Shown here one piece after another: positions 1-17,649 of a stretch of 17,649 bases of DNA; within the stretch, counting starts at the first letter, position 1, and each line of letters opens with the position of its first letter. The notes under the pieces were generated by a model, which had not been told where the DNA came from, searched no databases, and was given only the letters and a program-made list of their open reading frames with translations. The position numbers were made by a program, and so were the translations under genes. Source of the DNA: a virus. The stretch is taken from the IMG/VR virus record IMGVR_UViG_3300045988_168222, positions 1 through 17,649 of that record; one strand, written 5' to 3'.

Positions 1-149
1 TAATTCAATATTGGTATAACGTTTTTTTTTTTTCGCCTCACCCCCCCTCCTTAGCACTTCTCTCACTTGAGTGCCAAGCACACCAAATAAAATGTAACCA
101 CTTTCTGAAAACATTTTCAACTTGACTTATTACAACTAATATGTATCAC
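1..149. repeat. Left inverted terminal repeat (perfect part); imperfect homology with the right end continues to about nt 290
   Basis: nt 1-149 are the exact reverse complement of nt 17501-17649. The repeat contains T12 and C7 homopolymer runs at 22-33 and 41-47. Homology at about 90% identity continues through the promoter, RBS and ATGAAT of the first ORF. Confidence 0.9.
106..119. promoter_or_regulatory. Palindromic operator-like site TGAAAA-CA-TTTTCA, immediately 5' of a TTGACT hexamer (122-127)
   Basis: 6-bp inverted arms TGAAAA/TTTTCA with a 2-bp spacer. The same 14-mer recurs at 205-218, 17432-17445 and 17531-17544. Confidence 0.5.
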
Positions 150-151
150 TA

Positions 152-169
152 ATGAAAACAAGCTTTCAT
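152..169. promoter_or_regulatory. Second palindrome ATGAAA-acaagc-TTTCAT (same half-site, 6-bp spacer)
   Basis: Perfect 6-bp inverted arms. It is conserved in the right ITR at 17481-17498. Confidence 0.4.
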
Positions 170-204
170 AGCACAAATAAATAAATATGAATGTAAGTGT
201 TTTC

Positions 205-218
205 TGAAAACATTTTCA
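205..218. promoter_or_regulatory. Operator-like palindrome TGAAAACATTTTCA abutting the -35 of the left early promoter
   Basis: Same 14-mer as 106-119. It lies 3 bp upstream of TTGACT at 221-226. Confidence 0.5.
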
Positions 219-220
219 TG

Positions 221-249
221 TTGACTATGTTCCATACTCTTGCTATAAT
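221..249 (+). promoter_or_regulatory. Left early promoter, consensus sigma-A type: TTGACT-17 bp-TATAAT
   Basis: TTGACT at 221-226, a 17-bp spacer, then TATAAT at 244-249. It lies about 40 nt upstream of the first ORF at 288. Confidence 0.75.
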
Positions 250-287
250 ATAAATGTAAATAATAAATAAAGAAAGTTGGTAACAAC

Positions 288-521
288 ATGAATTATTACA
301 ATATTGAATTATTAGACACTAAAGACCATGTATTTTTTAGTACTGTTTCATTAGCACCCAACATTACAGATGCAATGGAAAAAGCAAAGTTAAAAGCATA
401 CAATCAAATTGATAAACACAAAATTGTTATCCGTTATGTAACGGTTAAAGATAATGAACAAGAATTTACATACAGTATGCTTACAAAAAGATTATACAAG
501 TTGTATAAGGAGAAAAAATAA
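288..521 (+). CDS. Hypothetical early protein (77 aa)
   Basis: First ORF downstream of the left promoter. Its leader and ATGAAT start are shared with the right-end first ORF. Its stop overlaps the next start (TAATG). Confidence 0.5.
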   Translation: MNYYNIELLDTKDHVFFSTVSLAPNITDAMEKAKLKAYNQIDKHKIVIRYVTVKDNEQEFTYSMLTKRLYKLYKEKK

Positions 522-727
522 TGTCAGACAAAGAAATACTTAAAACAATCCAAAACGATATTAAAAATATTGACAAATGTATTGATATGTGTGATAATTA
601 TGAAGCAGTTGACTACCTCATATCTATTCAAAAAAATCTTAGAGAACAAGAAATTAAAATAGTAAAACAAATGGCTATTAAAAAATCCCTAAAGGAAAAC
701 AAAAATGAACAAACAAAAATTAATTAA
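521..727 (+). CDS. Hypothetical early protein (68 aa)
   Basis: Good RBS (AAGGAGAAAAAATAATG). It is translationally coupled to the upstream ORF. Confidence 0.55.
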   Translation: MSDKEILKTIQNDIKNIDKCIDMCDNYEAVDYLISIQKNLREQEIKIVKQMAIKKSLKENKNEQTKIN

Positions 728-1040
728 TGAAATTGAAAAAGTTAAATTTAAAATACCTAATAATGAATACAAACAAGGTTATAATAATGGTCTTAATAGT
801 GCTATTCTTTGTGTATATGATATGAAAGAACCAATAATTAACAACACAAACACTCCACAACACTATCAAGGAACTATTCAACCTATTGACCTAATCAACG
901 CACAAGACTTAAATTTTAATCTTGGTAACGTTGTCAAATATGTTTGCCGTGCTGGAAAAAAACAAGGTGAAAACATTCTTTCAGACCTTGAAAAAGCAAA
1001 AGATTACATCAACTTTGAAATTGAAAGAGTAAAACAATGA
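705..1040 (+). CDS. Conserved small phage early protein resembling the DUF3310 family, with motifs HY..G.IQPIDLI and GNVVKYVCRAGKK...DLEKAKDYI
   Basis: RBS AAAGGAAAA precedes the start. The motif pattern HY..IEPID / KY..R.G.K / DL.KA..Y is recalled as typical of DUF3310 phage proteins. This rests on memory, not a search. Confidence 0.5.
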   Translation: MNKQKLINEIEKVKFKIPNNEYKQGYNNGLNSAILCVYDMKEPIINNTNTPQHYQGTIQPIDLINAQDLNFNLGNVVKYVCRAGKKQGENILSDLEKAKDYINFEIERVKQ

Positions 1041-1564
1041 ACAAACGCCAACGCAAAAAATTAGCTAAAAAGCAAGCTATTAAAACAGGTGCTTACACTC
1101 CTCGTAACACCTTCCGCTCTACTATGTCAATTAAAACAACACTATTTGACCCGAACCACCCAAAAAATGAAAAAATGATATATCTAGCTGAAAGAAATTT
1201 GAATAGGCTCGCATTCGTTATTACTAAGCCTAATATTGTTAACCTAACAAACCTAACTGAAGACGATGTTAAATATATTCAATCCCCAAAATTTACTCAA
1301 ACAATATCTAATATTCAAGAATACTTTAATTATGACCGTGCTAGATATAGAGACCCTGAGCGGGTTGACAACATTACACGTCACGTCATGACTAAATACT
1401 TTTATCAACGTGATATCGAAAGCACAAGGGCGCTTGATATTGCTATCAAACGACTAACAAAACAACTTGAAAAGATAACTAATAAATACTCAAAAGGTAA
1501 AGATAGACGAGCAACTAACAATCCTTTTGTTATTGTTTACTATAACGACTTGGAGCTAAGATAA
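1037..1564 (+). CDS. Basic 175-aa early protein. Function unknown. Candidate DNA-binding or terminal-protein-like factor.
   Basis: Lys/Arg-rich N-terminus (MNKRQRKKLAKKQAIK). The ATGA overlap with the upstream ORF gives coupling. It is the largest early ORF of unassigned function. Confidence 0.5.
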   Translation: MNKRQRKKLAKKQAIKTGAYTPRNTFRSTMSIKTTLFDPNHPKNEKMIYLAERNLNRLAFVITKPNIVNLTNLTEDDVKYIQSPKFTQTISNIQEYFNYDRARYRDPERVDNITRHVMTKYFYQRDIESTRALDIAIKRLTKQLEKITNKYSKGKDRRATNNPFVIVYYNDLELR

Positions 1565-1716
1565 TGAAATACCTAATAACATATCACACAAAACTAGACA
1601 ACGGCTACATTGATGAACGTCAAATCATTTTAAAAAATAAATATAATGCTAAAAACGTTTATAATAAAATAGCAACCGAAAAACGTACATTAAACATCGA
1701 ACTGGAGGAACTATGA
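1564..1716 (+). CDS. Hypothetical small early protein (50 aa; not in the supplied ORF track)
   Basis: Its ATG overlaps the upstream TAA (TAATG). A GGAG sits 9 nt upstream. Its stop overlaps the next ATG (ATGA at 1713). It fills an otherwise non-coding gap in a tightly packed coupled operon. Confidence 0.4.
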   Translation: MKYLITYHTKLDNGYIDERQIILKNKYNAKNVYNKIATEKRTLNIELEEL

Positions 1717-1898
1717 TTACATTTTATAAACTTACAAGCGTGCTTACTGGTGAAGATTACTATTTTAAACCTGAAACCATTGACTATTATAAGTATACAG
1801 ATACAAGCGTAATGATTATTGCTAAAAATATGCGACTTGAAGTATCAAAATCAGACTTTACAAACATGCTTATTCTAGAAGGGATTGACGAATATTGA
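1713..1898 (+). CDS. Hypothetical early protein (61 aa)
   Basis: RBS GGAGGAA lies 5 nt upstream, with ATGA coupling. Confidence 0.5.
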   Translation: MITFYKLTSVLTGEDYYFKPETIDYYKYTDTSVMIIAKNMRLEVSKSDFTNMLILEGIDEY

Positions 1899-2173
1899 CA
1901 ACAACTAACACAACTTACCGTGTATCAATCAATTACAAAGATAAAATTATCTTACTATCAAAACCTTTAGAAACTTGTGACTATTTTAAAGATAAAACGT
2001 CATTCATTGACGGTACTTATACTATTTTTAATAGACTCGTTGAAATTCACAAAGACCCTACCCAATACCGTGAAAGCCACTACATAAAAAGCTATAAAAT
2101 GGCTAAAATACTATATAACAATTTTAAAAAAACTAAAAAAGATTATTTTTTTTACAACACAATTGAAAATTAG
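1895..2173 (+). CDS. Hypothetical early protein (92 aa), probable TTG start
   Basis: The ORF begins with TTG overlapping the upstream TGA (TTGA). GAAGGGA lies about 10 nt upstream. There is no in-frame ATG nearby. Confidence 0.4.
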   Translation: MTTTNTTYRVSINYKDKIILLSKPLETCDYFKDKTSFIDGTYTIFNRLVEIHKDPTQYRESHYIKSYKMAKILYNNFKKTKKDYFFYNTIEN

Positions 2174-2174
2174 C

Positions 2175-2203
2175 TTGACTTTTAACAAAAACTATTATAT
2201 AAT
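2175..2203 (+). promoter_or_regulatory. Consensus promoter TTGACT-17-TATAAT driving the SSB-like gene
   Basis: TTGACT at 2175-2180, a 17-bp spacer, TATAAT at 2198-2203. The RBS GAAAGGAG follows, and the ATG is at 2233. Confidence 0.7.
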
Positions 2204-2232
2204 TAATTCATAAAACGAAAGGAGCCAAACAC

Positions 2233-2547
2233 ATGGCATTACAATTTAACACAATCGGTTTTATCAACTTTAACAAAGAGTATAATAAAGTACTCAAATC
2301 AGGTGCGATCACAGTATCATTTACATCATCACAAAAAAATAAAGATGGTGAATATGATAAACAATACTTCAATGGTCTAATCCCTGCTAAGCTAGCACAA
2401 CACGTGAAACCATTCTTAAACAAAGAGCTTGTTAAAATTTCTGGCATTGCTTATCCTGCTCAAAAAGGATACATCAACTTTACAATTTTGGAAGTGGAGC
2501 AATATAAAAAAGAAACAAAAACAGATGAAATTAATTTACCATTTTAA
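2233..2547 (+). CDS. Putative single-stranded DNA-binding protein (OB-fold-like, 104 aa)
   Basis: It has its own consensus promoter and a strong terminator, which suggests high expression. It sits immediately upstream of the packaging ATPase and polymerase, as the SSB does in 44AHJD/P68-type genomes. The sequence has SSB-like beta-strand patterning. The assignment is by position and pattern only. Confidence 0.4.
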   Translation: MALQFNTIGFINFNKEYNKVLKSGAITVSFTSSQKNKDGEYDKQYFNGLIPAKLAQHVKPFLNKELVKISGIAYPAQKGYINFTILEVEQYKKETKTDEINLPF

Positions 2548-2559
2548 TAATTAAATGTT

Positions 2560-2585
2560 GGTAGGGAGCACACCCTACCTTTTTA
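2560..2585 (+). terminator. Rho-independent terminator: GGTAGGG-agcaca-CCCTACC followed by TTTTT
   Basis: A perfect 7-bp GC-rich stem followed by a T-run, directly after the SSB-like gene. Readthrough is probably needed for the downstream ATPase and polymerase, because no promoter is seen in 2586-2603. Confidence 0.7.
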
Positions 2586-2603
2586 AATTAGAAAGGAAAC
2601 ACA

Positions 2604-3851
2604 ATGGCAAAAAAGAAAACTTTACCAAAAATACTTAAACAAAAGGCAGTCTCTCTTTTTGCAACTGAAAAAGAAGAATATGCTTACTATTTAAAAGAAT
2701 ATAAAGAAAAATACTTACCCGAAGAATTTAACCAACTTGAATTATTAGACGAGCTTTGTAACGATGACCTTGACCATTACATGAGTATCACGTCTCGTGG
2801 TGACGGTAAATCATTTAACTATATTTCTGCTGTTGGTTATCTTTGCTATCAACTTAATATGGGGTGTACTCTCTTAGTACGTCATTTTACTTTACAAGAT
2901 AAAATGCGTGAACTTGTGGAGGATATTCTACAAACCATTGGCTGGTGCAATTTCTCTACTGACTATCATTATAGGTCTACCTCGGATTATTTAATTATTT
3001 CAATCGGTGACAAAGATGTCTTTTTAATTACTGATATCAATAACGCAAGTGACTTAAAACAGTCTTCAGCAGTACTTAAAAACTTTCCAATTATGTTATA
3101 TGATGAATTTCTAACTCTTCCAGACGATTACTGTAAAAACGAATATGAAAAGATTAGAACTATCTATAAATCAATCGACCGTATTAAGAACCGCCCTTAT
3201 ATCAAAACCCCTAAAATGATATATCTTGCTAACCCAGTAAACTTTGATAGCCCGCTACTTCCATCACTTAAAATCTATAATAAATTACAAACACAAGAAA
3301 TTAATACAATCAAGCAATATGATAACGTCTTATTAGAGTTAAGGCGTAACGACTCACGTAACGATGGAAAAAACTTGCGTGCCTTTCCTGATAATGATGA
3401 TGCGGACGTTACTGGTGAATTTCAATTTTCTAATCATAAGTTAGTGAATGAAGACGTGTATTATAACATTTACAATCACGCAAAATCGGTAAAAGTTAAA
3501 TTAGACAATAAATTAATGTTGCATATCGTTGCAAAAAATGATAATATAGTATTATCAGTTGAGCGAAGTGACAACGATGAACAGTATTGTATCAATTTAC
3601 ATGATGAAACTGAAAAAAGTCAATATTTAAATGACAAATACTATAAACAAAGTTTTATTAAAAAACATGAAAAAGGTATGTTTCTTTACAAGGATAGCTT
3701 TTCTAAAACATACATGGAACGGGATACAATGCTTATGCAATTAAATTTGTTTAAGCTTATACCATCAGCAAAACAAGTCACAACTGAAGAAACATACATT
3801 AAAATTAAGGAAAATAATTTCCTTAAAGCTCTAGCAAAAAAATATGAATAA
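2604..3851 (+). CDS. DNA encapsidation (packaging) ATPase, phi29 gp16-like
   Basis: Walker A ITSRGDGKSF (compare phi29 gp16 GARGIGKS) and Walker B IMLYDEF (compare IVFDEF). RBS GAAAGGAAA precedes the start. It is adjacent to the polymerase, as in C1/44AHJD-type phages. Confidence 0.8.
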   Translation: MAKKKTLPKILKQKAVSLFATEKEEYAYYLKEYKEKYLPEEFNQLELLDELCNDDLDHYMSITSRGDGKSFNYISAVGYLCYQLNMGCTLLVRHFTLQDKMRELVEDILQTIGWCNFSTDYHYRSTSDYLIISIGDKDVFLITDINNASDLKQSSAVLKNFPIMLYDEFLTLPDDYCKNEYEKIRTIYKSIDRIKNRPYIKTPKMIYLANPVNFDSPLLPSLKIYNKLQTQEINTIKQYDNVLLELRRNDSRNDGKNLRAFPDNDDADVTGEFQFSNHKLVNEDVYYNIYNHAKSVKVKLDNKLMLHIVAKNDNIVLSVERSDNDEQYCINLHDETEKSQYLNDKYYKQSFIKKHEKGMFLYKDSFSKTYMERDTMLMQLNLFKLIPSAKQVTTEETYIKIKENNFLKALAKKYE

Positions 3852-3869
3852 TAAAGGGGTCTTAATATC

Positions 3870-6188
3870 ATGCACAATCAAAACGAATTACTTGACTTTT
3901 TAAAAAAGTTTAAAGGTAAAAAAGTCTCGTTATACGCTGATATTGAGACTTTTACTTGCAACAAAATAGAGGGTATGGAACACCCAACAAAATATCACTC
4001 TTTTACGTATTCACTAGCTATTGCTTATTTTAATGATAATGACTTTCCAAAAGTAGCTGTTTTTAATAATTTTTATGATTTCTTTGAAAAAGTTAAAGAA
4101 AGAAAAATCAGAAAATCATTATCTTTTGATTTTGTGTTTCACAATGGTGAAAAATTTGACAACCATTTTTTTATTGAAGAGATGCAAAGTTATTATAATT
4201 TACCAGTCTACACTGAACACAATAAAAGCGCAAACAACACAGCAAATAAAAATGCTAGAAAAATGTCAACTATTGACACCGAAGAGAAAAAACATGGTCT
4301 AGTGTTAGAAAGCAGAGTGAAGTCATCAAATAACGTTAGTGTCAAAGCTTACGTTCATGGTAGACGTGTTGAATTTATTGACTCATTTAAGAAAATGAAT
4401 ACAAGTATAGCTGTTTTAGGTAAAATGCTACTTAATAACAATTTGATAAATGAAGAGTATTTAAAGACTGATTTCGATTATACTTGCTTTGATAAAGATG
4501 AAGATATTGATAGGGAAACAGTTAAAACACATATCAAACGTTGTTTTGAAAGTTTGAATGAAAAACAACTTATCTACATTCGTAATGACGTCATTATTTT
4601 GGCTTTAGGGGTAAAACACTATAAAACGTTATTTTATGGTTTTGACTTTTCAAAAATGACCTTTACTCAAAATATCAAAGAAGAATATTCGAATTATAAT
4701 AAACTTGCTGAATTTCAGTTATTAAAAACAGATGGTCGCTTTTCTCACTTAAAATTAAATGATTACCAAATTTGTGGCATGTCAGGTTTTGACTATTTCC
4801 GTTCATTCTACAAAGGCGGGTTAAATCTTTATAATGATAATTACATAGGTAAAATAATAAATAAAAACGGGTTTTCAATTGACTTAAATAGCTCTTACCC
4901 TACTGTCATGTATAAGGAGAAATTACCCACTTATTTAATAGCCCTAAACGAAAAAAGATCAATTGCAAATTATGATTATAATAACAATGATATCATGTCA
5001 TTTTTCACAATGACAATAGAAAATGCTAATAAGTATATACTTTCTAAAATAGAAAGTAAAGTTTTAAGGAACGCTATTGTAAAATACTATAATTCAAAAG
5101 ATGGGCTTGTATACTATAATACCGTACTATTAAGACTACTATCTAAAATCACTAAACATGATTTCAATTCTATCCCAGTTGAAAGCTCAGCAACTTTTAA
5201 GTGTGAATATTTTGGAGCGCGTGACGTGATAGCTCGTAACTACTTTATTAAAACGCAAGGGAAAATGAAAAATAAGCTAAATTGTGAGATTGATAACATT
5301 GACCCCCTTAACATTGAAATGACTGACGAGCCTAAACCATCTAAGTATAATTTCTCAGACGAAATGGTTCAAGGATCTAAAGTGCTTTTAAATGGTATTT
5401 ATGGGGTTCCTGCTTTACGTATTCATTTTGATATTTTCAAACGTATTGGCGATGACTTTGAAAATGTAAAAAATGGTTTTACTAACAAAGAAAGAAATAT
5501 CGTTTTCTCTGCTGGTGTAACTGCTTTTGCTTTTCATAACCTATTATCACCTCTTCAATACCTAACACCCCAAGAAATTGATAACTATTTTTGGTATGCT
5601 GATACCGATAGCTTATACATGGATAAACGTGCTCTTGATAAATTTCCAAAATACATGTTCCATAAAATGAACCTAGGGGGGTGGGATATTGAACATGAAA
5701 ATATTACAAAATTTTATGCGTTTAATCATAAAAAATATTGTTTATTTGATAACGGTATTGTTGTGCGTTGCGGTGGTGTTTCAAAATCTCTTATTAAAGA
5801 ATGGATAAAACATTCACATGATGACTTTGATTTTTTTGTAAAATGTTATTTTTCAGATGGTACCATCGTACCTGCGACACGTTCCATTAGAAACGAATAT
5901 AACACGATTTCAATTTATAACACTTGTGCCAAACTTGAAAAGGGATACCCCTACTTTGATAGATATATATTGCAAAATGAAAAAGAACTTGATAAAATAA
6001 AATCAAGAATAAGGGAAGAAATTGCTAACCAGTCATCAAATGAACTTTTATACGTTGAAACACCGTATGGCGCTATTGGAACAAACGACGTTATTCCAAA
6101 TCAGGAAATTCCAGAAAATAATAACATTCGTGAACTAATCGAAGAATATAACAAATTTAAAAGACATAACCAAAAGGACTTATTCTAA
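3870..6188 (+). CDS. Protein-primed family B DNA polymerase (772 aa)
   Basis: Exo I YADIETFT, Exo II FHNGEKFDNHFF, Exo III YIRNDVIIL, motif A DLNSSYP, motif B KVLLNGIYG, motif C YADTDSLY and the KKY motif. Long TPR-like insertions are present. RBS AAAGGGG precedes the start. Confidence 0.95.
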   Translation: MHNQNELLDFLKKFKGKKVSLYADIETFTCNKIEGMEHPTKYHSFTYSLAIAYFNDNDFPKVAVFNNFYDFFEKVKERKIRKSLSFDFVFHNGEKFDNHFFIEEMQSYYNLPVYTEHNKSANNTANKNARKMSTIDTEEKKHGLVLESRVKSSNNVSVKAYVHGRRVEFIDSFKKMNTSIAVLGKMLLNNNLINEEYLKTDFDYTCFDKDEDIDRETVKTHIKRCFESLNEKQLIYIRNDVIILALGVKHYKTLFYGFDFSKMTFTQNIKEEYSNYNKLAEFQLLKTDGRFSHLKLNDYQICGMSGFDYFRSFYKGGLNLYNDNYIGKIINKNGFSIDLNSSYPTVMYKEKLPTYLIALNEKRSIANYDYNNNDIMSFFTMTIENANKYILSKIESKVLRNAIVKYYNSKDGLVYYNTVLLRLLSKITKHDFNSIPVESSATFKCEYFGARDVIARNYFIKTQGKMKNKLNCEIDNIDPLNIEMTDEPKPSKYNFSDEMVQGSKVLLNGIYGVPALRIHFDIFKRIGDDFENVKNGFTNKERNIVFSAGVTAFAFHNLLSPLQYLTPQEIDNYFWYADTDSLYMDKRALDKFPKYMFHKMNLGGWDIEHENITKFYAFNHKKYCLFDNGIVVRCGGVSKSLIKEWIKHSHDDFDFFVKCYFSDGTIVPATRSIRNEYNTISIYNTCAKLEKGYPYFDRYILQNEKELDKIKSRIREEIANQSSNELLYVETPYGAIGTNDVIPNQEIPENNNIRELIEEYNKFKRHNQKDLF

Positions 6189-6206
6189 GAACAAGTCCTT
6201 TTTCTC
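6174..6206. terminator. Bidirectional hairpin terminator shared by the convergent polymerase and HNH genes
   Basis: Stem AAGGACT (6174-6180) pairs with AGTCCTT (6194-6200). TTTTCTCG follows on the plus strand and an A-rich stretch precedes it, giving a T-tract on the minus strand. The stems lie inside the last codons of both ORFs. Confidence 0.6.
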
Positions 6207-6536
6207 GTATAATAAATTTGTTGTAAAGTCACACCATTCCAAATTATACCAGGCGTTATTAGTCTTGTCATGGTCTAAGTGGTGAACCGTATTATAATTG
6301 TTAGGGTTAGGTATATACGTTTCTGCCACTAATCTATAGACGTAAACTGTTTTAACATATCCGTTATTACATAGATTAACCCTTTCACGGCCACCCTTAT
6401 CTTTTCTAGCTTTTAAAATTTTACCAGTTTTCTTATTTTTAACAAGTCCACCGTTTTGGATAAGATAATTAGTAAAGTATGGGTGTTCTTTCCATTCAAT
6501 AAATACAGCTTTCAAAACGCTTGACATCTTTCTCAC
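6180..6536 (-). CDS. HNH homing-type endonuclease (NUMOD4 + HNH)
   Basis: NUMOD4-like IEWKEHPYFTNYLIQNGGLVKNKKTGKILK and the HNH motif VHHLDHDKTNNAWYNLEWCDFTTN. No SD sequence precedes either candidate ATG. The ORF overlaps the PlyCB-like ORF by 41 nt and the polymerase 3' end by 9 nt. Confidence 0.85.
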   Translation of the reverse strand: MRKMSSVLKAVFIEWKEHPYFTNYLIQNGGLVKNKKTGKILKARKDKGGRERVNLCNNGYVKTVYVYRLVAETYIPNPNNYNTVHHLDHDKTNNAWYNLEWCDFTTNLLYEKKDLFLE

Positions 6537-6708
6537 TGATATTTAATTCAGGTAACCCAAACTTGTCTTTCAAAGCTAAAACCGTTTTAATGTCTGCAAT
6601 GTCTAGACGTTTACCATTTAAACACGCACGATATCCGTAATTAGTATCAAAATAAAGGCAATCGTAAGGATAGCTCTTATCTTCCATATTAAAATTAATA
6701 TCACTCAT
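6496..6708 (-). CDS. plyCB: PlyCB-like cell-wall-binding lysin subunit (70 aa)
   Basis: It aligns with recalled C1 PlyCB (72 aa): MS.IN.N.E, conserved YGYRA (the Tyr-Arg binding-groove residues) and NISe.DV. RBS AAGGAGAAG precedes the start. The start overlaps the holin stop (ATGAGTGA). Confidence 0.7.
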   Translation of the reverse strand: MSDINFNMEDKSYPYDCLYFDTNYGYRACLNGKRLDIADIKTVLALKDKFGLPELNISEKDVKRFESCIY

Positions 6709-7093
6709 CTTGTTTCTTCTCCTTAATCATTTTTAAAATTTCAGGGTCTACAGTCTTAACTGTTTCTTCCTTAACTGTTTCTTTTGTTTCAACCTGGTCA
6801 TTATCTAGCATGTTCTTAATCTTGTCAGGTACTGGTATGAATGCGCTAGCATTTTCAAGAATTGAAACAATTTCCATGATTAAATAGTAACCAACAATGT
6901 AAGAAGTCAAATCGGTTCCAAGATAAGCGCTTAAAATAATGGAAACAACAACAACACACCAGATTGAAACTTTTGCCAATGCGCCATGTTTCATTTTTTT
7001 ACTTGACACGTTCTTTTGGTCGTAAGCTTTAATAAAACCCGTAACGATATCCAAAATGTTACACGCCACTAGATACTGCATAAATGTAGTCAT
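6701..7093 (-). CDS. Holin, LL-H / phage_holin_4_1 family (130 aa, two transmembrane segments)
   Basis: N-terminal family signature NILDIVTGFIKA...VSSKKM.HG. Hydrophobic segments ALAKVSIWCVVVVSIILSAYLG and YIVGYYLIMEIVSIL. Charged C-terminal tail. RBS AGAAAGGAGG precedes the start. Confidence 0.8.
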   Translation of the reverse strand: MTTFMQYLVACNILDIVTGFIKAYDQKNVSSKKMKHGALAKVSIWCVVVVSIILSAYLGTDLTSYIVGYYLIMEIVSILENASAFIPVPDKIKNMLDNDQVETKETVKEETVKTVDPEILKMIKEKKQDE

Positions 7094-7107
7094 AAGTATA
7101 GTCCTCC

Positions 7108-7135
7108 TTTCTCATAATATTATACCATAAAAAAC
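7108..7135 (-). promoter_or_regulatory. Extended -10 promoter (TGGTATAAT) for the holin-plyCB-HNH cassette
   Basis: Minus-strand TGgTATAAT with the -10 at 7119-7124, about 20 nt upstream of the holin RBS. There is no good -35; the upstream region is T-rich. Confidence 0.5.
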
Positions 7136-7140
7136 TAAAA

Positions 7141-7166
7141 TATAAAAGACGTGTATAACACGTCTA
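7141..7166 (-). terminator. Rho-independent terminator after the PlyCA-like gene
   Basis: Minus-strand hairpin AGACGTGT-tat-ACACGTCT (plus 7147-7165), followed by CTTTTATATTTTAG on the minus strand. Confidence 0.6.
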
Positions 7167-7171
7167 TATTT

Positions 7172-8719
7172 TTAGTCCCACCAAACAACACCACTAATAG
7201 CATTCAGGAAAGCATCTCTAGGATATGTAATTCTAGCAACGTGTCTATTTGGGATAGGTGAATTAGCTAGATAAGCATTTTGTTCAATTGTTGTTACTGT
7301 TGTATCTGTGAAACTTTCAATAACACCAGTATGACCCCATGAGATTGTTTGAAGATAGGCTGTACCTCCACCGTCAATAGTCCCGCTTGGTCCTCTGTAA
7401 TTACTTGCTACGTTAAAAATCATACCTTTTTTCAAATCACTGGCAGGCATTGCTACACCTGTATAATCTTTAGTATGTGCCCCTGCCTCACCCCAATTAT
7501 AGGCATTATGGAGTTGTGATGCATACATGGTTCCTGCACCTGATAACATTTTAAATCTGTCACTATAACATGATGCACATGTGTATCCGCTCATCAATCC
7601 AGCAAAGTAACCAGACAAGGCAAAACATTGACTTTCAGCATTACCACTAGCAAAGTCCGCCCCTGGTGTACCGCTACCAATAAAGCCAGCAATGTCAGAT
7701 AGAGCTTTTGTAATTCGGTCTGATGCTGGTTTGTTTTGGTGATCTACATCTGACTGAGATGGTGAAGATCCACCCGAACCTGTCTGACCTGATGGTTTGA
7801 CGGTGTCTTTTAAGATAGATGTAATAGCGTCCTCAAGGATTTTTTTAACCTCGTCAAGTGCCTCATCAGATAAACGAACACGCCATAAATTCATATTTTT
7901 TGTTAATTTAACAACTTTATTAAACATATATTGCTCAGATGCTGTATATACATTTTGATTAAACATGTCTTTTAACGTGTCAAACATTTTATTCAAAGCT
8001 TCCAGCATTGCTTTTCGTTTTGCTGAATTATCAACTTTGTCCTCTTTTGGTTTTGTTGGGTTTTGTGGTGATGCTACACCATCGTTTCCACCACCTCCTG
8101 AAAACGGGTCAACTCCAGCATCTTTAATGGTTTTAATCATTAAATCATAAGGATTGCCAAAATATACTGCTGGAGCGCTCGATCCTTGGTGTTGTAAACA
8201 CCAATCCTCAGCAAACACCCAAGCATTTCCCGCCATAGTAGACGGCATCATTATAGATCCTATTGTTCCCTTACCAGCATTATTATAAGCGTTTTGACAA
8301 TCATTGATATTTTCCTGAGGAGGTGTGCCTCTTACTTCAGGGGCTGTCATCGCTACTGGATAACCGTTATATCCGTTGTCAATTTTACGACAATATTCAA
8401 GGTCTGAAATTAAACACTCCATACCTGTTGACCCCTGGTCAGTGGCATAGTGGTTGATCCAGTTACCAGCACCACCACCCTCAGTTACAGTGTAAAATAG
8501 GAAAAAAGCAGCCTCTCCCTGATATTCTTTAATTTTAGGGATATAAGTGCTAAGTAGATTTTGTTTATTTACACCATATGAATTGATAACAGGTCTTGCA
8601 CCAGGTTGACCCATGAACCAATCGGCAAGTGCCTCATCACTCAATCCAAAATTGTTTGAAGTTTTGTTTTTGAAAAAATTAATATATTGTTCAGTTGAAT
8701 AAGTTTTATATGATGGCAT
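7172..8719 (-). CDS. plyCA: PlyCA-like endolysin catalytic subunit: N-terminal glycosidase-like domain, helical linker and C-terminal CHAP domain (515 aa)
   Basis: The C-terminus has the CHAP signature (QCFALSGYFAG..., His in WGHTGVIES). The N-terminal 200 aa, including FGLSDEALADWFMGQPGARPVINSYGVN and TEGGGAGNWINHY, resemble the recalled PlyCA GyH domain. RBS GAAAGGAAATAAAATG precedes the start. Confidence 0.8.
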   Translation of the reverse strand: MPSYKTYSTEQYINFFKNKTSNNFGLSDEALADWFMGQPGARPVINSYGVNKQNLLSTYIPKIKEYQGEAAFFLFYTVTEGGGAGNWINHYATDQGSTGMECLISDLEYCRKIDNGYNGYPVAMTAPEVRGTPPQENINDCQNAYNNAGKGTIGSIMMPSTMAGNAWVFAEDWCLQHQGSSAPAVYFGNPYDLMIKTIKDAGVDPFSGGGGNDGVASPQNPTKPKEDKVDNSAKRKAMLEALNKMFDTLKDMFNQNVYTASEQYMFNKVVKLTKNMNLWRVRLSDEALDEVKKILEDAITSILKDTVKPSGQTGSGGSSPSQSDVDHQNKPASDRITKALSDIAGFIGSGTPGADFASGNAESQCFALSGYFAGLMSGYTCASCYSDRFKMLSGAGTMYASQLHNAYNWGEAGAHTKDYTGVAMPASDLKKGMIFNVASNYRGPSGTIDGGGTAYLQTISWGHTGVIESFTDTTVTTIEQNAYLANSPIPNRHVARITYPRDAFLNAISGVVWWD

Positions 8720-8731
8720 TTTATTTCCTTT

Positions 8732-10483
8732 CTATGCAATAACATTATTATCAGCCATATCACTACGTTTTGATAAGTCATTATAATTGTGCCACAATCT
8801 TACACCACCCTCAAAAAGTGTTTTAAGCTGGTCAAATAATTCTCGGTCAATGTCATTTATCCAGTAGTTACCCTTAAATTGTACCCAATTGGCTTTACTC
8901 ATTGAATTCACGTTATAAATTTGATTGTCGTGTGGCATTGCTTCATGACCAAAAGCACCATAATATCTGCGAAGACTGTTTAATTCTTCATAATTAATCG
9001 TTGAAACTTTCAACCAAATACCATAGTCGCCTGTTTTATCCAGTACGCTGTTAGTATAACCACCCTCACTAACTGTTGGTGGTGAGATCTTCCACTGATT
9101 CATCTGTGCCTTTTGATTGCGATAATATTCATATTCATCAGCAAACAAACCTGCTCCTTTGGCTGGTGCGCTAGCAAGTCCACCACTAAACACGTTTGAA
9201 TAAACAGAAACAGCGTTGAATAGTCTATCTTTAACAGAATTATTAGGGTTAGTCATCTCTTGAATACGTCCTGAAATTGTTTTAGAATTTTCAAGTTGAC
9301 GAGAATAAGCAGTGTTAGCTTTGTTTAAAATATAGTTATTAATCATCACGGGAACATTATCGAATGTTGTGATGCTCATTTGATTATCACGATAAAATCC
9401 GTGATTTGATTCATTTGTTTCACGTTGTCCGTATTCCAATGAATAAATGTCAATTTCATTGAAAGCACCTAAGACTGATGATGCGTATATCGTGTTACCG
9501 TCTTTGATTTTACCTGTTTCAAAGTTTAATTGATTACCACGATAGTCAGTTAGATAAATATTAATAACTTGATCACGTACCAAATAATCTTCAAAATCTT
9601 TTAATCCTAAAACCTCTTTGATTTTTGATTTTGTTAAATTAAAAGGCATTGTTAAGATATTTGAATTATTGCCACCGTCCAAAACATATAATTTTGTTCC
9701 TTTACAGTCTTGTGTGTTTAATCCTGATAAATTAAAGAACATTTTAGGAACCTTTACAATTGTTTTGAAATTTTGTGTTATCCAGGGATATGCTGATAAC
9801 GTTCTAAGCAAGCTATCAAGATCAGCACTTGATACTAGATATAGGTTAACAGCTGATGTTATTCCGTCATATGTTCCGCCTGTTGCCGTTTGCATTTTGG
9901 GCTTATCTTCAGTCCCGAATTCGCCATCTAATTCAACAGCGCTTTGAATGATATACATAAAATCATTAAATTGTACACCGTCTTTATTATTGTTTGAAAA
10001 TTGTGAGGGGTTAATAAACATCATTGTTGAAGTTGGTAAAATGTCGTTACATGTTCTCAGGTATTCCTCACGTCCTCTTAATCGTTGCAACGGTAAATGC
10101 TGTCTGATAACCTCAACATTTTGAAGATTTTCCAATACACTTCCTTGGGTGTAAGTCATAACAACATCAATAACCAAGTCAAGTTGTGTTGTTTTATCAT
10201 TCATATAAGTCGTTTTAACAATAAAAGCATAGTATGCTTTTCCGTCCCAACCATCAATAAAACGGCAATAATTAAAACCTTGTAAGCTTTCCATTTCCAT
10301 AGGAACGTTAACAGTTCCACGGTCATAACGATAATTGAAACGATTAGGAAATTCAATGGTGTTATTTCCAGTAAAATAACTATCAAACCATTTATCACGC
10401 TCACTATTTGAATTAAAATGCAAAGTATTTTGCATATCGGTGAAATTAGTGTTTTTATATAACGAAAATTGTGATAATTTCAT
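8732..10483 (-). CDS. Tail structural protein (583 aa), possibly a phi29 gp9-like tail knob or major tail protein
   Basis: Assigned by size and position only: between the fiber genes and the lysin, as in 44AHJD/P68. It has its own extended -10 promoter, and the RBS GAAAGGAGAG precedes the start. Confidence 0.4.
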   Translation of the reverse strand: MKLSQFSLYKNTNFTDMQNTLHFNSNSERDKWFDSYFTGNNTIEFPNRFNYRYDRGTVNVPMEMESLQGFNYCRFIDGWDGKAYYAFIVKTTYMNDKTTQLDLVIDVVMTYTQGSVLENLQNVEVIRQHLPLQRLRGREEYLRTCNDILPTSTMMFINPSQFSNNNKDGVQFNDFMYIIQSAVELDGEFGTEDKPKMQTATGGTYDGITSAVNLYLVSSADLDSLLRTLSAYPWITQNFKTIVKVPKMFFNLSGLNTQDCKGTKLYVLDGGNNSNILTMPFNLTKSKIKEVLGLKDFEDYLVRDQVINIYLTDYRGNQLNFETGKIKDGNTIYASSVLGAFNEIDIYSLEYGQRETNESNHGFYRDNQMSITTFDNVPVMINNYILNKANTAYSRQLENSKTISGRIQEMTNPNNSVKDRLFNAVSVYSNVFSGGLASAPAKGAGLFADEYEYYRNQKAQMNQWKISPPTVSEGGYTNSVLDKTGDYGIWLKVSTINYEELNSLRRYYGAFGHEAMPHDNQIYNVNSMSKANWVQFKGNYWINDIDRELFDQLKTLFEGGVRLWHNYNDLSKRSDMADNNVIA

Positions 10484-10497
10484 ATGCTCTCCTTTCT

Positions 10498-10533
10498 ATA
10501 GTATATTATAACACAAAAACACCCGTATTTAAA
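10498..10533 (-). promoter_or_regulatory. Promoter TTTAAA-17-TGtTATAAT, partly inside the upstream terminator
   Basis: Minus-strand -10 TATAAT (plus 10505-10510) preceded by TGT. The -35-like TTTAAA (10528-10533) lies in the loop of the 10511-10541 hairpin. Confidence 0.5.
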
Positions 10534-10541
10534 CGGGTGTT
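10511..10541 (-). terminator. Rho-independent terminator after the fiber gene
   Basis: Minus-strand hairpin AACACCCGT-ttaaat-ACGGGTGTT followed by TTTTGTGT. Confidence 0.65.
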
Positions 10542-10546
10542 ATTAT

Positions 10547-11626
10547 TTAGATGATGTCACTAAAAGTGATAACATAGTTTTGTGTTGTGTTATTTGTTGT
10601 TGATACTGTCAAAGTATACCCTGATAATGTGAATACACAACCGCTAATGCGTACCGTGTTATTATCACCGTAAGCATTCATAATGTTTGTGAATTTAGTA
10701 GTGTCCTGTGTGTTAAGTGTGAAGTTAACAGAAGGTACACCTTTTAAAATTTTAACAATGAAGTTAAATTCATCTTCAGATGTTGAAACACTTGTATTTG
10801 CTGACACACTTTTAACATGTGTTTTGAGTAAGCCAAAACCTGGAACACTATACTTTTGATTTAGCGTGTAAAGTTGACGTAAACCATTACCAGACACACC
10901 TATTGAAGTGTTGTTAGTGATTGTGTTTTGTTTTTGACTAAGTAAGGTATCGATAGCAGACTTATCAGAAACTTGCTCAATCCATTGACTCCAAATAGTA
11001 CCGTTATAATAACGCTTGTATTTCTTATAAACATTATTGTCAATTGTTGTTGCCTCTTGAAATGCTCCTGATGCATCTTTAAATGAATGAACAAAATACC
11101 AATAATCACTTGGTGCGTTCACCGCCTTCCAAGTTTTAACATTTCCATTTTCTAAATTGTTTAAGTCAAATCCGTCTGGCACTCTAGTGTATTCAATACC
11201 TAATTTTGTTGTATTTCCTGAAGTTGTTTTACTAATACCATAATTGGTTAGTAAGTTATCATGTTCCAAAACTTTTTGAGGGTTTGTGTCTACTTTTGTT
11301 GTTGCACTTGTTCCGTTTGCACCTTTTTGGAGTGTTACTGTGTTTCGTGTACTTTCAAGCGACTGCTCTTTTTGAGTATCATGTTTAGGGTGAATAGTTA
11401 CAGTGTTAGTTGTTTCGTCTTTAGTTACTGTAATTAAGTCACTATTATCTGATACAACTGTTTTTAAGTTATCAGTTAAATTATAATAACTTTCAACTTT
11501 TCCTTTTTTCGTGTGAACATATGTATTTTGACCGTCTGAAATTAAATCGTTAACGTTAGTTAGTGACTTATCAAAGCTTTCAATGTCATCAACACCTGTC
11601 ACACCACGTACAAATTTTTTTGCCAT
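10547..11626 (-). CDS. Putative tail fiber / receptor-binding protein (359 aa)
   Basis: Ser/Thr/Asn-rich and beta-rich, with a conserved-looking N-terminal anchor (MAKKFVRGVTGVDDIE). It is the last structural gene before a terminator. RBS GAAAGGAAAAAAAATATTATG precedes the start. Confidence 0.4.
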   Translation of the reverse strand: MAKKFVRGVTGVDDIESFDKSLTNVNDLISDGQNTYVHTKKGKVESYYNLTDNLKTVVSDNSDLITVTKDETTNTVTIHPKHDTQKEQSLESTRNTVTLQKGANGTSATTKVDTNPQKVLEHDNLLTNYGISKTTSGNTTKLGIEYTRVPDGFDLNNLENGNVKTWKAVNAPSDYWYFVHSFKDASGAFQEATTIDNNVYKKYKRYYNGTIWSQWIEQVSDKSAIDTLLSQKQNTITNNTSIGVSGNGLRQLYTLNQKYSVPGFGLLKTHVKSVSANTSVSTSEDEFNFIVKILKGVPSVNFTLNTQDTTKFTNIMNAYGDNNTVRISGCVFTLSGYTLTVSTTNNTTQNYVITFSDII

Positions 11627-11663
11627 AATATTTTTTTTCCTTTCTGTGTTTATTATATCATAA

Positions 11664-11795
11664 TTATTGTGATTCTGGAATATTCAAAGGGTGGTTTAAA
11701 TTTCCATTATTAAATTCATCAGAAAAATATAATTTACCCTCGTGTTCAATGATTGTAATACCGTTGTTTTCTTGTTTTACTTCTTCAAGTGTCAT
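11664..11795 (-). CDS. Hypothetical small protein (43 aa; not in the supplied ORF track)
   Basis: Strong RBS AAGAAAGGAGCTTATATG. It fills the gap between the 429-aa and 359-aa tail genes. The product is hydrophilic. Confidence 0.4.
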   Translation of the reverse strand: MTLEEVKQENNGITIIEHEGKLYFSDEFNNGNLNHPLNIPESQ

Positions 11796-11813
11796 ATAAG
11801 CTCCTTTCTTATG

Positions 11814-13103
11814 CTATGCGATTGTTTGTACAGGGTCACAATTTGCTAAGTCTTCAGGGTCTCCGTTTGCTTTGTATTTAGGTAAATACTCTTTACCGTT
11901 GTCATCAAGCCAAGTGATAACTGTGTAAACCTCTTCAGTGACTGGTTTAACAATGTCGCCAGGTGTTGGAATTGATTTCAAACTTTTAGACCAAACAGAA
12001 AACACTCCATCAGTACCATAATCCAAACGTAATACCCAAGGATACATTAGATGGTTTGTAGGGTCGTGAAAATAATTTTGATAGTATCGGAAAGCGTATC
12101 TATTAATCTGTGCTCTAAGATTGTTTGAAATTTTTCCGCCATAATTTCCTTGAATTTCAGTTTTTGTGAAGTCCCCCAACTTAGACCAGTCAGCAGGATT
12201 AATGGTTGCACCGTTTGTTGTAAGCCCACTAAAGTCAAAACCAATACGTTCAATACGTGTAATACGTCCATTTATTCGTTGTGTAAATGAATTGTATAGA
12301 CAATCAAATCGGTCTTTACCGTTAACAATGTTTGTTGTTTTTACATTGGTGTGGCTGTAACCAGTAGTTGAAACAGCCCCAACAAGTGTGCTTGCCATTG
12401 TAGCAATATTTTTCACGTTTAGTGTTTCTGCTTCCAGAACCTTTACTTTTTGATTCCATGTATCAATTTCAGCTGAAATACCATCAATAGCATCTAAACG
12501 TTTTTGGATATTTGCAATGATAAGCATCAAACCTGAGTCAGCTTGTTCATAGTCTTTGCGGTTAGCTTCAATAATCTTGCGTAATTCTTCAAGCTGTTCT
12601 TTAGTAGCCCAGCCACCCCCGTCAAGTAAGTCAACACGAGTCTTTAAAGAGTTAAAGTCATTTAAGTGACTGTTGAATGAATTTTGTAACGTTTTAAAGT
12701 TTGTTTCAAGAGCAGTGACACGGTTTTTTAAGTCATCAATGTTTGCTGTTTCAACGAATAAGCCGTCCGAGTTAGCAACTAACTTGTTACCAGTAGCTTT
12801 TGAAATTTTAACGTTAGCTTTCAAAACAATGTCATTTACACCCTCAACCAGCCACGATGTTTTTTTGATTAATTCAATTGTTTGCGTGTCTTCAGTGTTA
12901 ACGTCTCTCTTTGCTAATTCGTTTACAAAATCAACAATAGACTTAATAAGTTCATTAAAATTTGATAGATAATCGTAATATGATGGTGCGTTAGTATTGT
13001 AGTCACGTCTATCATCATACCACGGTTGCCAGTGACCCTCAAGTGATAATGGTAGGTGAGGTGCGTTATATGGTTTATTTTCATCAAAGTTAATATTTTC
13101 CAT
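11814..13103 (-). CDS. Tail appendage / fiber protein with a central coiled-coil (429 aa)
   Basis: A long heptad-like region (LKNRVTALETNFKTLQNSFNSHLNDFNSLKTRVDLL...) followed by a Gly/Thr-rich C-terminal domain. RBS AAGAAAGGAAAACAATG precedes the start. Confidence 0.4.
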   Translation of the reverse strand: MENINFDENKPYNAPHLPLSLEGHWQPWYDDRRDYNTNAPSYYDYLSNFNELIKSIVDFVNELAKRDVNTEDTQTIELIKKTSWLVEGVNDIVLKANVKISKATGNKLVANSDGLFVETANIDDLKNRVTALETNFKTLQNSFNSHLNDFNSLKTRVDLLDGGGWATKEQLEELRKIIEANRKDYEQADSGLMLIIANIQKRLDAIDGISAEIDTWNQKVKVLEAETLNVKNIATMASTLVGAVSTTGYSHTNVKTTNIVNGKDRFDCLYNSFTQRINGRITRIERIGFDFSGLTTNGATINPADWSKLGDFTKTEIQGNYGGKISNNLRAQINRYAFRYYQNYFHDPTNHLMYPWVLRLDYGTDGVFSVWSKSLKSIPTPGDIVKPVTEEVYTVITWLDDNGKEYLPKYKANGDPEDLANCDPVQTIA

Positions 13104-13120
13104 TTGTTTTCCTTTCTTAA

Positions 13121-13780
13121 TTATAAAATTTGTGAGAATAAAATTTTATCTAAGTCGTTAAATAGGTCATTATGAAACGTATATAGTTCTCTCATTCGCC
13201 CAACTTCATAAGTTTCTTGTTTGCTAAAATCGATACTATCAACGTCTGATGTATTAGTTGCCCTAGATTTTGAATGCGCTGTAGTGTCTGCGTAGTCATA
13301 GGTTTCTTTGTCCAGTGATAAATCAGTATTATCTTGTGGTAAGGTAACCGCTAGATTATTATCACGGGTTACCGTTGAACCTGTTGAAGTTGATGCTGAA
13401 TTACCATAAGTATATACTTTATTATTTAAGTATTTCTTACCATTGATATAATAATCATTTATAACGTCTTTAATCCCACGAATAAAGCTAGCTAAGCGCC
13501 AGTTAAATGTTTCATATGTTTGAAATTTAATAGTACGTGTTAAGAATTTGGCTAAAAATTCACTTTCAAATTCATCTCGGACTTGCTCGTCTAAAAAATC
13601 AAGACCATAGAAAATTGTATTTCTGCAAACTGATTTTACTTCATTATCATACTGTAACACTTTGTGCGTGAATTGTAGTTCAGGATTATAGTATATAATT
13701 TCATTACCCCTTAAGAAGTCGCTATAAACATTATTATAGGTTGTGTAAATAACATCGTATAAACGTGTCGTTGTCTTCAT
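13121..13780 (-). CDS. Putative lower collar / tail tube protein (219 aa)
   Basis: Assigned by position directly downstream of the connector gene, with TAATG coupling, as the lower collar is in phi29-like and 44AHJD-like genomes. Confidence 0.35.
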   Translation of the reverse strand: MKTTTRLYDVIYTTYNNVYSDFLRGNEIIYYNPELQFTHKVLQYDNEVKSVCRNTIFYGLDFLDEQVRDEFESEFLAKFLTRTIKFQTYETFNWRLASFIRGIKDVINDYYINGKKYLNNKVYTYGNSASTSTGSTVTRDNNLAVTLPQDNTDLSLDKETYDYADTTAHSKSRATNTSDVDSIDFSKQETYEVGRMRELYTFHNDLFNDLDKILFSQIL

Positions 13781-14742
13781 TAAATACCCCCGTCTAAAAT
13801 TTGTACTTTTTCAAGGCTTGAAAGTTCGCTAGCTATTTCATCTCTAAAGCTTGCTTTTAATTCTGTTTTGAATTTATCATTGTAATGTTTTAGCTTTTCA
13901 TTTCTAGCTTGTAAATAAATACCAGCGTTAGCTTTTTGGTATGCTTTGTTGCTTTCAGCCTCGGACTGTGAAACACCGCTTTCTTTGTCAACGGCTAGGG
14001 AAGTAAGACCCAAAATGTTATTAAGTTCAGCAATATTATTTTGGTATTCTCGTTTTAGCTCAGGTAAAGCACTGATGATACCTTGACCCTCGTTGATGCT
14101 TAAAATGCTTTCATCAGGGTCAAAGAATTTTGTTGTTTTAATATATGGAGCGCCATTATATAAATCTTGTGTGATTTGCTCTACGTCCTCATCATTTGAC
14201 TCCCCTCTGATAACAGTAGAGATTTTAGCTTGCATATAAATGCTAAATCTTGACATGGCAATCTCTGCAATACGTTCGCTATATGTTTCAATAATATTGA
14301 AGTCGTTAGTTAGTTGGATTGGTTTGTTCCATAATACAATAAAATTACCTGTTTCATAGCCGTCATGGTAAGTGATTTCTTTATAAAATTTTTCTTTAAT
14401 TTTATTTGATATAAAGAAATTAATATCGTTACCTGTAAGTGGTCTTGTGCCATAAGTTTGAATATTTGATAGGGTGTTAGATTGGTTTACTGTTCCTAAA
14501 ATCATTGTACCCTTTTTAGTTTGTCCAATTGCAACACCGTAACCCTGTCTAAGCCATACTTCAAGTTGAATTGGGTCAATCAAAACATTTTTATCGTTTA
14601 AACCCTCGTATGAAATTACCGATGGTAGAAATTCGATATAACGATTTTTAAAGAATTTGAAAAAGTTATTTCTTTGTGAGATAACTCTCATTTTGACTTT
14701 TTCGGATAAGGTTTGCTCGATATTTGAATAAAAGTGACTCAT
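13780..14742 (-). CDS. Putative head-tail connector (portal / upper collar), phi29 gp10-like (320 aa)
   Basis: Size and position match (phi29 gp10 is 309 aa, immediately after the capsid gene). The C-terminal part is acidic. RBS AAGAAAGGAG precedes the start. Confidence 0.5.
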   Translation of the reverse strand: MSHFYSNIEQTLSEKVKMRVISQRNNFFKFFKNRYIEFLPSVISYEGLNDKNVLIDPIQLEVWLRQGYGVAIGQTKKGTMILGTVNQSNTLSNIQTYGTRPLTGNDINFFISNKIKEKFYKEITYHDGYETGNFIVLWNKPIQLTNDFNIIETYSERIAEIAMSRFSIYMQAKISTVIRGESNDEDVEQITQDLYNGAPYIKTTKFFDPDESILSINEGQGIISALPELKREYQNNIAELNNILGLTSLAVDKESGVSQSEAESNKAYQKANAGIYLQARNEKLKHYNDKFKTELKASFRDEIASELSSLEKVQILDGGI

Positions 14743-14754
14743 GTTACTCCTTTC

Positions 14755-14787
14755 TTAAATAAAATAAAAGCATGGGCGAACCCATGC
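14755..14787 (-). terminator. Rho-independent terminator after the major capsid gene
   Basis: Minus-strand hairpin GCATGGG-ttcg-CCCATGC followed by TTTTATTTTATTT. No promoter follows, so the connector gene is reached by readthrough. Confidence 0.7.
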
Positions 14788-14794
14788 ATTTTGG

Positions 14795-15943
14795 CTATTC
14801 GCCTTGAATAACGACTTTGTTGTAAAATGGTGAGATTGCTTTGAATGAGTAGTAGTGGATCCAGTAAGTGATTTCATCAAATTCACCATTGTAAAATGGT
14901 TGTTTAAGCATTCCTTTTGTGTAGCGTTTGTAACGAATGGCACGGGCATCAAGAACCATTGCAAACAAGTCTGATGTTGGTTTAATTTCTTCAATGTTTG
15001 ACTTGATAACGTCCGAAACGTCATAAGTGAATACATACCCTTTAGGAATTGTATCACCGACTTGCACTTGATAGTCTCCGAAAAGTTGTAGTTTGTTCAA
15101 AATAGGTTGTGTTACTGTAATATCTGCTGTTGTGCGGTAAGCCCCGCCCAAGTCGTCAAAAGAAATAATAATTTTAGACAAGTCAATTCCTTCTGCGTGG
15201 AAAGTGTTAGCCAGAAACGTATTCAAAAGATAGCGTTTTACCTTGTCAGTAGTGATAATAATCATGTCAGATAGTTTACTGTTAGTAGTGAAACGACCAA
15301 GTGCGCCACCTGATGCAGTAGAGGCCTCATTATGTTTTGCGCTGTTATTTTGTAGGTTCAAAATTGCCTCTGAAAGTGTTTCAAACAATTCTTCCATGCT
15401 TGTTACGGTGCGTTTGTCTGCTACGTGATTAATACCATAATCAACTAACATGGCTTTAACCTCTGCCTCTTCGGCTACGTTGATGTCAGTGATTTTTTTG
15501 CGATATACAGAAACGGCATAAGTGATAGCGTCACCGATTGTAAGAAAGTTTAGACGTGTATCGTTGTTGTTTAGTGTGAATTTTAGTTTCTTAAGAATAC
15601 CTTGACCATAAAGTTTTGTAGCCATTTTAGGATAGTTACGCTTAAGCATAAGTTCGGCATTCTTAGATAAGTCAAGTTCAATAGGTACACTGTCCAAAAT
15701 AACATATTCTTCAGAATATTGACCGATAAAATCAACTTCTTTGGCTAGCCAGTTGAAACGGTTTCCAAGGATTGACTCAATAATAAGTGTCTCATTAAGT
15801 TTAGGGAAAAGGTATTTATTCACATATGTTTCAAATTCTTTGCCTTGATTGTCCCAATTTGTTCCAAAAGTCCAAGCGTGACCAGTTTCACCGTTGTGGG
15901 TGATAAGTGAGGCTTGGACTGCTTGTGATAGTGCATCAGCCAT
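14795..15943 (-). CDS. Putative major capsid protein (382 aa)
   Basis: It is the largest ORF between the scaffold-like gene and the connector. It is followed by a strong attenuating terminator, as expected for the most abundant structural protein. RBS GGAGGT precedes the start, with TAATG coupling. Confidence 0.55.
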   Translation of the reverse strand: MADALSQAVQASLITHNGETGHAWTFGTNWDNQGKEFETYVNKYLFPKLNETLIIESILGNRFNWLAKEVDFIGQYSEEYVILDSVPIELDLSKNAELMLKRNYPKMATKLYGQGILKKLKFTLNNNDTRLNFLTIGDAITYAVSVYRKKITDINVAEEAEVKAMLVDYGINHVADKRTVTSMEELFETLSEAILNLQNNSAKHNEASTASGGALGRFTTNSKLSDMIIITTDKVKRYLLNTFLANTFHAEGIDLSKIIISFDDLGGAYRTTADITVTQPILNKLQLFGDYQVQVGDTIPKGYVFTYDVSDVIKSNIEEIKPTSDLFAMVLDARAIRYKRYTKGMLKQPFYNGEFDEITYWIHYYSFKAISPFYNKVVIQGE

Positions 15944-16104
15944 TAGTTAGTACCTCCGATGTTCCATAGTTTTGATTCATAGGAATCTCGTCCCTGAGCT
16001 GTGATTGACATTGATTCGTTTAATTCATTGGCTTTTGATAGTTTTTCATAACCAAAGTCACCGCCTGAATTAAATGTCTTTGATGTTCCTTCGATTGGTT
16101 CCAT
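15943..16104 (-). CDS. Small late protein (53 aa; true start probably the internal ATG at 16102-16104)
   Basis: RBS GAAAGGAAAAATAAAATG lies before the MEPIEG... start. The longer 96-aa reading in the track would overlap the scaffold-like gene. Confidence 0.45.
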   Translation of the reverse strand: MEPIEGTSKTFNSGGDFGYEKLSKANELNESMSITAQGRDSYESKLWNIGGTN

Positions 16105-16126
16105 TTTTATTTTTCCTTTCTTTATT

Positions 16127-16420
16127 TTATGCGAGTAGCTCGTCGAGATATTGTTGTGATTCAAGGTCTGATAATTCAACTTGCAATTTTTGAGCATCTT
16201 CCAATGCGTGTTGGTATGTTGTAAATTGTTCAAACATTAATTTATCAAGTTTAGCTACTTTCTCAGTGTCTTTTTCATCTACGATTGTTTTTGCTTTCAT
16301 CACTTTAAGATATTCGCTATAAGCGTTTGTTTGAGTGATTTGCGCTTGTGTTAATAGTACACGTTTTTGAGATAGTTCATCATCTAGTGAAGTAGTAGTA
16401 GTAGTAGTTTGTTCCGCCAT
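16127..16420 (-). CDS. Scaffold-like coiled-coil protein (97 aa; compare phi29 gp7 at 98 aa)
   Basis: Predicted helical and charged. It is positioned just upstream of the capsid gene. RBS GAAAGGAAAAATAAAAAATG precedes the start. It contains a (AGT)6 tract encoding TTTTTT. Confidence 0.5.
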   Translation of the reverse strand: MAEQTTTTTTSLDDELSQKRVLLTQAQITQTNAYSEYLKVMKAKTIVDEKDTEKVAKLDKLMFEQFTTYQHALEDAQKLQVELSDLESQQYLDELLA

Positions 16421-16439
16421 TTTTTATTTTTCCTTTCTG

Positions 16440-16622
16440 TTAAGAGTTTAGAAGTTTTTCAATTTCGTCAGCTGATTCCACTTTAGATTCTTTTTCTTTT
16501 GGTTTTTCCTCTTTTGGTTGTTCATCGTCTTTTTTTTCTGTTGTAGATTGTTCAACAACTGAAAGACGTGCCATGATTTCATCTAAAGCTGATTTTAGTT
16601 CGTCTTTTGAATTGATTTCCAT
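16440..16622 (-). CDS. Highly acidic 60-aa protein, first gene of the late operon
   Basis: The sequence ...EKKDDEQPKEEKPKEKESKVESADEIEKLL is very Glu/Lys/Asp-rich. RBS GAAAGGAG precedes the start. Confidence 0.45.
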   Translation of the reverse strand: MEINSKDELKSALDEIMARLSVVEQSTTEKKDDEQPKEEKPKEKESKVESADEIEKLLNS

Positions 16623-16728
16623 TTTTAAAAACTCCTTTCTAAAAACATAAAATGTAGCACAATATAATTAATCATACTATCATGTGTTACTTAATTATGT
16701 TTTAATATTGTACTAATTTTATAATCTA

Positions 16729-16757
16729 ATTATAATAAAAAAAGAACCTAAAGTCAA
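16729..16757 (-). promoter_or_regulatory. Late-operon promoter, consensus TTGACT-17-TATAAT on the minus strand
   Basis: -35 TTGACT is the reverse complement of plus 16752-16757. The spacer is 17 nt. -10 TATAAT is the reverse complement of plus 16729-16734. The -35 lies in the loop of the right-early terminator. Confidence 0.65.
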
Positions 16758-16766
16758 TAGGTTCAG
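16733..16766 (-). terminator. Rho-independent terminator of the right early operon
   Basis: Minus-strand hairpin GAACCTA-ttgactt-TAGGTTC followed by TTTTTTTATTATA. Confidence 0.65.
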
Positions 16767-16885
16767 TGGTTAATAATTTTAAGTGTATACTTTTCGCACT
16801 TCATACATTTATATATATTTTTATCTTTTATTTTAAAAATCTCATATACTTTACAAACAGGGCAATAGTGTTGTGTTAATATGTT

Positions 16886-17017
16886 TTATTCCTCCTTATC
16901 CAATAAAATAAAATAAGTTGATATAATTAAGCTAATTGCGAAGAATTGGTAAACTGGTGAAGATGCTGCGATGCAAGCCATAGCGAAAGCTAGTCCGAAT
17001 AGAGTTAGTGTTAACAT
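16886..17017 (-). CDS. Small hydrophobic membrane peptide (43 aa; not in the supplied ORF track)
   Basis: MLTLTLFGLAFAMACIAASSPVYQFFAISLIISTYFILLDKEE gives one or two transmembrane spans. RBS AAGGAGCAAAAACATG precedes the start. Confidence 0.45.
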   Translation of the reverse strand: MLTLTLFGLAFAMACIAASSPVYQFFAISLIISTYFILLDKEE

Positions 17018-17028
17018 GTTTTTGCTCC

Positions 17029-17190
17029 TTATTTGATTAGTGATATTTTGATATTATCTATATGACAGTGTTTGCCTAGATTGTTAACAGTCATCATACA
17101 AGTTTCAAAGTACATGAATTGAGCCTTGACTTTTTCAACACCGTCATTTGTTAATAGGTCATATGTTAGTTGCCATGTTTTATTTTGCAT
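17029..17190 (-). CDS. Hypothetical right-early protein (53 aa; not in the supplied ORF track)
   Basis: RBS AAGGAGTGGAAAGATG precedes the start. The ATG overlaps the upstream TAA (ATGCAAAATAA). Confidence 0.4.
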   Translation of the reverse strand: MQNKTWQLTYDLLTNDGVEKVKAQFMYFETCMMTVNNLGKHCHIDNIKISLIK

Positions 17191-17362
17191 CTTTCCACTC
17201 CTTAAATGTTGATAAAGCTCCGAAAACTACTTTATTATTTAGGTTTACTCTATAAGTACCATTTTCAAATAGTAGTTCCATATACATATCTAGCAATTCA
17301 TCAGGACAAGTGATTACATATGTGTGAATGTCGTTTGGCATATTATATTGTAGTTCATTCAT
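17180..17362 (-). CDS. Hypothetical right-early protein (60 aa)
   Basis: First ORF downstream of the right-end promoter. It shares its leader, RBS and ATGAAT start with the left-end first ORF. Confidence 0.5.
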   Translation of the reverse strand: MNELQYNMPNDIHTYVITCPDELLDMYMELLFENGTYRVNLNNKVVFGALSTFKEWKDAK

Positions 17363-17400
17363 GTTGTTACCAACTTTCTTTATTTCTTATTTACATATAT

Positions 17401-17429
17401 ATTATAGCAAGAGTAGGAAACATAGTCAA
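17401..17429 (-). promoter_or_regulatory. Right early promoter TTGACT-17-TATAAT (minus strand), the ITR-borne twin of 221-249
   Basis: Minus-strand -35 is the reverse complement of plus 17424-17429. -10 is the reverse complement of plus 17401-17406. The operator-like 14-mer at 17432-17445 abuts the -35. Confidence 0.7.
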
Positions 17430-17431
17430 CA

Positions 17432-17445
17432 TGAAAATGTTTTCA
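17432..17445. promoter_or_regulatory. Right-end copy of the operator-like palindrome TGAAAA-TG-TTTTCA
   Basis: Reverse-complement equivalent of 205-218. Confidence 0.5.
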
Positions 17446-17480
17446 GAAAACACTTACATAGATATTTATTTATTAGTTAT

Positions 17481-17498
17481 ATGAAAGCTTGTTTTCAT
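17481..17498. promoter_or_regulatory. Right-end copy of palindrome ATGAAA-gcttgt-TTTCAT
   Basis: Equivalent of 152-169. Confidence 0.4.
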
Positions 17499-17500
17499 TG

Positions 17501-17649
17501 GTGATACATATTAGTTGTAATAAGTCAAGTTGAAAATGTTTTCAGAAAGTGGTTACATTTTATTTGGTGTGCTTGGCACTCAAGTGAGAGAAGTGCTAAG
17601 GAGGGGGGGTGAGGCGAAAAAAAAAAAACGTTATACCAATATTGAATTA
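17501..17649. repeat. Right inverted terminal repeat (perfect part)
   Basis: Reverse complement of nt 1-149. The first mismatch is at the position equivalent to nt 150. Confidence 0.9.
17531..17544. promoter_or_regulatory. Right-end copy of the operator-like palindrome, inside the perfect ITR
   Basis: Equivalent of 106-119. Confidence 0.5.

Follow-up and report, generated by a model that had tools for sequence, protein, structure and literature searches.

A conserved 29-bp palindrome beside the early promoters of C1-like streptococcal phages, a putative operator in the terminal repeats

Operators at phage early promoters are a known kind of element, and the small protein-primed podophage phi29 offers several points of comparison for the one described here. 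At the strong A2c promoter the phi29 protein p4, bound to an inverted repeat upstream, holds RNA polymerase in place and acts by polymerase contact rather than by occlusion. For C1-like streptococcal phages, the source of the PlyC lysin, we know of nothing on the timing of gene expression. Repression of A2c in phi29 is the subject of papers cited in PMC11476376 and PMC11806353. The host protein Spo0A has binding sites at early promoters of phi29 and Nf, at one of which it blocks the alpha-CTD/UP contact, and further sites close to the ends of the genome (PMC2731898). In the inverted terminal repeats (ITRs) of a C1-like phage we find a 29-bp two-fold symmetric putative operator, for whose role the action of p4, p6, and Spo0A upstream of or near early promoters provides precedent (PMC2731898, PMC4974454, PMC11476376). 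Neither the 29-mer itself nor its extent, its helical phasing, or a conservation that reaches from C1 to phages of rumen and gut appears to have been described, and the paper on the closest isolates makes no mention of repeats, promoters, or palindromes.

The window, by which we mean the whole stretch of 17,649 bp that was analysed, is a complete linear genome of a C1-like streptococcal phage. In GenBank it is closest to vB_SbRt-pBovineS21 and pBovineB21, phages of Streptococcus equinus (about 82% nucleotide identity, in the central part). The DNA polymerase shares 53% identity with the enzyme of Streptococcus phage C1 and 41% with those of staphylococcal Rountreeviridae. Genes run inward from both genome ends. 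The two ITRs, of 293 nt each and 97% identical, lie at 1-293 and, as an inverted match, at 17357-17649, and each spans a promoter, a ribosome-binding site, and the opening codons of the first gene. Ten mismatches separate the two repeats, all of them outside the elements described below; the differences at 189 and 190 mark the left boundary of the 29-mer. Each ITR holds a copy of TTGACT-17-TGcTATAAT, the top-scoring promoter match in the genome (11 of 12 positions, with TG). The left early promoter, at 221-249 on the plus strand, has its -35 hexamer TTGACT at 221-226, a 17-bp spacer, a TG at 241-242, and its -10 hexamer TATAAT at 244-249, and the right early promoter is its mirror on the minus strand (17401-17429, read from 17429 to 17401). 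The hexamers at 221-249 are near TTGACA and TATAAT and their spacing falls in the 16-18 bp range of sigma-70/sigma-A promoters, an architecture that recurs in 17 related ends. The rightward early operon, driven from 221-249, has its first ATG at 288, and the leftward early operon, driven from 17401-17429, has its first ATG at 17362.

The putative operator, ATGTAAGTGTTTTC-T-GAAAACATTTTCAT, occupies 191-219 in the left ITR with its centre at base 205, and its mirror copy lies at 17431-17459 in the right ITR. When ten ends gathered by routes independent of the 29-mer are aligned, conservation within the ITR peaks in a block that coincides exactly with 191-219: the information content is about 2.0 bits within it compared with 0.2-1.0 for the flanks and the promoter spacer, and the invariant positions read ATG.AA.TG.TTTC.GAAAACA.TT.CAT, with variable sequence in the flanks and between the -35 and -10 hexamers. 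The consensus ATGnAAnTGyTTTCnGAAAaCAnTTnCAT summarises eleven distinct versions, drawn from about a dozen related phages, C1 among them; 22 of its positions are essentially invariant, and its second half, after the central n, is GAAAaCAnTTnCAT. Within the window genome, half-site matches with at most one mismatch and the core TTTCWGAAA are confined to the ITRs. Palindromes of the length and quality of the 29-mer number four genome-wide against 0.69 expected, two of these four being terminators at 6173-6201 and 10515-10544.

The pattern of conservation places the symmetry axis at base 205. About this axis 12 of the 14 arm pairs are complementary in the window; among relatives complementarity holds for 85% of the 14 mirror pairs, and conservation is itself mirrored, with r = 0.81 (wider set, flanks included), and ten of the 14 pairs never vary in the eleven distinct versions. 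An axis at 211.5, in contrast, gives 45% complementarity and a mirror correlation of 0.05 (again the wider set with flanks). The variable pairs 4/26, 7/23, and 10/20 occupy mirror-image positions, are mostly non-complementary, and include no compensatory double change, and covariation across versions of the 29-mer is below the shuffle mean. Conservation that is mirrored without covarying points to a symmetric protein that reads double-stranded DNA rather than to a hairpin, and the combination of complementary half-sites with mirrored but uncompensated variability is that of a symmetric operator.

An earlier note on this DNA had drawn a smaller unit, the 14-bp palindrome TGAAAACATTTTCA, as the site of a dimeric regulator of both early operons. 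Exact copies do stand at 106-119 and 205-218, mirrored in the right ITR at 17432-17445 and 17531-17544, and the genome contains no others; the looser form TGAAANNNNTTTCA occurs four times against 0.12 expected. Each 14-mer ends 2 bp before a TTGACT (122-127 and 221-226), close upstream of it as the note had said, but abutting the -35 box rather than overlapping it. The second 14-mer, 205-218, is the centre plus the right arm of the 29-mer at 191-219, so that both the axis and the extent of the site differ from those first drawn (base 205 of the 29-mer, not 211.5 of the 14-mer). A dimeric regulator of both operons would need a conserved site with two-fold symmetry next to the promoter in each ITR, and such a site is there; this part of the proposal survives the change of unit.

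The other 14-mer belongs to a degenerate upstream copy of the operator, ATGTAACCACTTTCTGAAAACATTTTCAA, at 92-120 (mirror 17530-17558 in the right ITR), which agrees with 19 of the 22 consensus positions. Its three mismatches fall at otherwise invariant positions and it has drifted further in the relative U153648, which argues against the equal standing the two copies had been given. The long ITR of the window's lineage originated by duplication of a unit of about 99 bp, and a 37-nt direct repeat (91-127 and 190-226, 84% identical) contains one 14-mer in each copy. Since that duplication the promoter-proximal copy has retained all 22 positions and the end-proximal copy has decayed. Short-form ITRs do not contain the upstream copy, which is either a decaying duplicate or a weak auxiliary site. 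The upstream TTGACT (122-127, plus strand) is present as TTGAC(T/A) in all long-form ITRs, where no conserved -10 follows it, in agreement with the earlier reading that it has no matching -10; it may be a remnant or a weak second promoter. Between the two copies, at 152-169 (mirror 17481-17498 in the right ITR), lies the 18-bp palindrome ATGAAAAC-AA-GCTTTCAT, already reported as ATGAAA-acaagc-TTTCAT (ATGAAAacaagcTTTCAT) and confirmed here, which is kept as CAATGAAAAYnnGCTTTCAY in long-form ITRs whose flanks have stopped aligning. Its outer heptamer, ATGWAAR, is also that of the 29-mer and is found five times in each ITR of the window, where about 0.4 would be expected; with A, G, or C allowed at position 7, eleven related non-coding ends contain 59 occurrences, most of them in inverted pairs, compared with 5.3 expected. 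The recurrence of the heptamer makes the idea of several sites sharing one half-site partly right, although not as three equivalent sites, and the 18-bp palindrome may be a further site for the protein that binds the 29-mer.

The reach of the site was followed through related ends found by five routes: whole-genome similarity (S21), polymerase similarity (six IMG/VR contigs), terminal-sequence patterns, a -10/RBS pattern with variable gap in metagenomes (the matches listed were mostly chance, with one true relative among them, OCPK01001114), and homologues of the first-gene protein. Relatives reached through the first-gene protein, a route unrelated to the site, carry the 29-mer too. Every related end recovered matches the 22-position consensus, the ERZ28646296 end with a single mismatch; several of these ends come from a single metagenome source and are closely related, and the SG005 and pBovineB21 records lack the genome ends. 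In phage C1 the element lies at 42-70 and 16618-16646, within terminal repeats of 143 bp. The element is missing from Staphylococcus phage Andhra, where the closest match has 6 mismatches. When the 22-position pattern was scanned over 2.9 M viral contigs and one genome for each of 185,579 species, the only matches were C1-like phage sequences, and the sole match among the genomes was a phage fragment binned into a metagenome-assembled genome (MAG).

Wherever it occurs, the site keeps its place relative to the promoter. In 17 related ends it is followed by the -35 hexamer, a 17-bp spacer, and TATAAT, mostly with the TG extension. Ten ends have a gap of 1 bp between the 29-mer and the -35 hexamer; in six others, C1 among them, the gap is 11 bp, and in the remaining one 13 bp. 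The step from 1 to 11 bp is about one helical turn. Weaker -35 hexamers (TTGCAT or TTGTAT) occur in the 11-bp class. The distance from the site to the genome end, in contrast, ranges from 42 bp in C1 through about 85 bp in short ITRs to 191-220 bp in long ITRs. With the distance to the end variable and the distance to the -35 fixed, the 29-mer belongs to the promoter, not to a replication origin, which also speaks against a role in origin recognition that the earlier note had raised.

The reading that we favour, with reasonable though far from full confidence, is that the 29-mer is the binding site of a sequence-specific protein that controls both early operons; from its conservation as far as C1, the site very probably controls early gene expression. 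The protein would probably bind as a dimer or a pair of dimers. With one copy immediately upstream of a strong sigma-A-type promoter in each terminal repeat, a single protein would govern the two inward operons together. If transcription starts about 7 nt after the -10, the centre of the operator is at about -51 or about -61, from where the bound protein might touch RNA polymerase, or block its upstream contacts, from one face of the helix; a site that stops 11 bp short of the -35 could not work by simple occlusion of the core promoter. Because these promoters are near-consensus and must fire unaided on entry, shut-off or damping is the simplest role, and the two early operons are probably regulated in this way, the likeliest outcome being shut-off of the promoters after the early phase. 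Activation is the alternative, especially where the -35 is weaker, as it can be in the 11-bp class.

This proposed arrangement resembles that of p4 at A2c, where, again in a small protein-primed podophage, a strong early sigma-A promoter has an inverted-repeat site of about 30 bp upstream of it. The half-site sequence differs, and the phi29 sites lie in the central A2c-A3 region whereas those described here lie in the terminal repeats. No early ORF in the window has a p4-type Pfam or PHROG match.

As to the source of the protein, we divide this explanation roughly evenly between phage and host. Pfam and PHROGs searches of the small early proteins found no helix-turn-helix or similar domain, and sequence searches of the same proteins against the PDB came back empty. 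The first gene encodes a 77-aa protein whose predicted structure (pLDDT 90) has the order beta-beta-alpha-beta-beta-beta; the model has no significant fold match and resembles no known DNA binder, the best hit being AcrIF9 (TM 0.56, E = 1.3). Thus neither the domain searches of early ORFs nor the model of the first-gene protein pointed to a cognate DNA-binding protein. Profile comparison of the first-gene family with the small paralogues at the ends of C1 showed no relation, and the first gene varies between ends and lineages while the operator is constant. The only small early proteins that the window has in common with C1 are one with DUF3310, a basic one of 175 aa, and one of 104 aa whose sequence ends in ...NLPF. 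The 175-aa protein, suggested earlier as a possible binder, is similar to C1 orf5, and its gene lies upstream of the packaging ATPase and the polymerase in the same early operon (directly in C1, with a few small genes between in the window), a position from which we take it to be the terminal protein; the 104-aa protein would be an SSB. Since the set shared with C1 is limited to the DUF3310, terminal-protein-like, and SSB-like proteins, a conserved phage regulator is not evident.

That the binder is instead another conserved host protein, placing the early operons under the control of host physiology, is a variant of the favoured explanation that differs only in where the protein comes from, and we regard it as a serious but tentative possibility. 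To our knowledge, no streptococcal operator fits the full 29-mer, and none of the GlnR, Rex, ARG-box, parS, BirA, PlcR, and WalR motifs that we know fits both its sequence and its spacing; streptococci, as far as we know, are also without Spo0A. The operator does not vary among phages in which the small early proteins show no recognisable conservation, and a site frozen at 22 positions while phage proteins diverge would fit recognition by a conserved host protein. Spo0A, the model and nearest parallel for a host factor, is used by phi29 in a like manner (PMC2731898), although its boxes are 7-bp TGTCGAA repeats rather than a 29-bp palindrome. Against a host binder, the 185,579 bacterial and archaeal genomes contain no exact 22-position match except the phage fragment.

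The same ITR also bears a 16 of 18 match to the host HrcA operator CIRCE, TTAGCACTC-N9-GAGTGCTAA (PMC3192767), which adds to the case for a host protein. This CIRCE-like element, TTAGCACTT-N9-GAGTGCCAA, is found at 51-77 of each ITR with the correct N9 spacing, and 200 shuffles produced no match even at 3 mismatches. A CIRCE element would be expected between the promoter and the regulated gene; here about 45 bp separate it from the first -35-like hexamer downstream, so that all promoters follow it. It is conserved in the window's type of ITR, with the right arm drifting in some relatives, and is absent from C1 and from the other ITR type. Separately, an exact CIRCE is present in both terminal repeats (positions 19-45) of a 13-kb viral contig that is unrelated, which supports the idea that such repeats recruit host regulators and hints that the theme is wider. 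More speculatively, the ITRs of C1-like phages could be docking platforms, with HrcA at the CIRCE-like site and CodY or another conserved host protein at the 29-mer, an idea to which we give rather modest weight.

A specific host candidate is the nutritional regulator CodY, for which the central 15 bp of the 29-mer, TGTTTTCTGAAAACA, would be a box tying early transcription to the supply of branched-chain amino acids. CodY recognises AATTTTCWGAAAATT (PMC10415144, PMC9096947), a 15-bp palindrome with the same central core TTTTCWGAAAA; the central 11 bp match exactly, the varying centre base is mostly A or T as the W in the consensus requires, and TTTCWGAAA occurs at four sites, all in the ITRs. 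CodY is, moreover, a strongly conserved protein among Firmicutes, and this would account for a site that stays the same while the phages diverge. The outer four positions, however, are invariant and non-consensus, with TG...CA where CodY has AA...TT, so that the site is four mismatches from the consensus (11 of 15 with an exact core), functional CodY sites having few, and is not detected when up to three are allowed. Among these positions is T15, the outer consensus T of the CodY half-site, whose mutation in an overlapping-site construct strongly reduces binding (PMC10415144). With TG/CA in the outer positions, the conserved outer T/A contacts of CodY sites are not found here, nor is the second motif that usually overlaps by 6 nt, and motifs at the usual 9-bp offset in the flanks reach only 7 of 15 (manual count). 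Seven more conserved base pairs on each side, including the invariant outer ATG.AA and TT.CAT, would also be left unaccounted for, and one relative has C at the centre. We therefore think CodY an unlikely binder.

The site lies within the ITR of a protein-primed genome and could be a replication-origin element, for example a nucleation site like those of p6 or a recognition site for the terminal protein and the polymerase. In phi29 the nucleation sites of p6 are 46-125 bp from the ends, and p6 is in addition a repressor of the end-proximal C2 promoter (PMC4974454). Silencing of an end-proximal early promoter by a phage protein on the terminal region, established there, is one form of the regulation proposed here. 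Yet p6 recognises bendability, with a 24-bp periodicity, and coats the DNA (PMC4974454), whereas the element here is a discrete symmetric 29-mer of 22 fixed positions locked to a promoter. An origin element would not be expected to lie anywhere from 42 to 220 bp from the terminus while its distance to the -35 stays fixed, nor to survive duplication intact in the promoter-proximal copy and decayed in the end-proximal one. We judge an origin function to be quite improbable.

Much the same low probability attaches, a shade lower in our estimate, to a site that needs no dedicated protein and strengthens the binding of RNA polymerase as an A/T-rich UP element or through an intrinsic bend in the DNA. 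In the class with a 1-bp gap the site lies at about -65 to -37, where UP elements act, and it contains A4 and T4 tracts. However, invariant G/C positions and strict two-fold symmetry are foreign to UP elements, and in six phages the site is 10 bp further upstream. The UP consensus, an oriented A/T-rich sequence at -59 to -38 on the promoter strand, is not present in that form: with up to 3 mismatches it matches the opposite strand only, and genome-wide there are 161 matches against 188 expected.

The 14-bp palindrome TGAAAA-CA-TTTTCA as the unit of recognition, with a dimer centred on 211.5 and three equivalent sites per ITR, would account for exact copies with perfect 6-bp arms that are confined to the ITRs in the window. 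Among relatives, however, only two of its six arm pairs never vary. Of the 11 sequences, 4 break pair 15/28, 3 break pair 17/26, and 5 break pair 20/23, and invariant bases of the left arm stand opposite variable bases of the right arm; in S21, U159203, and the MAG fragment, for example, the region reads TGAAAACATTTACA. The invariant bases at 191-204 would fall outside the unit and go without explanation. In other C1-like genomes the region is conserved as far as C1 as part of the 29-mer, and we consider this model very improbable. A 22-base search pattern built from the 14-mer plus TTGACT also found a chance match to an unrelated terminase gene. The cre consensus recognised by CcpA and other LacI-type proteins is TGWAANCGNTNWCA, with a central CG; the 14-mer matches it at 13 of 14 positions, but it has an invariant central CA in place of the CG, and its axis is not supported.

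Least probable of all is a DNA or RNA hairpin (a cruciform, a structure in displaced single strands, or a terminator), for which the 12 complementary pairs of 14 in the window would speak, against an absence of compensatory changes, variable pairs that are mostly non-complementary with covariation below the shuffle mean, no T-run after the palindrome, a position upstream of the promoter that leaves it untranscribed in short-form ITRs, and an Rfam search that returned no RNA family.

As a putative binding site for a protein acting on the early promoters, the 29-mer is precisely delimited and deeply conserved, has clear symmetry and helical phasing, and could serve as bait for the regulator and as a handle on early shut-off. 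The operator and promoter together form a compact, portable module for Gram-positive genetic tools. If the binder is a host protein, a lytic streptococcal phage would be linked to the physiology of its host; and if the ITRs of C1-like phages do act as docking platforms for host regulators, early transcription in a strictly lytic phage, and perhaps also replication from the genome ends, would depend on the stress and nutritional state of the host.

The heptamer ATGWAAR, which forms the outer part of both the 29-mer putative operator upstream of the early promoters and the 18-bp palindrome at 152-169, is about tenfold enriched in the non-coding terminal regions of these phages: across eleven ends (window 1-293 and relatives), 59 occurrences were observed against 5.3 expected, with A, G, or C allowed at position 7. 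The copies are arranged as inverted pairs with spacers of 15 bp or 3-4 bp, or in the overlapping form TTTCATGAAA. Another palindrome, TTTGTCAAGTAAAAATACTTGACA, occurs twice in tandem at 120-170 of the related contig L161 (ERZ27259864), upstream of that contig's own 29-mer in the terminal repeat; other sites resembling operators may have been gained in different lineages.

The inverted terminal repeats (ITRs) of the window also carry a CIRCE-like element, resembling the operator of the heat-shock regulator HrcA, at 51-77 and its mirror 17573-17599. The element (TTAGCACTT-N9-GAGTGCCAA) agrees with the consensus at 16 of 18 positions, has the correct spacer of 9 bp, and was matched in none of 200 shuffles with three mismatches permitted. 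It is kept in the Streptococcus equinus phage pBovineS21 and in three related contigs (U159203, U153648, and OCPK), with drift in the right arm, and is not present in Streptococcus phage C1 or in the other ITR type. Its position upstream of every promoter differs from the classical placement of the operator.

A second consensus promoter, TTGACT-17-TATAAT, lies on the minus strand at 16757-16729, where the right early genes meet the structural genes. Its -35 box falls within a terminator-like hairpin (16764-16744), and no 29-mer is found near this promoter and hairpin. The interval 16729-16764 may be a switch point coupling a terminator to a late promoter.

Among the early genes on the plus strand are two whose products can likely be assigned roles missing from their annotation. 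The 104-aa protein (2233-2547) is likely an SSB, a protein binding single-stranded DNA: it has 50% identity to C1 orf4, and its C-terminus, ...DEINLPF, resembles the acidic tip of SSB proteins. The basic 175-aa protein (1037-1564; N-terminus MNKRQRKKLAKK), weakly similar to C1 orf5, is likely the terminal protein; its gene shares an early operon with the packaging ATPase and the polymerase, upstream of both, and the C1 counterpart is directly adjacent. The product of the first early gene (288-521) is 77 aa long and has some 30 homologues in metagenomes, and relatives carry this gene at either genome end. The fold of this product is predicted with confidence (pLDDT 90; order beta-beta-alpha-beta-beta-beta) and has no significant match among solved structures, the top one being AcrIF9 (TM 0.56).

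The RefSeq entry for Staphylococcus phage Andhra (NC_047813.1) has Illumina adapter sequence (GTGACTGGAGTTCAGACGTGTGCTCTTCCGATCT) at 1-55 and in its last 55 bases, outside the true terminal repeat. The pBovineS21 record (ON759210.1) extends about 190 bases past the right terminal repeat (17093-17280) with no left-end counterpart, probably an assembly artefact, and the pBovineB21 and SG005 records lack terminal repeats entirely.

Exact CIRCE sites occur in more than 120 IMG/VR contigs, and the majority of the 22 near a locus end resemble the usual promoter-to-gene sites. A small viral contig unrelated to the window (IMGVR_UViG_3300006568_000176; 13,045 bp) has the exact consensus in both terminal repeats (19-45 and 13001-13027), which start with AAAGTTACC, a phi29-like terminus; because of this contig, CIRCE may be a recurring element where small protein-primed phages have their terminal repeats. 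Near the terminus of the window, at 21-50 (mirror 17600-17629), a C-rich tract comes after a T-run (T13 CGCCTCACCCCCCCTCC). All the related ends share this arrangement, as do C1 and Andhra, and it probably represents a feature of the family's replication origin.

Follow-up and report, generated by a model that had tools for sequence, protein, structure and literature searches.

Among known phage lysins PlyC has the greatest potency. It is the textbook multimeric lysin, and it has been treated as a one-off of phage C1. The locus described here raises the question of whether another phage carries a genuine enzyme of this type and, if so, how the genes for its catalytic and wall-binding subunits are arranged and transcribed. 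The stretch of DNA analysed (17,649 nt, hereafter the window) is a complete C1-like (Rountreeviridae) streptococcal podophage genome. Its cassette comprises four minus-strand ORFs of 515, 130, 70 and 118 aa, each found where a first-pass annotation had placed it (Table 1). Read along the late strand these are plyCA, holin, plyCB and HNH, converging on the polymerase gene. These genes encode a genuine two-protein PlyC-like lysin whose enzyme and wall-binding subunits are specified by separate predicted transcription units. Our overall reading, held with good though not full confidence, is that this is a PlyC-type two-component lysin in two adjacent minus-strand units, a layout that is standard in the S. 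bovis/equinus-complex phage clade and already published. Direct support comes from homology, the catalytic residues, the predicted PlyCB fold, sequence elements, and the conservation of those elements in relatives.

Table 1. Features of the lysin locus and the adjoining late region (window coordinates)
Feature	Position	Strand	Basis or remark
Hairpin with T-run, terminator-like, ending the upstream late unit	10518..10541	-	9 bp, 5 GC pairs, tail TTTGTGTTAT
Extended -10 TGTTATAAT, predicted promoter of the knob-plyCA unit	10505..10513	-	Scan and sequence
Tail-knob gene, phi29 gp9-like, 583 aa	8732..10483	-	Pfam Caud_tail_N E=2e-20; 87% identity to pBovine tail protein
plyCA, catalytic subunit, 515 aa	7172..8719	-	Homology, Pfam and fold match
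PlyCA GyH domain	~aa 1-211, nt 8087-8719	-
PlyCA linker/docking domain	~aa 233-301, nt 7817-8023	-
Sole plyCA stretch with nucleotide homology (82-87%) to pBovine 'plyCA' genes	7842..7972	-	Encodes docking/linker core
PlyCA CHAP domain	~aa 328-515, nt 7175-7738	-
Hairpin AGACGUGU-UAU-ACACGUCU then UUUAUAUUUU	7147..7165	-	Predicted intrinsic terminator of the knob-plyCA unit
Predicted sigma-A promoter of the holin-plyCB-HNH unit	7119..7146	-	TTTATA-16-TATAAT with upstream TG
Holin ribosome-binding site AAGGAGG	7103..7109	-	Read from sequence
Holin, 130 aa	6701..7093	-	Pfam Phage_holin_4_1 E=5.2e-23; 40% identity to C1 holin
Holin-stop/plyCB-start overlap ATGAGTGA	6701-6708	-	Read from sequence
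plyCB, wall-binding subunit, 70 aa	6496..6708	-	phmmer, predicted fold
HNH homing-endonuclease gene, lil-like, 118 aa	6180..6536	-	Pfam NUMOD4 and HNH_3; 49% identity to C1 lil
14-bp hairpin between convergent DNA polymerase and HNH genes	6172..6202	.	Scan; likely two-way terminator

The catalytic and wall-binding subunits

Compared with PlyCA and PlyCB by phmmer, Pfam and fold, the two proposed lysin ORFs prove to be true homologues of each. The 515 aa ORF aligns over its full length (aa 5-513) with PlyCA of 4F88 (phmmer, E=3.8e-83), and Pfam identifies in it the PlyCA-like N-terminal region and C-terminal CHAP domain that had been read from the sequence: PlyCA_N (PF21480) at E=1.7e-43, and CHAP at E=8.8e-6, with 26.6 bits against a cutoff of 26. 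The catalytic residues are kept, E80, C365 and H463 aligning with C1 E78, C333 and H420, whose roles are given in PMC4607406. Identity to C1 is 53% in the GyH domain, 26% in the docking domain and 34% in CHAP, and the predicted fold also matches the PlyCA structure (Foldseek, 4F88, E=9.6e-23). The docking region, which aligns to C1 residues 227-288, is modelled by AlphaFold (AF2) with low confidence as helix-sheet-helix, not as a helical bundle. No record was found for the 515 aa protein by exact-sequence look-up, and a word-indexed homologue search with an 85 aa docking fragment returned zero candidates; an exhaustive search with the same fragment recovered only 7 proteins, three of which are full-length 50%-identity cluster representatives with differing architectures.

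The 70 aa ORF had been likened to PlyCB for its YGYRA and NIS..DV motifs, both of which it does have in common with C1 PlyCB. It aligns with 4F87 PlyCB over aa 1-65 (phmmer, E=1.6e-6), scores 28.4 bits with Pfam C1_PlyCB, under the curated cutoff of 30.5, and yields an AF2 model (pLDDT 70.6) whose top 17 Foldseek matches are all PlyCB chains (TM 0.66-0.78). Homologues of PlyCB fall into 86 clusters. Its N-terminus, MSDINFNM, aligns with MSKINVNV of C1 and keeps the pattern MS.IN.N.E; F6 and N7 do not vary among 44 homologues. This region (residues 1-8) is the beta-sheet docking platform of C1 PlyCB (PMC10604209), and at the level of sequence the platform residues appear to be retained. Four wall-binding residues of C1 PlyCB, Y28, R29, K59 and R66, are those mutated in deposited structures. 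The Y and R of YGYRA are kept, but K59 and R66 are not conserved, both aligning to E in the window protein. The substitution R66E abolishes wall binding by C1 PlyCB (bioRxiv 2021); the change at K59 and R66 suggests that the wall ligand may differ from that of C1 and does not imply a loss of binding. Three cysteines are conserved in the window's PlyCB clade and lacking in C1 PlyCB. In most loci of this clade PlyCB is 86-97% identical (71% in L007) across different catalytic architectures. As in C1, PlyCA would dock on the PlyCB ring to form the endolysin.

Predicted transcription units and the plyCA/holin junction

If the hairpins terminate and the -10 elements initiate transcription, as their sequences suggest, the locus would be expressed as two units. 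The first would start from the extended -10 promoter at 10505, pass through the tail-knob gene and plyCA, and end at a hairpin with a U-tract (7165..7147). The second would begin a few bases on, at TGGTATAAT (7127..7119), carry the holin, plyCB and the optional HNH gene, and end at the hairpin common to the convergent polymerase gene. plyCA had been described as ending a long late transcript, a description that must be given up, the late strand being cut into several units by like junctions. One of these, a hairpin/T-run/TGTTATAAT junction at 10541..10505, lies upstream of the knob gene and matches the plyCA/holin junction in design, so that the predicted unit consists of knob and plyCA only; 12 nt separate the knob stop from the plyCA start.

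A predicted terminator-plus-promoter junction between plyCA and the holin is strongly backed, and both of its parts, which the first-pass annotation had picked out, gain support from comparison with related loci. The hairpin lies downstream of the plyCA stop, contains GC pairs and leads directly into a U-tract, as an intrinsic terminator should (8 bp, 4 GC pairs, loop 3, tail TTTATATTTT, dG -9.2 kcal/mol). A hairpin with a T-run stands between the plyCA stop and the -10 in 15 of 15 related co-oriented plyCA/holin loci (dG -9 to -12 kcal/mol), built from at least four unrelated stem sequences, and is absent from L008 and L009, in which plyCA is divergent from the holin. The promoter consists of a -35 TTTATA (7146..7141), a 16-nt spacer and the extended -10; its -35 is poor (4/6 matches to TTGACA), in contrast to the perfect -35 of the C1 holin promoter, TTGACA-17-TGCTATAAT. 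Of the loci that include a region upstream of the holin, all 18 have the element TGnTATAAT, 31-42 nt ahead of the ATG of that gene. C1 is among them, as are the divergent L008 and L009, where the holin must have its own promoter because plyCA is on the opposite strand.

The intergenic RNA fold is more stable than that of shuffled sequence (z=-3.2). Across the window, the motif TGNTATAAT is enriched (9 observed against 2.04 +/- 1.48 expected, with 0/200 shuffles reaching 9), terminator-like matches are modestly above chance (13 vs 6.5 +/- 3.0), and generic promoter-like matches are at chance (96 vs 86.8 +/- 10.2). A strong-looking promoter candidate inside the HNH gene (6271..6243) was rejected because its TGGTATAAT encodes the W-Y-N of a conserved AWYNLEW motif. 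Given a hairpin of 8 bp and an interrupted U-tract, read-through from the first unit into the second could be substantial.

Within the second unit plyCB would be translationally coupled to the holin. The overlap of the two genes, ATGAGTGA, which had been noted from the sequence, is conserved in relatives: together with the plyCB ribosome-binding site AAGGAG, which sits inside the holin 3' end, it is kept in 16/16 related SBSEC-type loci. The HNH gene overlaps the plyCB 3' end and begins with GTG, an ATG three codons in giving an overlap that resembles that of the pBovine phages discussed below; it is missing from the relatives L007, L008, L016 and L017, and is thus optional.

Gene order in C1, pBovine and SG005

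The window resembles C1 in having two separate genes for a GyH-docking-CHAP catalytic subunit, with the catalytic E, C and H kept, and for a PlyCB of ~70 aa with matching predicted fold and N-terminal pattern, and likewise in the holin/plyCB overlap, the HNH gene after plyCB and the extended -10 before the holin. The C1 genes were correctly said to run holin-plyCB-lil-plyCA on one strand; they form a single unit on the polymerase strand with plyCA last. No such one-unit operon was found in the window, where the late strand carries the cassette and plyCA precedes the other three genes, following the knob gene and set off by the terminator-promoter junction. 'Rearranged', the term first applied to this cassette, is nevertheless too strong, as the holin-plyCB-HNH block is transcribed in the C1 order, with only plyCA on its other side, and C1 has a holin promoter too. 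Simple inversion of the whole cassette was rejected as a relation between the two genomes: it would put plyCA beside the polymerase gene, and the blocks were inverted separately. The knob gene and plyCA are also adjacent in C1, but convergent. The window departs from C1 in one real respect only: its plyCA remains with the tail-knob gene, where that of C1 has been added to the lysis operon.

The proposal of a second gene arrangement stands insofar as the order differs from that of C1, but the arrangement is not new. It is annotated in ON759209 and ON759210, the genomes of S. equinus phages vB_SbRt-pBovineB21 and pBovineS21, for which the order lil, plyCB, holin, plyCA, inverted relative to C1, has been reported (Sci Rep 2023, PMC10241823), and a matching order is present in about a dozen metagenomic genomes. 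The pBovine genomes have ~82% nucleotide identity to the window over 55-63% of the genome, with HNH, plyCB, holin and plyCA likewise on the late strand (PlyCB 91%, holin 84-86% identical), and are similar in -10 element, ribosome-binding site and junction design; the terminator stem differs in sequence. Their 'PlyCA' has only the docking segment of ~100 aa in common with the window protein (BLASTP, 50% identity, aa 231-336 only), and blastn breakpoints fall at 7134, 7842, 7972 and 8717. It has a different N-terminal domain, CHAP-like by motif only (profile comparison with CHAP, E=0.047 over 25 columns), and a C-terminal Phage_lysozyme2 domain, and showed no match to PDB PlyCA by sequence.

The docking segment is the one part conserved among relatives with swapped catalytic domains, being joined to Phage_lysozyme2, Amidase_5 or CHAP domains; a divergent 'type B' N-terminus reached E=0.0016 against GyH in profile comparison. 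More distant PlyCA_N proteins, for which the comparison covered catalytic domains only, have a Peptidase_M23 domain, as in phi29 gp13. Streptococcus phage SG005 has a full-length PlyCA homologue (36% identical) directly after its knob gene and a holin of like family. Its PlyCB-like module, however, forms the C-terminal part of a 296 aa endolysin, joined there to a GH25 muramidase, whereas the PlyCB of the window is free-standing.

Tail-tip lysins, subunit dosage and possible origins of the split

By analogy with other podophages, plyCA would occupy the slot of a tail-tip lysin (cf. phi29 gp13, Andhra gp10) and plyCB the endolysin slot after the holin. The window order, which mirrors phi29 gp13-gp14-gp15 (tail lysozyme, holin, endolysin), may thus be the older layout. 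The PlyCA model has the GyH-linker-CHAP fold of Andhra gp10, matching the Andhra tail tip over its full length (Foldseek, 8EJ5_A, E=2.1e-13 over 550 columns) as well as the P68 lysin (6O43). Andhra gp10 and P68 gp11 likewise combine GyH, a helical/sheet linker and CHAP, and their genes adjoin those for the knob and holin; phi29 gp13 is their functional counterpart. In the Andhra virion, gp10 is present as a dimer of GyH-linker-CHAP chains, the linker being inserted into the knob (PMC9710869). Phages of the Andhra/P68 type differ in also encoding a conventional endolysin, without PlyCB.

These likenesses make it a serious possibility, though one we put somewhat below an even chance, that plyCA is transcribed with the knob gene because it is, or descends from, a phi29-like virion tail-tip lysin. 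PlyCB would then be what is left of a conventional endolysin since lost, its wall-binding domain now orphaned; the tail would incorporate PlyCA, PlyCB rings would capture the surplus for lysis from within, and the window order would be older than a derived C1 operon. In the window and in SG005, L021 and L022, a plyCA-like gene comes immediately after the knob gene, and the SG005 homologue is termed tail-associated by its authors (PMC8537203). The post-holin gene of SG005 encodes a GH25 endolysin with a PlyCB-like C-terminus (hhalign probability 93.8%, E=1.7e-7; Pfam), and in this phage, which has no free PlyCB, the middle domain of the PlyCA homologue is 25% identical to that of C1, against 26% for the window. 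The pairing of the docking segment with varied catalytic domains also fits, as does the finding of no further peptidoglycan hydrolase among the larger ORFs of the window. On the other side, C1 plyCA belongs to an early-strand lysis operon, away from tail transcription, synteny alone is no proof of virion incorporation, and virion proteomics or tail-tip structures for C1-like phages were not found in a literature search that did not extend to the original C1 structure. Tentatively, then, PlyCA could be both a virion tail-tip lysin and the endolysin's catalytic subunit, made with the knob, and PlyCB an orphaned domain that captures free PlyCA through the linker that once plugged into the knob. 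The window layout would be ancestral and the C1 operon derived, and the docking segment would allow catalytic swaps (CHAP, Amidase_5, lysozyme-type) that keep both partners.

A link to tail-tip lysins fits the data at least as well as the rationale first offered for the split, that it sets the dosage or timing of the subunits, the extra promoter lifting holin-plyCB transcripts above plyCA for a 1:8 holoenzyme. This is plausible but, in our judgement, rather doubtful. The junction looks real, plyCB has a good AAGGAG site and coupling to the holin where the plyCA ribosome-binding site, AAAGGAAA, is weaker, and a leaky terminator would give the second unit two promoters. However, C1 attains 8:1 from a single operon carrying the same holin promoter, so the split is not needed, and the like junction upstream of the knob gene points to a design that gene units of this genome share generally, not one specific to the lysin. 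PlyC assembles when its two genes are on separate plasmids (PMC10604209), so separate transcripts are compatible with assembly.

It is improbable that the hairpin fails to terminate effectively and instead serves RNA stability or processing, or is left over from recombination, with plyCA to HNH mainly on one transcript: the short stem, the interrupted U-tract and a pBovine nucleotide-homology breakpoint exactly in the T-run (7134), which makes the site also a recombination boundary, would allow this, but unrelated stems of like geometry followed by a T-run at every co-oriented locus, the loss of the hairpin where plyCA is divergent, and the stability of the intergenic RNA argue against it.

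The gene order itself is already in the literature, and the case is mostly ordinary except for what it hints about the evolution of PlyC. With 86 PlyCB clusters and 197 PlyCA-related proteins, this genome and its metagenomic relatives belong to a sizeable family, in which PlyCB and the docking segment hardly vary while the different catalytic layouts joined to them number at least four. Bovis/equinus-group streptococci cause rumen acidosis, endocarditis and colon-associated infections, and the family is in effect a natural stock of parts from which PlyC-like enzymes against them could be engineered. The conserved terminator-promoter junction provides a concrete, testable transcription map, and tail-tip-lysin synteny together with the SG005 fusion provides a testable account of how a two-gene lysin may have originated.

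Lysin genes and their genomic setting

The 17,649 bp of the window make up an entire linear phage genome, bounded by 293 bp inverted terminal repeats (97% complementary) that each contain a predicted inward-facing, near-consensus promoter, TTGACT-17-TGCTATAAT. Among deposited genomes it is closest to two podophages of Streptococcus equinus, vB_SbRt-pBovineS21 and pBovineB21 (Rountreeviridae), which match 55-63% of the genome at ~82-83% nucleotide identity. Lysin genes near-identical to those of the window (PlyCA 96-98% identical) occur in L010 and L012, from IMG/VR and other metagenomic contigs; an exact-sequence look-up found no record with the exact sequence of the 515-aa protein. A late region that encodes 359-aa and 429-aa proteins is nearly devoid of nucleotide homology to the pBovine phages, unlike the sequence on either side; these are likely appendage or receptor-binding proteins, and the region is probably a swapped host-range module. 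A 111-aa ORF among the early genes has its match in nucleotide-kinase families of phages (PHROGs, E=1.6e-26).

The four minus-strand ORFs lie exactly where the first-pass annotation placed them, and its assignments of PlyCA and PlyCB stand. The 515-aa protein matches PDB PlyCA (4F88) across residues 5-513 (E=3.8e-83), has Pfam domains PlyCA_N and CHAP, and keeps, as E80, C365 and H463, the residues E78, C333 and H420 named as catalytic in C1 PlyCA (PMC4607406). Identity to C1 PlyCA differs by domain: 53% in the N-terminal catalytic domain (GyH), 26% in the docking domain and 34% in CHAP. An AlphaFold model of the middle domain gives, with low confidence, a helix, four strands and a helix. The 70-aa protein is matched along its whole length by PlyCB (4F87, E=1.6e-6), with a Pfam score (28.4 bits) slightly below the curated cutoff of 30.5; from 44 homologues AlphaFold gives a model (pLDDT 70.6) whose 17 best PDB matches are all PlyCB chains (TM 0.66-0.78, ~2.2 A rmsd across 58 residues). 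The first eight residues, which in C1 PlyCB make up a beta-sheet platform for PlyCA (PMC10604209), keep their pattern. Because K59 and R66 of C1 PlyCB align to glutamates here, and R66E abolishes wall binding by C1 PlyCB (bioRxiv 2021), the wall ligand may be different from that of C1. Three conserved or nearly invariant cysteines (C17, C29, C68) mark the clade of window-type PlyCB and are absent from C1 PlyCB.

The holin (Phage_holin_4_1) and plyCB overlap at ATGAGTGA, as first annotated. The last ORF, which shares 32-41 nt with the 3' end of plyCB, encodes an endonuclease with NUMOD4 and HNH_3 domains and 49% identity to C1 lil. The same site is occupied in some relatives and empty in others (L007, L008, L016 and L017), a patchiness consistent with a mobile homing endonuclease. 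A strong promoter look-alike within this gene (ATGACA-17-TGGTATAAT) coincides with codons W-Y-N of a conserved AWYNLEW and is probably a coding by-product.

The gene order had been presented as a newly seen second arrangement, a claim that fails because ON759210 and ON759209 (the pBovine phages) annotate identical order and orientation, HNH (lil), PlyCB, holin, PlyCA, and the accompanying paper describes the four genes as "inversely inserted", with holin and lil exchanged around plyCB relative to C1 (PMC10241823). Metagenomic contigs L007 and L016 have the window's order without HNH; in L008 holin-plyCB is on one strand and the knob gene with plyCA on the other, and in L017 the knob gene alone is inverted. 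Some relatives thus show the knob and plyCA units turned round one at a time, as if each were an invertible cassette. The holin-plyCB(-HNH) block is constant in transcription order, C1 included, and it is plyCA whose place changes.

Coordinates of features in the window and in compared loci (strand in brackets)
Feature	Sequence	Position	Remark
Inverted terminal repeats	window	1-293; 17357-17649
Terminal promoters (predicted)	window	221-249 (+); 17429-17401 (-)
111-aa ORF	window	705-1040 (+)	early
HNH gene	window	6180-6536 (-)	lil-like
Promoter look-alike	window	6243-6271 (-)	within HNH gene
plyCB gene	window	6496-6708 (-)
holin/plyCB overlap	window	6701-6708
Promoter, plyCA-holin (predicted)	window	7146..7119 (-)
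Hairpin, plyCA-holin (predicted)	window	7165..7147 (-)
Catalytic-domain segments of plyCA	window	7135-7841; 7973-8716	non-homologous to closest phages
Junction upstream of knob (predicted)	window	10541..10505 (-)
359-aa and 429-aa genes	window	~10672-12921	late
plyCA-type gene	L001	6794-8221
plyCA-type gene	L004	2126-3547
plyCA-type gene	L021	4001-5452
Back-to-back extended -10 elements	L008	3590-3665	between divergent units
Back-to-back extended -10 elements	L017	2990-3075	between divergent units
GH25 endolysin gene	SG005 (L018, LC628082)	4963-5853 (-)	296 aa

Catalytic domains around a shared docking segment

The gene set is a further case of a known type, and its greater interest is comparative: PlyCB and the docking segment stay constant and the catalytic domains are interchangeable. 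Nucleotide homology to the pBovine phages runs up to 7134, ending within the T-run of the plyCA-holin junction, reappears only at 7842-7972 (82-87%) and resumes at 8717; at the protein level only residues 231-336 of window PlyCA align with the pBovine 'PlyCA' (50% identity). That protein differs in having a C-terminal Phage_lysozyme2 domain and another N-terminus, with no PDB PlyCA match by sequence. Both catalytic domains of the window gene are non-homologous to those of its closest phages, while the docking segment (7842-7972) and plyCB are conserved.

An exhaustive search with the docking fragment returned three full-length cluster types: PlyCA_N-dock-CHAP, divergent N-terminus-dock-CHAP, and CHAP-like N-terminus-dock-Phage_lysozyme2. 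The full-length search also yielded PlyCA_N-dock-Amidase_5 (with or without NlpC/P60) and, at lower query coverage, PlyCA_N with Peptidase_M23, a group recognised by these two domains; almost every architecture from this search lies on a contig of 15-18 kb. The docking segment is shared by at least four catalytic layouts: GyH-CHAP, divergent GyH-CHAP, CHAP-like-lysozyme2 and GyH-Amidase_5. PlyCB identity is 86-97% across most loci with differing catalytic layouts (71% in L007), and in L021 the Amidase_5-type gene adjoins a holin gene and a 70-aa PlyCB.

Predicted junctions between transcription units

Comparison across relatives supports the terminator and promoter predicted between plyCA and holin. 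A consensus scan finds an 8 bp hairpin with a T-rich tail, followed by TTTATA-16-TATAAT with an upstream TG. Generic promoter-like matches in the window are as many as chance predicts (96, against 86.8 +/- 10.2). Of the extended -10 motif TGNTATAAT the window has nine copies where 2.04 +/- 1.48 are expected, an enrichment that 0 of 200 shuffles reached; five of the nine are intergenic, just upstream of same-strand genes (241, 7119, 10505, 11652, 17401). We examined 15 junctions: the window, pBovineS21 and B21 (aligned), and 12 more loci with plyCA and holin co-oriented (inspected). In every one, the stretch from the plyCA stop to the -10 element holds a hairpin (dG ~-9 to -12 kcal/mol) followed by a T-run. 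The stem sequences fall into no fewer than four unrelated classes (AGACGTGT, AGCACCTTT, GGCTAGCT, AGACCTCTTT, plus variants). The intergenic RNA fold is more stable than shuffles (z=-3.2). TGnTATAAT lies 31-42 nt 5' of the holin ATG in all loci having the holin upstream region (18/18), including L008, L009 and C1, the last with a perfect TTGACA-17-TGCTATAAT. L008 and L009, with plyCA divergent from holin, lack the hairpin and have two extended -10 elements that stand back to back, facing outwards. Such pairs (for example ATTATACCA...TGTTATAAT) lie between divergent neighbouring units in both L008 and L017.

The proposal that plyCA ends one long late transcript does not survive, as a second junction of the same design (stop codon, hairpin, T-run, TGTTATAAT, ribosome-binding site, ATG) precedes the tail-knob gene. 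Only 12 nt separate the knob stop from the plyCA start, so these two genes alone make up the predicted unit. The late strand appears, from these motifs, to be built of short units bounded by such junctions.

Position of plyCA relative to plyCB

The comparisons suggest that plyCA may retain an ancestral tail-lysin position and that plyCB may fill the endolysin slot, a reading that fits the data at least as well as dosage control. Along its full length the PlyCA model matches the virion tail-tip lysin of Andhra (8EJ5_A, E=2.1e-13), and it also matches the P68 lysin (6O43). In Andhra, gp10 forms a GyH-linker-CHAP dimer that inserts its linker into the knob (PMC9710869). The gene directly after the knob is PlyCA-like in the window, in SG005 and in the compared loci L021 and L022, and the SG005 authors regard their PlyCA homologue as tail-associated (PMC8537203). 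The phi29 order is likewise gp13 tail lysozyme, gp14 holin, gp15 endolysin. In SG005 the gene after holin encodes a GH25 endolysin whose C-terminus (aa ~228-272) is homologous to PlyCB (Pfam match; hhalign probability 93.8%, E=1.7e-7), a module apparently not mentioned in the SG005 paper (PMC8537203) and here fused to GH25, whereas PlyCB is otherwise free-standing. No further peptidoglycan hydrolase was found among the window's larger ORFs.

That the split serves dosage control for the 1:8 complex, as first proposed, is speculative: conservation of the plyCB ribosome-binding site and of its coupling to holin speaks for it, as does the weaker ribosome-binding site of plyCA, but C1 reaches 8:1 from a single operon that has this holin promoter too, and junctions of this design are a general feature of the window genome. 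On the tail-lysin reading, a plausible evolutionary route leads from a tail-tip lysin and a conventional endolysin to the two-gene PlyC.

Follow-up and report, generated by a model that had tools for sequence, protein, structure and literature searches.

A predicted terminator and a predicted promoter share one site ahead of the structural genes of a small podophage

Introduction

How could transcription that enters from the right end of a compact phage genome be kept apart from that of the structural genes when there is almost no intergenic space? The question is raised by positions 16729-16766 of the window, i.e., the whole stretch of 17,649 bp that was analysed, where a preliminary description had placed the terminator of the early-right transcripts on top of a late promoter. 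The window is a complete genome of a small podophage of the protein-primed type, belonging to the Rountreeviridae. The records nearest to it are those of two phages of Streptococcus equinus, pBovineS21 and pBovineB21, with ~82% identity across 55-63% of the genome; phage C1 is a more distant relative, with a capsid protein that is 62% identical. Promoters and terminators are not addressed in the publication on the closest cultured phages, and no description of the junction was found for this group; a literature search for Rountreeviridae transcriptomes returned unrelated papers only.

Genome organization

The gene blocks and the elements at the right end are arranged as follows.

288-6188, plus strand: small ORFs, encapsidation ATPase and DNA polymerase
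17362 to 6180, minus strand: four small right-end ORFs, followed by capsid, collar, adaptor and tail genes, PlyCA, holin, PlyCB and the HNH gene
17357-17649, no strand assigned: right copy of the inverted terminal repeat (~293 bp), with early promoters and TGAAA..TTTCA palindromes inside
17401-17429, minus strand: upstream (early-right) promoter TTGACT-17-TATAAT with a TG-extended -10, identified by promoter scan within the terminal repeat
16763-17362, minus strand: four tightly packed small ORFs of 60 aa, 53 aa, 43 aa and ~38 aa, the last being a zinc-ribbon mini-ORF (CxxC..CxxC) with its stop codon TGA at 16765-16763

The two terminal repeats (1-293 and 17357-17649) differ by 10 mismatches over 293 bp and are otherwise identical, and the early-right promoter is duplicated without change at 221-249 on the plus strand, ahead of the DNA-polymerase operon. 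Because the right-end small ORFs would be driven by the same repeat-borne promoter as the DNA-polymerase operon, the label 'early-right', carried over from the preliminary description, appears reasonable.

Overlapping signals at the junction

Scans for promoters and terminators both returned a call at the junction between the right-end ORFs and the structural genes, i.e., an 11/12 promoter and a terminator-like site. Their elements, all on the minus strand, are listed below.

16765-16763, minus strand: stop codon TGA of the zinc-ribbon mini-ORF, overlapping the foot of the stem
16764-16758, minus strand: hairpin 5' arm GAACCTA
16757-16751, minus strand: hairpin loop TTGACTT
16750-16744, minus strand: hairpin 3' arm TAGGTTC
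16744-16764, minus strand: whole terminator hairpin, with a 7-bp stem (3 G-C pairs) and a loop of 7 nt, from scan and folding
16737-16743, minus strand: T7 run, i.e., the terminator U-tract, also promoter spacer positions about -21 to -15
16757-16752, minus strand: -35 element TTGACT in the hairpin loop, followed by the 17-nt spacer
16734-16729, minus strand: -10 element TATAAT, without a TG motif
16729-16757, minus strand: whole late promoter of the sigmaA type, 11/12 in the scan, with a predicted start near 16722

The hairpin and its U-tract also read as TTGACT-17-TATAAT on the minus strand, as had been pointed out earlier, with every element at its proposed position: the -35 element occupies the loop, the spacer is made up of the 3' arm and the T-run, and the -10 element follows. 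Hairpin and T-run together (16764-16737) overlap the co-directional promoter (16757-16729), and the right-early terminator and the structural-gene promoter share the same 36 bases. This anatomy supports the further proposal that early-right transcription is predicted to terminate inside the late promoter and in the same orientation, with the 3' end of the early RNA expected at about -21 to -15 of that promoter. The terminator would act in this direction only, as no T-run lies beyond the hairpin on the plus strand.

With a stability of -7.4 kcal/mol alone and -8.6 kcal/mol in context, the junction hairpin is the least stable of the six sense-strand terminators of the window (the others range from -9.2 to -15.5 kcal/mol), and the 71-nt segment that contains it gives z = -1.78, with 9 of 200 shuffles folding as well, which is marginal relative to chance. 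The hairpin is nevertheless credible because it lies directly after a stop codon, is followed by the T7 run and is retained in relatives. A stem-loop containing G+C, an adjoining U-tract and a stop codon at the foot, the sequence features of an intrinsic terminator, are all found here, and the site is the sole terminator-like one from the right end to the capsid gene.

We interpret the junction, with moderate confidence, as a bifunctional terminator-promoter site that is read by the host sigmaA RNA polymerase and punctuates transcription. Transcripts started at the terminal-repeat promoter or promoters (17429-17401) would traverse the four small ORFs and reach a weak, probably partial, intrinsic terminator directly after the last stop codon. 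The near-consensus promoter embedded in the same 36 bp, with its -35 in the loop and its spacer formed by the 3' arm and the T-run, would then allow a restart near 16722, giving a transcript with a structured leader of ~100 nt that continues into the head, neck and tail genes. In a genome whose genes are packed almost without gaps, the arrangement would serve to keep structural-gene transcription apart from the promoter in the repeat, and the junction would be one of three of its kind on the minus strand.

Conservation of the promoter

Relatives were gathered in two ways, with the capsid gene as an anchor (L003-L014) and by scanning metagenomes for a 19-mer of the conserved leader (L027, L028, L037 and L038). 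The metagenome scan gave 17 matches, 12 of which were unrelated sequences, and a scan of viral contigs with the same 19-mer gave no genomes beyond those already in the comparison. Ten distinct homologous sites are defined by the common pattern GAACCTA-TTGACN-17-TATAAT; an eleventh, in L027, does not differ from L038 in its core. A MAFFT alignment of the ten sites misplaced the 3' arms of L007 and L013, and base pairs were judged by folding each sequence separately.

Across the ten sites, the late promoter hexamers and the 17-nt spacing are invariant, and eight sites score 12/12. The spacer positions closest to the loop (1-3) vary freely, and in L007 and L013 the loss of 1 nt from the loop is compensated further along the spacer in such a way that the spacing remains 17. 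Within the window, promoter sites scoring at least 11/12 number six, against 1.3 ± 1.1 expected from 200 dinucleotide shuffles, none of which reaches six. The late promoter has hexamers near TTGACA/TATAAT at 17-nt spacing, exceeds chance expectation and is conserved, as is characteristic of a sigmaA/sigma70-type promoter; to judge from its sequence, it is about as strong as the early promoter. The comparison indicates strong constraint on the late promoter.

Seven more distant relatives (L005, L008-L012, of which L011 is C1, and L014) have no hairpin at the site but do have a strong late promoter, in most cases one with a TG motif. At the junction, the longer T7 run takes the place of the TG motif of these hairpin-less relatives.

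Conservation of the terminator

Seven of the 10 sites retain AGGTTC, the core of the stem, together with the T-run, and their hairpins have stabilities between -6.2 and -9.5 kcal/mol. Erosion to about -2.5 kcal/mol is seen in L001, L002 and L013, which include both cultured phages; all three have lost one and the same central C-G pair, with the G changed to A, C and T, respectively, and no other terminator was found upstream of the capsid gene. The 5' arm GAACCTA is invariant in the homologous set, the 3' arm is the most variable portion of the site, and there are no compensatory double changes among the ten sites. L006 has an unrelated 10-bp stem (AAGGCTTGAC/GTCAAGTCTT) with the -35 buried in its 5' arm, followed by a T-run (T6) and TATAAT, and in L028 a 66-nt insertion parts the module from the stop codon and leaves the module intact. 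In the seven distant relatives, neither a hairpin, nor a T-run in the spacer, nor any other terminator upstream of the capsid gene was detected.

Spacers with a T-run occur only together with a hairpin, and all relatives without a hairpin lack the run. Since stem and T-run always occur together and the structure has been re-created with other sequence in L006, the hairpin with its U-tract is most simply seen as a selected feature in a sub-lineage. The constraint on the terminator is, by the same comparison, weaker than that on the promoter, and the terminator appears to be dispensable in much of the family.

The marginal folding, the lowest stability of the window's terminators, the variable 3' arm, the loss of the central pair in three relatives and the lack of a terminator in distant relatives are also what would be expected if the junction were a promoter only, with an inverted repeat and T-run that are incidental or decaying, and with early-right transcription reading through into the structural genes. 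We consider this quite unlikely, however, as AGGTTC and the T-run are kept in most sites within a spacer that otherwise varies freely, as hairpin and T-run never occur one without the other, as L006 keeps both with a different stem sequence, and as the hairpin begins at the stop codon. The 7-bp inverted repeat that straddles the -35, with its invariant 5' arm, could alternatively be a DNA site for a dimeric repressor of the late promoter rather than an RNA hairpin. Here, the distance between the arms, which ranges from 3-4 to 9 nt among relatives, is tolerable for a hairpin but not for fixed half-sites, and L006 conserves the structure with a different sequence; on these two grounds the reading was rejected. 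Furthermore, it leaves the T-run unexplained, and comparisons with PHROGs and Pfam yielded no DNA-binding protein, which makes an operator highly improbable.

Recurrence of the module

A hairpin, T-run and -10 element follow one another at two further boundaries on the minus strand.

10505-10541, minus strand: second junction, with a hairpin at 10541-10518 (9 bp, -13.6 kcal/mol), a T-run and TGtTATAAT at 10513-10505, before the 583-aa tail gene (start 10483)
10533-10528, minus strand: TTTAAA at the second junction
7119-7165, minus strand: third junction, with a hairpin at 7165-7147 and TGgTATAAT (7127-7119) 22 nt on, before the holin gene (start 7093)

TATAAT occurs within 25 nt after three of the six sense-strand terminators (binomial p = 0.0008 if the hexamer frequency is taken from the whole genome and 0.02 if it is taken from intergenic sequence). 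Orthologues of the tail-gene module are present in pBovineS21 and pBovineB21 (L001 and L002), in six viral contigs (L015-L020) and in C1. Their stems are unrelated in sequence (AACACCCGT.., AGCCTGAC.., AGCCCC.., AAGACTAG.. and AACACTAGC..), and all of them are followed by a short T-run and then TGnTATAAT; the boundary before the holin gene behaves in the same way in relatives. At one and the same boundary, as at that before the holin gene, the distance from stem to -10 differs between close relatives, with values of 7 to 22 nt. Thus, as far as these comparisons indicate, the adjacency of the module is conserved and its exact nesting is not.

The design had earlier been described as recurring at 10498-10541, with TTTAAA in the terminator loop serving as the -35 of the tail-gene promoter. 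A terminator-promoter module is indeed present there; TTTAAA as a -35 is doubtful, however, since the slot varies in orthologues. It holds TTTAAA, TTTAAT, CTGACT or TAGCCT in the internal modules, and the invariant part is the TG-extended -10. That the slot falls in the loop follows from plain geometry, because a 3' arm of 6-9 nt and a tail of 7-9 nt add up to about 17 nt. The junction at 16729-16766 would accordingly be a special case, in that its loop carries what the comparison marks as a genuine, conserved -35.

Outside the closest relatives, a near-identical arrangement, 'stem-tttttaTGaTATAAT', lies between the terminase and DNA-polymerase genes of Staphylococcus phage Andhra. The Andhra module (L043, 4936-4981, plus strand) has TTTACA in the 3' arm and scores 11/12, and the module of C1 (L044, 11250-11215, minus strand) precedes the tail gene orf12. 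The same module criteria returned nothing in P68, IME199, Ef6.2, Kurthia P1 and SG005. Two terminators in the window have no promoter following them, one after the capsid gene (14770-14787, minus strand) and one before the encapsidation gene (2560-2579, plus strand); they look like attenuators that would step expression down within an operon.

The predicted leader of the structural-gene transcript

Downstream of the predicted start, the following features lead into the structural genes.

16623-16722, minus strand: predicted leader of ~100 nt of the structural-gene transcript, nearly identical among 7 phages and strongly structured
16440-16622, minus strand: first gene of the structural module, 60 aa, by homologue annotation; capsid, collar and tail genes come next

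The leader folds with -20.1 kcal/mol (z = -3.57), and none of 200 shuffles folds as well. Its long stem begins 2 nt after the predicted start, a position that fits a transcript start near 16722. No covariation is seen in the leader, because its pairs do not vary. Stabilising stem-loops at 5' termini are known in Firmicutes, and the late leader stem resembles these. The loop of a second, AU-rich leader hairpin contains the GGAG of the ribosome-binding site.

Discussion

An elongation complex covers roughly 30-35 bp. With the early RNA predicted to end inside the late promoter, and given this footprint, polymerases that terminate or read through at the junction and polymerases that initiate there would be expected to exclude each other. 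Some interference thus seems inevitable, and we regard it as a side effect of compaction rather than as the reason for the site.

The preliminary description had gone further and proposed a built-in occlusion, in which early transcription ends on the late promoter and blocks it until early activity falls, providing a delay that needs no activator. Its geometric part holds, in that mutual exclusion is hard to avoid with both promoters co-directional, whereas its timing part finds no support in the comparison. Speaking for a timer are a late promoter sequence that holds nothing to explain a delay, the lack of any detectable regulator among the small ORFs, the presence of palindromes at the early promoters only, which could allow later shut-off, and the precedent of tufB-secE, where more polymerase on the terminator means less initiation. 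The hairpin is weak, however, and because it is eroded in 3 of the 10 sites and absent from the seven distant relatives including C1, a timer based on it cannot be essential. The two cultured phages have an eroded stem, yet a normal latent period of 20 min, and the seven distant relatives have no terminator, though co-directional upstream promoters are present. In addition, the overlap geometry is not conserved at the internal junctions (7 to 22 nt), a later shut-off of the early promoters would be needed as well, and the small ORFs, most of which have no assigned function, could still include a regulator. We therefore regard the timer as unlikely; its elaborated form, in which the TGAAA..TTTCA palindromes lift the block by silencing the early promoters, without a dedicated factor, and in which the modules of the family are tunable coupling devices, is rather unlikely too.

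A terminator-promoter site that punctuates transcription, which we favour, can be set beside several known systems. Work on lambda and gal by Adhya and Gottesman in 1982 reportedly dealt with promoter occlusion, and Palmer et al. in 2009 are said to have described the effect of pausing over a downstream promoter. Transcriptional interference has also been addressed in a roadblock study (PMC6593788). In tandem-promoter systems, as at the junction, an upstream co-directional promoter sends polymerases over the downstream one, and pausing or stopping there should increase interference; polymerases in those systems mostly pass or pause at defined sites, whereas at the phage junction termination is expected within the spacer.

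In the case of tufB, the terminator extends over the secE-nusG promoter, and secE-nusG expression falls when more polymerases load the terminator (PMC6735719). Interoperon overlaps of terminators and promoters in the Enterobacteriaceae are conserved among relatives, and a link in expression by 'promoter exclusion', with no dedicated factor, has been proposed for them (PMC6735719). The tufB-secE pair is the closest precedent for the junction, since in both cases the terminator of one unit and the promoter of the co-directional unit after it share the same DNA. The junction differs from the Enterobacteriaceae overlaps in that it belongs to a phage genome with a Gram-positive host, in that its -35 lies exactly in the loop of a short hairpin, and in that the overlap is less conserved, being eroded or absent in many relatives. 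Moreover, tufB expression also involves Rho-dependent termination, whereas the phage junction looks purely intrinsic. The compact terminator-promoter arrangement is already known from bacterial operons, and the predicted phage junction is a new instance of it.

The early/late switch of phi29 involves p4 and p6 and the promoters A2c/A2b versus A3 (review PMC11476376). Like phi29, the present phage is a small protein-primed podophage, predicted to use the host sigmaA polymerase, and its structural genes lie centrally in the genome, between early genes at either end. However, the late promoter of phi29 is without a good -35 and needs p4, whereas the promoter here has a consensus -35, and the junction is not of the phi29-type, p4-dependent kind. 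PHROGs and Pfam comparisons of 17 proteins, mostly from small ORFs, gave neither a p4-like protein nor another regulator above threshold, in line with the earlier remark that no such activator is evident. The early and late units of phi29 are furthermore divergent or convergent, whereas early-right and late units here are co-directional, head to tail.

A released polymerase might also be reused. Single-molecule work on post-termination sliding indicates that bacterial RNA polymerase is often retained on DNA after intrinsic termination and can re-initiate close by (Kang et al. 2020, PMC6978380; Harden et al. 2020, PMC6978322), and modelling predicts efficient coupling at short terminator-promoter distances (10.1101/2023.02.10.528045). 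At the junction, where the terminator is very close to the promoter as in these setups, the polymerase could rebind sigma after releasing the early RNA and re-initiate in place, giving positive coupling, and the tight spacing of stem, T-run and -10 that recurs in several phages would suit such a hand-off. The evidence comes from other systems, however, with E. coli polymerase and with terminators and promoters that are separated, rather than from a streptococcal polymerase or an overlap at zero distance, and the terminator is dispensable in many relatives; we consider a hand-off very unlikely.

Under the punctuation reading, the analysis offers a testable transcription map for the poorly studied streptococcal podophages of 16-18 kb (C1-like, with PlyC lysin), in which the structural strand would comprise four units, each bounded by a terminator-plus-promoter module. 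The natural variants, with an intact stem, one broken pair, a different stem or no stem, form an allelic series with which coupling could be assessed as negative, positive or none. If coupling holds, the 'operon concatenation' idea from bacteria would extend to the timing of phage genes; if there is none, the junction would simply be a case of signal compaction in a very small genome.

Additional features of the genome

A perfect 7-bp inverted repeat, TTATAAT-TAG-ATTATAA (16717-16735, minus strand), covers the -10 and the stretch up to the predicted start, and 9 of the 10 homologous sites retain both of its arms. A divergent plus-strand promoter within it was considered and dropped, as a reading of the sequence alone gave no acceptable -35 or TG motif. 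The 66-nt insertion of L028 (1081-1160), identical in L032, is flanked by a 9-bp direct duplication, GAACCTATT, and looks like an insertion or recombination footprint.

The zinc-ribbon mini-ORF (16763-16885, minus strand) encodes ~38 aa with the pattern CxxC-N16-CxxC and is without an ATG, GTG or TTG start; its putative start, ATA or TTA, follows GGAGGA. Five relatives (L002, L003, L004, L013 and L028) conserve it at the protein level, whereas it is truncated in pBovineS21 and replaced in L007, and in Pfam it gave only a sub-threshold match to Zn_ribbon_IS1595. None of the four right-end small ORFs could be assigned to a family above threshold. The only small early ORF with an assignable function is one of 111 aa (705-1040, plus strand), which matches phage nucleotide-kinase families (PHROG 236, E = 1.6e-26). 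An Rfam scan of the whole window gave nothing relevant.

The inverted terminal repeat of ~293 bp is much longer than the 143-bp repeat annotated for C1, and each copy includes the early promoter or promoters as well as the initial two codons of the gene that comes first at that end. Each repeat also has three TGAAA-N4-6-TTTCA palindromes, at 17445-17432, about 17497-17482 and about 17544-17531 in the right copy, with mirror copies at 106, 153 and 205 in the left one. They are conserved in L003, L006, L007, L013 and L028. Because two of the three abut an early -35 (TGAAAACATTTTCA-nn-TTGACT) and none is found at the late promoter, differential control of the early promoters through them is plausible. 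The sequence TTTTCTGAAAA, which overlaps the palindromes, resembles what we take to be a CodY box.

Within the HNH ORF, an 11/12 promoter with a TG motif (ATGACA-17-TATAAT, 6243-6271, minus strand) lies ~35 nt upstream of a 14-bp bidirectional terminator (6172-6202) at the point where the two gene blocks converge. It could give rise to an RNA of ~65 nt, and pBovineS21 has a 10/12 equivalent of this promoter.
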